A program made the translations under genes and the position numbers. The notes under the pieces are model-generated. The model had not been told where the DNA came from. It ran no database searches and worked only from the letters and a program-made list of their open reading frames with translations. A DNA stretch of 64,000 bases from Candidatus Saccharimonadota bacterium. Lineage in GTDB: Bacteria; Patescibacteriota; Saccharimonadia; Saccharimonadales; Saccharimonadaceae. The DNA is taken from contig CAJPQK010000001.1 in assembly GCA_905372835.1 (NCBI GenBank), positions 360,336 to 424,335 on the forward strand, in the 5' to 3' direction. Below, piece after piece: positions 1-64,000 of the stretch (position 1 is its first letter; each line of letters starts with the position of its first letter).

Positions 1-633
1 CCATTAGTTCGTGACGTAGAAGCAGCCAAAAAAGCGCTGGACGCAGAAGGTTGGACGGTGTCTGGTGGTGTGCGCAAAAAGGGCGATCAGTCACTGAAAC
101 TGTCAGTTGTTTCCTTGCAGGGTTCTAAATATGAAAATGCAGCTAATTCGTTGGCTGAGACATGGCGAAATGAGTTGAATGCTGAAGTGGAAGTTAAAAT
201 TGTTGATGCAACAGATGCTAATCAGGATGTTCTCAGGTCGGTGTTGCAACCGCGTAATTTTGACGTCTTGATATATGAGTTGGTGCTTGGCGGTGACCCA
301 GATGTCTACGCGTATTGGCATTCGTCACAAGACCAGCGCGATCAGCGAGGTCTGAACTTTGCGAACTATAATGACGCTATTTCAGACGACGCCTTGGTTG
401 GTGGTCGTGGTAAGCGTTCTTCAAAACAACGAGCGGATTATTATCAGTCATTCGTACGGCGCTGGCAGGCATCGGCTGCGTCACTGCCGCTGTACCGTCC
501 AACAGTTGAATACATCAAATTGCCATCAGTTCAGGCCGTGACACAAAATACTCGGCTAGTCTCACCAACTGATCGATTTGCTGACGTGATATATTGGACA
601 GTTCGCCAAGATTCAGTTTACAAAACACCGTAG
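1..633 (+). CDS. ABC transporter substrate-binding protein, SBP family 5 (peptide/nickel type), C-terminal fragment; 5' end outside window
   Basis: Frame is open from nt 1 (PLVRDVEAAKKALDAEGWTV...), so the GTG at 58 is not the true start. NFDVLIYELVLGGDPDVYAYWHS and GLNFANYND resemble the C-terminal lobe of family-5 solute-binding proteins. Confidence 0.7.
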   Translation, partial: PLVRDVEAAKKALDAEGWTVSGGVRKKGDQSLKLSVVSLQGSKYENAANSLAETWRNELNAEVEVKIVDATDANQDVLRSVLQPRNFDVLIYELVLGGDPDVYAYWHSSQDQRDQRGLNFANYNDAISDDALVGGRGKRSSKQRADYYQSFVRRWQASAASLPLYRPTVEYIKLPSVQAVTQNTRLVSPTDRFADVIYWTVRQDSVYKTP

Positions 634-658
634 TGTCAGGTATAATGATGACAGTTGT

Positions 659-745
659 GCGGGCGTGGCGGAATTGGTAGACGCGCTAGCTTGAGGGGCT
701 AGTGAACGCAAGTTCGTGGAAGTTCAAGTCTTCTCGCTCGCACCA
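659..745 (+). tRNA. tRNA-Leu (anticodon GAG), type II long variable arm, CCA encoded
   Basis: Hand-folded cloverleaf: acceptor GCGGGCG/CGCTCGC, D arm GCG-GAATTGGTAGA-CGC, anticodon stem CTAGC/GCTAG with loop TTGAGGG, variable stem GAAC/GTTC, T loop TTCAAGT. TATAAT at 641-646 lies 12 nt upstream. Confidence 0.93.
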
Positions 746-758
746 AATGTAATAGAGC

Positions 759-832
759 GGCGCGTTGGCGGAGCGGTTACGCAGAGGTCTGCAAAACCTT
801 TTAGACGAGTTCGACTCTCGTACGTGCCTCCA
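759..832 (+). tRNA. tRNA-Cys (anticodon GCA), CCA encoded
   Basis: Acceptor GGCGCGT/ACGTGCC, anticodon stem GAGGT/ACCTT with loop CTGCAAA, T arm CGAG-TTCGACT-CTCG, discriminator T then CCA. Confidence 0.9.
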
Positions 833-858
833 GAATTATGATAGCTCCAGGTGTGGGG

Positions 859-1449
859 CTATTTTTGTTCTAATAATTCTTTTAACTCAGGGAAGGTTGG
901 CTGTTGGAAATGGCCTCGGTCAACAAATATATGGCTTTTTGCGCTTGGTAGGTCAGACTGAAACTTTGCTAGCTCAGTAAAAGGCACCACGGTATCGTCT
1001 TTACTGTGGAATAGGTGAATTTCTTTGGCGGATTTTTTGAGTCCAGTTGCACTTGGCAATATAAAATCGCCCAAGTCTTCGTGAGTTGCATCATCATATG
1101 GAGCAGCAATTAGGATTAGTCGATTAACTGGTGTGCTGAGAGGATTCTCATGCAAATATTTTGCTAAGAATATTGCCCCAAGACTACTACCGATGAGCTG
1201 TACATTATTACCCAAGAATGGCAATATCTTTTCAAAGTAGATTTTCCATTCAGAATATCGTGCATTTTGTTTATTAGGCATATTAGGTACCAATACATCA
1301 AAATCTGTCATTGTAACAGCCAGCCAATCGCGCCATTTTGTTTTGTGAAAAAGACTTTCATATGTAAGTGGGTTATTGCGCAGTGCGGAGAGATAGCGTT
1401 CGTAGGAATCGAAAGGTGATCCGCCGTGAATATGTACAATTTGCTTCAT
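859..1449 (-). CDS. alpha/beta hydrolase (YdeN/RBBP9-like serine hydrolase)
   Basis: MKQIVHIHGG... with GSSLG nucleophile elbow. Start moved to the ATG at 1449, which lies 6 nt downstream of TATACT (minus sense). The track ORF extends to 1494. Confidence 0.75.
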   Translation of the reverse strand: MKQIVHIHGGSPFDSYERYLSALRNNPLTYESLFHKTKWRDWLAVTMTDFDVLVPNMPNKQNARYSEWKIYFEKILPFLGNNVQLIGSSLGAIFLAKYLHENPLSTPVNRLILIAAPYDDATHEDLGDFILPSATGLKKSAKEIHLFHSKDDTVVPFTELAKFQSDLPSAKSHIFVDRGHFQQPTFPELKELLEQK

Positions 1450-1540
1450 AAATATAGTATAATACAAACCAGCGCAAATGGCAGACCGTGTCAAACGTCA
1501 GTAGATATGGACATCGGGCGGTCATTAGTGCAGAATATGG

Positions 1541-1626
1541 GCGCGAGTGGCGGAATTGGTAGACGCGAGGGACTTAAAATCCCTTGACCAAAAGTCGTGC
1601 GGGTTCGATTCCCGCCTTGCGCACCA
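1541..1626 (+). tRNA. tRNA-Leu (anticodon TAA), type II, CCA encoded
   Basis: Acceptor GCGCGAG/CTTGCGC, anticodon stem AGGGA/TCCCT with loop CTTAAAA, long variable arm, T arm GCGGG-TTCGATT-CCCGC. Confidence 0.93.
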
Positions 1627-1734
1627 AATTGCAGCTAAAAGAAAAGTCACCTGTTTTGGTGGCTTTTCTAGTTCCGGTAACAGTCCACGGTAAATGGAAG
1701 TTGTTAGTGATATGGTGATAAGCTTATGGTCTTG

Positions 1735-2400
1735 TTATTTTCTATTGATGACAATTTCGCTAATTTCTGCCTGCTTTGGTGTCTCGATGACGTCCACTAG
1801 TGTCTTTGCAACTATCTCAACTGGCATCCAGTTTTCAGGGTCTGGTAGCTGCTCGCCGGTAATTTTCTCAAGCATTCTGTTGCGCATACCACCTGGACAG
1901 AAACTAATTGCTCGCGACTTTTTGCCCTTGAAGAGCATTTGTAGTGATTTGCTATAGCCACGCATTGCCCATTTGCTACTGGTGTACACGGGCTCACTTG
2001 CAGAACCTTTAGTGCCGGCTGTAGAAGCGACATTGATGATGTCCGCTTCATCTTTGACGATTCTCTCCATCAAGAAGTTAGTGAGATAAATTACACCCAT
2101 GATATTTGTGGAATATACCTTTATAATATCGCTAAATAGTTTTTCATCCGTACGATCAAACCTAGACATAATACCAGCACAGTTAACGAGTGCCATGATT
2201 TGATCATCAAGCTCTAAGATTTGCTGAGCGGCATTCTTGATGGACATCTCATCTGTCAAATCAAGCGTAATGTGCCTGATTCTGTCATCTGTTGGTTTTG
2301 AGCGAGAAAGAGAATAAACATTGTAGCCCTTTTCAAGCAGTAGTTGTGCGGTGGCAAAACCCAGACCATCGCTTGCGCCGGTAATTAAAACTGTCTTCAT
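1735..2400 (-). CDS. short-chain dehydrogenase/reductase (SDR) family oxidoreductase
   Basis: MKTVLITGASDGLG (TGxxxGxG) and YTSSKWA (YxxxK). Start set to the ATG at 2400, 7 nt downstream of TGgTATAAT (minus sense, plus coords 2408-2416). Confidence 0.85.
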   Translation of the reverse strand: MKTVLITGASDGLGFATAQLLLEKGYNVYSLSRSKPTDDRIRHITLDLTDEMSIKNAAQQILELDDQIMALVNCAGIMSRFDRTDEKLFSDIIKVYSTNIMGVIYLTNFLMERIVKDEADIINVASTAGTKGSASEPVYTSSKWAMRGYSKSLQMLFKGKKSRAISFCPGGMRNRMLEKITGEQLPDPENWMPVEIVAKTLVDVIETPKQAEISEIVINRK

Positions 2401-2577
2401 GTAGCTAATTATACCATCTTGGGTCTGGAGTGTTGCTCTGGTCAGTATTTTAGCCTCTATAGATATGGCGCATTTCTTGATGTTTAAAGTCATTTTTATC
2501 ACCCAAAAACCTAACCACAAGCAAAACGTCTGTGGTATAATGAAGGGGTTAGCATAAATTGATAAGGAGAATATTCA

Positions 2578-3147
2578 ATGAGCTCAATCATCATAGCACT
2601 TATAGTCGTTGGCGTTGTCCTGGTTCTCGCTATCGGCTTCATCGTCGCCACCTATAATGGTTTGGTGACTCTACGCAACCGCGTTGAAGAAGCATGGAGC
2701 GACATCACGGTTCAATTGAAGCGTCGAACTGACTTGATTCCAAATCTCGTTAACTCTGTGAAGGGTTACGCGACACACGAAAAAGAAGTATTTGAAAAGG
2801 TGACCGAAGCGCGTTCAGCCATCATGGATGCGAAGGGTGTTAAGGATACTGCTGAGGCAGAGAACATGCTGGAAGGCGCCTTGAAGAGTCTGTTTGCAGT
2901 AGCTGAGGCTTACCCAGATTTGAAAGCTAACCAAAACTTTATGCAATTGCAGCAGGAATTGGTTGACACTGAAGACAAAATTCAAGCTTCTCGCCGTTTC
3001 TACAACGGTGGTGTTCGCGACTTGAACACCAAGATTCAGACATTCCCAGCAAACATTGTTGCCGGTATGTTCAATTTCCAAGCCAAGGAATTCTTTGAGG
3101 TTGAAGACCGTGCGTCTGTTGAGAACCCAGTAGAGGTCAAATTCTAA
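2578..3147 (+). CDS. lemA: LemA family membrane protein
   Basis: N-terminal TM helix followed by [33 protein letters not shown], the LemA signature region. AAGGAG Shine-Dalgarno upstream. Confidence 0.88.
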
Positions 3148-3168
3148 TATTTTGCATAAAACGCGCAG

Positions 3169-3198
3169 CCGCTCGCCTACCGTTGGCGGGCGGTTTTT
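3169..3198 (+). terminator. rho-independent terminator after lemA
   Basis: CCGCTCGCC / GGCGGGCGG stem (9 bp including one G-U), 7-nt loop, then TTTTT. It runs directly into the htpX extended -10. Confidence 0.7.
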
Positions 3199-3213
3199 GC
3201 TATAATAATTAAT

Positions 3214-4089
3214 ATGTATAGTGCGATTTCTCAAAATAAACGCAACACCGTCATCATCATGGCAGTGTTCGTAGCCATCATTGGTGTTATCGGTGTCTTC
3301 ATCGGCATGGCGGTTAAGAACTATTCGCTGGCGTGGATTGTGTTTGGTTGTTCGATGCTATACGCCTGGCTTCAGTATTATCTGGCTGGAAAATTAGCCA
3401 TGGCCATGACTGGCGCGCAGGAAATTGAGAAAAAAGATGCACCTGAGCTGTGGCGAGTAGTTGAGAATTTGGCGATCGCTGCTGGCATGCCGATGCCGAA
3501 AGTCTACATCATTGATGACCCGGCGCCGAACGCCTTTGCGACGGGTCGCGACCCCAAGCATGCCATCGTCGGTGCAACCACTGGGCTGCTGGAAATCATG
3601 GACAAGCGTGAACTGGAAGCAGTGATGGCGCACGAGATGAGTCATGTGCGTAACTATGACATTCGCGTTAGTATGATTGCTTTCGGTTTGGTGAGCGCTA
3701 TTGGGCTATTGGCTGACCTGGCTCTGCGCATGATGTTCTTTGGTGGTGACGATGACCGTGATGTTCACCCAGCGGTATATATATTGGGTTTGGTAGTAGT
3801 TATTCTGGCACCGATTTTGGCAACCATCACACAGTTAGCAGTTAGCCGGCAGCGAGAATATTTGGCCGACGCTTCTGGCGCGTTGTTAACTCGAGACTCA
3901 GAGGGTTTGGCGAGTGCACTGGGTAAATTGCAAGAATATGGCCGACCTATGGAGCGCCAAAGCACATCGACAGCCAATTTATTTATGAATAATCCGCTGC
4001 GCCCCAGCTTTTTCTCAAAATTATTTAGTACCCATCCACCGTTGGAGGATCGTATTGCTCGTCTGCGAAACAATGCGACAAAAATGTAA
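3214..4089 (+). CDS. htpX: zinc metalloprotease HtpX (M48 family)
   Basis: HEMSHV zinc-binding motif, multiple TM helices, C-terminal STHPPLEDRI. TGcTATAAT at 3198-3206 lies 7 nt upstream of the ATG. Confidence 0.92.
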   Translation: MYSAISQNKRNTVIIMAVFVAIIGVIGVFIGMAVKNYSLAWIVFGCSMLYAWLQYYLAGKLAMAMTGAQEIEKKDAPELWRVVENLAIAAGMPMPKVYIIDDPAPNAFATGRDPKHAIVGATTGLLEIMDKRELEAVMAHEMSHVRNYDIRVSMIAFGLVSAIGLLADLALRMMFFGGDDDRDVHPAVYILGLVVVILAPILATITQLAVSRQREYLADASGALLTRDSEGLASALGKLQEYGRPMERQSTSTANLFMNNPLRPSFFSKLFSTHPPLEDRIARLRNNATKM

Positions 4090-4098
4090 GGATGCCTG

Positions 4099-5211
4099 AT
4101 GATGAATAAGCAACGTACATCTGTCTCCAAAAAGAAAGTAACAACCAGTCGCTCACGAGCAAACCAAAAACTTGCCTCTGGTTATTATTTGCGGTGCAAG
4201 AATCATTGCAAAAAGATCTGGCAGCAGCTGAAAACTCGGAGGGCTCATTTTTTGAAGCGTCGACCGCATCGTAGTTTTCGCCTGACGCGACGTAGGGACT
4301 ATGTCAGGTCACTGCACATCCCGGGTTATTGGTCTCTGACTACCCAAGCGGTCAAAATGATTTGGTCAAACAAGCGATTATTTTTTGGCTTGGCGCTGGT
4401 GTATGCGCTGGTGGTGTTTGTACTGGCGGGATTGATGGATCAAGAGACGTACAAAAAGATTAAAGCCTTGGCCGAAGGTACAGTCGAGCAGGGAGCGGTG
4501 AGTGATTTATTTGCAACGTTCTCGATTTTCGGCGGCGTTGTGTACGGCCAGCTCACCAACCAACCAAATAACGCCTTGCAGCAAATATTGGGTGTGTTGG
4601 CGCTGATCATGGTCTGGCTGACTACCATTTGGTTGTTGCGAGCAGTCAGCTCTGGCAATTCGCCAAACATTCGTGATGGTCTGTACCGAGCAGGGGCGCC
4701 GCTGGTCGCGTTCATTGTGTTATTGTTCATCGTCCTGTGCCAATTATTGCCGGCTGCTGGTGGCGTGATTCTCTATACGACGCTACAGACGGCTGATGTT
4801 CTAAATCAGACGCCGCTACTGATGATCGCTGCGGCCATTACGGGGCTACTAGGAGTGCTATCGCTGTATTGGCTCACCTCCACGGCTTTTGCTATGATCA
4901 TTGTTACGCTGCCGGGCACCTACCCAATGCGTGCTGTGCGCATGGCTGGTGACATTGTGGTTGGTCGTCGTATCCGTATCTTGCTTCGCATGCTGTGGCT
5001 AGCTATCATGCTAACGTTGCTTTGGGTAGTTATTCTCATCCCAACCATCAAATTGGACGCCTTCGTGACGGGCTGGATTGACCAAACAGCCTCATTCCCG
5101 CTGGTGCCAATTATGGTACTGCTGGTGGCTTCATTCTCTGTTGTATTCTCAGCTACCTATACCTACTTATTCTACCGAAAGGTCGTTGCCGATGACAGTG
5201 CGCCAGCTTGA
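4099..5211 (+). CDS. hypothetical polytopic membrane protein with strongly basic N-terminal tail
   Basis: About 90 aa of Lys/Arg-rich N-terminus followed by roughly 6 hydrophobic helices. No family recognised. Overlaps the ligA start by 20 nt. Confidence 0.65.
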   Translation: MMNKQRTSVSKKKVTTSRSRANQKLASGYYLRCKNHCKKIWQQLKTRRAHFLKRRPHRSFRLTRRRDYVRSLHIPGYWSLTTQAVKMIWSNKRLFFGLALVYALVVFVLAGLMDQETYKKIKALAEGTVEQGAVSDLFATFSIFGGVVYGQLTNQPNNALQQILGVLALIMVWLTTIWLLRAVSSGNSPNIRDGLYRAGAPLVAFIVLLFIVLCQLLPAAGGVILYTTLQTADVLNQTPLLMIAAAITGLLGVLSLYWLTSTAFAMIIVTLPGTYPMRAVRMAGDIVVGRRIRILLRMLWLAIMLTLLWVVILIPTIKLDAFVTGWIDQTASFPLVPIMVLLVASFSVVFSATYTYLFYRKVVADDSAPA

Positions 5212-7222
5212 TCGGCAGGCGGCCGAGCAACGAATTGTCAAACTGCGAGATCTGATTAATGATTATCGCTATCACTATCACGTGCTCGACGAATCGATCA
5301 TGAGTGAGGCGGCGGCTGATAGCCTGAAACATGAATTGTCGCAGCTGGAAGAGCAGTTTCCGGACCTCATCACGCCAGACAGCCCAACCCAGCGGGTGGC
5401 AGGAAAGGCGCTCAGTAAATTCGCCAAAGTCCAGCATCAAACGCGAATGATTTCACTCCAGGATGTGTTTGACCGAGCAGAGGTTGCAGCGTGGATACAG
5501 CGCATGAAAAAGGTGCGTCAAGACATCACTGAAGAATTTTTGTGTGATATCAAGATGGATGGCTTGGCGTGCGCGCTGATTTATGAGGACGGTGTGCTGA
5601 CGCGGGCCGTGACGCGCGGTGACGGATTAGTTGGTGAAGATGTGACCATGAACGTACGGACGATTCAGAACGTACCACTGACCCTGCGTGCTAACCAGCG
5701 ATTTGCTCATTTTTTGCGCGGTCGGACAGAGATTCGTGGTGAAATTGTGATGCACAAGGCCGACTTTGCAGCATTAAATCAGCGTCGGCGAGCGACTGGT
5801 CAGCCGGAATTTGCCAATCCGCGTAACCTAGCCGCAGGGACGATTCGTCAGCTTGATCCAAAACTGGTGGCAGAGCGTCCGCTCCATTTTGTTGGCTATG
5901 ATATCATTCGCGATAACCTCGAGGACACGCCAACGATTGCCTTTGGTTACCAGATGATGAACGAGTTGGGCATCACCACCAGCCGCCAAACGCAAATCGT
6001 CTATGGCTTGGACGAGGTGATGAGCTATGTTGACCATCTGGATGAGCTGCGTCAGTCGCTGCAGTTTAACACCGACGGAGCAGTCATCAAGCTCAATGAC
6101 CGGCGACAGTTTGCCGAGCTGGGCATCGTTGGCAAGACACCGCGAGCCGCAGTGGCCTATAAATTTGCCGCCGAAGAAGCTACGACCATCGTCCGTGATA
6201 TCGTTATTTCCATCGGTCGAACTGGTGCGGCCACGCCAGTGGCGGTGTTTGACCCCGTGGTGGTGGCGGGTACGACGGTGCAGCATGCCAGCCTACATAA
6301 TGCTGACGAAATCGCCCGGCTGGATGTGCGGCGCGGCGACACGGTGGTGATTTTCAAGGCGGGCGATATCATCCCGCAGGTGCAAACCGTACTGAAAGAA
6401 CTGCGACCGGCAGACGCTAAGCCAATTGACTATCCGGCAGAGCTGGCGCGCCAATATCCGGAGCTAGAATTTGTGCGGCCGGCAGGCGAGGCGGTGTATC
6501 GCGTCAAAGGCTTGAGCGGCCCGCTGATTTTGAAGCGAACCCTGGCGCACTTTGCATCCAAAGGCGCGCTGGACATCGACACATTGGGTGAGAAAAATGT
6601 CGAGGCGCTGGTCGAAGCTGGGCTGGTCAATGATTTGGCGGATATCTACCGGTTGATGAAAGATGATTTACTGAGACTAGAGCGTTTCGCTGAGATTTCC
6701 GCACAAAAACTCATCGATGCCATTGCCGCTAAAAAGCAGCCAGCGTTGGAGCGATTCCTGTTCGGCCTTGGTATTCGGCATGTTGGCGCGCAGACGGCGA
6801 TTGACCTCGCCAATAAGTTTGAGAGTATCGAAAAGTTACTAGTGGCGACAATTGATGAGCTGCGTGAGGTGGATGGCGTGGGCGAAATTGTTGCCGAATC
6901 AATAGTGGCGTGGTTTGCTGATGAAGATAATGTGAAGCTGCTTGAAAAATTTGCTGACCTTGGCGTGACGCCGCAGTTTAGCCAAAAATCCGACCACCTG
7001 GCTGGTCAAAGTTTCGTCATCACCGGTACACTGCAATCGATGGGCCGTGATGCTGCTGCTGAAAAAATCCGTAATCTTGGCGGCACTTTCCAAACTGCTG
7101 TTGCAAAAGATACAACATATTTGGTAGCGGGCGGTAAAGTTGGCGCCAGTAAATTGAAAAAAGCCGAACAATACGGCACCAAAATTATTGATGAACAAAC
7201 ATTATTAGAACTTATGCAGTAA
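5192..7222 (+). CDS. ligA: NAD-dependent DNA ligase
   Basis: MTVRQLDRQAAEQRIVKLRDLINDYRYHYHVLD..., adenylation motif CDIKMDGLA (KxDG), OB/HhH/BRCT-like C-terminus. Start moved from 5078 to the ATG at 5192. Confidence 0.95.
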   Translation: MTVRQLDRQAAEQRIVKLRDLINDYRYHYHVLDESIMSEAAADSLKHELSQLEEQFPDLITPDSPTQRVAGKALSKFAKVQHQTRMISLQDVFDRAEVAAWIQRMKKVRQDITEEFLCDIKMDGLACALIYEDGVLTRAVTRGDGLVGEDVTMNVRTIQNVPLTLRANQRFAHFLRGRTEIRGEIVMHKADFAALNQRRRATGQPEFANPRNLAAGTIRQLDPKLVAERPLHFVGYDIIRDNLEDTPTIAFGYQMMNELGITTSRQTQIVYGLDEVMSYVDHLDELRQSLQFNTDGAVIKLNDRRQFAELGIVGKTPRAAVAYKFAAEEATTIVRDIVISIGRTGAATPVAVFDPVVVAGTTVQHASLHNADEIARLDVRRGDTVVIFKAGDIIPQVQTVLKELRPADAKPIDYPAELARQYPELEFVRPAGEAVYRVKGLSGPLILKRTLAHFASKGALDIDTLGEKNVEALVEAGLVNDLADIYRLMKDDLLRLERFAEISAQKLIDAIAAKKQPALERFLFGLGIRHVGAQTAIDLANKFESIEKLLVATIDELREVDGVGEIVAESIVAWFADEDNVKLLEKFADLGVTPQFSQKSDHLAGQSFVITGTLQSMGRDAAAEKIRNLGGTFQTAVAKDTTYLVAGGKVGASKLKKAEQYGTKIIDEQTLLELMQ

Positions 7223-7235
7223 CGGAGACATAGCC

Positions 7236-7643
7236 ATGACACAGCAATCACATCGCGCCCTCACCATCAAACCCGCCGACACGGTTGTGTTTACGGCGAT
7301 GTCCAAGAAGTATTTTTACATGAGATTTTTCGTAACGAAATTTGCGCTTGAGCAAGGCGTTGTGCCAATCAATCCGTTTACCAGTTTTGACTATTTTTTG
7401 CTCGACGTGGTAGAGCGTGACACGGTGCGGCGTGCCAATAATACGCTGGTGGCGCGTGCTGATGAGCTGTGGGTATTTGGTGATATTGCTGATGGTGTGC
7501 GGGCGGAAGTAATCCAAGCCTGGCAGCAACATAAAACCGTCCGATTTTTTGCGTTTCGTGATGATAAACGTATTTACGAAGTTGAGATTGGCGACTTGGT
7601 GTATGAGGATGGCGTTGAAACAGTAACCAACGGAGGTAATTAG
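7236..7643 (+). CDS. hypothetical protein, possibly nucleoside 2-deoxyribosyltransferase-like (DUF4406-like) fold
   Basis: Pattern VVFTAMS...PINPF...ADELWVFGDIADGVRAEVIQAW...VRFF resembles the Rossmann-like deoxyribosyltransferase/DUF4406 layout. Assignment is from memory only. Confidence 0.4.
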   Translation: MTQQSHRALTIKPADTVVFTAMSKKYFYMRFFVTKFALEQGVVPINPFTSFDYFLLDVVERDTVRRANNTLVARADELWVFGDIADGVRAEVIQAWQQHKTVRFFAFRDDKRIYEVEIGDLVYEDGVETVTNGGN

Positions 7644-8048
7644 ATGGTCCGATTTTATTTACACAAATTAGTGCGTGACAAAGTGGTGCTAAATTGCCTG
7701 GATGATCCGGAGGTCGTACATACAGAGTACCGCGAGCTGGACGGTCAGGAGTTTCGTCGTGAGCTGGTCTGTAAGATTCATGAGGAGGCAGATGAGATTC
7801 CGCTGGGTGATAAACAGCGTGATGAATCGCTCAAAGAGCTGGCTGATTTGCAGGAAGTCGTTGACGCGCTGCGCCAGGCCTTTGGCTTTTCTGACGAGCA
7901 AGTCAAAGAAGAAATGGCGCGCAAAAAGCAGAAAAAAGGCGGCTTTGATAATCGGCACTATATTGAATATAACGACCTGGTTGATGACAGTAAATGGGTA
8001 GAAATTTTCCGCGCCCAGCCAGAGAAGTATCGTGAAGAAAAGAGCTAA
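7644..8048 (+). CDS. MazG-like / PRA-PH-like nucleoside triphosphate pyrophosphohydrolase
   Basis: N-terminal KLVRDK motif, acidic helices HEEADEI and KELADLQEVVDAL, KKGGF near the C-terminus, as in the small house-cleaning NTP pyrophosphatase family. Confidence 0.7.
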   Translation: MVRFYLHKLVRDKVVLNCLDDPEVVHTEYRELDGQEFRRELVCKIHEEADEIPLGDKQRDESLKELADLQEVVDALRQAFGFSDEQVKEEMARKKQKKGGFDNRHYIEYNDLVDDSKWVEIFRAQPEKYREEKS

Positions 8049-8057
8049 ATATAAAAT

Positions 8058-8615
8058 ATGATAAAAAACGTTACGTTTATCACCGGTAATCAGCACAAAG
8101 CAGATTATTTATCGCGCATGCTGGGTGTACCGCTGAAGCATCGGGCGGTTGATATAACGGAGATTCAATCAACGAGTTTAGAGGAAGTTGTTGAGCATAA
8201 GGTTCGCCAGGCGTATATGGTCGCCAAATGTCCGGTTTTGGTCGAGGATGTGGCGCTCGGGTTTACGGTGCTGGGTGGACTGCCGGGCCCGTTTATCAAG
8301 TTTTTTGTCGAGGCGCCGAACGGTTTAGAGAAGCTCTGTCGGATGCTTGATGGTTTTGACGACCGATCGGCGGTGGCGGCGTGTGTGTTTGGCTACTACG
8401 ATGGTGAGCATATCAAATTGTTCCGCGCTGAACTTGGTGGTGTCATCGCCAAGCATCCTGTGGGCAACGGCGGTTTTGGCTGGGATAAAATATTTTGCCC
8501 GGATGGCTACGGCGGCAAAACACGCGCTGAACTTTATACTGACGAATATGTAGCCACGTACCCCACAATTAAACCAATCGTCCCGTTGCGTGAATTTCTG
8601 GCGGTACTTGAGTGA
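8058..8615 (+). CDS. non-canonical purine NTP pyrophosphatase (HAM1/RdgB/ITPase family), paralog 1
   Basis: FITGNQHK ... DITEIQ ... VLVEDVALGFTVLGGLPGPFIKFF match ITPase family motifs. Confidence 0.85.
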   Translation: MIKNVTFITGNQHKADYLSRMLGVPLKHRAVDITEIQSTSLEEVVEHKVRQAYMVAKCPVLVEDVALGFTVLGGLPGPFIKFFVEAPNGLEKLCRMLDGFDDRSAVAACVFGYYDGEHIKLFRAELGGVIAKHPVGNGGFGWDKIFCPDGYGGKTRAELYTDEYVATYPTIKPIVPLREFLAVLE

Positions 8616-8633
8616 AATGTTATAATATTTACG

Positions 8634-9209
8634 ATGTCTAAGAAAATTACATTTGCTACTGGCAATCCGCGTAAGCTTGAGGAGGCAGCGGCAGTACTGA
8701 AAAACTATGATATTACTGTCGAGTCGCTGCAGCTTGATATTGACGAAATTCAACATCACAGCCCGTTGAAAATTACCGAGGCTAAGGTTCGGACGGCGTA
8801 TGAAGAAGTCGGTAAGCCGGTTGTTGTTAATGATAGTAATTGGGAAGTGCCCGCGCTCGGCGGTTTCCCGGGTGGTTATATGAAGGATGTTGCTAATTGG
8901 TTTACGGCTGAAGATTTTTTGGCTTTGATGAAAGATAAAAATGATCGGAGAATTATCTTGCATGACGTCGTGGCATATTGTGATGGTGATAAACTAAAGG
9001 TATTTAGATTTGACCGAGATGGTGTTTTTGTGAGTGAACCGCATGGCGAAGGGATGTCGATGAATCAGGTCGTATCAATGGAAGGTAGTGGTGGGTTAAC
9101 GATTGCGGAAGAGTTTGCACATCGCTGCAATAATAAAAAGATCGATCCTACAAATTTCCAGCATTGGCAAAAATTTGGCAGCTGGTTTGCTAATGAGGTG
9201 AGCGAATAA
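8634..9209 (+). CDS. HAM1/ITPase family protein, divergent paralog 2
   Basis: ITFATGNPRK ... DIDEIQ ... VVVNDSNWEVPALGGFPGGYMKDV have the same architecture as the upstream gene but diverge in the substrate pocket region. Confidence 0.75.
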   Translation: MSKKITFATGNPRKLEEAAAVLKNYDITVESLQLDIDEIQHHSPLKITEAKVRTAYEEVGKPVVVNDSNWEVPALGGFPGGYMKDVANWFTAEDFLALMKDKNDRRIILHDVVAYCDGDKLKVFRFDRDGVFVSEPHGEGMSMNQVVSMEGSGGLTIAEEFAHRCNNKKIDPTNFQHWQKFGSWFANEVSE

Positions 9210-9980
9210 ATGCAAGTTCATGTTGCCATCCCACACTATAACGCTCCTCGGGCTTTGAGGAATCTTTTGGCGCAGCTGACGAAACAGGGTTTTGACAGCA
9301 TCACGGTGCTTGATGATCATTCTACTGACCAGCAAGTACTGCAAGACGTCGCTCGTAAATTTCCGGCAGTTAATTTTATCTTTGGTGAGGAAAATGTTGG
9401 CGCAGGAGCTAATCGTAATCGCTTTTTGGATATGCATAAAACTGGCGTGGTGTGGTTCATTGATTGTGACATGCGTGTTGAGACAGAGAATGTTGCCGAT
9501 ATATTGCGTCAAAAGTTTGCTGGCGAAAATCACATCATGCTTGGTAGTACCATTCTCTACACCAATGGTCAGCCGATGGCCTGGAATTATGGTCATGAAA
9601 TGCATCCGCAGCATGACAGGCAGTTTATACAGGCAGTCCAAGCAGATGATCGCCAAACATTACGGCAATGCGGTTGGGATTATCCATGGATTTGGGGCGA
9701 GCGAGTTACGGCGGATCGCCAAGTTGATTGGGTGGCTGAGGGGAGCTTCGCGCTGCTGATTGATGATTTTGCAAAGGTTGGTGGATATGACGTAGAGTTT
9801 CGCTATCATGAAGGGCAGGATTTAGCGCATCGACTGCGTGAGGCGGGTGTAAAGATTATGGTGACCGGAGATATTGTCTGTACGCACTTGGATATTGATG
9901 TTCGTGGCAAAGCTCGCCACCGGGAAGTTGAGCAGTCCGCTAAGTTATTTTACCGGAAGCATCAGATTCGGCTTGACTAA
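9210..9980 (+). CDS. glycosyltransferase family 2
   Basis: VAIPHYNAPRALRNLL...ITVLDDHSTD N-terminal GT-A motifs. The ATG directly abuts the previous stop. Confidence 0.8.
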   Translation: MQVHVAIPHYNAPRALRNLLAQLTKQGFDSITVLDDHSTDQQVLQDVARKFPAVNFIFGEENVGAGANRNRFLDMHKTGVVWFIDCDMRVETENVADILRQKFAGENHIMLGSTILYTNGQPMAWNYGHEMHPQHDRQFIQAVQADDRQTLRQCGWDYPWIWGERVTADRQVDWVAEGSFALLIDDFAKVGGYDVEFRYHEGQDLAHRLREAGVKIMVTGDIVCTHLDIDVRGKARHREVEQSAKLFYRKHQIRLD

Positions 9981-9999
9981 GATAGTGTATAATGCACAT

Positions 10000-10698
10000 A
10001 TGGATAAATTCAGAACACCGAAGCTCTACTGTTTTTCACCGCCAGTGATGTTGGCAACCTTAGCTATTGAGATAATTTTAGCGATTCATACAGTGTGGCG
10101 TTACAAACTGACTCCCGTGACGAGGATCGTTGTGGCGCTGCTCGTTTGTTTGGCGCTGTTTCAATGGGCTGAGTACAATGTTTGTGAAGGCACGGTGCTG
10201 TTTGATAGCGTGGGCTGGGCGAAGCTTGGCTACGTGGCGATCACTATGTTGCCACCTCTGGGCATTCATCTAGTCTATCAAATCTCTGCCGACAAACGAC
10301 GTTGGATTCCAGTGCTGGGATATGTCCTGGCAGTCGTATTCATCAGCTACTTTTTACTGGCAGTCAACGGAGTTAGCGCTGGCGTTTGCCTGGGTAATTA
10401 TGTGATTTTTGAAAATCAGCCAGGCATCAGCGAGTGGTATGGGTTGTCCTACTACGGCTTGCTGTTCGTGGCAATCGCCTACGCCTATACTCGTGGTAAA
10501 AACGCCAAAAAGCATATTCGCCGCTCATTGTGGTCATTGATCATCGGCTATGTACTGTTCATTGCGCCAACGACGTTTGTTAATATCATTGATCCATCAA
10601 CCATCACTGGTATCCCGTCGATTATGTGCGGCTTTGCGGTACTAATGGCAGTAGCTCTTGTCGGAAAAGTCTTGCCAGAATACACAAAGCAAAAATAG
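10000..10698 (+). CDS. hypothetical integral membrane protein (about 7 TM)
   Basis: Start moved to the ATG at 10000 (MDKFRTPKLY...), 6 nt downstream of TATAAT (9988-9993). Hydrophobic throughout. Confidence 0.65.
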   Translation: MDKFRTPKLYCFSPPVMLATLAIEIILAIHTVWRYKLTPVTRIVVALLVCLALFQWAEYNVCEGTVLFDSVGWAKLGYVAITMLPPLGIHLVYQISADKRRWIPVLGYVLAVVFISYFLLAVNGVSAGVCLGNYVIFENQPGISEWYGLSYYGLLFVAIAYAYTRGKNAKKHIRRSLWSLIIGYVLFIAPTTFVNIIDPSTITGIPSIMCGFAVLMAVALVGKVLPEYTKQK

Positions 10699-10737
10699 TG
10701 CTTGTGTTTTTATGACAATTGGTGCATAATCACAAGT

Positions 10738-10826
10738 GAGCTGGTACGCATAGGGGCATCTCCTATGCTTGCCAATTGAAAGACAAACACATTTTCAACA
10801 TGCCCCGGGTGGGCGCGTAGCAGCTC
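10738..10826 (+). ncRNA. candidate structured RNA (unknown class)
   Basis: GAGCTGGTACGC (10738-10749) pairs with GCGTAGCAGCTC (10815-10826), 12 bp with one G-G mismatch. Inner hairpin ATAGG/CCTAT. Loop GGGGCAT is complementary to ATGCCCC at 10800-10806. Putative promoter TTGTGT-N17-CATAAT ends at 10730. Confidence 0.25.
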
Positions 10827-10841
10827 CGCTTTGCTATTTCG

Positions 10842-10869
10842 GCGACTTGCATTGGTTTCGGCAAGTCGC
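10842..10869. promoter_or_regulatory. perfect 9-bp inverted repeat GCGACTTGC-N10-GCAAGTCGC over the -35 region of the murF-like promoter
   Basis: Seen directly. It lies 4 nt upstream of TGgTATGAT (10873-10881), which precedes the ATG at 10888 by 6 nt. No U-tract follows, so an operator is more likely than a terminator. Confidence 0.4.
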
Positions 10870-10887
10870 TTATGGTATGATAACTAT

Positions 10888-12186
10888 ATGTTTCGACGAT
10901 CATTTGAAAAGAAAATTCCATTGTTAGTGCGTGAGTTTTTTGCTTCGCATGCGGACGTGAAACTGATCGCAGTGACGGGTAGCACTGGCAAGACGAGTGC
11001 CAAAATTGCTATCGGTACGGTTTTGTCACAGCGCTATGCCATTGCCATGCCGCAGCTAGAGCCAAAATCTCACATGCAGACATTGCTACAAATCATGGGG
11101 GTACGCTATCCTGAGGGTCCTGAAAAAAAATGGGGATTCTTTGCACGCCGCAATATGTACCGCGCTGTCAAAAAACGAGCTCGCGCTGAGCATCCAGAAG
11201 TACAAGTAATTGTTCAGGAATTTAGCCCTCAGACTATTGGTTTTCATGATTGGTTTAAAACCGTCATTTTACCAGACATTGCCGTCATCACTTCCGTTAC
11301 TACAGGGCGTATGCGCGTCGAACATACCATAGAAGAAGTCGCTCAGGAAATGATTACGCTGGGTAATAATTCTCGGATGGCATTGATCAATCGCGATGAC
11401 ATCGAAGGTCGGTTTGCGGCCTTTGTCACCAATCCAAATATAACCACCTATGGCACTAGTGGGGTTGCAGAATATTATTTTGATGAACATGATTTCTCAC
11501 TCACCGAAGGGCATTTTGGCGCTATGGTGTCGCCAGAATATCCAGAAGGTATCCAAACACAGTTGAAACTGCTGGGCGAACATAACCTCAGGCCAGCAGT
11601 AGCCGCCATGGCTGTGGCTGTCAAATTAGGCATGGATGTTGGCTCAATTCAGCGAGGCTTGGAAGCACTGCGCCCGATCCCAGGACGAATGCAGTTGCTG
11701 CGCGGTGCCGATGGCACTATTCTTCTGGACGACAGCTACAGCGCATCACCATCGACTATGACCGCCGCCATTCAGACACTGTATAGTTTGAGCGCTCCTC
11801 AAAAAATCGCTGTCCTAGGCAACATCAACGGTTTGAGAGAATCGATGCCACAAGAAATGTCCAAGCTGGGATATTTGTGTAGCCCTAATGAACTTGACTG
11901 GGTGGTGACGGTCGGAGAAATGGCCAACCAATATTTGGCGCCATCGGCTCGCCAGCGTGGCTGTCAGGTAAAAGAATGCAAAGACGCCATTGAAGCTGGT
12001 AGCTTTGTGCGCGACAAACTGAAAAAAGACGGTATTGCGCTGTTCAAAGGCTCATCGGGTGGTGTCTGGCTGGAAGAGGCTATTAAGATCAATCTTCATA
12101 CGGCAATTGATGAAAACAAGTTAGTTCGTCAGACACCAGAATGGATAGCCAGGAAGAATGCATTTTTCTCTCGTTTTAGTGATTAG
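10888..12186 (+). CDS. Mur ligase family protein, MurF-like but lacking the usual N-terminal domain
   Basis: P-loop VTGSTGKTS about 30 aa from the start. DDSYSASPSTMTAAIQTL resembles the MurF DDTYNANP motif. Start set to the ATG at 10888 rather than the TTG at 10831. Confidence 0.75.
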   Translation: MFRRSFEKKIPLLVREFFASHADVKLIAVTGSTGKTSAKIAIGTVLSQRYAIAMPQLEPKSHMQTLLQIMGVRYPEGPEKKWGFFARRNMYRAVKKRARAEHPEVQVIVQEFSPQTIGFHDWFKTVILPDIAVITSVTTGRMRVEHTIEEVAQEMITLGNNSRMALINRDDIEGRFAAFVTNPNITTYGTSGVAEYYFDEHDFSLTEGHFGAMVSPEYPEGIQTQLKLLGEHNLRPAVAAMAVAVKLGMDVGSIQRGLEALRPIPGRMQLLRGADGTILLDDSYSASPSTMTAAIQTLYSLSAPQKIAVLGNINGLRESMPQEMSKLGYLCSPNELDWVVTVGEMANQYLAPSARQRGCQVKECKDAIEAGSFVRDKLKKDGIALFKGSSGGVWLEEAIKINLHTAIDENKLVRQTPEWIARKNAFFSRFSD

Positions 12187-12226
12187 CTGCTATAATGAGT
12201 AACATAGTAGTAATTTGGAGGGGTAT

Positions 12227-13408
12227 ATGAGCATACAGCAGCCAACAACAGCACCGGCTGAGTCAACGCCGCCGGCTGAACAGCCGCCTATCATGGGTGC
12301 AATCAACAAACCGAAAAAGAAAAACCGTAAAAAGTTGATTATTAGCTTGGTCGTAGGATCATTAGTCACCATTGGCTTGATTGCAGGATTGTTGTGGTAT
12401 TTGTTGGTATTCAATAACCCGCAACGCGTGCTGGAAGCGTCAATTGTCAATGCAATCATGTCAAACAATTCTGTCACTGAAGGACGGCTGACTTTTGAAG
12501 GCAAAGGTAATCAAAAGGTTACCATCAAACTCAAATCATCAGATGCAGAGAAGGGTCAGGAGCTGCAAGCTGATATAACAGTTAACGCCGGTGGTTCTGA
12601 TAAAACGATACAGTTCGCGCTGCCAAAAGTGAATGTGCGCAATACTGAAGACGCAACGTATATTAAACTGGAGAATGTTCGCAGCTCAATCGAGACAGCG
12701 ATAGATCGTTACATGGAAAGCGTTTCCTCGCCTGGTGGTGCAATTTCTAGCCGATCTCAGACAAAGTCACTCAAAGAGACAATGCTGAAGCAATTTGAGA
12801 CGCTCATCAATGAAATCGATGGTAATTGGATCAAGGTTTCTTCAGACGACTTGGAGCAGTCAGAGGAAGCGAAATGTGTGATGAATGCAGTTCGCCGTGC
12901 TAAGGACGATGCTGCTGTTCGCGAAGAAATCGCTCAAGCATACCGCAACAATAATTTCCTGCAAATCAAGAAAGATTTGGGAACAAAAGATGGTCTGCGT
13001 GGATTTGAAATTGACCTGAGCGACGCCACTCTTGAGAAACGTAAGAGTTTTGCTAAAGCATTGAGCGAAACAACATACGCCAAGAAGATTAAAGAATGTG
13101 GTGGCAGTAGCTCAAAAGCGCTTGATACGGATTCACTTGATTTCAAGAAGGTAGATGTTTCCCTGAAGCTGTGGATTGACAACGCAAAGAGGCAAGTGCG
13201 CCGCGTAGAGTTTGAGGGTTCATCTCAGGGCAACAAGATCTCTCTCGAGACAGGAGTCATGTACGGCGATGCCAAGAAAGTTGAAGCACCATCTGACGCA
13301 AAAGACCTGAAGGATGTTTTGAAGAAAATCCAATCAAGTCCGCTGTCTAGCTTTGTTCCGAAGAGTAGCACTCCAGCAAGCTCAACAAGTGATGCTGACG
13401 AAGCGTAA
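12227..13408 (+). CDS. hypothetical membrane-anchored extracytoplasmic protein
   Basis: GGAGG at 12217-12221 then ATG at 12227. Pro-rich N-terminus, KKKNRKK, one TM helix, then a Lys/Glu/Ser-rich soluble region. No family recognised. Confidence 0.65.
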   Translation: MSIQQPTTAPAESTPPAEQPPIMGAINKPKKKNRKKLIISLVVGSLVTIGLIAGLLWYLLVFNNPQRVLEASIVNAIMSNNSVTEGRLTFEGKGNQKVTIKLKSSDAEKGQELQADITVNAGGSDKTIQFALPKVNVRNTEDATYIKLENVRSSIETAIDRYMESVSSPGGAISSRSQTKSLKETMLKQFETLINEIDGNWIKVSSDDLEQSEEAKCVMNAVRRAKDDAAVREEIAQAYRNNNFLQIKKDLGTKDGLRGFEIDLSDATLEKRKSFAKALSETTYAKKIKECGGSSSKALDTDSLDFKKVDVSLKLWIDNAKRQVRRVEFEGSSQGNKISLETGVMYGDAKKVEAPSDAKDLKDVLKKIQSSPLSSFVPKSSTPASSTSDADEA

Positions 13409-13428
13409 CTAGCCTCTCGTTGACGGTT

Positions 13429-13459
13429 AATCGCCCCGCTCTCATGTGGGGCGATTTTC
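13429..13459 (+). terminator. rho-independent terminator
   Basis: AATCGCCCC ... GGGGCGATT stem followed by a T-run, immediately before the leuS extended -10. Confidence 0.75.
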
Positions 13460-13476
13460 GTGCTATAATTACAGAT

Positions 13477-15963
13477 ATGAAACGCTATAATCCGACGGAA
13501 ATTGAGAAAAAATGGCAAGATAAGTGGGAGGCTGACGACACCTATGTCACTGACCTTAGTGATATGACGCGCCCAAAATACTATAGTCTTAGTATGCTGC
13601 CTGGCATCACCGGAGCTGGTATTCACATCGGTCACGGTCGGACGTTTCAGTTTGCCGACATCAAAGCACGCTTGAAGCGTCAGCAAGGCTACAATGTGTA
13701 TCATCCAATTGGCTGGGATAGCTTTGGTTTGCCGGTGGAAAATTACGCCATCAAGGTCGGTAAAACGCCGCGAGTGGCGCATGACGAAGCCAAGGCTCAT
13801 TTCATCGCCCAACTGAAGCGGCTCGGGTTTAGCTATGATTGGTCGAAGGAGATTTCTACTGCCGACCCTGAGTATTATAAGTGGACTCAGTGGATTTTTA
13901 CGCAGCTGTATAAGCACGATTTGGCGTATCAAAAAGAGCAGCCGCAATGGTGGTGTGATACCGACAATACGGTGCTGGCTAACGAGCAGGTCGAGGGCGG
14001 CAAATGTTGGCGCTGCGGCAATCCTGTGACCAAGCGCAACCTCAAGCAGTGGTTTTTCCGCATCACCGCCTATGCTGACGAGATGTTAGAGGCGACTGAC
14101 GACTTGGACTGGACGGACATGGTCAAGACCATGCAGAAAAATTGGATTGGCCGGTCGGTTGGCGCGGAGGTTGATTTTGTAGTCAACGGACAGGATGCCA
14201 TCATTACCGTATTCACCACACGCCCCGACACCTTGTTTGGCGCCAGTTATGTCGCCTTGGCGCCAGAACATCCACTGGTTTCTCAGTTGGTCAATGCTGA
14301 CACGCGAGCCAAGGTTGAAGCGTATGTTCAAGCAGCCCAGCAAAAATCCGATGTCGAACGCCAGGAAAATAAGGATAAATCCGGCATCTTTACTGGCAGC
14401 TATGTCATCAACCCAGTCAATGGCCAAAAGCTGCCAATTTGGGTGGCGGACTACGTACTGAGTGGTTACGGCACGGGTGCAGTCATGGCGGTACCGGCAC
14501 ATGATGAACGTGACTTTGCCTTTGCTGAGAAATTTGACTTGCCAATTGTTCAGGTAGTTGATAAGCCGGAGGATTCGGCAGACGTCGGCTGCTACACTGG
14601 TGAAGGTGAATTGATCAATTCTGGGCAATTCGACGGTACGCGTAGTGAAGATGCCCGCGAGCAAATCGTCGCGTGGCTGGAACAGCAGGGATCTGGTCGT
14701 GGTAAAACTACTTACAAAATGCGTGACTGGCTGATTTCTCGCCAGCGGTACTGGGGTGCGCCAATTCCGATGGTTCATGTTGACGGTTTCGGGCCAATCG
14801 CTGTAGCGGATGAGTGCTTGCCGGTGATTCTTCCAGAAGTCGAGAACTTCAAGCCAACGGGCGGCAATACGTCGGTCCTAGCGCAAGTTGATGATTGGGT
14901 GCGCGTGTGGGTTGACGTCGAGACGGGTAAAACCGCGCCGATTACTGAGCCAAAGCCTGCGGGCGACAATTGGCATGAAGGCCGACGCGAAACTGATACC
15001 CTGGACGGATATGCCTGTTCCAGCTGGTATTTCCTGCGCTATCTTGACCCGCACAATGACGCCGAGGCGTGGAATCCTGAACGAATTAGCCATTGGATGC
15101 CGGTCGATTATTACAATGGTGCCGACCACGCGGTGGCGCACCTACTGTACAGTCGTTTTTGGATGCACTTCTTCCATAAACTCGGCTTGGTGCCGACGCC
15201 AGAACCATTCAAGCGGATGATGTATAACGCTTACATCATGGCGCCGGACGGTCAAAAGATGAGTAAATCCAAGGGTAATGTCATCGATCCAATGGAGATT
15301 ATGGACAGTGGTTATGGGGCTGATGCATTGCGCGTTTACGAGATGTTCATCGCGCCGTATGATATGGATGCACCGTGGGATCTGCGCGGGGTGCCGGGGA
15401 CGTATCGGTTCTTAAATCGAGTATGGAATGTGGTGCAGGAATTTGTAGCAGCACCTGAATCTACTTCTGAAGATGACCAAGAACTGCTTCGCCTGACGCA
15501 CTCAACCATCAAAAAAGTCACTCGTGACATTGAGGATGAGAAGTTTAATACAGCAGTAGCGGCAATGATGGAAATGGTCAACGGCCTATACAAATTCAAA
15601 GAGTCACACGGTATGCAAGCGTCGGAAACATGGCGGTTCACTCTGGAGAGTTTACTACAAATCTTAGCGCCATTCGCACCGCACATCACTGAAGAATTGT
15701 GGCAAGAATTGGGCCACACTGATACCATCCACGTCAATCACTGGCCAAAGTGGGACGAGAAATATCTGGTGAGCGATGTGATGACCATCATCGTCCAGGT
15801 TAACGGCAAGCTTCGATCAAAGCTGGAGCTGCCAGCCGACATTGACCAGCGAGGCGTTGAAGAAGCAGCCTTAGCTGACGCCAATGTTCAAAAGTTCACA
15901 AACAATAAACCACCTAAAAAGATGGTTTATGTTCCGGGTAAACTACTTAACGTTGTTATTTAG
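13477..15963 (+). CDS. leuS: leucine--tRNA ligase
   Basis: MKRYNPTEIEKKWQDKW, HIGH-type motif HIGHGRT, KMSKS motif present. TGcTATAAT at 13461-13469 lies 7 nt upstream of the ATG. Confidence 0.96.
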   Translation: MKRYNPTEIEKKWQDKWEADDTYVTDLSDMTRPKYYSLSMLPGITGAGIHIGHGRTFQFADIKARLKRQQGYNVYHPIGWDSFGLPVENYAIKVGKTPRVAHDEAKAHFIAQLKRLGFSYDWSKEISTADPEYYKWTQWIFTQLYKHDLAYQKEQPQWWCDTDNTVLANEQVEGGKCWRCGNPVTKRNLKQWFFRITAYADEMLEATDDLDWTDMVKTMQKNWIGRSVGAEVDFVVNGQDAIITVFTTRPDTLFGASYVALAPEHPLVSQLVNADTRAKVEAYVQAAQQKSDVERQENKDKSGIFTGSYVINPVNGQKLPIWVADYVLSGYGTGAVMAVPAHDERDFAFAEKFDLPIVQVVDKPEDSADVGCYTGEGELINSGQFDGTRSEDAREQIVAWLEQQGSGRGKTTYKMRDWLISRQRYWGAPIPMVHVDGFGPIAVADECLPVILPEVENFKPTGGNTSVLAQVDDWVRVWVDVETGKTAPITEPKPAGDNWHEGRRETDTLDGYACSSWYFLRYLDPHNDAEAWNPERISHWMPVDYYNGADHAVAHLLYSRFWMHFFHKLGLVPTPEPFKRMMYNAYIMAPDGQKMSKSKGNVIDPMEIMDSGYGADALRVYEMFIAPYDMDAPWDLRGVPGTYRFLNRVWNVVQEFVAAPESTSEDDQELLRLTHSTIKKVTRDIEDEKFNTAVAAMMEMVNGLYKFKESHGMQASETWRFTLESLLQILAPFAPHITEELWQELGHTDTIHVNHWPKWDEKYLVSDVMTIIVQVNGKLRSKLELPADIDQRGVEEAALADANVQKFTNNKPPKKMVYVPGKLLNVVI

Positions 15964-16462
15964 CCTTAGGTTTTGCGTCTGCAGGAAAGATTTCTTTCTT
16001 GCCATCGCCATTAGTGTCTTTCTCGACCATAGTAACAGTGAACTCTTTTGGAGGAATCTTGTATTTTGAATTGTCAAGGACTTCCTGACTAGCCTCTGTG
16101 ACTACACCAATATTAAGGTTAATCTGGTCTGCAGACCACCCCTCTTGTTCGCCGACTTCTTCAGCGGCTCGCTGTGCCGCAGAGTTAACGGAATCACCAT
16201 CCTGTAAATCGACAGAGAAAGTTTTTTCCGGTCCTAGCAGTGATGGGTTTTCGTGTGCCGCGTTAACAAAATCAATGGCGCCTTGCTCCGCGACGGCAGC
16301 AGGACTGTCTGGTGCTTCGGCGCTAGACCTGCCTTCCCATGGATATAAGCCAAGGCCTAATCCAGTGACACCTATGGCTAGCATCCCCACAGTTTTTCTG
16401 AGCCTGTTCTCTATTTTTTCCTTTTTTGCAAAGCTTGTTCCTGGTAATCGTTCATTCTTCAT
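15956..16462 (-). CDS. hypothetical secreted/membrane-anchored protein
   Basis: MKNERLPG..., one TM/signal helix (MLAIGVTGLGLGL). Start 7 nt downstream of TGcTATTAT (minus sense, plus coords 16470-16478). 3' end overlaps the leuS 3' end by 8 nt. Confidence 0.6.
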   Translation of the reverse strand: MKNERLPGTSFAKKEKIENRLRKTVGMLAIGVTGLGLGLYPWEGRSSAEAPDSPAAVAEQGAIDFVNAAHENPSLLGPEKTFSVDLQDGDSVNSAAQRAAEEVGEQEGWSADQINLNIGVVTEASQEVLDNSKYKIPPKEFTVTMVEKDTNGDGKKEIFPADAKPKAK

Positions 16463-16596
16463 GCTTGGTATAATAGCATAAGCAACATAAAAAGTCAAGT
16501 ATATTGTAGAATATCTCAGACTATACTCTTGAGAAAAATCGTAAAAACCGTTATAATAAAGCCCAAGTGTTAATATAAACTGATAAAGGAGAGATT

Positions 16597-16743
16597 ATGG
16601 CACAACCTAAAAAACAGAGCAGCCCGCGAAAAACTGGCCTGCGCCGCAGCCACTTGGTATTGAAATTAGCTCGCCGTGTAAACGGTTCTTCACCAGTTAA
16701 AGCCTGGACTACCAAGCGCGAAACTGGCAAAAAAACGAAATAG
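16597..16743 (+). CDS. rpmF: 50S ribosomal protein L32 (bL32)
   Basis: Not in the ORF track (48 aa): MAQPKKQSSPRKTGLRRSHLVLKLARRVNGSSPVKAWTTKRETGKKTK. AAGGAGAG Shine-Dalgarno 6 nt upstream. N-terminal M-A-x-P-K-K-x-x-S and RRSH match the L32 pattern. Confidence 0.85.
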   Translation: MAQPKKQSSPRKTGLRRSHLVLKLARRVNGSSPVKAWTTKRETGKKTK

Positions 16744-16776
16744 TAGTAATATAACCCGAACAGGAACGTTTTACGC

Positions 16777-17229
16777 ATGGCTTCAAACCGTCATTTAGGA
16801 CGAATCGTCGCTCTTCAGACATTGTATGAATATGAATTTCGCCGTGAGGTTGGAGACGATACAGTCGAATACAAAGACATTCTTGAGAGAAATCTTGATA
16901 AGTACAAGTCATCAGTCGATGATGTCGATTTTGTGGATAAGCTGGTGCGCGGCGTGATCTCGGTGCAGCAGGAACTGGATGAACAGTTGCGTCCGTTGGC
17001 TCCCGAATGGCCAATTGAGCAGATCGCGCGAATTGACCGAGCAGTTTTGCGGTTAGCGCTGTATGAGCTTAATCACGCAAAAGATGCACCTCCAAAAGTG
17101 GTCATCAATGAAGCAGTCGAATTAGCCAAAGCGTTTGGTTCGGATAACTCAGGGAAATTTATCAACGGTGTGCTGGGTACAGCATATCGCTCCCTCCAAG
17201 AGGATGCCGATGACAAAGGACAATTTTAG
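16777..17229 (+). CDS. nusB: transcription antitermination factor NusB
   Basis: RIVALQTLYEYEF ... AVLRLALYEL ... KFINGVLG are typical NusB helices. Confidence 0.9.
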   Translation: MASNRHLGRIVALQTLYEYEFRREVGDDTVEYKDILERNLDKYKSSVDDVDFVDKLVRGVISVQQELDEQLRPLAPEWPIEQIARIDRAVLRLALYELNHAKDAPPKVVINEAVELAKAFGSDNSGKFINGVLGTAYRSLQEDADDKGQF

Positions 17230-17707
17230 CGGAATACGCAAATATTTTAGTGGACATAAAAAGCCATCAATTCAAGAAATCGTGCGCGAACCAACAGCTG
17301 GTGGCGTTGTCTTTCGCCGCAACAATAAAGGCGAAGCAGAGTTTTTGTTGTATCAAGATGCGCGGGATCGCTGGACTATCCCAAAGGGGCACATTGAACC
17401 AGGTGAGACGGCGCAGGTAACTGCCAGGCGAGAAATCGGTGAAGAGACCGGCCTGAAAAAGATTGAGGTTTGCGGCTGGCTGGGCAAGGTCAATTTTCGC
17501 TATCGACGGATTGATAAACTGGTGTTGATGACGACGCAGGTATATCTGGTTAAAGCTCTTGATCCAAATGAAAAATTACAAAAAGAAGAGTGGATGAATG
17601 GCCTTAAGTGGTTTTCATTTCACGAAGCTTTGGACGAAATTGAATATGAGGACATTGGTAAATTGATTTTGCTCGCTATGAAACGTATCAGACAGGAGAA
17701 TTTGTAA
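17210..17707 (+). CDS. NUDIX hydrolase
   Basis: Nudix box GHIEPGETAQVTARREIGEETGL. Start uncertain (ATG at 17204 or 17210, both overlapping the nusB 3' end). Confidence 0.85.
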   Translation: MTKDNFSGIRKYFSGHKKPSIQEIVREPTAGGVVFRRNNKGEAEFLLYQDARDRWTIPKGHIEPGETAQVTARREIGEETGLKKIEVCGWLGKVNFRYRRIDKLVLMTTQVYLVKALDPNEKLQKEEWMNGLKWFSFHEALDEIEYEDIGKLILLAMKRIRQENL

Positions 17708-18439
17708 ATGAGTGGGATGAACACGGCGTCATATCAAGAATTTGCGCGCGAAAAACTGGGTTTTGAATTTACAAAACTGGATCTTTTGATCACTGCGTTG
17801 ACGCACCGCAGCTATGTCAATGAGCACCGAAAATCAGTTCACGAGCATAACGAGCGGCTGGAGTTTCTGGGCGATGCGGTTTTGGAATTGGCAGTGACTG
17901 AATATCTGTTTACTAATTTTTCTGAACCAGAAGGTATTTTGACGGCGTGGCGGGCGGCGCTGGTGCGCACAGAGAGCATTGGTGATGCGGGTGATAAGTT
18001 GGGCTATGGTCCGCTCATTCGCATGTCAAAGGGCGAGAAGAACGGCTCGGATCGGGCACACTTACAGATATTGGCCAATGCGTTTGAGGCGGTCATCGGC
18101 GCGATATACTTGGAGCGTGGCTTTGACGATGCACGCGATTTTATCAATAAACACATCATCGTCAAATTGGAGCACATTTTGGAGACTGGCAGTTGGCGTG
18201 ATCCGAAGTCTCATTTGCAGGAGGTTTCGCAGCGATTAGACGGACAAACGCCGGTTTACAAAGTCTTAAGCGAAGAGGGCCCTGACCACGACAAAGTCTT
18301 TAGGCTGGGTGTGTTTGTTGGTGACCGTTTGATGGGTCAAGGAAGTGGTCCATCCAAACAGGTTGCCCAACAAGCAGCGGCTCGGGCTGCATTGGCGGAA
18401 TACCGGCGACTGAATGATGGCTCAGAAAGCGCCTCTTGA
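17708..18439 (+). CDS. rnc: ribonuclease III
   Basis: RNase III signature ERLEFLGDAVLEL, C-terminal dsRBD (KSHLQE...GSGPSKQVAQQAAA). Confidence 0.95.
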   Translation: MSGMNTASYQEFAREKLGFEFTKLDLLITALTHRSYVNEHRKSVHEHNERLEFLGDAVLELAVTEYLFTNFSEPEGILTAWRAALVRTESIGDAGDKLGYGPLIRMSKGEKNGSDRAHLQILANAFEAVIGAIYLERGFDDARDFINKHIIVKLEHILETGSWRDPKSHLQEVSQRLDGQTPVYKVLSEEGPDHDKVFRLGVFVGDRLMGQGSGPSKQVAQQAAARAALAEYRRLNDGSESAS

Positions 18440-18516
18440 GCCTGATTCTGTTATTGCTCGTGCTAAAATGTTTATGATATACTAGCTATACAGTTTAATT
18501 CCGAAGGAGGGGCAGA

Positions 18517-18909
18517 ATGTCAACGATTGACCAGCAATTTGTGGAATACATCATTAAATCACTTGTGGAGCATCCGGATGATGTTGTCGTTGAGCGGTTG
18601 ATTGATGAAAAAGGTGTGCTGCTAACACTGACTGTCAACCCTGAGGACTTGGGTCGAGTGATCGGTAAACGCGGCGGCACTGCGCAAAGCGTTCGCACCT
18701 TGTTGCGGGCGTTGGGAACAAAAAATGACGCACGTTACAATTTGAAAATCGTCAACAACGATGGCTTTACTGGCGCGCAGAGTAGTGAAGATGGTGTATC
18801 TTCTGGTTCTGCTGTGGAAAAGCCAACAGAGGAAGCTGTGGAAAGCCAATCTTCCTACGCAGAAAATGCTCGAAAAGAGCTTGCAGAACTAGACGACCTT
18901 GATATATAA
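18517..18909 (+). CDS. KH domain RNA-binding protein (YlqC/UPF0109-like) with acidic C-terminal extension
   Basis: LVEHPDDVVVERLIDEKGVLLTLTVNPEDLGRVIGKRGGTAQSVRTLL contains the GxxG KH motif. GGAGG Shine-Dalgarno. Confidence 0.85.
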   Translation: MSTIDQQFVEYIIKSLVEHPDDVVVERLIDEKGVLLTLTVNPEDLGRVIGKRGGTAQSVRTLLRALGTKNDARYNLKIVNNDGFTGAQSSEDGVSSGSAVEKPTEEAVESQSSYAENARKELAELDDLDI

Positions 18910-18990
18910 TAAACGTAGTTCAAGCACAGACAACATGCGAGAACAGCTCTATGCGAGCAATGGGTAACCATTGAGAGCCTTATTTGTGCT

Positions 18991-19021
18991 AAAAAACCGC
19001 CCCATGATGAGGCGGTTTTTT
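18991..19021. terminator. bidirectional rho-independent terminator
   Basis: AAAAAACCGCC ... GGCGGTTTTTT between the convergent KH-domain gene and the lipoprotein gene. Confidence 0.8.
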
Positions 19022-19041
19022 GGATATTGAGATGGCTTGTT

Positions 19042-19701
19042 CTAGCGTCGTGATCCAGGGATAAGGAGTTCACCACCAGCCTCTGTAGGACGGTCAGGCC
19101 TCACCCAAGAATTGCCATCTTGCACGTACATTCCCTCAGGGAGAGATTTCGTGTTTAGATCATATTGACCTGTTTTATCGTTAAAGGTAACCCAAAACGC
19201 CCCTGACATACCATCCCCTTCGGCATAAGTACCGGTGACTACACTATCAAGCTGAGGAATTGATGTTGCATCTCCCTTCTCGCTTTTAATCGGGACGACA
19301 ACATCATATGATTCTTTGGTCTCATGAAGTTCGTCGAGAAAGATTTTTGTATCATAGGGGTTCCCTTCGTCCTTGACAGTCTTTACCTGTGGGTCACCAA
19401 CAGGCTCTGCGTCAGTTTGCCTACTGTCGGTGTATGGCATAAGGGCCTCAGGAACGTGGCAGGCAAGGAGTACAGCATCTTTTCCTGAGCCATTTATATT
19501 ATTAACATATTGTTCCACGGCAGGCTTGCTAGCTCCGTCAACACCTTCACTGCAGCGAACTCCAACTGATAATTCAACGAGGTATGGTTCTTTTGGTGAA
19601 CAGCCGCCAATACCAAGACTAGTACCAACGATGGCTAATCCTGCGGCAGGCTTAGCGACTTTATCACGCAGAAAGTTAGATTGTTGTAAGGTTTCCTTCA
19701 T
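19042..19701 (-). CDS. hypothetical lipoprotein
   Basis: Signal peptide ending in the lipobox-like LGIGGC. No family recognised. Confidence 0.65.
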   Translation of the reverse strand: MKETLQQSNFLRDKVAKPAAGLAIVGTSLGIGGCSPKEPYLVELSVGVRCSEGVDGASKPAVEQYVNNINGSGKDAVLLACHVPEALMPYTDSRQTDAEPVGDPQVKTVKDEGNPYDTKIFLDELHETKESYDVVVPIKSEKGDATSIPQLDSVVTGTYAEGDGMSGAFWVTFNDKTGQYDLNTKSLPEGMYVQDGNSWVRPDRPTEAGGELLIPGSRR

Positions 19702-19781
19702 AACAAAAACTCCTTTAAATTGTTAGGCATCATTTTACACTAAAATTAGTTTTTAGTCAAGTGTATGCTAAAATTTGAGAG

Positions 19782-20435
19782 ATGAGAAAATTTCAAGTGA
19801 TTACATTGTTTCCAGAAATGTTGACGGGTGTGTTTGGTAGTTCCATGATGTGGAAAGCGCAGAAAGAAGGTTTGGTGAGCCTGGAAACGATTGATTTACG
19901 TGCGTTTGGCCTGGGGCCGCGGCGGCAAGTTGATGACACGCCATATGGTGGCGGTGACGGCATGTTGTTGATGATCGAGCCACTGTGGAACGCGGTGATG
20001 CACGCCAAGAGCCAGGACCCAACTGCTAAAGTAGTCATCATGACGCCACGTGGCACCAGATGGAAGCAGTCGCTGGCGCAAGAATTTTCAGAAGAAGAGC
20101 ACGGTTACATTTTCATCTGTGGACGATATGAAGGGTATGATGAGCGAATCATGGAACTGGTGGATATGGAGCTGAGCGTCGGGGATTATGTGCTGACTGG
20201 CGGCGAGCTACCAGCCATGACTATCATCGACTCTATCGTTCGGCTGCTACCTGGGGTTTTGGGCGGTGAGCAATCAGCGGCGATTGAGAGTTTTTCAGAT
20301 GGCGAGACTTTGGAGTTTCCGCAATACACGCGCCCTGCCGAGTTCAATGGTTTGCGGGTTCCAGAGGTTCTACTGAGCGGCAATCATGCAATGATCGCCA
20401 AGTGGCGTGAAAGCCATTCGAAAAAAGCTGAATAA
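19782..20435 (+). CDS. trmD: tRNA (guanine37-N1)-methyltransferase
   Basis: FQVITLFPEM ... DDTPYGGGDGMLL ... LSGNHAMIAKWR match TrmD. TGcTAAAAT at 19766-19774 lies 7 nt upstream of the ATG. Confidence 0.95.
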   Translation: MRKFQVITLFPEMLTGVFGSSMMWKAQKEGLVSLETIDLRAFGLGPRRQVDDTPYGGGDGMLLMIEPLWNAVMHAKSQDPTAKVVIMTPRGTRWKQSLAQEFSEEEHGYIFICGRYEGYDERIMELVDMELSVGDYVLTGGELPAMTIIDSIVRLLPGVLGGEQSAAIESFSDGETLEFPQYTRPAEFNGLRVPEVLLSGNHAMIAKWRESHSKKAE

Positions 20436-20450
20436 TACTGAGTCAACGGA

Positions 20451-20484
20451 AAATACCGCTACATGAAAAGCAGCGGTATTTTGT
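20451..20484 (+). terminator. rho-independent terminator after trmD
   Basis: AAATACCGCT ... AGCGGTATTT stem followed by TTG TTG. Confidence 0.75.
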
Positions 20485-20645
20485 TGTGGTGGATGGTCGT
20501 AGAGCGAAAGATACGTAATTTGTGGTGTTTATTTTTGTATAGTTCGCTTATGTTTATGGTACGTATATTTTCGTTTTTTTGCAAGTAATTTAGTGAAAAA
20601 TACAACAAACTTGTGGTTATAGGGCTTGCGCATTATAATGAAAGC

Positions 20646-21089
20646 ATGAAAAAGCCGTCAGTCAAACGAATGAGAAAAGAGATTATAAACGTTGGTTTGG
20701 GCCGTTGGGCTGGTTTACTACTAGCAGCGACGTTGCTGGTGACAGTGCTAATGCAGCTATTTGCTTTTGAAAAGTTTCCAGGATTGTTGCAGTTTGCTGG
20801 GTTTACCGAAGTGACGGCAGTGGTGCTCGCGGTGGCATTGGTGTATATGGAAGTGCTGGCATTGCCTTGGCTGATTGGGCTACGGGCGCGATCTTCTGTA
20901 TTGCGGCTAAGTTTTTGCTGCCTGATCATGGCGCTACAGTTACTGACGGTTTTGGTGGTTTTTGCGGATATGCGCGGTATCTCCATATTGTTCAGTGTAT
21001 TATCTCGGCAATCAAGCATGATCGACTTTGTGTGGCTGGCGCTGCTGTGGGCGCTGTTTGGTATTGTCATCAAAATGTCAAAAAAATAA
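20646..21089 (+). CDS. hypothetical membrane protein (4 TM)
   Basis: Start moved to the ATG at 20646 (MKKPSVKRM...), 6 nt downstream of TATAAT (20634-20639). Confidence 0.6.
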   Translation: MKKPSVKRMRKEIINVGLGRWAGLLLAATLLVTVLMQLFAFEKFPGLLQFAGFTEVTAVVLAVALVYMEVLALPWLIGLRARSSVLRLSFCCLIMALQLLTVLVVFADMRGISILFSVLSRQSSMIDFVWLALLWALFGIVIKMSKK

Positions 21090-21125
21090 ATACATCGCGC
21101 TAACGATGTATCGTGAAAATCAATG

Positions 21126-21199
21126 TGGCTGGGGATGAGGGATTCGAACCCCCGATCACGGGACCAGAACCCGCTGCCTTACCGCTTGGCCAATCCCCA
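21126..21199 (-). tRNA. tRNA-Gln (anticodon CTG), CCA encoded
   Basis: The reverse complement folds as acceptor TGGGGAT/ATCCCCA, anticodon stem GCGGG/CCCGT with loop TTCTGGT, T arm GGGGG-TTCGAAT-CCCTC. Confidence 0.92.
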
Positions 21200-21278
21200 A
21201 TGCGTATTTGATTGTACTACAAAACATGGCGTGCTGCAAGCTCTGGATGTGCAGGCTGGCGGATGATACAATGATTGC

Positions 21279-21740
21279 ATGGAAGCAATTGTGAAACTGG
21301 TGGCAGACGGTTTGGTTATACCGGTGGTTTTGATTGGTGCGTACGCATTGCTGTGCAAAGTGCCGAACAACAAAAAATATCAGACATATGCCAGAATGTT
21401 GATGGCAGGCTTGACGGCGTATGTGGTAGCCAAGACGGTGGGGACGTTCTATCAGCCGGAAAGTTTGCGTCCGTTTGAACTGATGGGCGTTGAGCCAGGC
21501 GCAGCCTATCTTAACAATCCTGGGTTTCCTTCGGACCACGCGTTGTTCACTATGGCGATCACCGTGGCAGTATGGTTTGGTACGCGCGATAAGTTGCTAG
21601 CGAGCGTTTGTCTAGTGTTGACACTGCTGGTTGGGATTGGTCGGGTGTTGGCATTGGTGCACACACCACTTGATGTCGCCGGTGGTTTGTTGATAGCGTG
21701 CATCGGTATCATCTGGTACAAACCATTGATAAAGCGTTAG
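21279..21740 (+). CDS. PAP2 superfamily phosphatase (undecaprenyl-diphosphatase-like)
   Basis: FPSDH and RVLALVHTPLDVAGG match the PAP2 motifs. TGaTACAAT at 21264-21272 lies 6 nt upstream of the ATG. Confidence 0.75.
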   Translation: MEAIVKLVADGLVIPVVLIGAYALLCKVPNNKKYQTYARMLMAGLTAYVVAKTVGTFYQPESLRPFELMGVEPGAAYLNNPGFPSDHALFTMAITVAVWFGTRDKLLASVCLVLTLLVGIGRVLALVHTPLDVAGGLLIACIGIIWYKPLIKR

Positions 21741-21802
21741 CATAAATATATTCATAATCTACATTTGCTTTATTGGCAATTTTCATGTAATATTAAGATA
21801 TT

Positions 21803-22294
21803 ATGAAGATTCTCTCAACTATATTTAAAGAGGAAATATCAGATTACTTGTTTAATATGCGAGCAGCAGTGTTTGGTCGTTTGTTGCTGACTGTGGCAGT
21901 GGCAGGGCTGTTGGTGTGGTTGGTTGCAACGGGAATTGACCGAGTTATTTTGGAACCAATCGTTTGTAAAGATGGTGCCAACCAGCTGCTGTGTGGCAAC
22001 AGCACCATGATGGCAGGGCACATCGCCACGGTGATCATGGCTATCATGCTGGTGCCAGTGTTGATATTGTTTGGTGTCAAGCGTCCGCTGGTTGTGGTAT
22101 TGGCAGCAACGATTGCCTTGTGGGGTATTAATTTTTGGCAGGCGCACACCATCGTGGCTGCACTAATTGCGTCATTGACCTATATGGTGGTATACGCCAG
22201 CTTGACATGGCTCAATAGGATTCGCGGCGACGGCGCAGCGATATTGTTGATGATCGTGTTTGTGGTGTTGGCACGAGTTGTCTTGTCTCTGTAA
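21803..22294 (+). CDS. hypothetical membrane protein
   Basis: Four hydrophobic helices. No family recognised. Confidence 0.55.
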   Translation: MKILSTIFKEEISDYLFNMRAAVFGRLLLTVAVAGLLVWLVATGIDRVILEPIVCKDGANQLLCGNSTMMAGHIATVIMAIMLVPVLILFGVKRPLVVVLAATIALWGINFWQAHTIVAALIASLTYMVVYASLTWLNRIRGDGAAILLMIVFVVLARVVLSL

Positions 22295-22312
22295 TCCCTG
22301 TACACTAAGAGT

Positions 22313-23383
22313 ATGGAAATCATTATCATTATTCTCTTAGGTATTATTGTTATGGGGTTGGGTGCGACGTTGTTCGTGCTGCAATCAAAGCTCGGCGAGC
22401 TGAAGCAGCAGTCATCGGTCGAGCTCATCAAAACTGACGTGGTGGAGCTGGGGCGAACTATCGCTAAGCTCAATGAATCAGTCAGCGATAAATTAGAACG
22501 CAGCAACGCTCAGGTACAAACCTCGGTGCAAAAGCAGCTATCGGAAAGCGCCAAGTTGGTGGCGGACGTGACACAGCGGCTGGCGAAGTTGGATGAAACG
22601 AATAAGCGGGTGGTTGACGTGGCGACTGACCTGAAAACCCTGCAGAACGTCCTGCAAAACCCCAAGCAGCGCGGCGTGTTCGGCGAGTTTTACCTGGAGA
22701 GCGTGCTGGACAATGTGCTGCCGGCCAAGCAGTTTCAGATGCAATATCGCTTCAAGGACGGCGAAATTGTCGATGCGGTGATTTTTCTGGACAAGGGGCA
22801 GATTTTGCCAGTGGACAGTAAGTTTAGCTTGGAAAATTACAACCGGATGATCAACGCCGAGACCAAGGCTGAGCGCGAGCTGTGGCTAAATAAGGTGAAG
22901 GCTGACCTCAAGGGTCGCATTGATGAAACCAGTAAATATATTCGGCCGCGTGAGAATACTATGGATTTTGCCTTTATGTTCATTCCATCAGAGTCGCTAT
23001 ATTATGATCTGCTCATCAACAATGTTGGTGCGGGCGGTTCGAGCCGCGATCTTATTGAATACGCCTTTCGTGACAAGCGGGTGATCATCGTCAGTCCGAC
23101 GAGCTTTTTGGCGTACCTACAGACGGTGCTGCAGGGCCTGAGGAGTCTACAAATTGAAGAGCAGGCCAAGGATATTCAGGTGCGTGTCGGCCAGCTGGGT
23201 GTGCATATTAAGAAGTTTGACGAGCTAATGACCAAGATGGGTAAGAGCCTTAGTACGACCGTCGGGCATTATAATAATTCATACAAGGAGCTGGGCAAGA
23301 TTGATAAAGACGTGGTGCGGATCGCTGGTGGTGATCATCAAGCGCAGCCAGAGCTAATCGATCGGCCTGCGCAGGAAGATTAA
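22313..23383 (+). CDS. rmuC: DNA recombination protein RmuC
   Basis: N-terminal TM, coiled-coil, then QRGVFGEFYLESVL and FMFIPSESLYYDL, typical of RmuC. Confidence 0.9.
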   Translation: MEIIIIILLGIIVMGLGATLFVLQSKLGELKQQSSVELIKTDVVELGRTIAKLNESVSDKLERSNAQVQTSVQKQLSESAKLVADVTQRLAKLDETNKRVVDVATDLKTLQNVLQNPKQRGVFGEFYLESVLDNVLPAKQFQMQYRFKDGEIVDAVIFLDKGQILPVDSKFSLENYNRMINAETKAERELWLNKVKADLKGRIDETSKYIRPRENTMDFAFMFIPSESLYYDLLINNVGAGGSSRDLIEYAFRDKRVIIVSPTSFLAYLQTVLQGLRSLQIEEQAKDIQVRVGQLGVHIKKFDELMTKMGKSLSTTVGHYNNSYKELGKIDKDVVRIAGGDHQAQPELIDRPAQED

Positions 23384-23386
23384 AAA

Positions 23387-23412
23387 ATATCCCGCCAAAT
23401 GAGGCGGGATAT
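23387..23412. terminator. hairpin between convergent rmuC and aquaporin genes
   Basis: ATATCCCGCC aaatga GGCGGGATAT, a 10-bp perfect stem with an A-run upstream. Confidence 0.65.
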
Positions 23413-23432
23413 CGTTATAGTAGAACTATGAT

Positions 23433-24371
23433 TTACTCTTCTTCCTTGTTGCGGTAGTTGATGAGTAAGAACAAGTTACCACCCAGGGCTGCACCGATGA
23501 GTGTTGCGACAATTACTTCCAGGCTGAAGCGAGAGTAGTTCTTCTCGTTTTTACCTGGGAATGGGCTATTGCTGCGCACTTGAGTGTCAGTCTTTTCTGT
23601 GACCGCCAAAGCAACAGCTGGGTTGAGTGTTGCGCCTGAGATGTAAATTTCTCGTGGGTATGGACGCTCGCTGTTTTCTGATTGTGCTGCAACTTGGTTA
23701 TCTTGGATCTTGGCTATGACTGATGCACGGACAAATGACGTGATTGAGCCTGATACGACCAAACCGATCATCAATGCCAGACCAATACCAAAGGCTTTGC
23801 CAGTCGTGCTGATCTCTTTGCGGTTCAATGCTGCGGCGACGCCGAACATGAAGACAGCAACACCGATCAGTTCAACCGCAAAGACACTCCATGAGAATGC
23901 AGTGAATTGGTTAAAGCTGAGCGCAAAACCGTTGTTGGTGATTGAGCCGATTAGTACGACTGCTGCCATGGCACCAAGGAATTGTGCACCCCAGTAGAAT
24001 GGTACCAAAGCGGTTTTTAATTTGCGCATTGACCACAAACCGAAAGTAACGGCTGGGTTGACGTGTGCGCCAGAAATACCGCCGATAGCAGTAACGATGA
24101 GCATCAATGCAAAACCAACGTACATTGATGACAGGACGTCCGATGCAAACAGTGCGGTCAGCGTCAAGATGAACGTACCGATGATTTCTGCGATGACGAT
24201 GTTGATTAAGTTGCTTGGTAATGTAGAACCCAATTTGGCGCGCTTGCTTTTGGCCGCAGCAGATTCGGTGACGACTCGTTTGACGGTCGTTTTGGTTTCG
24301 GTCTTAGCTGCAGCAGTTTTCTTTGCCGTAGCTTTAACCGGGGCTTTCTTTGAAGTTTTCTTCGTAGCCAT
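23433..24371 (-). CDS. MIP family channel (aquaporin/glycerol facilitator) with Lys/Ala/Thr-rich N-terminal tail
   Basis: Two NPA boxes (HVNPAVTFG and LNPAVALA). About 50 aa of low-complexity basic N-terminus. AAGGAGGG Shine-Dalgarno. Confidence 0.9.
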   Translation of the reverse strand: MATKKTSKKAPVKATAKKTAAAKTETKTTVKRVVTESAAAKSKRAKLGSTLPSNLINIVIAEIIGTFILTLTALFASDVLSSMYVGFALMLIVTAIGGISGAHVNPAVTFGLWSMRKLKTALVPFYWGAQFLGAMAAVVLIGSITNNGFALSFNQFTAFSWSVFAVELIGVAVFMFGVAAALNRKEISTTGKAFGIGLALMIGLVVSGSITSFVRASVIAKIQDNQVAAQSENSERPYPREIYISGATLNPAVALAVTEKTDTQVRSNSPFPGKNEKNYSRFSLEVIVATLIGAALGGNLFLLINYRNKEEE

Positions 24372-24428
24372 ATTCCCTCCTTAAAGTAGTATCACGACTA
24401 TTATAGCATAATTTGCTATACTGTAGTT

Positions 24429-24665
24429 ATGGGATTATTTGTAAGTCAGAACGACCAGCGCAGTAAACTGCAAGAACGCATTGCGGCGGAACTGCGCGAA
24501 AAGGCGAAAACGTCGAGCTTGCAGGAGAAAGCTAGCTTGGACGGCGTGGAAGATGTGAAATATCTAGAAGGCACAAAACAGACGACAACGTTGGCGTGGG
24601 CGTGGGTTTTGATTGTTATCATGGCGGCAGGGGTTGTCGGTATGTTTTTAATGCAAGGACGATGA
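24429..24665 (+). CDS. hypothetical small tail-anchored membrane protein
   Basis: 78 aa with a C-terminal TM helix. TGcTATACT at 24414-24422 lies 6 nt upstream of the ATG. The stop lies 1 nt before the pheS ATG. Confidence 0.55.
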   Translation: MGLFVSQNDQRSKLQERIAAELREKAKTSSLQEKASLDGVEDVKYLEGTKQTTTLAWAWVLIVIMAAGVVGMFLMQGR

Positions 24666-24666
24666 T

Positions 24667-25710
24667 ATGGAAAAGCTAGATGAAGTTCGATCAGTATTAG
24701 TATCCCGTGTAGCCGAGGCAGCCGAGCCGCGCAGTATCTTGCGGAGTGCGGAGCTGCGGGAACTATATGGCATCATCGCGACGTTGCCGGCCGAGGAGCG
24801 CGGGGCGTTTGGTAAAAAGGTTAATGAATTGAAGCAGGAATTAGAGCGGTTGATCACGGCTCGTGAAGCTGAGCTGTCAAAAGTTGACTTGCCGCCAATT
24901 GACGTGACGGCGCCGATGGACGTCAATGTCCCCCGGCCTGAATTACTGCCGAGTGAGCGGGGTACGATTCACCCATTGATGCGCGAGATCGACCGCATTT
25001 CTGACATTTTCAATCGCATGGGCTTTGTTACGGAAGAGTCGCGTGAAATTGATGATCAATTTCATATGTTTGAGAGTCTGAACTTTCCAAAGGGTCACCC
25101 GGCGCGCGATGATTATGACACGTTCATGACCGAAGAAACTGACGTTAATGGTGATCGTTTAATTGCGCCGGCGCATACCTCAACCATGCAAAACCGCGTG
25201 TTGAAAAAATATCATGACAATTTGGCAAAGGGTGAGGCGATCGCTGCCATCGTGCCCGACCGGGTGTTTCGCAACGAAGATTTGGACGCGCGGCATGAGC
25301 ACACGTTCTACCAAGTCGAGGGCGTGTATGTCGCCAAGGGGGTTAACGTCGGCAACCTGATCGCTACGCTGCAGGAGTTTTTGCAGGAATATTACGGCAA
25401 AAAACTTGATGTGCGCGTCAACCCATTTTATTTCCCGTTCACCGAACCGAGCTTTGAATTTGCGCTGAGCTGCCCGTTCTGTGAGGGCAAAAATCCGGAT
25501 TGTAAGGTTTGTTCGGGCGAAGGCTGGATCGAACTCTTAGGCTGCGGCATGATTCACCCGAATGTGCTGAAAGCTGCTGACATTGATCCGAATGAATACA
25601 CCGGTTTTGCCTTTGGCTGCGGCATTGACCGGCTGGTGATGATGAAATACGGCATCGAGGACGTGCGGCATTTTGAGAGCGGCAAGTTGGATTTTTTGGA
25701 GCAGTTTTAA
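24667..25710 (+). CDS. pheS: phenylalanine--tRNA ligase alpha subunit
   Basis: HPLMREIDRISDIFNRMGF, FPKGHPARD, class II motifs. The C-terminus GFAFGCGIDRLVM is typical of PheS. Confidence 0.96.
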   Translation: MEKLDEVRSVLVSRVAEAAEPRSILRSAELRELYGIIATLPAEERGAFGKKVNELKQELERLITAREAELSKVDLPPIDVTAPMDVNVPRPELLPSERGTIHPLMREIDRISDIFNRMGFVTEESREIDDQFHMFESLNFPKGHPARDDYDTFMTEETDVNGDRLIAPAHTSTMQNRVLKKYHDNLAKGEAIAAIVPDRVFRNEDLDARHEHTFYQVEGVYVAKGVNVGNLIATLQEFLQEYYGKKLDVRVNPFYFPFTEPSFEFALSCPFCEGKNPDCKVCSGEGWIELLGCGMIHPNVLKAADIDPNEYTGFAFGCGIDRLVMMKYGIEDVRHFESGKLDFLEQF

Positions 25711-25833
25711 TGAGCTATTGCGCACACGATAATAGTAGTATCTCAAAAACTTGTAATAAAAGAAGCAGTTCTGTGTGCCGATAGAGAAATTGTTGCAGTG
25801 AGAGAGATCACTAAAAAAGATAGGAGGAGGTAA

Positions 25834-27156
25834 ATGGATACACAACAATTTGACGCACTTATTATTGGTTTTGGCAAAGCTGGCAAGACATTGGCGGTGA
25901 CGCTGGCGAATGCGGGCAAAAAGGTAGCGCTGGTGGAGCGGTCACCAAAGATGTATGGCGGCACCTGTATTAATATTGCTTGTATTCCTACTAAGGTACT
26001 GGTAAGTGCGGCCGAACATCATCAAAGTTTTGATGAGGCGATGACACATAAGACAACGGTAGTGACGCGGTTGAATGAGAAGAACTATCACATGTTGGCG
26101 GATCGTGAAACGGTGAGTGTCATTGAGGGTGAGGCATCGTTCGTAGATGATCACACTGTGAAGGTTGTAGCGGGTGACGACGAGCTAGTAGTGAGTGCAC
26201 CGCAGATTTTTATTAACACCGGTGCGGAATCAATCATCCCAGATATTCCAGGTATTGATAAGCCGTTTGTATATACCAGTACTGAACTGCTGGATAAAAT
26301 GACGCAGCCAAAACATCTAGCTATCATTGGCGGCGGTTATATTGGGTTAGAATTTGCCTCAACTTATGCCAAACTTGGTACAAAAGTAACAGTATTTGAG
26401 AGGGGCGATGCTTTGCTTGCACGTGAAGATCCAGCAATTGCTCGGGCTACTACTGAAGCATTGCAGGCACAGGGTATCGAGATTGTGTTTAGTGTGGATG
26501 TGACAGCGATTAAGGGTGAGTCTACTGCGACGATTCGCACAGTAAATCATGATGATTACGCTGGTTATGATGCGGTTTTGATAGCTACGGGCCGTCGCCC
26601 GGCAACGATGAGCTTGAATTTACCAGCTGCTGGTGTAGCGACGGATGAGCGCGGGGCAATTGTGGTTGATGAAACACTTCGCACTAGTCGGTCGCATATT
26701 TGGGCAATGGGCGATGTAACGGGCGGGCCACAATTTACCTATGCGTCGCTGGATGATTTTCGGATTGTGAGAAGCCAGTTGCTGGGCGATGGTCTGTACA
26801 CTCGCGCCAAACAAAAAACCTTGCCGTACGCGGTCTTTATGCAAACGCCGCTAGGTCGGGTGGGTATGACAGAGGCTGAGGCGCGTGCGACGGGGCGCGA
26901 AATTATCGTAAAAGAGCTGCCTGCTATGGCGATTCCACGCCTGCATGTTGATAATGCTACAACAGGCTTGCTGCGTGCGGTGATTGATGCAAGCACTGAA
27001 CAAATTTTGGGTGCTAGTTTATTGTGTCGTAACTCACCAGAAGTCATTAATATTATCAAAACTGTAATGGATAATGAACTGCCTTATACTGTACTGCGTG
27101 ACCAAATATTCACTCATCCAACGGTGAGTGAGGCATTGAACGATTTATTTGCGTAA
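25834..27156 (+). CDS. class I pyridine nucleotide-disulfide oxidoreductase (RclA/YkgC-like)
   Basis: GFGKAGK dinucleotide fold, redox-active CINIAC within GGTCINIACIPTK, second GGGYIGLE fold, C-terminal dimerisation region ending HPTVSE. Confidence 0.85.
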   Translation: MDTQQFDALIIGFGKAGKTLAVTLANAGKKVALVERSPKMYGGTCINIACIPTKVLVSAAEHHQSFDEAMTHKTTVVTRLNEKNYHMLADRETVSVIEGEASFVDDHTVKVVAGDDELVVSAPQIFINTGAESIIPDIPGIDKPFVYTSTELLDKMTQPKHLAIIGGGYIGLEFASTYAKLGTKVTVFERGDALLAREDPAIARATTEALQAQGIEIVFSVDVTAIKGESTATIRTVNHDDYAGYDAVLIATGRRPATMSLNLPAAGVATDERGAIVVDETLRTSRSHIWAMGDVTGGPQFTYASLDDFRIVRSQLLGDGLYTRAKQKTLPYAVFMQTPLGRVGMTEAEARATGREIIVKELPAMAIPRLHVDNATTGLLRAVIDASTEQILGASLLCRNSPEVINIIKTVMDNELPYTVLRDQIFTHPTVSEALNDLFA

Positions 27157-27165
27157 AGGAGGAGT

Positions 27166-27630
27166 ATGAATCACACAATTTTTGACGACATTGTATCAGG
27201 CAATATGAAATCTTGGAAAGTTTGGGAAGACGAGAAGTTTTTGGCGTTTCTGACGCCATTTCCAAACACGCCAGGTTTTACTGTGGTGATACCAAAACAA
27301 AATCCAGGCGATTATGTCTTTTCTTTGGATGATGAATTGTACGCTGAGATGATGTTGGCGGTGAAAAAGGTTGCCAATATCTTGGAAAAAGCCTTTGATA
27401 CGCCGCGAGTGGCACTGATTTTTGAGGGTACAGGCGTGGCGCATGTTCATGCCAAGTTGGTGCCGCTGCATGGTGATTTGGCGAAGGGAATTGGTTCGGC
27501 AGTGTCACATGAGCAGGCATTTTACGCGGAATATCCGGGTTGGCTGACCACTGCTGATGGTCCAAAAATGGACGACGCCCAGCTGGACGAGATTCAGGCG
27601 CGGATTTTGGCAGCGCAAGAAATAAAATAA
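27166..27630 (+). CDS. HIT family protein with variant histidine triad
   Basis: The layout is typical of HIT hydrolases, but the triad reads AHVHAKLVP (third His replaced by Lys). Confidence 0.7.
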   Translation: MNHTIFDDIVSGNMKSWKVWEDEKFLAFLTPFPNTPGFTVVIPKQNPGDYVFSLDDELYAEMMLAVKKVANILEKAFDTPRVALIFEGTGVAHVHAKLVPLHGDLAKGIGSAVSHEQAFYAEYPGWLTTADGPKMDDAQLDEIQARILAAQEIK

Positions 27631-27649
27631 TTGGAATGAGGAGGTGCCC

Positions 27650-28609
27650 ATGGCAGTACGTGGTAAAGCGCTGGGGATAACAATAGCCGGTGTCGTGGTG
27701 GTGCTGGTCGCAGTGTCTATTGCTTGGGTGTTCCTGTGTCCAAGCCGTAGTGCTGACCTGCAAAAGGCTCACATCCAGCGGCGTGATTATGACCAGTCGG
27801 TGAAAGATATTCAAAAGGTCATTGCTGATGATGCGGCTCATGGTGAAGTACGTCCAGAATCTCGCCCGATCATTAAAACTCACGGCAAGAAAACCGCGCG
27901 GGCGGTGATGATTCTTCATGGCGTCAGCGGTGAGCCGTCGGCGATGGCGGAATTGGCGGATTGGTTTTACCAAGCGGGCTACAATGTGTACGTGCCACGA
28001 GCACCACATCACGGCCTGAAGGACGGCAAGCAACACGGCAAAGTTCGCGCCAGTGAATTGGTGAATTTTATGAGTGATAGTGCTGGGCTGGTCAGCGGGC
28101 TGGGCGATGAGCTAGGCGTGATTGGCCATTCGGGCGGCGGTACGCTGGCGACGTGGTTGGCACAATATGGCGATGGATTGTTTTCGCGGGTGCTGCTACT
28201 TTCGCCGTACTATGAGCCGGATGCTTCTCAGGCACCAAAGTGGCAAGTGGCACTGCTGCGTAATGTCTATGGTAATCATCTGCTGCCAGACCAGTTCTTT
28301 GACGGTGCTTTGTCATACCGGGCATTAGCAAATTATGTCATCATCAAGCAGAATTATCGCAGCGATTTGAAAGCTCAAGGGTTAAAGCACGTTGGTTTGA
28401 TCATCGGTAGCGAGGACCGTTTGATTGACGGTGCCATGGCAAGTAACATTGCAGAAAAGATGGCCAAAAACAGCGACGCTAGCTTGACGCACGAAACGAC
28501 ACCGGCACATATGGGCGTTGGACATGAATTGATATGGCCAGGGGACAAGGCTGTGAAGCAATACAAAAAAGAATTGTACGACATGTACGTACGGGTGTAC
28601 GAGCGGTGA
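27650..28609 (+). CDS. membrane-anchored alpha/beta hydrolase (carboxylesterase-like)
   Basis: GGAGG at 27639-27643 then ATG at 27650. N-terminal TM helix, ILHGVSG oxyanion region, GHSGGG nucleophile elbow. Confidence 0.8.
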   Translation: MAVRGKALGITIAGVVVVLVAVSIAWVFLCPSRSADLQKAHIQRRDYDQSVKDIQKVIADDAAHGEVRPESRPIIKTHGKKTARAVMILHGVSGEPSAMAELADWFYQAGYNVYVPRAPHHGLKDGKQHGKVRASELVNFMSDSAGLVSGLGDELGVIGHSGGGTLATWLAQYGDGLFSRVLLLSPYYEPDASQAPKWQVALLRNVYGNHLLPDQFFDGALSYRALANYVIIKQNYRSDLKAQGLKHVGLIIGSEDRLIDGAMASNIAEKMAKNSDASLTHETTPAHMGVGHELIWPGDKAVKQYKKELYDMYVRVYER

Positions 28610-29256
28610 ACATCCTCCTTGTTGAAGACGAACCGGCAGTTCGCACTGGCACCGAGCAGTTCCTCCGCCAGCGCGGTTTTACGGTGGTGACGGCGACTAG
28701 CGGCGAGGAGGCGCTTGATAAGTTCGCTGGGGCGGATGTGATTGTCCTTGACATCATGCTACCAGGGATGAGTGGCATTGAGGTATTGCATCAAATTCGC
28801 CAGACCAGCGATGTGCCGGTACTGATGTTGACGGCGCTGCATGATGAGCCGACGCAAATTGCCAGTTTTGACGAGCTAGCGGACGATTATATGAGTAAGC
28901 CGTTCTCGCTGGTGATTTTGGAAAAGCGAATTAAGGCGTTACTCCGTCGCCAGCAGTCTGTCAAAAAAACCTTGTGGCAGCGCGGCCTGGCCTCGGTGGA
29001 TTTTGCGGCGTATCAGGGATTTTATAATGACACTGACGCACACCTCAAGCCCAAGGAGGTGCAACTCCTCAAGTTGCTCGTCGATAATCCAAACATGGTC
29101 TGGAGCCGGCAGGCTATCATTGACAAGTTGTGGCGTGATGACGAGGTGCCGTTCGACCGAGTGATTGATGTTTACATCAAAAACTTACGCAAGAAATTAC
29201 ACCTGGATTGCATCATCACGGTGAAGGGAGTGGGCTATCGCTATGAAGCGGCTTAA
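28606..29256 (+). CDS. OmpR-family response regulator
   Basis: The GTG at 28606 overlaps the hydrolase stop (GTGA). VNILLVEDEP, DVIVLDIMLPGMSG receiver motifs, winged-helix C-terminus (ITVKGVGYRY). Confidence 0.9.
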   Translation: MNILLVEDEPAVRTGTEQFLRQRGFTVVTATSGEEALDKFAGADVIVLDIMLPGMSGIEVLHQIRQTSDVPVLMLTALHDEPTQIASFDELADDYMSKPFSLVILEKRIKALLRRQQSVKKTLWQRGLASVDFAAYQGFYNDTDAHLKPKEVQLLKLLVDNPNMVWSRQAIIDKLWRDDEVPFDRVIDVYIKNLRKKLHLDCIITVKGVGYRYEAA

Positions 29257-30628
29257 ATTATTCCCCAAAACGTTCTTGGTGTCAATTGGCTTGTTCGCGG
29301 CGTTGATCATCCTGGTGCATGCGCTGGTCTACACCTTGATGCCGCAATTTTATCTGCAACAAAAAGAGCGTGAGGCGGCGGACAATCTCACGGCGCTCGT
29401 GGCTGAACTACGCGGTAAATCAACCGAGGAAATGCGTCGTCTCAGCCAGGAGTTTGCTCAGGTGAAAAATGTTAATATCACGCTGACAATTGACGGACGC
29501 GACCAGTATTTTCAAGGTTTTCAGTCGATCAACATCGTGACGGATAGCGGTAAATTGGTTGACACCAGCGTGGTAAAAATCGCTGATGGACAAACGGTCG
29601 ATCCGCGCTCGGTGATTTTGCGGCAGGGCAGCGCGGTGAACAACCAAGGTCAAGCGATTGCGGTCAAGCTACTGGCCGACGTGGCACCTGTCACCCAAGC
29701 CAAGCTCGCCACTCTGCAGGTATTGCCATATACCATGATCGGTTCGCTGTTGGTGGCACTGCTGTTTTCCTACGTCTACAGTCGTTTTGTGACGCGGCCG
29801 ATTCGTCAGATGGCGGCGGTAACCACGACCATGCAGCGGCTGGAAAAGGACGCGCACTACCCGGTGAATAGTAGTGATGAAATCGGCGTGCTGGGGCGGA
29901 ACATCAATGAGCTCTATCAAAATCTGTGGCAAACGATTCGTTCGCTGGAGCATGAGAATAAGCGGATCACCCAGCTTGAGAAAGAGAAAATCGCCTTCCT
30001 CCGTGCGGCCTCGCACGAGTTGAAAACGCCATTGGCGGCGCTACGGATCATGCTTGAAAATATGCAGCTCAACATCGGTGAATATAAAAATCGTGATCAG
30101 TACCTAGCAGAATCGGTGGCACAGGTTGACCACTTGGCGGCGATGGTGAATGATGTCTTGCATTCTGGAAGTGTGGCCGAGCAGGCTTTGCGTCAAGAAA
30201 AGCGGCTGAGGGTTGATAAGCTAATCACTGAAGTGGTTGACGACTATACACTGCTGGCGAAAACACGCGGCATGACTTTCACGGTTAATACAGAGCCAAC
30301 GACCATTCGTGCCAACCGCGACATGATGCGCCACGTCATCTCGAATCTGGTGTCAAATGCGGTGCGCCACGGCGACGCCGGGAGTGTGATAAAACTTACC
30401 TGCGACCAGCATGAGCTGGCCACCGAAAACGCTTGCAAACCACTCACCAAGCAGCAACTCCAGCACGTCTTCGATCCGTTTTATCGGAGCAGTGACGGCA
30501 CGAAGCAACATGCAGACAGCAGCGGCATCGGCCTCTACACTGTGAAAATGCTACTCGACGCTAAGGGTCTGGATTATGAGTTTGCGCCGCACGGGCGGGG
30601 TATGCGGTTTGTGGTAAGATTTGAGTAG
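29243..30628 (+). CDS. sensor histidine kinase
   Basis: Two TM helices flanking a periplasmic-like loop, HAMP-like segment, H-box AASHELKTPL, N and G boxes (NAVRHG, SSGIGLY). Confidence 0.9.
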   Translation: MKRLKLFPKTFLVSIGLFAALIILVHALVYTLMPQFYLQQKEREAADNLTALVAELRGKSTEEMRRLSQEFAQVKNVNITLTIDGRDQYFQGFQSINIVTDSGKLVDTSVVKIADGQTVDPRSVILRQGSAVNNQGQAIAVKLLADVAPVTQAKLATLQVLPYTMIGSLLVALLFSYVYSRFVTRPIRQMAAVTTTMQRLEKDAHYPVNSSDEIGVLGRNINELYQNLWQTIRSLEHENKRITQLEKEKIAFLRAASHELKTPLAALRIMLENMQLNIGEYKNRDQYLAESVAQVDHLAAMVNDVLHSGSVAEQALRQEKRLRVDKLITEVVDDYTLLAKTRGMTFTVNTEPTTIRANRDMMRHVISNLVSNAVRHGDAGSVIKLTCDQHELATENACKPLTKQQLQHVFDPFYRSSDGTKQHADSSGIGLYTVKMLLDAKGLDYEFAPHGRGMRFVVRFE

Positions 30629-30637
30629 GAGGATGTA

Positions 30638-31213
30638 ATGGACAGAGAGCTAGAGAAAATGAGTTTGGAAGAATTGTGGCAATTATTCCCCATATTTCTT
30701 GTAGAACACAATAGAGAATGGGCACGCTGGTATGATGAGGAAGTGAAAGCCATCTCCTCATTGGTGCCAGAAAAATACATAACACGAATATCTCACATTG
30801 GTAGCACGGCCATCCCAAATATACAGGCAAAGAATATAGTAGATATATTGCTTGAAGTCCCGTCGGAAGAAGAATTAGAGCCTGTAAAAAATATTCTTGT
30901 TGAAAATAATTGGTTGTGCATGAGTGAGAAAGCAAAACGAATCTCATTGAATAAGGGATATACCAAACAGGGCTTTGCGGATAAGGTATTTCATCTCCAC
31001 ATTAGGGTTATGGGGGATAATGATGAGATCTACTTTAGGGATTATCTAATTGAGAATGGAGACATTGCCAAACAATATGAGAAATTGAAACTACAACTTT
31101 GGAAGGAATTTGAGCATGATAGAGATGGATATACTGATGCAAAAAGCGATTTTATCAGAAAGTATACTAAGATAGCTAGAGAAAAATACAGATCCAATAA
31201 CAGGTCGTCTTAA
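30638..31213 (+). CDS. GrpB family (nucleotidyltransferase-fold, UPF0157) protein
   Basis: HIGSTAIPNIQAKNIVDILLEV and HLHI motifs are typical of GrpB. Visibly more AT-rich than its neighbours. Confidence 0.8.
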   Translation: MDRELEKMSLEELWQLFPIFLVEHNREWARWYDEEVKAISSLVPEKYITRISHIGSTAIPNIQAKNIVDILLEVPSEEELEPVKNILVENNWLCMSEKAKRISLNKGYTKQGFADKVFHLHIRVMGDNDEIYFRDYLIENGDIAKQYEKLKLQLWKEFEHDRDGYTDAKSDFIRKYTKIAREKYRSNNRSS

Positions 31214-31354
31214 ATTGTGAGTAGTAAAGTCGTCAAACAGACTCTCAGCCCCTGCTTTACATAAAGATTCCGCCGTCAGCATATCATGCTGAAGCGCTGG
31301 CTGTCTGTGCTAAAATTAAATCATAGATGGATTCATTTTAGTGGCAGTAAAATT

Positions 31355-31774
31355 TTGAAGTATAAATCTGTCAAACTAAAAAATCCAGCCAAGCCAGCTG
31401 ATCCGCCAAAGTATTATGCCCGCGAATCGGAAGCTGTCCGCATTAACCTCCCCGAACTCGCCGATAACATCACCCGTCATTCTACCACCGTTAGCAAGAC
31501 GGATATCCAGGCGGTTCTGACGATTTTGGGCGAGGAATTAGCGTCGCTGCTAGTCAAAGGTCATAGTGTACACTTGGGCGAGCTTGGTTATTTCCACGTT
31601 ACGCTCAAATCCAAAGGCGTCGCCGAAGAAAAAGACGTCAATCTCAGCCTCATCGAGGAGGCCAAAGTTCGTTTCGTGGCAGGCTCAGTCATAGAAAAAG
31701 AAATCAAGAACGCCAAATTCGAAAAGGCCGCCGAGCCGAAGAAAGAGACGCCAAAGCCAGCGCTAGGGGTGTAG
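31355..31774 (+). CDS. long HU-like DNA-binding protein (type common in Bacteroidota)
   Basis: KYKSVKLKNPAKPADPPKYYA...TVSKTDIQAVLTILGEELASLLVKGHSVHLGELGYFHVTLKS. Start uncertain. TGcTAAAAT at 31306-31314 lies downstream of the track ATG (31286), so the in-frame TTG at 31355 is preferred. Confidence 0.6.
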   Translation: MKYKSVKLKNPAKPADPPKYYARESEAVRINLPELADNITRHSTTVSKTDIQAVLTILGEELASLLVKGHSVHLGELGYFHVTLKSKGVAEEKDVNLSLIEEAKVRFVAGSVIEKEIKNAKFEKAAEPKKETPKPALGV

Positions 31775-31880
31775 GTCGTCCGGGGATAATGGATAGGTTG
31801 GGACGCGGGGCGGTGAATGCTTCGCACCCCTTCGTGTGTTTTATGGCAAGAATAGATATTTATTGTGCTAGAATGGACAC

Positions 31881-32183
31881 ATGAAGACCGACGACAAATA
31901 TATTCATCAAGCTATCATTGCTCGCGAAATCATTGATCTCTACCGAAATTCGCAAGACAAACGCGAGACGGCTGAGTCTCTTGATGTATTGTGTTTTGCA
32001 ATGGCACGGCTGACCGACTGCGATAAAGTTGACTATCCAACAATTGGCTGGGATGATTTGGCAAGTAACTTTGATGGCATAGCAACATCCCAAGCTAGTG
32101 ATGTGTCGGCTATACGAAAGATAGAAAATGATATAGAGTCTACATATAAAAGATATTCAAGGATTATAGAGAAGAATAACTAG
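31881..32183 (+). CDS. hypothetical protein (100 aa), no recognised family
   Basis: TGcTAGAAT at 31866-31874 lies 6 nt upstream of the ATG. AT-rich coding region. Confidence 0.5.
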   Translation: MKTDDKYIHQAIIAREIIDLYRNSQDKRETAESLDVLCFAMARLTDCDKVDYPTIGWDDLASNFDGIATSQASDVSAIRKIENDIESTYKRYSRIIEKNN

Positions 32184-32190
32184 GTTGAGC

Positions 32191-32227
32191 GGGAGGTGTG
32201 CAAGCAGAAACTGAATGCACACCTCCC
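32191..32227. terminator. 12-bp perfect hairpin between convergent orphan genes
   Basis: GGGAGGTGTGCA (32191-32202) / TGCACACCTCCC (32216-32227), 13-nt loop, no U-tract on either side. Confidence 0.55.
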
Positions 32228-32233
32228 TGATGA

Positions 32234-32623
32234 CTACCGAGCGTCACTGGGAGGGTAGTGTCGGGACTTTGCGCCTCGCGATACATTCTGATTTGTCCAG
32301 TGGACCTTGCGGTCGCCGTTAGGACCAGTATCCCTGGAGAGACGGTAACCGTCCTCGTAGTACTGGGTGTTGTGCTCTCGGCCACCATCTCGGCGTGCAA
32401 ACACGCCGCTAGCGCCAATGGGCTCAGACCCGGTTCGCGCCCCACGATCGTAGAGTGTAGAAAGGGAAGAGGCGGTACACCTGATAGTTCCATCAGACTG
32501 TACGACAAATTCCTTACCACAGTTCGTCCTGACGACCTGCCCAGGGTAGAGCCCGAGGTTGGAGAATGGCTCGAAGACATCTCCGACCTGAGCGTCGCGG
32601 ATTTCTCTCATGTTCGACAACAC
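32234..32623 (-). CDS. hypothetical protein (129 aa), GC-rich orphan
   Basis: GAAGGAG Shine-Dalgarno upstream of TTG 32623 / ATG 32611. Varied amino-acid composition. Competing long ORFs in two other frames are attributed to local high GC. Confidence 0.5.
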   Translation of the reverse strand: MLSNMREIRDAQVGDVFEPFSNLGLYPGQVVRTNCGKEFVVQSDGTIRCTASSLSTLYDRGARTGSEPIGASGVFARRDGGREHNTQYYEDGYRLSRDTGPNGDRKVHWTNQNVSRGAKSRHYPPSDAR

Positions 32624-33037
32624 ACTCCTTCAGATAGTGTCGATGCTAGCTTTTAAGCTGCACGCTACCGGATCTCGGTAGTCTATTCTGATCCTATAAC
32701 CTATCTTCTATACTGTCAATACTTCTTATCTTGTTAAGCAAGGTCACGTCGAAGACACGTATTTGTTATAGTCGCACTCTATAGGTGCGACTATTTATGG
32801 TTGAAATCAAAAATTACTAGTATTACTGACATTCTTGAGGCAAACTAGAATACACAAAGGCCAGAAACAGCGTTCGGTCGAAATCTTAGGCTTGTCTGGC
32901 CATGGTGATGCTGTAATTATAGCAAAATGCATGCATTATATATTGGTTTTGTACTCGAACTCACTATAAGCCTCTCTCATTTCACATTCCCTTCACACGA
33001 GCCTGCTACACTGACATAGAACCAAGAAAGGAGATCT

Positions 33038-34420
33038 ATGTCATTTTTGCAACGTGCCTGGTTGTATATCACCAGGAAAAAACTCAAAACGCTGATTTTG
33101 CTGGCGATTTTGCTGTGTATGTCGACGATTATGCTGAGTGGATTTGCCATCAAGCATTCGACCGACGCGGCGGCGCAGTCGCTAGACAAAACGCTCAAGG
33201 CCGGCTTCACGCTGGGCAATAATCCGCGCACTAATCAAGGAACAGCTCGCGGTTCGGGAACGGTGTCGAATAAAGACATCGACGCGGTGAAGAATCTGGA
33301 AGGCGTGACAGACTATGTCAAGCGCCAGAACGCCACGGTCGATTTTATCAATACCAAGCTGGTGCCACTGCTGAGCGGCGGTAGCGGCTATGACGCCCAG
33401 AAAGACAAGCAGTTTGGCAACGCCGCGACCATCATCGGCGTCAATAAATCTGAGTCCGAAAAAAAGTTCCGGGCCGAGTCGCTCAAGCTCATCGCTGGCC
33501 GACACATCACCGAAAACGATTCGCACAAGATTTTGGTGCACGAAGATTTTGCCAAGGCTAACAACCTGAAGCTTGGCAGCAAAATCAAGCTGAAGGCCAA
33601 TCAATACGACACCGACAACGAGCATCCATCCAAGGACGAGGTGGAAGTGGAAATCGTCGGTATATTTAACGGCAAGAACCCAAAGCAGGTGACGTACCAG
33701 GTGGAGCTGTTCGAGAATTTGTTCCTGACTGACATCGCGACGACCCGCCATTTGAATGCGTATACCGAGCAAAATGAGATTTACCAAGACGCCACGTTCT
33801 TCACCAAAGGCACCAAGCAGCTGGATGAAGTAATGGCGCGGGCAAATAAATTGCCGGTCAATTGGCAAAAGTATCAATTGAATAAGAATAGCCAGGAGCT
33901 CGCTGGTGTGACTGGCGCAGTGAACGGCGTGTACGGTCTGATTGACGGTATGCTGTGGGCAACGGCATTGGTCAGTGTCGCGGTAATCGGCATGGTATTG
34001 TACCTATGGATGAATGAGCGTAAGCGCGAGGCGGGCGTGCTGTTGGCGACGGGAGTGCCGCAGTCAAAGATTGTGTTGCAATACATCGCCGAGCTGGTGA
34101 TGATCGCGGTGCTGAGCTTCGGTGCGTCGTACTTTACCGCAGGGCTGATTGCCCAGCAAATGGGTGACCACGTGGTGTCGCAGGCGGCACAGAGCGCCAC
34201 ACGTCAAGCGGGTAGTTCCCTCAACGGTGCGTCGCTTGGTGCTGACGCTGACTCGGTGACGTCATCACGCACGCTAGATAAGGTGACGGTTGGCGTACAA
34301 CCGACGGATCTGTTGGCGGTATGGGGCGCTGGGCTGGCGGTGATTATCATCGCGGTGCTGCTGGCTTCGCGGCCGATTACTCAGTCAACGCCAAAAGAAT
34401 TACTAACCGAAGTGGACTAG
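33038..34420 (+). CDS. ABC transporter permease, FtsX/MacB type (permease 1)
   Basis: AAGGAG Shine-Dalgarno. TM1, a large extracytoplasmic domain, then 3 C-terminal TM helices (the FtsX fold arrangement). Confidence 0.85.
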   Translation: MSFLQRAWLYITRKKLKTLILLAILLCMSTIMLSGFAIKHSTDAAAQSLDKTLKAGFTLGNNPRTNQGTARGSGTVSNKDIDAVKNLEGVTDYVKRQNATVDFINTKLVPLLSGGSGYDAQKDKQFGNAATIIGVNKSESEKKFRAESLKLIAGRHITENDSHKILVHEDFAKANNLKLGSKIKLKANQYDTDNEHPSKDEVEVEIVGIFNGKNPKQVTYQVELFENLFLTDIATTRHLNAYTEQNEIYQDATFFTKGTKQLDEVMARANKLPVNWQKYQLNKNSQELAGVTGAVNGVYGLIDGMLWATALVSVAVIGMVLYLWMNERKREAGVLLATGVPQSKIVLQYIAELVMIAVLSFGASYFTAGLIAQQMGDHVVSQAAQSATRQAGSSLNGASLGADADSVTSSRTLDKVTVGVQPTDLLAVWGAGLAVIIIAVLLASRPITQSTPKELLTEVD

Positions 34421-34426
34421 AGGCGA

Positions 34427-35668
34427 ATGATGACGATTATCAAACGAGCCTGGACGGCTGTGGCGCGCAAACGGCGTCGCAGCCTGACCATCGCCCTGAT
34501 TATGACGCTGATTTTCACGCTACTGATCGGCACACTGACGGTGCAGCAGACGATGGCGCAGCTGAAGCAATCGGTCGAGCGAAACATCCGTGCCGGCTTT
34601 AGTATCGCCAGTAAGCAGCCGTCGGGCGAGGTGCCGATGGATATCGCGCAGCGGGTGCAGCACCTGGACAAGGCCAAAGCACATAATTTCCAATCAGAGA
34701 CCACCGCGGGACTGCCAGGCAAACAATTGATCGACACGGCAGGCAGCGGCGTGCAGCTGGACGCTAACGTGGCTGGCGAGGCGAAGGTGACGGGCGCGAC
34801 ACAGAGCGATCTGCTCGGCGAGTTCACCGGTCGATTCTACCAACTGGAGCAGGGTAAGCACTTGACCGAGCGCGACCAAAATGCGGCCCTGATTCACAAA
34901 ACGTTTGCCGAGAAAAACGATATCAAGCCAGGCGACAAGCTGGACATCACCAAAGACGGCCGGCGCGTGACGGTGACTGTCGCAGGAATTTTCAGTGGCA
35001 AAGGCGAAAAGCCAGCGGTCTTGCAGTCCGACATGGCGGAGAATCATCTCATCACTAATTTGGCCGCAGCGCAGCAGCTGACGGGTAGCCAGCAGCTAAC
35101 GCGAGCGACGTATTTCGCCGAAAATCCGCATCAGCTGAAGTCGCTAACAGACCACACCAAAAGCCTACCAAACGTCGATTGGCAGAAATTCAGCCTGACT
35201 GACAACGGGGCCGTGTTCGCTGGGGTTCTCCAAAACATCGCTGGCATTCAAAACATTTTGACGATTGCCGCCATCGGTGCAGCCGTGGCAGGGTTGGCGG
35301 TGCTGTCACTGGTGCTGGTGTTCTGGGTGCGCGGCCGCTTGCATGAAATTGGCATCTTGCTGTCCATCGGCACGTCAAAGCGGCAGATTATCGGGCAGCT
35401 CTTGGCGGAGCTTGCCATCATTGCCGCAGTTAGCTCGGTGTTCGCGCTCGCCATCGGCTCGGTCGCCTCGTCGCAGATTTCTACCGCCCTCACAGCGCAA
35501 ACCGACCAAAGCCAGCGCGTAGAAAAGACTGTGGTGCAAGCCACGCCAATAGCGACCTACCTGCAGGCTTTCGCCTTCGGCTACGTAGTCGTTCTGCTAT
35601 CAGCCATCGCTGCCACCGCGCCAATCATGCACCAATCACCAAAGAAAATTTTAGCAACATTAAGTTAG
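34427..35668 (+). CDS. ABC transporter permease, FtsX/MacB type (permease 2)
   Basis: Same topology as the upstream permease, including C-terminal RLHEIGILLSIGTSKRQI (a typical FtsX cytoplasmic loop). Confidence 0.85.
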   Translation: MMTIIKRAWTAVARKRRRSLTIALIMTLIFTLLIGTLTVQQTMAQLKQSVERNIRAGFSIASKQPSGEVPMDIAQRVQHLDKAKAHNFQSETTAGLPGKQLIDTAGSGVQLDANVAGEAKVTGATQSDLLGEFTGRFYQLEQGKHLTERDQNAALIHKTFAEKNDIKPGDKLDITKDGRRVTVTVAGIFSGKGEKPAVLQSDMAENHLITNLAAAQQLTGSQQLTRATYFAENPHQLKSLTDHTKSLPNVDWQKFSLTDNGAVFAGVLQNIAGIQNILTIAAIGAAVAGLAVLSLVLVFWVRGRLHEIGILLSIGTSKRQIIGQLLAELAIIAAVSSVFALAIGSVASSQISTALTAQTDQSQRVEKTVVQATPIATYLQAFAFGYVVVLLSAIAATAPIMHQSPKKILATLS

Positions 35669-35676
35669 GAGTTATC

Positions 35677-36342
35677 ATGTCATTACTTACGTTACGCGAT
35701 ATTATTTATTCATACGCCGACGGTACGAGCAATGTGCTCAACGGCATCAATTATCAATTTGAAAAAGGCAAGTTCTACGCCATCGTCGGTAGTTCTGGCG
35801 CTGGTAAATCGACCCTGCTCGGGCTGCTAGCCGGGTTGGATACGCCAACCGGCGGGCAGATTTTGTTCGACGATGAAGATATCGCCGAGCAGGGATATTC
35901 CCATCATCGCAAGCACAATATCTCGCTGGTGTTTCAGAATTATAACCTGATCGATTATCTGACGCCGCTGGAAAACTTGAAATTGGTGAATGCCAAGGCC
36001 ACTAACGAAACGCTACATGCCATGGGTCTGGACGACGATCACATTCACCGCAACGTCATGAAACTTTCTGGCGGCCAGCAACAACGCGTGGCGATCGGCC
36101 GAGCCCTCGTCTCGCATGCACCGATCATCTTGGCGGACGAGCCGACCGGCAACCTCGACGAAACTACCGCTGCTGACATCATCGACATCTTGCGCCGGGC
36201 CGCCCACGAAAACGACAAATGCGTCATCGTCGTCACCCACAGCAAACAGCTGGCTAAAGAGGCGGATGTGGTGTTGACACTGAAAAATAAATTACTCCAA
36301 GGGGGCAAGCAAGATAAAAAATCAGCCCGTAAGAAAGCTTAA
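35677..36342 (+). CDS. ABC transporter ATP-binding protein (MacB/LolD-like)
   Basis: Walker A GSSGAGKST, signature LSGGQQQRVAIGRAL, Walker B ILADEPTGNLD. Confidence 0.93.
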   Translation: MSLLTLRDIIYSYADGTSNVLNGINYQFEKGKFYAIVGSSGAGKSTLLGLLAGLDTPTGGQILFDDEDIAEQGYSHHRKHNISLVFQNYNLIDYLTPLENLKLVNAKATNETLHAMGLDDDHIHRNVMKLSGGQQQRVAIGRALVSHAPIILADEPTGNLDETTAADIIDILRRAAHENDKCVIVVTHSKQLAKEADVVLTLKNKLLQGGKQDKKSARKKA

Positions 36343-37382
36343 TCGTGGTACAGGTAGTGCTGCAATGTGTTAGGCAAATTAGGAGCGAGCATGTGATAGG
36401 CCTCATCGGTCAAGGCAATTGACAGTCGGCCGCGCGGCTGACGCTTGGACAATTTCGTCATGCCAAAGAGTGCTGGACTTATTTGTCCACCAGGGAGATT
36501 GTCGAGTCGGCCAAAACCGGCGGTCAGTCGAACCGTATATTCATCCTGCGCTTGAGCGAGATCAACGAGTTCGCTAAGCAGTGGAACGAGCGTATTATTG
36601 CCAAAAGCAGTTCGCTGCTCACGTGAGAAACGTGCGCTGCTCTGCGGTAGTGGCACTGCAAGGTTCTGTCCGTCGCCCGTCCAGTCGATCAGCTCGCCGC
36701 CATAATGTTGTACGGCAGTGATTGCTTGGCTACCAAACCGAACGAGAAATGAGCGCAGTCCTCCATCATCGCGTGTCATCTCCCTGGTTGAATGCGACAC
36801 ATCCCACGTGGCGAGGATTGCGTTCGGTGTGGTAGGTGATTTGAGGGCTAGCATGTCGGCGACTGAATGAGTGGGGTATAATGCTCTCGCCAATGCTTGC
36901 AGCGCCGTAATGTCAACGCTGAGTGCAGTTTTGGATCTGTCGTATTGCCATAATGTTTCTAATTCGCCCAACTGACGTTTTGTCGGCGTACGGTCTTTGG
37001 TGAAAGCAGCTTGCAGAACGGCGTGTTGGTCGGGCAGTGGCAAGTTGAGGACGCGATGATCAGGATTCATTGCACTCTCAGTTAGAGTAATGTCGTCTTG
37101 ATTGCCTTCAATGACACGTCCAGCGACTGACGACCCATCAACGCGGTGCCCTGTGATATGTGTTTTCTGAAAATCAAATCGACCGTCAGCCGGAGCCTGC
37201 GGTGAGCACGCAGTAGCGATTGCCCCAATCGAATCAGGATTGCATTCATCATACACAAAGACAGTCGCTGCGTCTGGCTGAATCTCAGTCATGTGTACAC
37301 GTTGTAGAAAATTACCCACAGTTTGTGTGAGTCCTTGCTGATGGGCGCGAGCCAAAGTTTCGCAAGAAGGTCTCTGATGCAT
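36339..37382 (-). CDS. hypothetical protein; C-terminal half resembles a class III nucleotidyl cyclase homology domain
   Basis: ATWDVSHST (compare FxDIxGFT), HYGGELIDWTGDGQNLAV (compare hGGxxxKxxGDgxxaxF), VRLTAGFGRL (compare lRiGihtG), LFGMTKLSKRQPRGRLSIALTDEAY (compare GdtVNlAsRle..a.pg.i.vs). N-terminal roughly 190 aa unrecognised. Domain call from memory only. Confidence 0.35.
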   Translation of the reverse strand: MHQRPSCETLARAHQQGLTQTVGNFLQRVHMTEIQPDAATVFVYDECNPDSIGAIATACSPQAPADGRFDFQKTHITGHRVDGSSVAGRVIEGNQDDITLTESAMNPDHRVLNLPLPDQHAVLQAAFTKDRTPTKRQLGELETLWQYDRSKTALSVDITALQALARALYPTHSVADMLALKSPTTPNAILATWDVSHSTREMTRDDGGLRSFLVRFGSQAITAVQHYGGELIDWTGDGQNLAVPLPQSSARFSREQRTAFGNNTLVPLLSELVDLAQAQDEYTVRLTAGFGRLDNLPGGQISPALFGMTKLSKRQPRGRLSIALTDEAYHMLAPNLPNTLQHYLYHD

Positions 37383-37436
37383 TTTACATATTATATCATA
37401 TATTTATGAATATGGAAATGATGTAGAATAAATAAC

Positions 37437-37778
37437 ATGACTACACACCATCTCAAGCTACACCATGAGCCGTTTACTGTCATCGTCTCCGGCCGTAAGA
37501 CCATTGAGTCGCGGCTATATGACGAGAAGCGTCAAAAAATTCAGCTTGGCGACCGCATCATATTTACTAATAGCGACGATTTGAACCAAACCGCCACTGT
37601 AACAGTAATCGGTCTATTGCGCTACGCGACGTTTCATAATCTGTTTTTGCACAATGATCCGCAGAAATTTGGCGGCGAGAGTGTTGAGTGGCTGGAAAAT
37701 CAGATTAACGAGTTTTATTCAGTCGAAGATCAGGAGCTATACGGAGTTTTAGGGATTGAATTTGAATATGAAGGCTAG
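37437..37778 (+). CDS. ASCH domain protein
   Basis: HLKLHHEPFTVIVSGRKTIESRLYDEKRQKIQLGDRIIF matches the ASCH (ASC-1 homology) beta-barrel N-terminus. Confidence 0.7.
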   Translation: MTTHHLKLHHEPFTVIVSGRKTIESRLYDEKRQKIQLGDRIIFTNSDDLNQTATVTVIGLLRYATFHNLFLHNDPQKFGGESVEWLENQINEFYSVEDQELYGVLGIEFEYEG

Positions 37779-38490
37779 TAGTGATATGTATGATGACATC
37801 GTGATGAAACTGGCAAAACTCGCTGAAGGTAATGAGGCGTACACTGAGTTTAATAAGCGCATCGTCAACACCAAGATGCCAGTCATTGGCGTGCGCGTGC
37901 CAGATTTGCGGCGATTGGCACGGGAATTGGCGTCTGATGTGAGTGCGGCGGAAATCAGTGCATTGCTGAAAGAGAAGAATGAGTCATTTGACTACGTGCT
38001 GCTATGTGGGCTATTGATTACACATGCTCGGCTTGATGATCAGGCGGCGATTGACTTGACTAGGCGATATTTACCCTGCGTTGATTCGTGGGCGCACATT
38101 GACGTGTTCATCGAGAAAAAGCGGCGGTTTGCTGGTGAGCTGTGGTGGGATTTTGCACTGGAATGTTTGCAGAGTGAGGCTGAATTTACAGTACGCTACG
38201 GTGTGGTTTCTTTGATGACTAATTTTCTGGATGAGGCGCATATCAATCAGGTTTTTGCAGCACTACGCGACATCACGCACGATGGTTACTATGTCAAAAT
38301 GGCGTTGGCTTGGCTATACGCCACGGCGGCGGTAAACTTTTTTGAGCTGACGCTGGCTGAACTAGAAAACGGACATGTTGATGCCTGGACGCGCAACAAA
38401 GCCTATCAAAAAATGCGCGAATCACGGCGATTCACGCCCAAACAGCAGGATGTCATTGCTAAATATAAAGCTAAAGAATATTGCCAATAA
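37756..38490 (+). CDS. DNA alkylation repair protein (AlkC/AlkD-like HEAT repeat)
   Basis: FNKRIVNTKMPVIGVRVPDLRRLAREL and the repeated helical pattern are typical of PF08713-type proteins. Start uncertain (ATG at 37756, 37768 or 37786). Confidence 0.7.
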   Translation: MNLNMKASSDMYDDIVMKLAKLAEGNEAYTEFNKRIVNTKMPVIGVRVPDLRRLARELASDVSAAEISALLKEKNESFDYVLLCGLLITHARLDDQAAIDLTRRYLPCVDSWAHIDVFIEKKRRFAGELWWDFALECLQSEAEFTVRYGVVSLMTNFLDEAHINQVFAALRDITHDGYYVKMALAWLYATAAVNFFELTLAELENGHVDAWTRNKAYQKMRESRRFTPKQQDVIAKYKAKEYCQ

Positions 38491-38559
38491 TTACCGACCT
38501 GCGGCTTGGCTCTACAAAAGTCGAATAGTTACAGATAAGATGATATACTAGTAACTAGT

Positions 38560-41073
38560 ATGAAAGTCAGCCTAAACCTTATCAAACAATTGATTAATTT
38601 TGAATTACCTCCCGTAGATGAGTTGGTGGCGCGGGTCAATCAGCAACTCGGCGGCGTCGAAGAAGTGATCGACCTCAGCGCTAAATATGGCGGCGCGCGA
38701 ATTGTCCGGGTAGTTGAATGTGTCAAGCATCCTGATGCTGATCGGCTGAGTGTGGCCAAGATTGACGATGGCGGCGTGGTCGCGGATGTGCCGCGTGATG
38801 AGAACGGGCTGGTGCAAGTGGTCTGCGGCGCGCCGAATGTGCATGCGGACATGTGGGCGATTTGGTTGCCGCCAAAAAGCACGGTGCCGGCAAGTTTCGA
38901 TGACGATGAGCCATTTGTGCTGGATGCGCGGCCACTGCGCGGCGTGCTCAGTCAAGGTATGTTGGCGGCGGCGGATGAGCTGGATATCGGCACGGATCAC
39001 GAGGGAATTGTTGAGATTCGTGAACAGGACGTGCCGGCGGGTGTTGAGCTCACGGCGGGTGCGAGTTTCGCGGAAACGTTTGGCTTGGATGATTACGTAT
39101 TGGACATTGAAAATAAGATGTTTACGCACCGGCCGGATTGCTTTGGCCAGCTCGGCGTGGCGCGCGAGATTGCCGGGATTTTTCATCAGCAGTTTACTAG
39201 CCCCGAGTGGTACAAATCGGAGCAGCAATTTTCTGGCGCTGAGGGTCTGGAGCTAACAGTAACGAACGAAGCACCTGAACTAGTGCCGCGATTCATGGCA
39301 GTAGCCTTTCGTGATGTTACCATGCAGCCAAGTCCGTTGTGGCTGCAATGCCAGTTGGTGGCGATGGGCGGCAAGCCGATTAATAACATTGTCGACGCCA
39401 CGAATTACATGATGCTACTGACGGCGCAGCCAACGCACGCCTATGATTATGACAAATTGCGTGGGCATAAGCTTGAGACACGAATGGCTCGTAATGGCGA
39501 GAAAGTCAGTCTGCTTAATGGCAAAGAATATGAGCTGACGACGGACGACATCGTCATTGCTGATGGCGAGGGCGTGATTGGTCTGGCGGGAATTATGGGC
39601 GGTGTCGACACTGAGGTATCAAATGACACTAAGAATATTGTCCTAGAATGTGCTAATTTTGATATGTATGCGCTGCGCCGCACGGCCATGCGCCACGGTA
39701 TTTTCACTGACGCGCTGACGCGGTTTAATAAGGGCCAGTCGCCGCTACAAAATGCTGCCGTGTTGAAACAGCTAATGGGTATGGTTGGCGGGGTGCAGGC
39801 CAGTGAAGTGTTTGATCTAAAACAATTTGATGACTGGCTTGATAATTATTTTGGTGGAAAATACACACCAGCAAACATTGATATTGATAGTAAGTTTATC
39901 AACGAAAGACTAGGCTTGGGCTTATCTGGCGATGATATTTGCGACTTGTTGAATAGCGTAGAAATAAAGAGTCATGGTCCGGAAGAAGAATTGGATTATA
40001 TTTGCATTCAATCGCCGTTCTGGCGTACCGATCTTGAGCTACCTGAGGACATCGTCGAAGAAGTTGGGCGGCTGTACGGCTTTGATAAACTACCGCGTCA
40101 ACTACCACGTCGCAGTATCAAATCAACACCGAAAAACCCGCGTCGTGAGCTAAAAAACGCCGTTCGCCAAAGTCTGTCGCGTGCTGGCGCTAATGAAGTC
40201 TTGACCTACAGTTTTGTCCACGAGCGTGTCCTGAAAAACGCCGAACAGGACGTTGCTCAGGCATATAAATTATCAAACGCTCTCAGTCCTGACTTGCAAT
40301 ATTACCGCTTGACGGTGCTACCGAGTTTGCTCGACAAGGTCCACGCCAACATCAAGGCTGGTCATGATGAATTTGCCTTGTTTGAAATGGGTAAGGGTCA
40401 TATCAAAATGCATGGTTTGGGTGAAGATGGTCTGCCAGAAGCCAGCCAGTTCACTGACATCGTCTATGCTGCCAAGAAGCCGGGAGCGGGTGCACCATTT
40501 TACACGATTCGTCGCTTGGTTGAGCAGCTGGCACGTGATCTTGGTGCCGAGTTAGTATTTAAGCCGATTGAACAAGAACTTGCGTTTCCAGTCGCGACAC
40601 CATTTGACCAATCGCGCAGTGCATTAGTCGAGACAACCAACGGAACGTTCATCGGTATAGTTGGCGAATTGAAACAATCAGTTATCAAGAACTTCAAACT
40701 GCCGACGTACGTGGCAGCGGCGAGCTTGGATACGGCTGGCTTGGAGGCTGTCTACGCCAAGCGTGCCAGTCACTACCAGCCGCTCAGTCGCTATCCATCA
40801 ACCAGTCGCGATATTTCTCTCAAACTGCCAGCTCATGTTGATTATGCGTCCGTCGCCCAAAGCATTGACCGTGTCCTTGAAACGATGGAGATTGATGTGG
40901 CCTTTCATGTGGTGTCCATCTATCAGCCGCCAAACGGCACATCAACGAAGACACTAACTTTCCACTTAGTCTTTACGAGCCACCAACGCACCTTGGTTGA
41001 TTCTGACATTACACCAATCATTGAATCAATCCAGCAGGTCATGCAACAAACTTACGGCGCGGAGCTTGTCTGA
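38560..41073 (+). CDS. pheT: phenylalanine--tRNA ligase beta subunit
   Basis: N-terminal tRNA-binding domain (RIVRVVECVKHPDADRLSVAKID), B3/4, B5 and anticodon-binding-like C-terminus. 837 aa. Confidence 0.95.
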   Translation: MKVSLNLIKQLINFELPPVDELVARVNQQLGGVEEVIDLSAKYGGARIVRVVECVKHPDADRLSVAKIDDGGVVADVPRDENGLVQVVCGAPNVHADMWAIWLPPKSTVPASFDDDEPFVLDARPLRGVLSQGMLAAADELDIGTDHEGIVEIREQDVPAGVELTAGASFAETFGLDDYVLDIENKMFTHRPDCFGQLGVAREIAGIFHQQFTSPEWYKSEQQFSGAEGLELTVTNEAPELVPRFMAVAFRDVTMQPSPLWLQCQLVAMGGKPINNIVDATNYMMLLTAQPTHAYDYDKLRGHKLETRMARNGEKVSLLNGKEYELTTDDIVIADGEGVIGLAGIMGGVDTEVSNDTKNIVLECANFDMYALRRTAMRHGIFTDALTRFNKGQSPLQNAAVLKQLMGMVGGVQASEVFDLKQFDDWLDNYFGGKYTPANIDIDSKFINERLGLGLSGDDICDLLNSVEIKSHGPEEELDYICIQSPFWRTDLELPEDIVEEVGRLYGFDKLPRQLPRRSIKSTPKNPRRELKNAVRQSLSRAGANEVLTYSFVHERVLKNAEQDVAQAYKLSNALSPDLQYYRLTVLPSLLDKVHANIKAGHDEFALFEMGKGHIKMHGLGEDGLPEASQFTDIVYAAKKPGAGAPFYTIRRLVEQLARDLGAELVFKPIEQELAFPVATPFDQSRSALVETTNGTFIGIVGELKQSVIKNFKLPTYVAAASLDTAGLEAVYAKRASHYQPLSRYPSTSRDISLKLPAHVDYASVAQSIDRVLETMEIDVAFHVVSIYQPPNGTSTKTLTFHLVFTSHQRTLVDSDITPIIESIQQVMQQTYGAELV

Positions 41074-42875
41074 TGAAATCGCTGCTCCGCACCCTTGGTT
41101 ATACGCACAATATGCTGCCGTTTTATGCCAAGATTAGCCTGTGCTCCGTGTTGGTGGCGCTGACTGGTATCGCCATGCCGTATGTCATATCGCGGGCTAC
41201 TACTTTGATGGTGGAAGTGGTTGAAGGCAACAACATCGGCGTCGGTCAGGTGTTGTGGTTAGCGGCTTTGCTGCTGGTGTTTGATGTTGCTAACGTGTTG
41301 ATTCGTAACTTAGGTGGCTACTGGGGTGACGTCATGTCCACCAAGCTCAAAGCACAGTTGTCGACGCATTATTATCACCACTTGCTTAGTCTGCCACAAA
41401 GTTATTTTGATGGGGAATTGACAGGCACCATCATCAACCGCCTGAACCGCGCCATCACCGAGATGAGTAATTTCCTGAATATGTTTGCAAACAATTTCCT
41501 GCAGATGCTTCTGACCAGCTGTATCACAATCGGTATCGTGCTGACGTACAGCTTGGACTTGGCGCTGTTGGTGTTGATATTGTATCCGTTGTTCATCTGG
41601 CTGGCGGTATTGACCAGCAAAAAATGGCGTTATTTCCAGTCAAATAAAAATCACGAAGTCGATATGGCTAGCGGCCGATTTGCAGAAGTCGTATCGCAAA
41701 TCAAAGTGGTCAAAAGCTATGTTCGCGAAAGTTTAGAGTACCGACATTTTACCAAACGTTACCGTAAAACCATCGCCGTGACGCGCAAGCAGTCGCGCTA
41801 TTGGCACAAAATGGACGTCATTCGTGGGCTGATTTTGAGCATCGTCTTTTTCCTCATCTTTGCGTACATTTTTGTTCAGACGACCGAGAAAAAGTTTACG
41901 ATTGGTGAGATGATTTTGCTCATTACCTTGATCAACAATCTGCGAACGCCGCTCTTTAGTATGAGTTTCATCGTTGACGGCTTTCAGAAAGCAGTGTCGG
42001 GGAGCAAGGACTTCATTGCGGCCATGGAACTCAAACCTGGTATTAAGGACGCGCCCGATGCAGCTCACCTGAACACAGAAAAGGCGACGATCTCCTTTGA
42101 CGATGTGTCGTTCCGATATGCCAGTGTGCCAAATCGCCCCGTTCTGCATAACATTTCCTTTACGATTCCCGCTGGCGAACGCGTGGCTCTGGTTAGTGAA
42201 TCTGGTGGCGGTAAAACCACAATTACCAATTTGTTGATGCGGCTGTATGAACGTGATAGTGGCGTCATCTCAGTCAATGATACTGACATTCGCAACCTGA
42301 CCCAGCGCAGTTTGCGCGGACACATTGCAACAGTCTTTCAGGACCCGGTGCTTTTCTCTGGTACAATTCGTGAAAACATTGCTTATGGTAAGGCAGATGC
42401 AACGGACAAGGAGATTTTTGCCGCTGCCAAAGCTGCCAACGCCGATGAGTTTATTCGTCAATTGGACTATGGCTACGACACGCAGATTGGTGAGCATGGT
42501 CTGAAGCTTTCAGGAGGTCAGAAGCAGCGCATTGCCATTGCACGTGCAGTGTTGAAAGACGCGCCAATTTTGATATTGGACGAGGCAACCAGCAATTTGG
42601 ACAATAAGAATGAACATTTAGTGCAGCAAGCGCTTGACCGGTTGATGAAAGGTCGCACTACACTGATCATCGCTCACCGCTTGTCGACCATTGCGGCGGT
42701 CGACACCATCATCACTCTGAAAAATGGGCGAGTTGATGAGATTGGGTCGCCAGATGAATTGGCCAAAACAAATGGTATCTACGCCAAGTTGTTGGAGCTG
42801 CAAAAGAATCCTGGTGTAGCGGGCGAGCGGCTGGCTGCGTATGACATTGCCGCCGAGCCAAAAGTTGATGTATAA
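41073..42875 (+). CDS. ABC transporter permease/ATP-binding protein (MsbA-like exporter)
   Basis: Six-TM domain followed by Walker A SESGGGKTT, LSGGQKQRIAIARA, ILILDEATS. The ATG overlaps the pheT stop (TGATG). Confidence 0.9.
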   Translation: MKSLLRTLGYTHNMLPFYAKISLCSVLVALTGIAMPYVISRATTLMVEVVEGNNIGVGQVLWLAALLLVFDVANVLIRNLGGYWGDVMSTKLKAQLSTHYYHHLLSLPQSYFDGELTGTIINRLNRAITEMSNFLNMFANNFLQMLLTSCITIGIVLTYSLDLALLVLILYPLFIWLAVLTSKKWRYFQSNKNHEVDMASGRFAEVVSQIKVVKSYVRESLEYRHFTKRYRKTIAVTRKQSRYWHKMDVIRGLILSIVFFLIFAYIFVQTTEKKFTIGEMILLITLINNLRTPLFSMSFIVDGFQKAVSGSKDFIAAMELKPGIKDAPDAAHLNTEKATISFDDVSFRYASVPNRPVLHNISFTIPAGERVALVSESGGGKTTITNLLMRLYERDSGVISVNDTDIRNLTQRSLRGHIATVFQDPVLFSGTIRENIAYGKADATDKEIFAAAKAANADEFIRQLDYGYDTQIGEHGLKLSGGQKQRIAIARAVLKDAPILILDEATSNLDNKNEHLVQQALDRLMKGRTTLIIAHRLSTIAAVDTIITLKNGRVDEIGSPDELAKTNGIYAKLLELQKNPGVAGERLAAYDIAAEPKVDV

Positions 42876-42900
42876 TAGGATAAACAGAGGAGGATAAGAT

Positions 42901-43578
42901 ATGGCGATAGCAAGATCGCAAAGAATAGGAATTTGGATTATTACAATCACAATGTTAGTGGGTACAGTTGGCGGATTTATCGCCATGATAGTGGCTCCGG
43001 GCAATGAAGCCAAAGATCAGGCTGAGCTGCAGCGAGCGCAAGAAAGCTATAAAGCAGCAAATACAGAACGCCAAAAGAAAGTTGACGCGCAGACGGCGGA
43101 ATTAAACAATAAATATTATGCTAAATTTGCTGAGTTTGGCTCACGGGTCGGTGCGTTTGAAGCTGGCGATGTCAAAGAACTCGGCAAAGAGGACTTGGTT
43201 GAAGGTGACGGTGCAGAAGTCAAAGATGACACCAAATTTGCGGTGTACTACATTGGCTGGAATGCTAAGGGTGAAGTGTTTGACCAGTCAATTGCTGACG
43301 GTAAATTGAAAGCACCATTCGCCATAAACGGTCCAGCGAATACCGCAGTCATCCAGGGTTGGAAAGAGGGCCTGGTCGGTATGAAGATCGGTGGCGTGCG
43401 CGAACTGACGATTCCAGCTGATAAGGCGTACGGTAGTCAAGGTCAGGGTGATAAAATCCCTGCCAATGCGCCGCTGAAGTTTGTGATCATGGCTATCGAA
43501 AAGCCAGCAGAAATTCCGCAGCCAGAAATGCCAGAAATCATCAAACGATATTATAAATCAAGGGGGCTCAATGTCTAA
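42901..43578 (+). CDS. membrane-anchored FKBP-type peptidyl-prolyl cis-trans isomerase
   Basis: N-terminal TM helix, C-terminal FKBP domain (VYYIGWNAKGEVFDQS...GVRELTIPADKAYG...APLKFVI). Confidence 0.88.
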   Translation: MAIARSQRIGIWIITITMLVGTVGGFIAMIVAPGNEAKDQAELQRAQESYKAANTERQKKVDAQTAELNNKYYAKFAEFGSRVGAFEAGDVKELGKEDLVEGDGAEVKDDTKFAVYYIGWNAKGEVFDQSIADGKLKAPFAINGPANTAVIQGWKEGLVGMKIGGVRELTIPADKAYGSQGQGDKIPANAPLKFVIMAIEKPAEIPQPEMPEIIKRYYKSRGLNV

Positions 43579-44503
43579 AGAAGTTATCATCGTTGGCGCT
43601 GGTCCAAGCGCGCTAACCGCAGCTATCTATCTGTCGCGCGAGGACGTGCCGACAACACTGTATGAACGCGGCGTGGTCGGCGGCATGGCGGCCATTACTG
43701 ATCAAATCGACAATTACCCAGGCTTTGCTGAGGGTGTGACCGGCATGAAATTGGCGTCCGAGCTGCAGCAGCAGGCTGAGCGATTTGGCGCGGATATTGA
43801 GTACGGTGACGTGACGGAGCTGAAGCAGGTTGACGGTGAGCTGGAATTGACAGTTGACGGTCAGCCAGTGCGAACTAAAGCCGTGCTGCTGGCGACTGGT
43901 TCAAATCATCGCAAACTGGGTGTGCCAGGCGAAGACGAATTGTATGGCCGCGGTGTACATTACTGCGCGACTTGCGACGGTGCCTTTTATCGCGATAAGA
44001 AACTGATCGTCGTTGGCGGCGGCAACTCGGCAGTCCAGGAAGCAATATTTTTGACTCGCTACGCCAGTCATATTGACCTGTTGGTGCGCAGCGAATTACG
44101 TGCCAGTGACGTTCTACAAAAAGAACTGCAAAAATACGTTGACGCAGGCAACATAACCGTCCATCTCGGTGCGACAACCGATGAAATTATCGTCAAAGAC
44201 GACAAGTTTTACGGTGTCACATCGACCCAAAACGGTGAGCAAAAAGAATTTACTGCAGACGGTTTGTTTGTCTTTATCGGCTTAATTCCGAACACGCAGT
44301 TCTTGGCTGACTCAGATGTTGAGCTGGACCTCGGCGGGCACATCGTCACTGATGAACACTTGCGTACCAATGTCCCTGGTGTCTTTGCCTCGGGCGACGT
44401 GCGTTCGGGCGCGACCATGCAAATCGCTTCGGCGGTCGGTGAGGGCGCGGTCGCAGCATTGCAAATTCGTGAATATTTACAAGAAAAAGCCAGAGAGGAG
44501 TAA
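43571..44503 (+). CDS. trxB: thioredoxin-disulfide reductase
   Basis: VIIVGAGPSALTAAIY, redox motif CATCDG, GGGNSAVQEA NADPH fold. Confidence 0.94.
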   Translation: MSKEVIIVGAGPSALTAAIYLSREDVPTTLYERGVVGGMAAITDQIDNYPGFAEGVTGMKLASELQQQAERFGADIEYGDVTELKQVDGELELTVDGQPVRTKAVLLATGSNHRKLGVPGEDELYGRGVHYCATCDGAFYRDKKLIVVGGGNSAVQEAIFLTRYASHIDLLVRSELRASDVLQKELQKYVDAGNITVHLGATTDEIIVKDDKFYGVTSTQNGEQKEFTADGLFVFIGLIPNTQFLADSDVELDLGGHIVTDEHLRTNVPGVFASGDVRSGATMQIASAVGEGAVAALQIREYLQEKAREE

Positions 44504-44506
44504 ACC

Positions 44507-45040
44507 ATGGCAGACTTTAACCAAATTTTGACACCGGGTGACGTAGAAAATGGCATCATCAATGTTGTCGTTGAGATCCCACAGGGCTCAAACCACAAGA
44601 TTGAATGGAACCGTGAGCTGGCAGTGATGCAGCTGGACCGCGTTGAGCCAGCAATTTTTGCCAAGCCAACTAACTATGGTTTCATCCCGCAGACCTTGGA
44701 TGAGGACGGCGACGAATTGGACGCCTTGATCATCACCGACCAGCCGCTGACAACAGGCATTTTCATGGAAGCAAAGGTTATCGGTGTGCTGGAGTTTGTT
44801 GATGATGATGAAGTTGACGATAAGGTGATCGTGGTGCCAGCTGATGACCGCAACACCGGTGATGCTATTAACTCATTGGAAGACTTACCGCCACAACTGC
44901 TCAAACAAATTGAGCATCATTTCAATCACTACAAAGATATGAAGAAACCAGGCTCGACAGTCGTCAAGGGCTTTGGTGATATTGAGCGCGCCAAGCAAAT
45001 CATCCGCGATTCAATCATTCGCTGGAACGAGCAAGCGTAA
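44507..45040 (+). CDS. ppa: inorganic pyrophosphatase, family I
   Basis: VVVEIPQGSNHKIEW ... DGDELDALIITD match the family I PPase signature. Confidence 0.93.
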   Translation: MADFNQILTPGDVENGIINVVVEIPQGSNHKIEWNRELAVMQLDRVEPAIFAKPTNYGFIPQTLDEDGDELDALIITDQPLTTGIFMEAKVIGVLEFVDDDEVDDKVIVVPADDRNTGDAINSLEDLPPQLLKQIEHHFNHYKDMKKPGSTVVKGFGDIERAKQIIRDSIIRWNEQA

Positions 45041-45058
45041 GAACATCTAGGCGATAAA

Positions 45059-45172
45059 ACAATATCACACCTCACTCAGAGTGCTCTTTACAGGTGACCT
45101 ACGGTCAGCCTGTGGCGTTCGGCTGACAGGCTTTCGCGCCCGTCACGGCCTCTGAGATGAGGGTGATATTGT
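45059..45172. other. 114-nt imperfect rod-like inverted repeat between convergent ppa and rel (bidirectional terminator or ncRNA candidate)
   Basis: ACAATATCAC/GTGATATTGT (10 bp), CCTCA/TGAGG, TCAGAG/CTCTGA, GTGAC/GTCAC and apical GTCAGCC/GGCTGAC helices, read directly. Confidence 0.4.
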
Positions 45173-45200
45173 CTTGTTCTATTTATAAAGCTGCCGTTGA

Positions 45201-46718
45201 CTATCGATGCCGAAACAGTGACGAGACGCCGCCGGTCAATTGCTGGAGGATGCCACCGCTACGCGACAATTGCAAACGCAGCTTGTCTTTAGCGTGAGGC
45301 GTTATGATCAGTTCGCGCCAATCCGGCTTGGGGTGGGCAGATTTATTGGTCAACACTTCTATGGTGTCGCCGTGCCGCAAATGATAGGTAAACGGCTTCA
45401 TGACACCATTGATTTTGAAGCCACTAGCGTGTGCCGCGACGTCGGAGTGAATGCGATACGCATAATCCAACGGGAAAGCGCCGCGCGGCAAATCATAAAT
45501 ATCGCCTTTTGGAGAATACACGAAAATGCGGTCCGAGAATAATTTCATGCGGAACTTATTAGAATCAAATCGTTTGCCTTCGCCCGCCAACGCTGCCGCT
45601 TCCTGGAGATCGCGAATCCACGACAGGTCTGCCGGCATAGCGCCTATACGACCCTTTTTGTACGCGTCGGTTAATTTCTGCTCATTGTAGTGGAAGCTGG
45701 CCGCCAAACCACGCTCAGCGTATTCGTGCATCTCTTTGGTACGAATTTGAAATTCAACAATTTGCCCACTCGGCGTTTGCACGGTGGTGTGTAGACTTTG
45801 GTAACCGTTTGGCTTGGGGTTGGCGACATAATCTTTGATCCGCTCGTACATCGGCTGATACATATCGTGCAGAATCCCTAGAACCAAATATCCCGTCGAC
45901 AAATCATCAACAATCACTCGCAGGGCGATCAAATCATAAATCTTATCGATATCGCCAACCTTATCAAGTTTTTTGAACAGGCTGTAGACGCTTTTGACGC
46001 GGCCGTCCATCTGGAAAACCAGCTTTTCTTCCTTTAGTCGCGCCTCGACTTCGCGGCGAACACGATCCAGCTTTCGCTGCGATTTTTTCAAGCGACTATC
46101 CATCAAACTTTTGGTGCGGTGAAAATCTTTCGGCATCAAATATTTGAAGCTCAATTCTTCTAGCTGCACGCGCACCCGCCCCATATTCAATCGGTCCGCC
46201 AGTGGGGCAAACACCTCAATCGTCTCACGAGCAATTTTCTTTTGTTTCTCGGGCGACATAAATTGCAACGTCCGCATATTATGCAAGCGATCCGCCAGTT
46301 TGATGATAATCACCCGCACGTCTTCACCGACTGCGATCATCAGCTTGGTCAAATTATCCTTGGTGTGCGGCAAATAGCTGTCCAGGCTACGCATGCCGGC
46401 GCGCGCCTGCGAAACCTTGGTCACGCCATCCACCAAAAACGCCACATCTCGTCCAAATAAACTCTCCAACTCATCTAGCGTCGCGTCGGTGTCCTCGACC
46501 GTGTCATGGAGCACGCCTGCCACCACCGTGTCGATGTCCATACCCCACTCAATCAAAATCTCGGCCACCGCCAGCGGGTGATTGATATACGGCTCGCCGC
46601 TTTTGCGTTTCTGCCCGGCATGTTTTTCAGTCGCATAGTCAATGGCACTCGCTAAAACCAGCACTGGCACCTCATCATACTTTTGCCCAGCTGTGGCGAG
46701 TAGCTCTTCACGCGTCAT
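45201..46718 (-). CDS. rel: RelA/SpoT family bifunctional (p)ppGpp synthetase/hydrolase, short form (HD + synthetase + TGS)
   Basis: HD motif HDTVEDT, synthetase motifs DLIALRVIV and YQSLHTTV, TGS-like FSDRIFVYSPKGDIYDLPRGAFPLDYAY. 505 aa, so the C-terminal regulatory domains are absent. Confidence 0.92.
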   Translation of the reverse strand: MTREELLATAGQKYDEVPVLVLASAIDYATEKHAGQKRKSGEPYINHPLAVAEILIEWGMDIDTVVAGVLHDTVEDTDATLDELESLFGRDVAFLVDGVTKVSQARAGMRSLDSYLPHTKDNLTKLMIAVGEDVRVIIIKLADRLHNMRTLQFMSPEKQKKIARETIEVFAPLADRLNMGRVRVQLEELSFKYLMPKDFHRTKSLMDSRLKKSQRKLDRVRREVEARLKEEKLVFQMDGRVKSVYSLFKKLDKVGDIDKIYDLIALRVIVDDLSTGYLVLGILHDMYQPMYERIKDYVANPKPNGYQSLHTTVQTPSGQIVEFQIRTKEMHEYAERGLAASFHYNEQKLTDAYKKGRIGAMPADLSWIRDLQEAAALAGEGKRFDSNKFRMKLFSDRIFVYSPKGDIYDLPRGAFPLDYAYRIHSDVAAHASGFKINGVMKPFTYHLRHGDTIEVLTNKSAHPKPDWRELIITPHAKDKLRLQLSRSGGILQQLTGGVSSLFRHR

Positions 46719-46724
46719 ATATAT

Positions 46725-46745
46725 AGTATACCATTATGGTATAAT
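46725..46745. promoter_or_regulatory. back-to-back divergent extended -10 promoters (rel and MFS genes)
   Basis: AGTATACCA tta TGGTATAAT. Each TGgTATA(C/A)T lies 6 nt from its ATG (46718 minus strand, 46752 plus strand) within a 33-bp intergenic region. Confidence 0.55.
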
Positions 46746-46751
46746 AGTGGG

Positions 46752-47915
46752 ATGAAAAATCCGCTCGTCCGACGCTTGGCGCCACTGTTTATTGCGAAGT
46801 TCCTGTTGTGTTTTGTATTTTGGTATTCCATTGAAAAACTCTTTATGTACAGCATAGGATTCAATGATGCCAGTATTGGTTTGATGGCAGCGATTTACGC
46901 GGTGATGTCAGTCTTCATGGAAGTGCCATCTGGTGTGCTGGCGGATCGGTGGAGTCGAAAAGGCGTCATGATCCTGTCGGCCTTAAGTATGTTACTAAGC
47001 AGTTATTTTGGGTGGATTAGCAATAACCCATCACTATATGTCGTATCGGCAGCATTTTGGGGATTCTTTGATGCTCTTGCCAGTGGTACTGGTTCAGCCA
47101 TGATTTATGACTTACTCAAAGAAGAGCAGGGACATACAAGAAATTACGATAAGATTTTGGGGCGCTTTGAGATGCTTGGCGGTATCGCTTTAATTATCAG
47201 TGCATTATTGGGTGGATGGTTAGCGTCTGCCACATCGCTCAGGTCGGCGTTCTTTGCGACAATCATTACTGCAGGGTTAGCAGCAGTGGTCTTATTGTTC
47301 TATCGAGACACCACGATTCACAAACAATCAACCGATGCGAAATTGATTGAGCATACGAAAGGTACGTTTGCGGCTGTTTTCAAGAACCCTGACCTTGCCT
47401 GGCTGGTGGTTGTTATGTTGGTAGTATTTTTGGTGCAGAAAATGAATGGCGAGTTCTATCAACTATGGTATGCGGCGTTGTCTATGCCGGCAGCATTGTT
47501 TGGTATAGCGGGAGCTATCATCACGGGCACATATAGTTCTGGTGGTGCAATCGTTCGCTTCTTTGCAACTCGACGACGAGTCCTATTGGCGCTAGCTGTC
47601 TGCTTTATCTCCGCAATCGGCATGACTATCAGCCCATCATTTTGGTTAACCGTTGGACTGCAGTTTATTATTGGCACGCTGTCGTTTGCACTAGTTCTTG
47701 CGCTTACATCAAAAATGCAGCACTATCTACCGTCGAAATATCGCGCCGGTGCCGGTTCGGTGATCAACACTGTTGGTCGCCTGATATTCATCCCATGCGC
47801 ATTATTGTTTGGTTTTCTGTCAAATACTACGAGTATCTTTGTCGCAGGCTCTATGACAGTTGTATTTATCGGCATTGGTCTATTTGCAGAGTTTCACGCT
47901 AGAAGAGAAAAATAG
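46752..47915 (+). CDS. MFS transporter
   Basis: About 12 TM helices. The loop motif GVLADRWSRKG after TM2 is the typical MFS signature. Confidence 0.85.
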   Translation: MKNPLVRRLAPLFIAKFLLCFVFWYSIEKLFMYSIGFNDASIGLMAAIYAVMSVFMEVPSGVLADRWSRKGVMILSALSMLLSSYFGWISNNPSLYVVSAAFWGFFDALASGTGSAMIYDLLKEEQGHTRNYDKILGRFEMLGGIALIISALLGGWLASATSLRSAFFATIITAGLAAVVLLFYRDTTIHKQSTDAKLIEHTKGTFAAVFKNPDLAWLVVVMLVVFLVQKMNGEFYQLWYAALSMPAALFGIAGAIITGTYSSGGAIVRFFATRRRVLLALAVCFISAIGMTISPSFWLTVGLQFIIGTLSFALVLALTSKMQHYLPSKYRAGAGSVINTVGRLIFIPCALLFGFLSNTTSIFVAGSMTVVFIGIGLFAEFHARREK

Positions 47916-47963
47916 TTTGGTATATAATAGGAGAAAAGGCTAACGCTTAACAGGGAGGGCAGT

Positions 47964-48986
47964 ATGGCAGCAACAAGAATAGCAATTAACGGCTTTGGGC
48001 GGATTGGGCGCAATGCGTTTAAGATTGCGCGTGAGCGGAGCGACTTGGAGATTGTCGCCATCAATGATTTGACGGACACAAAGACACTGGCGTATCTTCT
48101 CAAACATGACAGTAACTACGGTGAATATGGTCGCCAGGTGACATTTACAGAAAATGAACTAATCGTTGATGGTCAGTCCGTCAAAGTTTTGGCCGAGAAA
48201 GAGCCGCAACAATTGCCATGGAAAGATATGAATATTGACGTAGTGATTGAATCGACTGGCTTCTTTACTGACAAAGAGGGCGCGGGCAAACACCTGGAAG
48301 CTGGTGCTAAGCGCGTGGTCATCAGCGGACCAACCAAGTCTGATGGTATTGATACGATTGTATTTGGTACTAATGACGACAAGATCGCCTCGGCCACGCC
48401 GATTGTCTCAAATGCCAGCTGCACCACCAACAGTCTGGGCGCGGTGATGGCTGTCCTGGACGCGGAGTTTGGCGTGGAAAAATCAATGCTGACAACAGTA
48501 CACAGCTACACTGCCAGTCAAAGACTGCAGGATGCGCCGTCCAAGGATTTGCGTGAAGGCCGCAATGCCGCTGAAAACATGGTGCCGACAACAACAGGTG
48601 CAGCTATTGCCGTGACGAAAACGTTGCCGCAGCTAACTGGCAAATTTGACGGCCTCAGTGTGCGTGTACCGACGCCAGTGGTATCCCTCAGTGACGTGAC
48701 GGCACTGCTGCGACGTGACGTGACAGTCGAGCAGGTGAACGAGGCGTTCAAAAAAGCAGCGCAAAGTAATTTTTACCAGGGGATTTTGGACGTATCTGAA
48801 GAGCCTTTGGTTAGCCGTGATTTTATCGGTAATTCGTGCTCGGGAATTGTTGATCTGCCACTGACAAAGGTGGTTGGCGGCAACTTGATAAAAGTGATGG
48901 TCTGGTACGATAATGAGTGGGGATATTCCAACCGGCTGGTTGAATTGGTGGCGGATGTTGGACATTATTTGCAGAAAGTAGAATAA
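47964..48986 (+). CDS. gap: type I glyceraldehyde-3-phosphate dehydrogenase
   Basis: INGFGRIGR, active site SNASCTTNS, WYDNEWGYS. Confidence 0.96.
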   Translation: MAATRIAINGFGRIGRNAFKIARERSDLEIVAINDLTDTKTLAYLLKHDSNYGEYGRQVTFTENELIVDGQSVKVLAEKEPQQLPWKDMNIDVVIESTGFFTDKEGAGKHLEAGAKRVVISGPTKSDGIDTIVFGTNDDKIASATPIVSNASCTTNSLGAVMAVLDAEFGVEKSMLTTVHSYTASQRLQDAPSKDLREGRNAAENMVPTTTGAAIAVTKTLPQLTGKFDGLSVRVPTPVVSLSDVTALLRRDVTVEQVNEAFKKAAQSNFYQGILDVSEEPLVSRDFIGNSCSGIVDLPLTKVVGGNLIKVMVWYDNEWGYSNRLVELVADVGHYLQKVE

Positions 48987-49134
48987 TCTCGAAGAATATT
49001 GTGAAAAGGAATAACCCCGCACCGTGGTGGTACGGGGACGCCAGATCTTGACGATTTCACAGAGTATTTTTTATGTACGCCCTCTGCTGGCGTAAGTATC
49101 CTCAGTCCTCCTTGGCCTCATTATGTCCAAAGAG

Positions 49135-49482
49135 CTAACACTCGAAGAATTGTTCGAGTTGCTTCTTCATGACTCTTTCGCGCCGCCACTGGAGGGCGGC
49201 GAGTATGATGCCCGTAGCCAAAAAGGCGACGGCCGCCCAGGCAGGGGCATCATACACCGCCGTCGGCAGTGATGCTACCGCTGGATACGCCGCATCCTCC
49301 GCTACGGTAGCGGCTGCCCTCCAAGCAATTGCGATAAACGCAAGGTGAAGGATGGCAAATCCGGCTGCAGCGAGCACGCTCGCCGCCGCCAGTCGGCGCC
49401 AGTACAGCGCCGTGACGGCGGCTGCGAACAGTCCGACGATAAACATGATACTGACAGTGACGGTCAGCCAGATTGTGGACAC
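49135..49482 (-). CDS. hypothetical Ala-rich small membrane protein (3 TM)
   Basis: GTG start with GGGAGGAG Shine-Dalgarno 8 nt upstream. 115 aa. Confidence 0.6.
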   Translation of the reverse strand: MSTIWLTVTVSIMFIVGLFAAAVTALYWRRLAAASVLAAAGFAILHLAFIAIAWRAAATVAEDAAYPAVASLPTAVYDAPAWAAVAFLATGIILAALQWRRERVMKKQLEQFFEC

Positions 49483-49616
49483 AATTCTCTCCTCCCAGAG
49501 AAAATTCTGAGGTGCGGCCTTTCAGAACCGCGACCTCAAGCGGGGTGTACTCCCCGCGAGTTCACCTTTCGGTTTGAAAAGCTGATATATATATCATACA
49601 AGCCACAAAATGTCAA
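49483..49616 (-). promoter_or_regulatory. strong sigma70-type promoter plus roughly 100-nt structured leader with terminator-like hairpin
   Basis: Minus sense: TTGACA (plus 49611-49616), 17-nt spacer, TGaTATATA. Leader hairpins GCGGGG/CCCCGC (49540-49557) and TGAGGTCGCGG/GCCGCACCTCA (49508-49538) are followed by GAATTTTCT and then the Shine-Dalgarno. Confidence 0.45.
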
Positions 49617-49705
49617 TACTTTTTGTCAAATAGGCATGCTTCACCCCTGGAGTAATCTCCGACTTTCCCTTGCAAAAATCGCCTAAACCGCTTATACTTA
49701 TGAGT

Positions 49706-50158
49706 ATGAAAATTTACTTGGGATCTGACCATCGCGGCTTTTTATTGAAAGAAAAAGTCTTCGCGTATTTGGTGAAAAATAACTACGAAGTCGAGGACGT
49801 CGGTGGGCGAGAATTGAACCCGGATGATGATTTTCCTCAATTTGCTCAAGCGGCGGCTTTGCGGGTGATTGGTGATGAGTCGGACGATCCGCGAGCAATT
49901 TTGATTTGTGGTGGCGGTCAAGGTATGTGCATGGCGGCGAACCGTTTCAAGGGGATTCGTGCCAGTGTCATTTGGGATGCCTATGAAGCCAAAATGACGC
50001 GCCAGGACAATAACTCAAACGTGTTGTGCTTGCCGGCTCGTGTTTTGGAAGACAATGAAGCAGCGTGGAAGGGAATCATGGAGACATGGCTCAACACTCC
50101 GTATGTTGACGCACCAAGATTTAATAGGCGCAATGCGCAGTTGGACCAATTATTATGA
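49706..50158 (+). CDS. rpiB: ribose-5-phosphate isomerase B
   Basis: MKIYLGSDHRGF ... ILICGGGQGMCMAANR match RpiB/LacAB. TATACT at 49693-49698 lies 7 nt upstream of the ATG. The track start (TTG at 49670) was rejected. Confidence 0.92.
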   Translation: MKIYLGSDHRGFLLKEKVFAYLVKNNYEVEDVGGRELNPDDDFPQFAQAAALRVIGDESDDPRAILICGGGQGMCMAANRFKGIRASVIWDAYEAKMTRQDNNSNVLCLPARVLEDNEAAWKGIMETWLNTPYVDAPRFNRRNAQLDQLL

Positions 50159-50805
50159 ACACAGTAATTACTCCCAGTATTCTGGCAGAAAATGTTGATC
50201 AGTACAAAGAGCAAATTGAGCGAATCACCGGTTTTGCCGAGCGAGCGCACATTGATATTTCTGATGGGCAATTTGCACCAAATTTGACGGTTGGTTTGCG
50301 AGATTTGTGGGCACCAGAAGGCTGGCAGATTGATATCCATGCTATGGTGAAAAATGTCGATGAATACATCGAAGATTTGGTGGCGCTGCGCCCAAATATG
50401 ATTTTGCTTCACGCTGAGTCTGAGGGCGATATCCTTGGTGCGCTGCAGAAAATCAAACAAGCAGATATCAAAGCTGGCTTGGTGTTGATGCGTCCGACCG
50501 TTCCGAGTACTGTTGTTGATCTCATCAAGGCATCAGACCACGTCATGATATTTTCTGGTGAGCTTGGCCGTTTTGGTGGTAGCGCCAGTTTGATGCAATT
50601 GGAAAAAATTCGTCTCATCAAAGACATCAACCCGGCTGTAGAAATTGGCTGGGACGGTGGCGTTATGCCAGACAACGCCTACGGCTTGGCGCATAGCGGT
50701 GTCAATATTTTGGTGGTTGGTGGCGCCATCCAAAAATCGCCAAATCCTCGAGAAGCCTATCAAAACATTCAAAATGAAATTAACAAAAAGGGCATGTTGG
50801 GCTAG
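50155..50805 (+). CDS. rpe: ribulose-phosphate 3-epimerase family protein
   Basis: ITPSILAENV, HIDISDGQFAPN, IDIHAM, and the C-terminal VVGGAI pattern resemble Rpe (divergent). Overlaps rpiB by 4 nt. Confidence 0.75.
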   Translation: MNTVITPSILAENVDQYKEQIERITGFAERAHIDISDGQFAPNLTVGLRDLWAPEGWQIDIHAMVKNVDEYIEDLVALRPNMILLHAESEGDILGALQKIKQADIKAGLVLMRPTVPSTVVDLIKASDHVMIFSGELGRFGGSASLMQLEKIRLIKDINPAVEIGWDGGVMPDNAYGLAHSGVNILVVGGAIQKSPNPREAYQNIQNEINKKGMLG

Positions 50806-51641
50806 TGCAGCCAAACGTCACACGTAAGCAATTGGAACAGCACGCTGCGTCAGTGCGTCGCTCCATCATCACCATGCTGGAGCAGGCTGGTAGTGGTCAC
50901 ACTGCTGGCGCGTTAGGCTTGGCGGACATCATGACAGCTTTGTATTTTGCGGTGCTTCACGTCAGTCCAGAGAACCCGGATTGGGCCGAACGAGATCTCT
51001 TCGTCATGAGCAACGGTCACTGCGCGCCCGTACTGTACGCGACTTTGGCGGAGCGTGGTTTCTTCCCCAGATCGGAGCTGGCGACACTCAGACAGTTTGG
51101 CTCTCGATTGCAGGGGCATCCAGAACGTCAAGCACTGCCTGGCATTGAGACGACTAGCGGGCCATTGGGCTCAGGCTTGAGCCAAGCTTCGGGTATGGCC
51201 TACCATGTACGATACTTGCATCCACAGCCCAAGCGGTTTGTCTATTGTCTGATGGGCGATGGTGAATTAGACGAAGGTAATATCTGGGAAGCAGCGATGT
51301 TTGCTAGTAAATACAACTTGGGCAATCTCATCGGTATCGTTGATCGTAACAATATTCAAATTGGCGGTAGTACTGAGGACGTCATGCCGCTGGAAGATTT
51401 GCGAGGCAAATGGCGCAGTTTTGGCTGGCACGTTCAGGAGATTGATGGGCACAATATGGAGAGTATCTGTGAGGCCATGAGTATGGCTCGCGCTGTGATG
51501 GATAGACCAAGTGCCATCATTGCCCACACCATACCAGGCAAGGGGGTTGACTTCATGGAAGGCGATTATCATTGGCATGGGAAAGTTCCTACTGTCGAGG
51601 AAGCGCAGCGAGCGCTGGCTCAGTTGGAGGGTAGGAAATGA
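50805..51641 (+). CDS. transketolase, N-terminal subunit (split form)
   Basis: GSGHTAGALG (TPP-binding), GDGELDEGNIWEA, 278 aa. GTG start overlaps the previous stop. Confidence 0.92.
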   Translation: MQPNVTRKQLEQHAASVRRSIITMLEQAGSGHTAGALGLADIMTALYFAVLHVSPENPDWAERDLFVMSNGHCAPVLYATLAERGFFPRSELATLRQFGSRLQGHPERQALPGIETTSGPLGSGLSQASGMAYHVRYLHPQPKRFVYCLMGDGELDEGNIWEAAMFASKYNLGNLIGIVDRNNIQIGGSTEDVMPLEDLRGKWRSFGWHVQEIDGHNMESICEAMSMARAVMDRPSAIIAHTIPGKGVDFMEGDYHWHGKVPTVEEAQRALAQLEGRK

Positions 51642-52600
51642 TGTATCTACGTGAAGATTGGCAAACGCCCACCTATGCTTCGGTCCGAGGTGGCTTTGGT
51701 GACGGTTTGGTTACACTGGCCAAGCAGGATGACCGCGTCGTGGCGCTCAGTGCGGACCTGGTAGCAAGCGTTGGCTTTGGTAAATTTGCCGAGCATATCG
51801 GTGCGCCGAGACTCATTGAAGTTGGTGTGGCGGAACAAAACTTAGTGACGGTGGCGTCTGGGCTAGCAGCTATGGGCAATATCCCGTTTGCGGCCAGCTA
51901 CGCTTCGTTTAGTCCAGGACGTAATTGGGAGCAGATTCGGACGACGATTTGTCTCAATAATCAGCCAGTCAAGGTGGTTGGTTCGCATGCCGGGCTGAAC
52001 GTGGGTCCAGACGGTGCGACCCACCAAATGCTGGAAGATATCGCGCTGATGCGGAGCTTGCCAAACATGGTGGTGCTGGCGCCGGGCGATGCGTATGAGG
52101 CTAAACTGATGGCGGCAGTGATGGCGACCGACTCACAGCCAAATTATGTGCGGTTGCCGCGGGCTGATATGCCACTGTTTTTAAATCAGGCAACATTTGA
52201 AATCGGCAAGAGCTATACTCTGCGCCAGGGAACAGACGTGGCGTTGCTGGGCACTGGCACGATGACCTATCAATTACTACTGGCAGCGGAAATACTGGCA
52301 AATCAGCATAGCATCCAGGCGGAGGTTATTCATTTCCCGACCATCAAGCCGTTGGATGAGGCAGCAGTGCTGAGCGCCGCCCAAAAATGCGGCTGTATGG
52401 TGACGGCAGAAGAAGGGCAGATTGCTGGCGGGTTTGGCTCAAGTGTGGCGGAACTACTCAGTGAACAATTGCCGGTGAAAGTGAAACGGATTGGTGCCAA
52501 TGACATGTTTGGTGAGTCTGGCTCAATGGTCGAGCTGTGGCAAAAGCACGGCCTGGACGTCGACTCAGTAGTTAGTAACGTAGTCGATTTTCTCCAATGA
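51638..52600 (+). CDS. transketolase, C-terminal subunit (split form)
   Basis: GVAEQNLVTVASGLA, GPDGATHQMLEDIALMR. Overlaps the N-terminal subunit by 4 nt. Confidence 0.92.
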   Translation: MMYLREDWQTPTYASVRGGFGDGLVTLAKQDDRVVALSADLVASVGFGKFAEHIGAPRLIEVGVAEQNLVTVASGLAAMGNIPFAASYASFSPGRNWEQIRTTICLNNQPVKVVGSHAGLNVGPDGATHQMLEDIALMRSLPNMVVLAPGDAYEAKLMAAVMATDSQPNYVRLPRADMPLFLNQATFEIGKSYTLRQGTDVALLGTGTMTYQLLLAAEILANQHSIQAEVIHFPTIKPLDEAAVLSAAQKCGCMVTAEEGQIAGGFGSSVAELLSEQLPVKVKRIGANDMFGESGSMVELWQKHGLDVDSVVSNVVDFLQ

Positions 52601-52605
52601 AAATA

Positions 52606-52716
52606 GCCCACCGAAAACGTGCTCAAGCTGAAACTGGATAACTCAACCCAGGAAACGCGAGAAATTGCGTCTCAACTCAGATTGAACCAGTTTTCAGCGA
52701 GCTATTTTCGGTGGGC
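52606..52716. other. 111-nt long hairpin downstream of transketolase and of the minus-strand small gene
   Basis: GCCCACCGAAAA (52606-52617) / TTTTCGGTGGGC (52705-52716), a perfect 12 bp, plus CTGAAACTGG/CCAGTTTTCAG. In minus sense the stem is followed by TATTTT. Confidence 0.45.
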
Positions 52717-52726
52717 GTCAGCCCTC

Positions 52727-52894
52727 TCAGCCCTCCATGTACTTTTGCAGTATAGTACAGATGCAGGCGCTGATTAGCGCCGGTACGTACAGGGGGACAG
52801 GGAGCTCGCCCAGGTAGTGTGTCATAACATAACACACTACATAGACGGTAACACCTGCAATGCCCCCTAAAAAGAGGGCAAATCTCCACGACAT
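52727..52894 (-). CDS. hypothetical 55-aa two-TM membrane protein (not in ORF track)
   Basis: AAAGGAGGG then ATG. MSWRFALFLGGIAGVTVYVVCYVMTHYLGELPVPLYVPALISACICTILQKYMEG, translated by hand. Confidence 0.5.
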   Translation of the reverse strand: MSWRFALFLGGIAGVTVYVVCYVMTHYLGELPVPLYVPALISACICTILQKYMEG

Positions 52895-52911
52895 TTTTCC
52901 CTCCTTTCAGG

Positions 52912-52961
52912 AAAAACGTGCTCGAGGTCAAAGGGCTCTTCTGCCCTCAGACAAACCTCGA
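52912..52961 (-). promoter_or_regulatory. terminator-like two-tier hairpin in the leader of the 55-aa gene
   Basis: Minus sense: TCGAGGT ttgtctg AGGGC agaaga GCCCT ttg ACCTCGA gcacg TTTTT, immediately upstream of the Shine-Dalgarno. Confidence 0.4.
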
Positions 52962-53100
52962 ACAGAAGTTACTTGTAATATATCACATAGTACCGAAAAA
53001 GTCAACCTATCAATCGCACACAGGCCTGACGCGTGGCAGACCGCCCTTGGCAGAACGCGCGCTAATTGCTATAATTACCATAAGTATTTTAGGGGGCAGT

Positions 53101-54012
53101 ATGGGACTATCGATTTCAGAGATTCGGCAAAACACGACGCGAGCGCGTCATTTGATGCAGCGGACACGGGCGCAACATTTTGCGGTCGGGGCGTTTAATA
53201 TTGATAACCAAGAAACGCTGATCGCTGTGGCACGGGCGGCACAAAAACTGCAGTCGCCGGTGCTGGTTGAGGTTTCGGACGCCGAAGTGAAAGCCATGGG
53301 GCTAGAAAATGTGCGTGATTTGGTAGATAACTATAAGGCTGAATACGGCATTGAGATGTATTTGAATCTGGATCACGGACCGACAGCCGAGGGCTGTAAA
53401 CGGGCCATTGATGCGGGCTATGAGTTTGTGCACATCGACATTTCTCAGGCAAATCACGACGCTTCCGACGAGGAAATCATCGCTAAAACCCGCGAGGTTG
53501 TCGAGTATGCCAAGTTTACTGGTGCGCTGGTGGAGTCCGAGCCACACTACTTTGGCGGTAGCTCTAACGTTCACACTGAAGCTATTGACTATGAAGAGAT
53601 CAAAAAAACTTTTTCCACGCCAGATGGTGCGCGGGCATTTGTCGAGGCGACGGGGATTGATACCTTTGCAGCAGCAGTCGGTAATCTGCACGGTAAATAT
53701 CCGGTGCCGAAAGTATTGGATTTGGAATTGTTAGCACGCATTCGCGAGGTGCTGCACTGCCAGATTTCGCTTCATGGTGGGTCAGGTACGCCGCTGCACT
53801 ACTTTGAAGATGCGGCAAAAATTGGCGTTTCCAAAATAAACATCAACTCCGATATGCGCTATGCTTTCCGCACCGCACTGGAAAAAACCTTGCGTGAAAA
53901 TCCACATGAATATGCCATCGTTAAGCTGATGCCCGAGGTATATTTAGCAGTCCAGAAAGTCGTTGAAGAAAAAATCATGGCCTTTGGCTCAAGCGGAAGG
54001 GCAGTGATCTGA
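53101..54012 (+). CDS. fba: class II fructose-bisphosphate aldolase
   Basis: Start at the ATG at 53101 (AGGGGG Shine-Dalgarno; TGcTATAAT at 53067-53075). FAVGAFNIDNQETL, NLDHG, LHGGSGT motifs. The upstream part of track ORF 52918.. was rejected. Confidence 0.9.
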   Translation: MGLSISEIRQNTTRARHLMQRTRAQHFAVGAFNIDNQETLIAVARAAQKLQSPVLVEVSDAEVKAMGLENVRDLVDNYKAEYGIEMYLNLDHGPTAEGCKRAIDAGYEFVHIDISQANHDASDEEIIAKTREVVEYAKFTGALVESEPHYFGGSSNVHTEAIDYEEIKKTFSTPDGARAFVEATGIDTFAAAVGNLHGKYPVPKVLDLELLARIREVLHCQISLHGGSGTPLHYFEDAAKIGVSKININSDMRYAFRTALEKTLRENPHEYAIVKLMPEVYLAVQKVVEEKIMAFGSSGRAVI

Positions 54013-54974
54013 TGGCTAAAATTATTACCATTGGTGCTGCTGTTCAAGACGTATTTTTGAGCCACTCGCCAGCTTTGGCGCCAGTTTGTGAAAGCCCAGA
54101 ACGTTGTTTTCAGCGTCTGGAGTTGGGCTCAAAAATTGATGTCAATCAGATTCATTTTTCTACCGGCGGCGGCGCTACTAACGCAGCAGTTACCTTTGCT
54201 CGTCAGGGCCATCAAACGCAGTTCATGGGGGTTGTTGGGCGCGATCCAGCAGGCCAGGCAGTGTTGGATGCGTTGGACAGTGAAAGTGTCGGCACGCAGC
54301 TAGTAAACTTCTCTGACAAATACAACACGGGGTATTCAGTCATGCTCCTAGCGCCAAATGGCGAGCGGACTATTTTGACCTATCGTGGTGCCTCCACGCA
54401 CTATCATCCAAGCGATTTTTCTCTGGAAAATGTTCAGGCGGATTGGCTGTATGTTTCCAACCTGGCGGGACAAATGCAAACACTCAGTAAACTGTTTACC
54501 CAAGCGCGCGAACGTGGCATCAAGATTTGTTTTAATCCTGGCAAAAAAGAGTTGGCACAGCGCGAATTGTTACTTGGTTTACTGCAAGATGTAGATATTT
54601 TGACCGTCAATAAAGAGGAAATGCAGCAGCTTGTTGAAGGCAGTGATTTGGAGAGTTTGATTCGGCATGGGCTGTATTTGGTACCGACACTACTGGTCAC
54701 AGACGGCGCCAACGGATCCATGGCGAGCGACGGCAAGACAATTGTCCGCGCTGGCATGTATGAAGACGTCCCAGCCATTGACAGGACAGGGGCTGGTGAT
54801 GCATTTGCCTCAGGATTTTTGAGCAGATGGGCAGAAGGCGGCAGTTTGCGAGATTCGGTCATTTTTGCCAGCGCAAATTCCAGCGCTGTCGTTGCAAAAA
54901 TTAGTGCTAAAGCAGGTATTTTACATAAAGGTGCTCGCCTCCACGAGATGCCGCTACAGGAAAGGAGTATATAA
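54012..54974 (+). CDS. PfkB family carbohydrate kinase
   Basis: GGGATNAA N-terminal motif and DRTGAGDAFASGF C-terminal PfkB signature. The ATG overlaps the fba stop. Confidence 0.88.
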   Translation: MAKIITIGAAVQDVFLSHSPALAPVCESPERCFQRLELGSKIDVNQIHFSTGGGATNAAVTFARQGHQTQFMGVVGRDPAGQAVLDALDSESVGTQLVNFSDKYNTGYSVMLLAPNGERTILTYRGASTHYHPSDFSLENVQADWLYVSNLAGQMQTLSKLFTQARERGIKICFNPGKKELAQRELLLGLLQDVDILTVNKEEMQQLVEGSDLESLIRHGLYLVPTLLVTDGANGSMASDGKTIVRAGMYEDVPAIDRTGAGDAFASGFLSRWAEGGSLRDSVIFASANSSAVVAKISAKAGILHKGARLHEMPLQERSI

Positions 54975-54976
54975 CC

Positions 54977-55456
54977 ATGGCGCAACACTTGGCTCGGCTA
55001 CTAGGAGAAGGCGCGAACATACAAATTGCCTTGCAGGAGCTAAATCGAATGACACGTGATGATAGTGACATTCGGTTGATGTCGGATGTTTTGGCGCGAA
55101 CACATAGTGTGCTGCGTGCTTTGGGGCTGGATCCGCGTGATACGACAGCAAATGAAGTCTACCAGGCGCTGATGGCGGTTGCTCCAGAAATCGACAAGCG
55201 AGCCTGTTTCAAAGCTAGTGACTGGGTGCTGGCAGACATAGACGGGCACATTATTTCTTTTCATCCTGTGGACATTGTTGAAAACTATCACCATCAGTTA
55301 TCACTTGGCAGGAATACCACTAAACACGGTAAAGTTGCCCTGGGTCAGGAAATTTACCGCCGTTTCCGGGATCATCCGCAGACGCACAACCCAGCCGTTA
55401 GTCGCATCATTTGTGATGGCGGCATCTGTCGGCGGGTTGATGACATCTTGGATTAG
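54977..55456 (+). CDS. hypothetical protein (159 aa), no recognised family
   Basis: Starts 2 nt after the PfkB stop. Soluble composition. No motif recognised. Confidence 0.55.
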   Translation: MAQHLARLLGEGANIQIALQELNRMTRDDSDIRLMSDVLARTHSVLRALGLDPRDTTANEVYQALMAVAPEIDKRACFKASDWVLADIDGHIISFHPVDIVENYHHQLSLGRNTTKHGKVALGQEIYRRFRDHPQTHNPAVSRIICDGGICRRVDDILD

Positions 55457-56151
55457 TGATCGCAATAGGTTTTGTTGGCGGTAACGATGTCGATGATTTC
55501 GTCGACACTGTCAGTGATGGTGTAAATATCAAGGTCTTCTTTGACGATTGCTGATTCGGCTAACATGTGGTCGCGAAAGAACGCATCCAAGTCGCTCCAG
55601 AACGCTGTGTCAAACAGGATGACTGGTACGCGATTGGTTTTCTGTGTCTGGATCAAGGTCAATATCTCCGCCAATTCATCCAAGGTACCAAAACCACCAG
55701 GGAAATAGATATAAGCATCAGCGTACATGGTCATGACGATTTTTCGGGGAGCGAAGTGCTGAAATTCAAATGCCTCAGTCGCATATTCATTGAGATCTTG
55801 CTCGTGGGGTAATTTGATGTTAAAGGCGATTGATTCACCACCAGCAGCGCGCGCACCTTTTTGCACCGCTTTGTTGGCTCCTTCGTTAGCAGCACCCATG
55901 ATACCGTGCCCGCCACCAGAGACAACCGCATAACCCAAGCTTGCCAAACGCTCCGAGGCTTCTTTGGCAGCTTGGTAATATGGGCTGTCTGGGCAGGTAC
56001 GTGCCGAACCAAAAAAGGTCACCGTCTTGTGGTATTTTTTGAGGATTTCATAACCTTTTTGAATTTCCTCGTTAATATTGCCCAAACGGAACATTGCGGC
56101 TTGGAGTTCAATTTCGCGTGGTATACACACCAGATCTTTTTTGTCTGTCAT
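55453..56151 (-). CDS. LOG family / TIGR00730 Rossmann-fold nucleotide-binding protein
   Basis: GGGHGIMGAANEGA and PGGFGTLDEL motifs. Confidence 0.88.
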   Translation of the reverse strand: MTDKKDLVCIPREIELQAAMFRLGNINEEIQKGYEILKKYHKTVTFFGSARTCPDSPYYQAAKEASERLASLGYAVVSGGGHGIMGAANEGANKAVQKGARAAGGESIAFNIKLPHEQDLNEYATEAFEFQHFAPRKIVMTMYADAYIYFPGGFGTLDELAEILTLIQTQKTNRVPVILFDTAFWSDLDAFFRDHMLAESAIVKEDLDIYTITDSVDEIIDIVTANKTYCDH

Positions 56152-56250
56152 TTTTCTGCCTTTTTATGTTTTAATTCACGTATCTTTTGATTATAGCACA
56201 AAAAGCTTGTGTTTGTCAAATAGTTGGCAGCTAACAGTGAACATCAGGGA

Positions 56251-57447
56251 TTATTCGCCCAGGAATGACTGTTTGACCCGCTGGTAGGCGTCGCGGAATG
56301 GCACGCCTTTTTCCACCAATTCGTTAATCTTAGCAACAGTGTAGAGCTCATCGGTCATCGCCTCAGCTAATCGGTCGGTGTTGGCTTCCAGCTCACTGAC
56401 GCAGAGTGCCAAGACCTCCAGGGTGTCGAGCGCTGACGTAAAGGCGTCCATAGTGATTTTTTTGGTCAACTGCAGGTCGCGGTGGTAGCCGCTGCCGGCG
56501 CCCGTCGAAATGGCTTGGAGCTGCAGGGCGTAATTTGGATAGGCGCGGGCGGTGGCACGCATGATCTCAAAGACGTCGTAGTTGCGTTTGTGCGGCATAA
56601 TGGACGAGCCAGTGGTCATGGTGACAGGCAGTTTGAAATAGTTAAACTCTTGAGAGGTAAACAGCAACATGTCTTCAGCGAATTTGCCAGCAAAGACCAT
56701 GATTGGATTGAGCGCCTGTATGGCAATTAGTTCAAACACGCCGCGCGACAGGCCGCAGTACATTGGATTTTCCTGTACTTTAGCGAAGCCCAACTCACTG
56801 GTCGTCATCTGGCGGTCAAGTGGCAGGGTAACACCAAAGCCAGCAGCACTGCCCAGCGGGTTTTGGTCGATGGCGGCGATGCTGTGTGTGACTAATTGCT
56901 GGAGGTCATGAAAGGCATCGTGGTAAGAACCGAGCCACATGCTGACCGTGGTTGGCATGGCTTTTTGGGTGTGGGTGTAGCCAGGCATTTCAGTTTGACC
57001 GATGGTAGCAATTTTGCCAGCATAGGCCTGAGCAACTGCTGCTAATTTTTCAGCTACTGCTGCAAGTTCCGTTTTGATGAACAGTCGCATCATCACCAAA
57101 GCTTGGTCGTTGCGGCTTCGGCCAGTGTGAACCTTTTTGCCGATGGGGCCGAGCTTTTCTGTCAGATACAGCTCAATGGCGGTGTGGCCATCTTCGTGCT
57201 CGCTGGTGAGGGTGAAGGCACCAGTTTTCCACTCGTTCAGCAGCTCGTCCAAGGCGGCTGCTAATTGTTGATACTCGTCGCTGGTCAATACGCCAATTTT
57301 TTCTAGCATGTGAGCGTGCGCTTTAGTGGCGGTGATATCATGCCCCAGCAAATGTTGGTCCAGCACTTGGTCGTCGCCAACGGTGTATGACTCGACTAGT
57401 GGGTGGAGTGAGCCGGTTGCGGTTGATTGCCATAGTTTATTTGCCAT
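56251..57447 (-). CDS. argH: argininosuccinate lyase (short form)
   Basis: Fumarate-lyase signature GSSIMPHKRN, TGRSRNDQ, MPGYTHTQKA. 398 aa, shorter at the C-terminus than typical ArgH. Confidence 0.9.
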   Translation of the reverse strand: MANKLWQSTATGSLHPLVESYTVGDDQVLDQHLLGHDITATKAHAHMLEKIGVLTSDEYQQLAAALDELLNEWKTGAFTLTSEHEDGHTAIELYLTEKLGPIGKKVHTGRSRNDQALVMMRLFIKTELAAVAEKLAAVAQAYAGKIATIGQTEMPGYTHTQKAMPTTVSMWLGSYHDAFHDLQQLVTHSIAAIDQNPLGSAAGFGVTLPLDRQMTTSELGFAKVQENPMYCGLSRGVFELIAIQALNPIMVFAGKFAEDMLLFTSQEFNYFKLPVTMTTGSSIMPHKRNYDVFEIMRATARAYPNYALQLQAISTGAGSGYHRDLQLTKKITMDAFTSALDTLEVLALCVSELEANTDRLAEAMTDELYTVAKINELVEKGVPFRDAYQRVKQSFLGE

Positions 57448-58714
57448 ATGAGTATGCTCCTTCAGCTGTTCGCTGACTTAATGAATATAATTCAATGAAT
57501 CCGGCGGACGAATTCTGGTTGAATGCGGTGTTGGAATCAAACGTTGCAAGATTGATATCAAACAACGAATGCGGTGAGTCCACGCTGACGACGGTGATGG
57601 TACCTTTGTATAGGCGGACCGTCACTGTGCCGGTGACTTTTTGGTTCTGATCATCAATGTAGGCGTTAATGTGATGGACGGCTGGCTCGTACCACTGAGC
57701 CGCGTAGGTGAGGTAGGCCCATTTTTTGTCCATTTCGGCTTTGAGTTCATTTTCAACACGAGTTGACACCAATTGCTCAAGCTTTTGATGAGCAGCAATC
57801 AAGATGGCAGCGCCAGGGTTTTCGTAGACACCGCGCACTTTCAGGCCAACCAATCGATCTTCAATGAGGGTCGATACACCGACGCCGTGTTTGCGGCCGA
57901 GTTGGTTACAGTGCTGGATGAGTGCTTGGAGTGAAAAGTGACGGTTGTCGACGGCAACGGGCACACCTTTGATGAATTTGATGGTGATATCTTCGGCTTC
58001 ATCTGGCGTGTATTTGATGGTTGAACACCAATTGAGGATGGCGTGGTAGTTTGGCTTGAGTGATGGCGATTCTATCTCGCCGCCCTCACTGGTGATACCC
58101 CACATGTTTTCATCGGTTGAGTAGGGTGACTCCTGAGTGTGTGGCACGGGGATGTTGTGCTTCTTGGCATAGGCAAGCTCTTCCTCTCGGCCCATACTCC
58201 ACTCACGCACTGGTGCCAAGATTTTGAGTTTCGGATTGAGCGTGGTGATATAGGTCTCGAAGCGAACTTGGTCGTTGCCTTTGCCGGTGGCACCGTGTGC
58301 GATGACGTTGCAATTGTACTTTTCGGCATATTCGACGGCTAATTGCGAGATGATAATGCGCCCGAGTGGCGTGCAGAGGGCGTAGCCGCCTTGGTAGTCA
58401 GCGTTGGCTTTGATGGCCAGCGACAACAGCTCATCGGCGAAGTGGTTGCGGGCGTCAACCGTGATGGTTTCTATGGCGCCGAGTTTTTTGGCTTTTTCGG
58501 CGATGGCATCGAGATCATCAACCGTTTGGCCGATATTGACCGTTAGGGTGATGACCTTGCAATTATATTTTTCTTGTAACCACGTGAGCATGACGGATGT
58601 GTCGAGGCCTCCCGAATAGAGCAAGAGGCACGTATCGAACTCACCGTTCACGGCTTCGTGACTGGCAACCTTGGTGTAGTGGGGCGCGTCGTGGTCCATA
58701 TCCTTCCTTTCCAT
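57437..58714 (-). CDS. argG: argininosuccinate synthase
   Basis: LLYSGGLDTSVM (ATP PPase motif) and the central ArgG region. The alternative start, ATG at 58699, is preceded by GGAAGG and may be the true start. Overlaps argH by 11 nt. Confidence 0.93.
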   Translation of the reverse strand: MERKDMDHDAPHYTKVASHEAVNGEFDTCLLLYSGGLDTSVMLTWLQEKYNCKVITLTVNIGQTVDDLDAIAEKAKKLGAIETITVDARNHFADELLSLAIKANADYQGGYALCTPLGRIIISQLAVEYAEKYNCNVIAHGATGKGNDQVRFETYITTLNPKLKILAPVREWSMGREEELAYAKKHNIPVPHTQESPYSTDENMWGITSEGGEIESPSLKPNYHAILNWCSTIKYTPDEAEDITIKFIKGVPVAVDNRHFSLQALIQHCNQLGRKHGVGVSTLIEDRLVGLKVRGVYENPGAAILIAAHQKLEQLVSTRVENELKAEMDKKWAYLTYAAQWYEPAVHHINAYIDDQNQKVTGTVTVRLYKGTITVVSVDSPHSLFDINLATFDSNTAFNQNSSAGFIELYSLSQRTAEGAYSYGK

Positions 58715-58720
58715 AATAAC

Positions 58721-58747
58721 AAAAAGAGCCGCTCGGACGAGGGCTCT
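58721..58747 (-). terminator. attenuator terminator (segments 3:4) upstream of argG
   Basis: Minus sense: AGAGCCCTC gtcc GAGcGGCTCT followed by TTTTTGTTATT and then the argG ATG. No upstream minus-strand gene needs a terminator here. Confidence 0.6.
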
Positions 58748-58773
58748 GTAGTTGGTTTTTACTATACGACTAA

Positions 58774-58830
58774 TTAGCCCTCTGGGTCAGAGCGGCGACG
58801 ACGAACAACGATGTTGTGTCGATATGTCAT
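58774..58830 (-). CDS. candidate Arg-rich leader peptide of the argGH attenuator
   Basis: ATG ACA TAT CGA CAC AAC ATC GTT GTT CGT CGT CGC CGC TCT GAC CCA GAG GGC TAA = MTYRHNIVVRRRRSDPEG. TATGGT lies 6 nt upstream of the ATG. Confidence 0.55.
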   Translation of the reverse strand: MTYRHNIVVRRRRSDPEG

Positions 58831-58903
58831 ATTGCTACCATACTGCGGGTGATTTTCAAAATATTTTTATATATAAATTGCGATGCGTTACAATAGTAAT
58901 GAT

Positions 58904-60880
58904 ATGAATGCCTTTAATCTCGTCTCCAACTATCAGCCGACCGGCGACCAGCCAACGGCGATTGCTCAGTTGGTGGATGGTTTGGAGCGGGGCGAGCGCG
59001 AGCAAACGCTGCTGGGCGTGACCGGTTCAGGTAAGACCTTTACTATGGCGAATATTATTGCCCGAGCTAATGTGCCAACGCTGGTGCTGGCGCACAATAA
59101 GACTTTGGCGGCGCAGCTGTTTTCTGAGTTTAAGGAGTTTTTTCCGGATAACGAGGTGCATTATTTCGTTAGCTATTTTGATTATTATCAGCCGGAAGCC
59201 TACATCGCCAGTAGCGACACTTACATTGAGAAAGATTCGAAGATTAATGATGAAATCGATCGGCTGCGGCATGCGGCCACGTCGGCGCTGCTAACGCGAC
59301 GCGATGTTATCATCGTGGCCAGTGTGTCCTGTATTTATGGCATTGGTTCGCCGGAGACGTACGCCGATATGGCCATTCAATTGACGGTCGGCGAGCGGCG
59401 GGTGCAGGACAAGTTCATCCGCCTGCTAACTGACATTCAGTATAAGCGTAATGATGTTGACTTTGCACGTGGTACTTTCAGGGTACGCGGTGACGTGGTG
59501 GATATTTTCCCGGCTGGGCAGGACACGGCGGTGCGGGTGGAATTTTTTGGCGATGAAGTTGAGAGACTAACGCGAATCGATCCGCTGACTGGCGAGATTT
59601 TGGACCAGCCAGCTAGCCTGACGATTTTTCCGTCCAGCCACTATTCGACGCCGCGTGAACGAATTGAAAAAGCCATCATGGGCATTGAAAAAGAGTTTGA
59701 TGAGCGGCTGAAATGGTTTGAATCACACGACAAATTGCTGGAGGCGCAGCGCCTCAGTCAACGCACCAAATATGACCTAGAAATGCTCAAGGAAACCGGC
59801 TTTGTTAAAGGTATTGAGAATTATTCGCGCTATTTGACTGACCGCGAGCCGGGCGAGCAGCCAGCGACCTTGATCGATTATTTTCCGGACGATTGGCTGC
59901 TGCTGGTCGATGAGTCGCACATGACCTTGCCGCAAGTTCGCGGCATGTATAACGGCGACCGGGCGCGCAAGGAAGTGTTGGTGGAGCATGGGTTTCGTCT
60001 GCCGAGTGCGCTGGATAACCGTCCGCTCAGGTTTGATGAGTTTGATCAGCATATTCATCAGGCGATTTATGTTTCCGCTACGCCGGGCGACTATGAAATT
60101 GCTCATTCTCCAAAGCCGGCTGAACAGTTGATTCGGCCGACGGGGCTGCTTGATCCGCCGATTGAGGTGCGGCCGACTGAGGGGCAGGTTGATGATTTGA
60201 TGGAGGAGATTCGCCAGACTATTGCCAACGGTCACCGCGTATTGGTGACTACCTTGACCAAGCGCATGGCTGAGGACTTAAGCGCTTACTTGACCGACAA
60301 TGGCGTGAAAACGGCGTATCTACACAGCGAAATTGACACATTAGAGCGCGGCGATATTCTCAAAGATCTGCGACTGGGGACGTACGATGTCTTGGTTGGT
60401 ATTAATTTGCTGCGCGAGGGATTGGACCTACCGGAAGTCAGTTTGGTGGCGATCATGGATGCTGATAAAGAAGGGTTCCTCCGTAGTGAGCAGGCGCTGA
60501 TTCAGACGATTGGCCGGGCGGCGCGGCACGTGGACGGGCGGGTGCTGATGTATGGCGACAATGTGACTGACAGTATGCGGCGAGCGATTGATGAGACGAA
60601 TCGTCGGCGTGCAATTCAGCAGCAATATAATGAAGCGCATGGCATTACGCCGCAAACCATCCAGAAGAAGATTGACGATGGCCTGCGTTCTATCATCCCG
60701 CAAAAGGAATCCGACAAAAAGCCAAAGCTTGACTTGAAGAAGATTCCAAAGGATGAATATCCAACGCTGATCAAGGAGTTGACCGGTCAAATGGAACTGC
60801 ATAGCGCCAATCTAGAATTTGAAAAAGCCGCGGAGCTGCGTGATTTGATTGCAGAAATTAAGCAAACAATGGTACACTAA
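58904..60880 (+). CDS. uvrB: excinuclease ABC subunit B
   Basis: [20 protein letters not shown], Walker [13 protein letters not shown] box, C-terminal UVR domain ([12 protein letters not shown]). Start moved from 58883 to 58904. Confidence 0.96.
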
Positions 60881-60908
60881 AGATAACCATAATAAGGAGG
60901 AGAATTAT

Positions 60909-61628
60909 ATGGCAGAATTGAAAACAACAGAAACTCCAGTCGTCGAGCAAGCTGAGTACATGGCTCCGCGCGCTGTGTCGCAAGCAAAGTGGCTCACATT
61001 TGAATACGCATTAGCAATGGTTTCAGTAACATTTGCTGCAATCACCAGTGTAGTACTCGTACCAATGTTGTTCGGTATGTGGTCTGCAAAAGAGGCAATG
61101 TCGTTTGGTTTGATGTTGAGTGGCTCGATCACTGCAAACATTTTGGCCGTTGGTATTTTGGCAGTACTATTTTCAGTGTTGGCATTTGTCCTATTTGGCC
61201 GTGTAACGCGCGCAATCGCTGCTGACCGCAGTGGGTACACTGGCCGATTGGCCTACAAACTGACAACCTATGGTAGCTTGTTCATGATCGTATTGGCGGC
61301 GTTGCCACTGGTTGCAAATCTCATCAGTGTATTGATTAGCTCGTTGCTGTTGATCGGCGTTTCAGATGCTGGTTCCGTATATACAGCATTGTACTTGGGC
61401 AACTTCTTGCCATCACTGGTGTGCTTGGCAGTATTGGCAGTTGTGGTATTTTTCATTGGTAAAATCATCAACGGCTACAACAAATCACGCCCATTGGCTA
61501 TCACGTTGATCGCAATCACCGGTGTTGTCGCAGTTGCCTTGGCTATTACCTTGGCAGTGCAGGCTCATGACAAGCCAAGCATCAAAAAGTCAAACTTCAA
61601 GTACAACTCAAGTTACTTACTCGACTAG
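60909..61628 (+). CDS. hypothetical integral membrane protein
   Basis: AAGGAGGAG Shine-Dalgarno then ATG at 60909 (MAELKTTETP...). About 6 TM helices. Confidence 0.6.
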   Translation: MAELKTTETPVVEQAEYMAPRAVSQAKWLTFEYALAMVSVTFAAITSVVLVPMLFGMWSAKEAMSFGLMLSGSITANILAVGILAVLFSVLAFVLFGRVTRAIAADRSGYTGRLAYKLTTYGSLFMIVLAALPLVANLISVLISSLLLIGVSDAGSVYTALYLGNFLPSLVCLAVLAVVVFFIGKIINGYNKSRPLAITLIAITGVVAVALAITLAVQAHDKPSIKKSNFKYNSSYLLD

Positions 61629-61645
61629 TTAGTTGGGTATTACCT

Positions 61646-61681
61646 ATCACTCGCTCCTAGATATGGGGGCGAGTGATTTTC
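61646..61681 (+). terminator. rho-independent terminator
   Basis: ATCACTCGC ... GCGAGTGAT, a 9-bp stem followed by TTTT. Confidence 0.75.
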
Positions 61682-61713
61682 TGTAATTAATTTTCAAGTG
61701 GTATAATGAGTTC

Positions 61714-62001
61714 ATGAGTGCAATTTCTAATAGTGATGTCCAGCGCTTGGCGGATTTGAGCGGTTTGCAATTGGCAGATGGCGAAGTGGATGGCTTGCGA
61801 CAGGACGTGGAGAAAATCGTAGAATATATCAATCAATTGGGTGAGCTCGACACGTCTGGTGTGGAGCCAACCTATCAGGTGACGGGTCTGGAGAACGTCT
61901 GGCGTGAAGACGAGGTCCAACCAGGGATTTCTCGGGACGAGTTGCTTGAGCTAGCGCCTGAAAAACAGAACAATCAAGTGAAAGTGCCGCAGGTATTGTG
62001 A
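61714..62001 (+). CDS. gatC: Asp-tRNA(Asn)/Glu-tRNA(Gln) amidotransferase subunit C
   Basis: VQRLADLSGLQL...EVDGLRQDVEKIVEYINQL matches GatC. TGgTATAAT at 61699-61707 lies 6 nt upstream of the ATG. Confidence 0.92.
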   Translation: MSAISNSDVQRLADLSGLQLADGEVDGLRQDVEKIVEYINQLGELDTSGVEPTYQVTGLENVWREDEVQPGISRDELLELAPEKQNNQVKVPQVL

Positions 62002-63383
62002 TGAGTCGGATTAGTGATTTTACCGGAAAAAGTGCAGTCGAAAATGTCAAAGAAGCGTTGCGACGAGCGCGCGAGATTGAAGAATATCATGCGCTGCTAA
62101 GCTTGACGGAAGAGCGGGCGCTGGACCGAGCTAGAGAAATTGACGATCAAATCCGAAAAGGTGAGAATCCAGGTGTTCTGGCTGGCGTGCCGTTTGTGGT
62201 AAAAGACAATTTCTTGGCCTTTGGGGCGCCGACAACTGCTGCCTCGAAGATGCTCGAGAATTTTAACGCGCCACTCCAGGCCACGGCCGTTGAGAAGTTG
62301 GAGGTTGAAGGTGCAATTTGCATCGGTAAAGCCAACTTGGACGCCTTTGCTCATGGTGGTTCGACGGAAAATTCGGCCTTTGGTCCGACCAAAAACGCTG
62401 CGGATAAAACTCGCGTAGCTGGCGGTTCATCGGGCGGCTCGGCGGTAGTGACGGCGCTTGACGTGGTGCCGTTTGCGTTGGGTACCGATACTGGCGGTTC
62501 GATTCGTCAGCCAGCTAGCTTCAATGGCGTGGTTGGTGTCAAGCCGACCTACGGCGCAGTCAGTCGCTACGGCGTGGTTGCTATGGCCTCAAGCACCGAC
62601 ACCATTGGCTGTTTTGCAACCAATGCTGATGACGCTAATCTGGTGATGGAAATCATGGCGGGCCGTGACGATAAGGATATGACGACACTACCGGACTTTT
62701 GGCAGCATCAGTCGGGTTTTACCAAGAAGAAGATTGGCTTGGTTAAGCAGTGCATGACTGATGACGTGGACGCGGCGGTTCGCCGGAAAACGCTTGACTA
62801 TGCAGAAAAATTGAAGCAGCTGGGCTATGACGTTGAAGAAGTGGACCTCAGTATGATGCGGCATTCGTTGGCCATGTATTACATCATTGTGCCGGCGGAA
62901 ATATCGTCAAACTTGGCGCGCTATGATGGCGTGCGCTATGGTCACCGGGCGGCTGAGGTGAAAACGCTGGCGGAGTTGTACGGTCGCAGTCGCAACGAAG
63001 GTTTTACGACGGAGAACAAACGGCGAATTATGATTGGTAGCTTTGTGTTGTCGAGCGGTTTCTTTGATGCTTACTACATGCAGGCGCAAAAAGCGCGCAC
63101 GCTGCTTATCAATGAGTTCAAACAGTTGTTTGCTGAGTACGACGCACTGTTGATGCCAGTTGCGCCAACACCGGCGTTCAAACTTGGCGAAAATACCAAT
63201 GATCCAATTAAAATGTATCTAGCGGATATCATGACCGTGCCGGCCAGCCTGGCGGGACTACCGGCGATTTCTGTGCCAGCTGGAAGTAACGATGAAGGTT
63301 TGCCAATTGGCGTGCAGTTGATTGGTGATTATCAGTCAGACAGCAACTTGTTGAAGTTGGCCTCAGAAGTGGAGGCTGCCTGA
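61998..63383 (+). CDS. gatA: Asp-tRNA(Asn)/Glu-tRNA(Gln) amidotransferase subunit A
   Basis: Amidase signature GGSSGGSAVVTA...GTDTGGSIRQPASFNG. Overlaps gatC by 4 nt. Confidence 0.95.
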   Translation: MMSRISDFTGKSAVENVKEALRRAREIEEYHALLSLTEERALDRAREIDDQIRKGENPGVLAGVPFVVKDNFLAFGAPTTAASKMLENFNAPLQATAVEKLEVEGAICIGKANLDAFAHGGSTENSAFGPTKNAADKTRVAGGSSGGSAVVTALDVVPFALGTDTGGSIRQPASFNGVVGVKPTYGAVSRYGVVAMASSTDTIGCFATNADDANLVMEIMAGRDDKDMTTLPDFWQHQSGFTKKKIGLVKQCMTDDVDAAVRRKTLDYAEKLKQLGYDVEEVDLSMMRHSLAMYYIIVPAEISSNLARYDGVRYGHRAAEVKTLAELYGRSRNEGFTTENKRRIMIGSFVLSSGFFDAYYMQAQKARTLLINEFKQLFAEYDALLMPVAPTPAFKLGENTNDPIKMYLADIMTVPASLAGLPAISVPAGSNDEGLPIGVQLIGDYQSDSNLLKLASEVEAA

Positions 63384-63802
63384 TGGACGGATTATTGATC
63401 GCGCTGGTAGTAGCGGCGCTGGTGATTGGTGCTTTGTTAATTATTTTTATCCAATTAACATCACGCGGACATCAAAAACTCGACAGGGAAATGTACCGAA
63501 AAGTTTGGCGGGCAATTCAACATGGTGCAAAAGCGGGCGGCTCAGACGGCTTGCAGATGGCGATTGTTAAAGCCGACAAACTGCTCGACAAAGCCATGCG
63601 CGACTGTGGCGTGGCGGGTACGACGATGGGCGACAGACTGAAAGCTCGCAAGGGTGATTGGACGGATGAAAATGGTTTGTGGGCGGCGCACAAATTGCGC
63701 AACCAAATTGCCCACGAAACTAACGTGAAATTAACCGCGCAGAGTTTTCGACGAGCCATGACAAGCTTTGAACAAGCACTAAAAGATTTGGGAGCGTTAT
63801 GA
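63383..63802 (+). CDS. membrane-anchored protein with HEPN-like RNxxxH motif, embedded in gatCAB
   Basis: N-terminal TM helix (LLIALVVAALVIGALLIIFIQL), helical soluble domain ending in AAHKLRNQIAHE (Rx4H). Start overlaps the gatA stop (TGATG) and the stop overlaps the gatB start (ATGA). Confidence 0.55.
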   Translation: MDGLLIALVVAALVIGALLIIFIQLTSRGHQKLDREMYRKVWRAIQHGAKAGGSDGLQMAIVKADKLLDKAMRDCGVAGTTMGDRLKARKGDWTDENGLWAAHKLRNQIAHETNVKLTAQSFRRAMTSFEQALKDLGAL

Positions 63803-64000
63803 TGAGTGTATATGATGAATATGAAATGACCATTGGCATCGAGTGCCATGTCCAGCTGGCGACCAAAACCAAACTGTTTAGTCCGGCTGATAACGACGCG
63901 CGTAATGCTGAGCCGAACGAAAAAACGCACGAGATTGACTTTGGTCTGCCAGGCATGCTGCCGGTGCTGAATAAGCACGCCGTCGAGCTAGCAGTGCGCG
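63799..64000 (+). CDS. gatB: Asp-tRNA(Asn)/Glu-tRNA(Gln) amidotransferase subunit B, 5' fragment (runs off window)
   Basis: MMSVYDEYEMTIGIECHVQLATKTKLFSPADN...DFGLPGMLPVLN matches the GatB N-terminus. No stop before nt 64000. Confidence 0.9.
   Translation, partial: MMSVYDEYEMTIGIECHVQLATKTKLFSPADNDARNAEPNEKTHEIDFGLPGMLPVLNKHAVELAVR

Follow-up and report, generated by a model that had tools for sequence, protein, structure and literature searches.

Amino acid attenuators of the classical type (trpL, hisL, pheL, leuL, thrL and ilvL/ivbL) combine a short open reading frame (ORF) carrying tandem codons for the end product with overlapping 1:2, 2:3 and 3:4 helices, in which stalling of the ribosome at the regulatory codons favours the antiterminator, and with an intrinsic terminator placed immediately ahead of the first structural gene. 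Arginine is the textbook pathway under a repressor (ArgR, with palindromic ARG boxes that overlap the promoter) and not under attenuation, and to our knowledge RNA-level control of arg genes is known only as T-boxes in Firmicutes, 200-300-nt RNAs that bind the tRNA directly by means of a specifier loop in stem I and a conserved T-box sequence pairing with its acceptor end. The poly-cysteine short ORFs of mycobacteria act by a mainly translational or Rho-linked mechanism and not by a 2:3 / 3:4 intrinsic-terminator switch. These leaderless ORFs attenuate the downstream operon genes according to cysteine (bioRxiv 10.1101/834739; PMC4633059). Arginine is listed among the amino acids under T-box control (PMC1262725). 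Upstream ORFs (uORFs) that sense arginine and have other outputs are already known: in Salmonella, ribosomes pausing on the consecutive Arg codons of speF orf34 (speFL) signal how much arginine is available by way of alternative folds of the mRNA (PMC6386406), and the ornithine decarboxylase mRNA is in turn subject to Rho-dependent termination and to decay by RNase G, while in Staphylococcus aureus the Arg codons of the rbfL leader peptide sense arginine limitation via ribosome pausing (PMC13009471), where rare AGA/AGG codons and blocking of the downstream ribosome-binding site result in translational repression at low arginine.

The locus described here lies in a 64-kb window, the whole stretch of DNA that was analysed, which comes from an oral, Nanosynbacter-like member of the Saccharibacteria (TM7). 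A sequence-only reading of this DNA had claimed an 18-codon, Arg-rich leader ORF upstream of argG, and the letters on the minus strand agree with the codons that it quoted. The ORF, MTYRHNIVVRRRRSDPEG (58774-58830, minus strand, 18 codons plus TAA), is bounded by an ATG at 58830-58828 and a TAA at 58776-58774, and its stop lies 74 nt from the argG start. Five of the 18 codons specify Arg, as had been stated, and four of them are consecutive (CGT CGT CGC CGC, codons 10-13, 58792-58803, minus strand), forming the candidate regulatory codons CGU CGU CGC CGC of the RNA. The RRRR run alone is not rare, being present in 7 of the 1285 short ORFs of the window (about 0.5%), and it is because of its position, its conservation and its coupled structures that the leader ORF stands beyond chance. 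Since no Arg codons are more frequent here than CGU and CGC, which together account for 58% of them, a stall would receive no help from a rare-codon effect. The leader peptides belonged to no family in an NCBIfam scan, an exact protein-database look-up was likewise empty, and nothing comparable to the Arg leader was found elsewhere in the window.

Compared with the described systems, the window shares with the classical attenuators the short ORF with its codon run, the overlapping 2:3 and 3:4 helices and the position of the predicted terminator; it differs from them in its amino acid, arginine, in its lineage, Patescibacteria/Saccharibacteria, and in a leader that is apparently leaderless and has no Shine-Dalgarno sequence. 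Its leader region gave a full-length match to Phe_leader (RF01859) at 29.4 bits (E = 0.007), which is under the gathering threshold of 55, and the leader ORF contains no Phe codons; we therefore rejected this identity, and the match reflects shared architecture only. No other Rfam family was matched, either in a permissive search of the window region or at gathering threshold on 13 loci, and a T-box (RF00230) was rejected, as no match appeared in the leader region even at E <= 10. The Firmicute Arg T-boxes resemble the proposed mechanism in their uncharged tRNA-Arg signal and terminator/antiterminator output, whereas the sensor in the window would be a ribosome translating a leader of about 110 nt. 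The window and speF orf34 both have a short upstream ORF with adjacent Arg codons, but speFL (DUF2618) is a 34-aa peptide with a conserved HIRRxxH domain, while the window-type leaders have no motif beyond the Arg run and the window has an intrinsic terminator as its predicted output. With no HIRRxxH-type core in MTYRHNIVVRRRRSDPEG, and with argG and not speF downstream, a leader of the speFL/orf34 type was rejected. In contrast to rbfL, the window uses common CGU/CGC codons, and the prediction for it is that transcription read-through rises when arginine is low. The mycobacterial ORFs are like the window in being leaderless and in having a codon run, and unlike it in sensing cysteine and in belonging to Actinobacteria. 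We found no Arg-codon attenuator described for arginine biosynthesis in Rfam 15, in NCBIfam or in the incomplete literature that we searched.

Four pairing segments had been assigned to the leader and the nucleotides after it, and all four were located on the minus strand within 58796-58725, with a U-tract extending to 58715. Segment 1, GCCGCUCU (58789-58796), is the partner of segment 2 and, in untranslated RNA, of segment 4; segment 2, AGAGGGCU (58776-58783), extends over the final sense codons of the leader into the first base of its stop codon and constitutes the 5' strand of the predicted antiterminator; segment 3, AGAGCCCUC (58739-58747), is common to the antiterminator, with segment 2, and to the terminator, with segment 4; and segment 4, GAGCGGCUCU (58734-58725), makes up the 3' half of the predicted intrinsic terminator together with the U-tract that directly follows it, UUUUGUUAUU (58724-58715). 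RNAfold reproduced the 3:4 pairing as described, with 9 bp, a GUCC loop and a single C bulging out, at -11.3 to -13.0 kcal/mol, a value of -12.7 kcal/mol being obtained for the hairpin of the terminator. The bulged hairpin, which a simple terminator scanner misses, is followed by UUUUGUU, and the whole element occupies 58747-58715 and ends 16 nt before the argG start. The 2:3 pairing, GAGGGCU with AGCCCUC, was also recovered, as 7 bp plus an internal stem at -13.1 kcal/mol, and the 1:4 pairing was present in the full-length minimum-free-energy structure (-39.6, RNAfold). For a 143-nt leader stretch, the minimum free energy was -46 (z = -4.0). The 1:2 pairing fared less well: it forms in the window with 8 bp and a bulge at -10.9 kcal/mol, but across lineages it was not better than shuffled sequences (mean z = -0.9, not significant), and we regard this hairpin as weakly supported.

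The comparison of the 2:3 and 3:4 energies that had been put forward gave a divided answer, as the complete leader favours the terminator, while the antiterminator is favoured if the last U of segment 4 is left out. As little energy separates the two states, a switch between them must be kinetic. Similarly, when equilibrium folds were computed with a ribosome on an Arg codon and a complete segment 4, the terminator was preferred in the window and in several other lineages; because attenuators are kinetically controlled, these mixed stalled-state folds are not decisive, and the model calls for co-transcriptional kinetics like those of the classical attenuators. Masking folds yielded the geometry anticipated for both ribosome positions. 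With a ribosome masked at the stop codon, the terminator alone was able to form in the window, as it did in 12 of 13 lineages, the remaining one, L078, forming four of the six pairs of its terminator. When the ribosome was placed on the first Arg codons instead, the antiterminator captured the 5' arm of the terminator in 13 of 13 lineages, at -14.5 to -21 kcal/mol.

Upstream of the leader ORF, we read from the sequence a -35-like hexamer, TTGAAA (58854-58859, minus strand), and a -10-like hexamer, TATGGT (58837-58842, minus strand), the latter 6 nt ahead of the leader ATG. In 9 of 13 lineages, a TAnnnT hexamer precedes the uORF start by 6-7 nt, as compared to 5.1% of all ATGs of the window (binomial P = 1.3e-9), and a Shine-Dalgarno sequence is absent before the uORF in all 13 lineages examined. 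The position of these boxes predicts a transcription start at or beside the A of the leader AUG, and since a -10 box at 6-7 nt before the ATG coincides with the lack of a Shine-Dalgarno sequence, the uORF is probably leaderless, an indication that the Saccharibacteria phylum makes use of leaderless translation. The spacer between the -35 and -10 boxes is 16 nt in relatives versus 11 nt in the window, because one TATGG copy is missing from the latter (a 5-nt deletion), and given this 11-nt spacer the window's own copy of the leader may be transcribed weakly or aberrantly. Neither the probable leaderless start nor the deletion had been noticed in the sequence-only reading. The common promoter allele is TATGGTATGG, and the window allele has a single TATGG.

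Downstream of the leader, argG (57437-58699, minus strand) encodes a 420-aa argininosuccinate synthase homologous to PF00764/PF20979, and argH (56251-57447, minus strand) a 398-aa argininosuccinate lyase (PF00206) that shares 11 nt with the end of argG, stop codon included, and would close the regulated unit; the gene after argH has a consensus promoter of its own (56219-56190). The argG start had to be corrected with respect to the sequence-only reading: the conserved ATG is at 58699, and the ATG at 58714 reads ATA in most relatives. A Shine-Dalgarno sequence, AAGGAAGGA (58701-58709, minus strand), can be read before this start, with a counterpart at the equivalent position in 11 of 13 argG genes. 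As had been noted, no minus-strand gene ends upstream of the leader, since uvrB is divergent and runs on the plus strand from 58883. No tblastn match was obtained in the 64-kb window with arginine deiminase, with ornithine carbamoyltransferase or with the neighbour genes of the relatives. In several relatives, an arginine deiminase gene adjoins the leader divergently.

Whether related genomes keep the short ORF and its run of Arg codons had been named as the comparative test, and we found both in 59 of 59 Nanosynbacter-like loci with upstream sequence. The element is present as well in 11 more divergent lineages, with ArgG identities of 85-65%, one of which is a non-Saccharibacteria Patescibacteria locus. 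The leader peptides of divergent lineages (MTTTHNVIRRRRSLAEG, MTYRISTSVIRRRSLS, MIISQHNEIRRRRTRTHEG, MIVNQLIVVRRRRALYAEG, MKIIIRNKFRRTLD, MNIVNSGEKERRRPCL, MKRTSQNLSLRRRNYHSWKLRRF, MKKIVLKSVVVRRRRSRMHGDCS, MNKNVRVDSERRRRLMAGLAEVN, MVHNYFSQSFRRTRI, MKIFSIAKINVRRRSCRI and MNKLIQTISFRRRSHFRT) have nothing in common but the Arg run and its position; the remaining residues vary, and so do the stem sequences. Each uORF contains 2-4 consecutive CGN Arg codons, the first at codon 9-12 (leader nt 25-34); the run is at least three codons long in 11 of 13 lineages (P <= 0.025 each, dinucleotide shuffles), the other two having RR only; RRCR occurs in one genome, and Arg is the sole amino acid with a run in every one of the 13 lineages. 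Within the clade, changes in the Arg run are synonymous in three cases versus non-synonymous in one, and the leader ORF lengths of 57 versus 63 nt differ by an in-frame 6-nt indel, which we read as signs that the leader is translated. By contrast, an Arg-run uORF with a terminator within 200 nt upstream was absent in about 90 non-Patescibacteria argG loci. These negative-control loci were taken from a metagenome scan with generic patterns back-translated from an ArgG alignment, which returned nearly all distant ArgG, the locus L082 being useful.

The pairing potential is retained together with the ORF. In 13 of 13 lineages, the 5' arm of the terminator is complementary to the stretch from the Arg run to stop+25, and in each of them the complementarity of segment 3 exceeds that of 500 shuffles (P <= 0.016 each), with unrelated stem sequences in five lineages (L082, L162, L164, L165 and L166). 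In L077, all three strands are altered, from GGGC/GCCC/GGC to GGGU/ACCC/GGGU. A GC-rich hairpin followed by 4-7 U is found in all lineages at 16-40 nt upstream of argG, leaving the Shine-Dalgarno sequence of argG outside the hairpin, and the leader stop codon is always within ribosome reach of segment 2. RNAalifold applied to 18 sequences returned precisely the 2:3 helix. Covariation in the segments, for which the sequence-only reading had proposed a test, is thin, with one compensatory pair out of 7 in the 2:3 helix within the alignable clade. Formal covariation counts are weak because the MAFFT alignment of the divergent leaders misaligned the 3' arms as well as L080 and L163, and the per-lineage duplex and masking tests were used instead.

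On the basis of these sequence elements, their conservation and their geometry in silico, we consider it likely that transcription of argG-argH, and thereby the conversion of citrulline to arginine, is controlled at this locus by an Arg-specific attenuator of the ribosome-mediated, leader-peptide type. From the elements we infer a transcription start, leader translation, termination and an arginine response that would proceed as follows. A leaderless transcript would begin at or beside the leader AUG, and a 70S ribosome would translate the 18 codons behind the moving RNA polymerase. With ample charged tRNA-Arg, this ribosome would reach the UAA and cover segment 2, upon which segments 3 and 4 would pair and the hairpin and U-tract would stop transcription before argG. 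With scarce charged tRNA-Arg, it would stall on CGU CGU CGC CGC and cover segment 1, leaving free segment 2, at least 9 nt downstream, to pair with segment 3 once the latter is made; with 2:3 formed there would be no terminator, and argG-argH would be transcribed. RNA that is not translated would fold either into 1:2 together with 3:4 or into 1:4 around 2:3, and is predicted to terminate either way.

The same elements could in principle be read otherwise. Nascent chains can themselves be the sensor, as in TnaC, which responds to tryptophan, SpeFL, which responds to ornithine, and the fungal arginine attenuator peptide (AAP), which responds to arginine, and known arrest peptides need specific conserved motifs. 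That the nascent RRRR chain responds to free arginine or to a metabolite related to it, and not tRNA charging via its codons, would fit with the Arg run being the only peptide feature kept, but there is no conserved residue or length outside it across the 13 lineages, nor a HIRRxxH-type motif. Moreover, an arrest peptide would have the wrong polarity for a biosynthetic operon, because a stall at high arginine would free segment 2 and turn on argGH just when arginine is plentiful; so even though nascent-chain sensing of arginine-pathway metabolites by short leader ORFs exists (speF orf34, PMC6386406), we judge this reading very improbable. A somewhat less remote, still unlikely reading has the switch act past the step of termination or with no termination at all, with 3:4 and 2:3 controlling mRNA stability or argG translation and the U-tract being no working terminator. 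Arg-codon uORFs with such outputs are documented (PMC6386406, PMC13009471), terminator-like hairpins were not in general overrepresented in a crude genome scan (21 counted versus 21.4 expected), and the L078 hairpin is weak (-4.6 kcal/mol); against this stand the hairpin and its 4-7 U, clear of the argG Shine-Dalgarno sequence throughout the 13 lineages, and the clear intrinsic terminators at gene ends of the window, e.g. at 61646-61677.

It may also be asked whether the short ORF is translated at all, or whether CGYCGYCGY and the hairpins serve as an RNA element recognised in trans, by a protein or some other factor, or as a constitutive brake on transcription. The missing Shine-Dalgarno sequence and the invariance of the GAGGG/CCCUC stem cores within one large clade would suit such an element. 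An in-frame start and stop, however, flank the Arg run in 13 of 13 lineages despite unalignable sequences, the indels are in-frame, the start codon lies where a leaderless transcript predicts it, the stop codon stays within ribosome reach of segment 2, and no Rfam family matches, so that we hold an untranslated element to be highly unlikely. As for a fortuitous pairing of an Arg-rich short ORF with an intergenic hairpin, the frequency of RRRR among the short ORFs of the window speaks for it, but the element is conserved and argG-specific in every sampled Saccharibacteria lineage, and chance is effectively refuted by this together with the Arg-run and complementarity statistics. The preferred reading is thus that of an attenuator in which the ribosome would sense charged tRNA-Arg and intrinsic termination would be the output.

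A conserved Arg-codon attenuator would fill the attenuation gap for arginine and would show that ultrasmall epibiotic bacteria, with few transcription factors, use the ribosome as a nutrient sensor. The reduced genomes of Saccharibacteria appear to lack ArgR, and the related strain TM7x is reported to have neither an argR nor an argG homologue (PMC12815258). The arginine deiminase system of Saccharibacteria supplies ATP and helps host attachment (PMC8764695, PMC12815258), and gating of argGH by tRNA-Arg would be expected to prevent an ATP-wasting cycle of arginine deiminase, ArgG and ArgH. Since the leader is short and sharply defined, the model is directly testable, and Saccharibacteria are now genetically tractable (PMC10633639). 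We lean, by a small degree, towards the broader view that leaderless Arg attenuators are a general citrulline-to-arginine gate in Saccharibacteria and some other Patescibacteria, evolutionarily interchangeable with Arg T-boxes on argG and maybe the sole arginine-responsive regulator; if true, the candidate phyla radiation would gain its first defined cis-regulatory mechanism for sensing an amino acid, and arginine its first classical attenuator. At an argG locus of the Uhrbacteria type (L167), we found a T-box-like leader (48.7 bits, E = 1e-9) with a AGGAUGGUACCGCG box, whose specifier appears to be CGC (Arg) and which is an independent pointer to the same signal acting on the same gene, argG.

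On the minus strand of the uvrB/argG intergenic region, a leader ORF with the peptide MTYRHNIVVRRRRSDPEG could be read from an ATG at 58830 to a TAA at 58774, with the codons ATG ACA TAT CGA CAC AAC ATC GTT GTT CGT CGT CGC CGC TCT GAC CCA GAG GGC TAA. The ORF that the sequence-only reading had reported between these two genes is thus present as described, and the RNA segments assigned to it were located as well, confirming that observation overall. Segments 1 and 2 lie at 58796-58789 and 58783-58776, segment 3 at 58747-58739, and segment 4, followed by UUUUGUUAUU, at 58734-58725, all on the minus strand. The true start of argG is the ATG at 58699, preceded by AAGGAAGGA; at 58714, where the window has another ATG, most relatives have ATA. 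The argH gene overlaps the end of argG, and the gene after it, encoding a LOG/lysine-decarboxylase-family protein (56151-55453), has a promoter of its own, an extended sigma-70 promoter TTGACA-18-TG-TATAAT that is perfect, with 12/12 matches (56190-56219, minus strand); the regulated unit is therefore leader-argG-argH. Within one genome, a short ORF with RRRR is by itself not exceptional, being found in 7 of the 1285 short ORFs of the window, and the case for the element rests on its position, its conservation and its coupled structure.

Conservation of the short ORF and its Arg run, which had been set as a test of the proposal, was found in all close relatives and in divergent lineages. Relatives were found by an ArgG scan with one genome per species, which places the window, at 95-99% ArgG identity, near Candidatus Nanosynbacter among the oral Saccharibacteria, and the leader ORF and terminator are present in 59/59 close loci having upstream DNA. 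The Nanosynbacter-like loci carry 18 distinct leader DNA sequences in length classes of 57 and 63 nt, separated by an in-frame 6-nt indel, and variation of the Arg run in this clade is synonymous in three cases and non-synonymous in one (RRCR). For the divergent set, contigs were retrieved using ArgG homologues at falling identity. Every Saccharibacteria-type locus from 85% to 66% ArgG identity, and also a single locus with an ArgG labelled as Magasanikbacteria (65% identity), shows the same layout: a short ORF, 14-23 codons long, in which 2-4 CGN Arg codons follow one another, and a hairpin with a U-tract 16-40 nt upstream of argG, while the leader peptides are unrelated outside the Arg run.

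When 13 leader lineages were compared one by one, no amino acid other than Arg had a run in every one, and the Arg run always started at leader nucleotide 25-34; in 11 of the 13, a run at least as long as that observed occurs in at most 2.5% of dinucleotide-preserving shuffles. The 5' arm of the terminator is complementary to the stretch from the Arg run to a point about 25 nt beyond the stop in every lineage, at -12 to -18 kcal/mol versus null means of -4 to -7.5 (P <= 0.016 against shuffles, 13/13). Searching all retrieved loci for an Arg-run ORF with a terminator recovers the argG leaders; the same search gave nothing comparable elsewhere in the window, and, for about 90 argG genes from outside the Patescibacteria, no such combination in the 200 nt upstream.

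The 3:4 terminator (9 bp with a bulged C and a GUCC loop, -11.3 to -13.0 kcal/mol) and the 2:3 antiterminator (-13.1 kcal/mol in the window) fold as claimed. The 1:2 hairpin claimed with them is present in the window (-10.9 kcal/mol) but has no statistical support across lineages. The full leader folds at -39.6 kcal/mol with 1:4, the pairing of untranslated RNA, nested around 2:3, and the 143-nt region has z = -4.0 versus shuffles. Folds in which the ribosome was masked behaved as expected. The complete terminator forms in 12/13 lineages when the ribosome sits at the stop codon, and 4 of 6 pairs form in L078, the argG locus of another genome. When the ribosome sits on the first Arg codon, before segment 4 has been transcribed, the antiterminator reaches -14.5 to -21 kcal/mol and takes up 5-10 nucleotides from the arm of the terminator in 13/13. 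Equilibrium folds containing the whole terminator are mixed across lineages, the window's copy favouring the terminator, and the switch must therefore be kinetic. Classical attenuators are kinetically controlled. In the alignable clade the GAGGG/CCCUC core is invariant, and the consensus structure from RNAalifold is precisely the 2:3 antiterminator, although just one pair is compensatory. Three-strand changes are more telling than this covariation: the L077 argG locus has GAGGGU / ACCCUC / GAGGGU versus GAGGGC / GCCCUC / GAGcGGC in the window. At L050, AGAGCC...GGCUCU is changed to AAAGCC...GGCUUU, and L082, L162, L164, L165 and L166 keep the pairing logic with stems of quite different sequence.

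A Shine-Dalgarno sequence is absent before 13/13 leader ORFs and present at 11/13 argG genes. In 9/13 lineages the ORF start has a TAnnnT -10 box 6-7 nt ahead of it, compared with 5.1% of window ATGs (P = 1.3e-9), and in most others the distance is 8-9 nt; a good -35 box is often found at 16-18 nt spacing, as in TTGACA-17-TATACT-7-ATG and TTGACA-17-TATTAT-6-ATG. From this box position, transcription is expected to begin at the A of the AUG or right beside it. The leader ORF transcript is probably leaderless, and the promoter geometry of the relatives argues against a transcription start downstream of the leader ATG. The window's promoter (58837-58859, minus strand) is the exception among about 60 genomes: it has one TATGG, all other related genomes having TATGGTATGG, and its TTGAAA-TATGGT (-35/-10) spacer is thereby shortened from 16 to 11 nt. 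This allele may reflect genuine regulatory variation, slippage or a fault in the assembly.

We consider it likely, with somewhat lower confidence for the window's copy because of its promoter deletion, that the leader family is an arginine-specific, ribosome-mediated transcription attenuator, and the attenuator interpretation of the sequence-only reading is supported by strong comparative evidence. The proposed mechanism is the one that attenuates the trp, his, phe, leu, thr and ilv operons; what is new relative to known attenuators is the amino-acid specificity, the phylum and the leaderless initiation. Such a mechanism is textbook, but to see it applied to arginine in epibionts with reduced genomes is unexpected and can be put to a direct test. 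The Rfam Phe_leader model matches the window region over its full length at 29.4 bits, and membership was rejected because this score falls short of the 55-bit threshold and the leader lacks Phe codons. No Rfam 15 family reached threshold on the window region or the 13 related loci, no NCBIfam model fits the leader peptides, and these were never called as genes in a 15-billion-protein collection. The literature searched yielded no Arg-codon transcription attenuator for arginine biosynthesis and no paper linking Patescibacteria with leader peptides or attenuation; a comparative study lists RNA-level control of arginine only as T-boxes (PMC1262725), and arginine is unmentioned in a broad attenuator survey (PMC2965389). 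Salmonella speF orf34 (PMC6386406), S. aureus rbfL (PMC13009471) and the mycobacterial leaderless poly-Cys ORFs are related yet distinct systems. Since TM7x is reported to have neither argG nor argR (PMC12815258), the element belongs to other Saccharibacteria, the window's included.

The Uhrbacteria-type argG at locus L167 is without an Arg leader ORF and has instead a long leader (1601-1985) that matches the T-box model at 48.7 bits (E = 1e-9), below the gathering threshold of 93, and contains a 71-nt insertion, the hallmark AGGAUGGUACCGCG box, a terminator and, at the specifier position, CGC, an apparent Arg specifier. Judged from these leaders, argG appears to be under tRNA-Arg charging control via two different sensors within Patescibacteria, where the Rfam model may under-detect T-boxes. 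At L169 (1746-1880), upstream of a Peregrinibacteria-type argG, a candidate ORF MKKTFALVGSRRSWI with CGG CGG at codons 11-12 precedes a terminator hairpin, long and AU-rich, that lies some 120 nt before argG. The ATG of this ORF has no obvious -10 box next to it, and the candidate is a weaker, possible relative of the Arg leader element. A 2-Mb non-CPR genome has carAB-argG-argF without a leader.

Gene neighbourhoods also vary. An arginine deiminase gene (PF02274) is divergent from the argG leader in L076, L077, L080, L163 and L166, argS is convergent after argH in L075, L080, L163 and L166, and an ornithine carbamoyltransferase gene follows argH in L077; the window's clade has uvrB in place of the arginine deiminase/argS neighbourhood, and neither arginine deiminase nor ornithine carbamoyltransferase genes were found within the 64-kb window. 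In two Saccharibacteria genomes, L065 and L066, the best tblastn argG segment spans only about 560-670 nt (3001-3560 and 3001-3669) with the match reported over residues 1-420, and argG may be frameshifted or disrupted behind an intact leader.

In the window, uvrB, whose UvrB domains were confirmed, runs on the plus strand from a start codon at 58883, only 52 nt from the leader ATG. Upstream of this start codon is TATATA, separated from it by 7 nt, and there is no Shine-Dalgarno sequence (58870-58885, plus strand); the uvrB transcript may also be leaderless, and the divergent uvrB and leader promoters overlap back to back. Directly 3' of the ORF at 60849-61628 lies a very strong terminator-like hairpin (61646-61677, plus strand), a 14-bp stem followed by TTTCTGTAAT, an example which shows that genes of this genome can end in intrinsic terminators.
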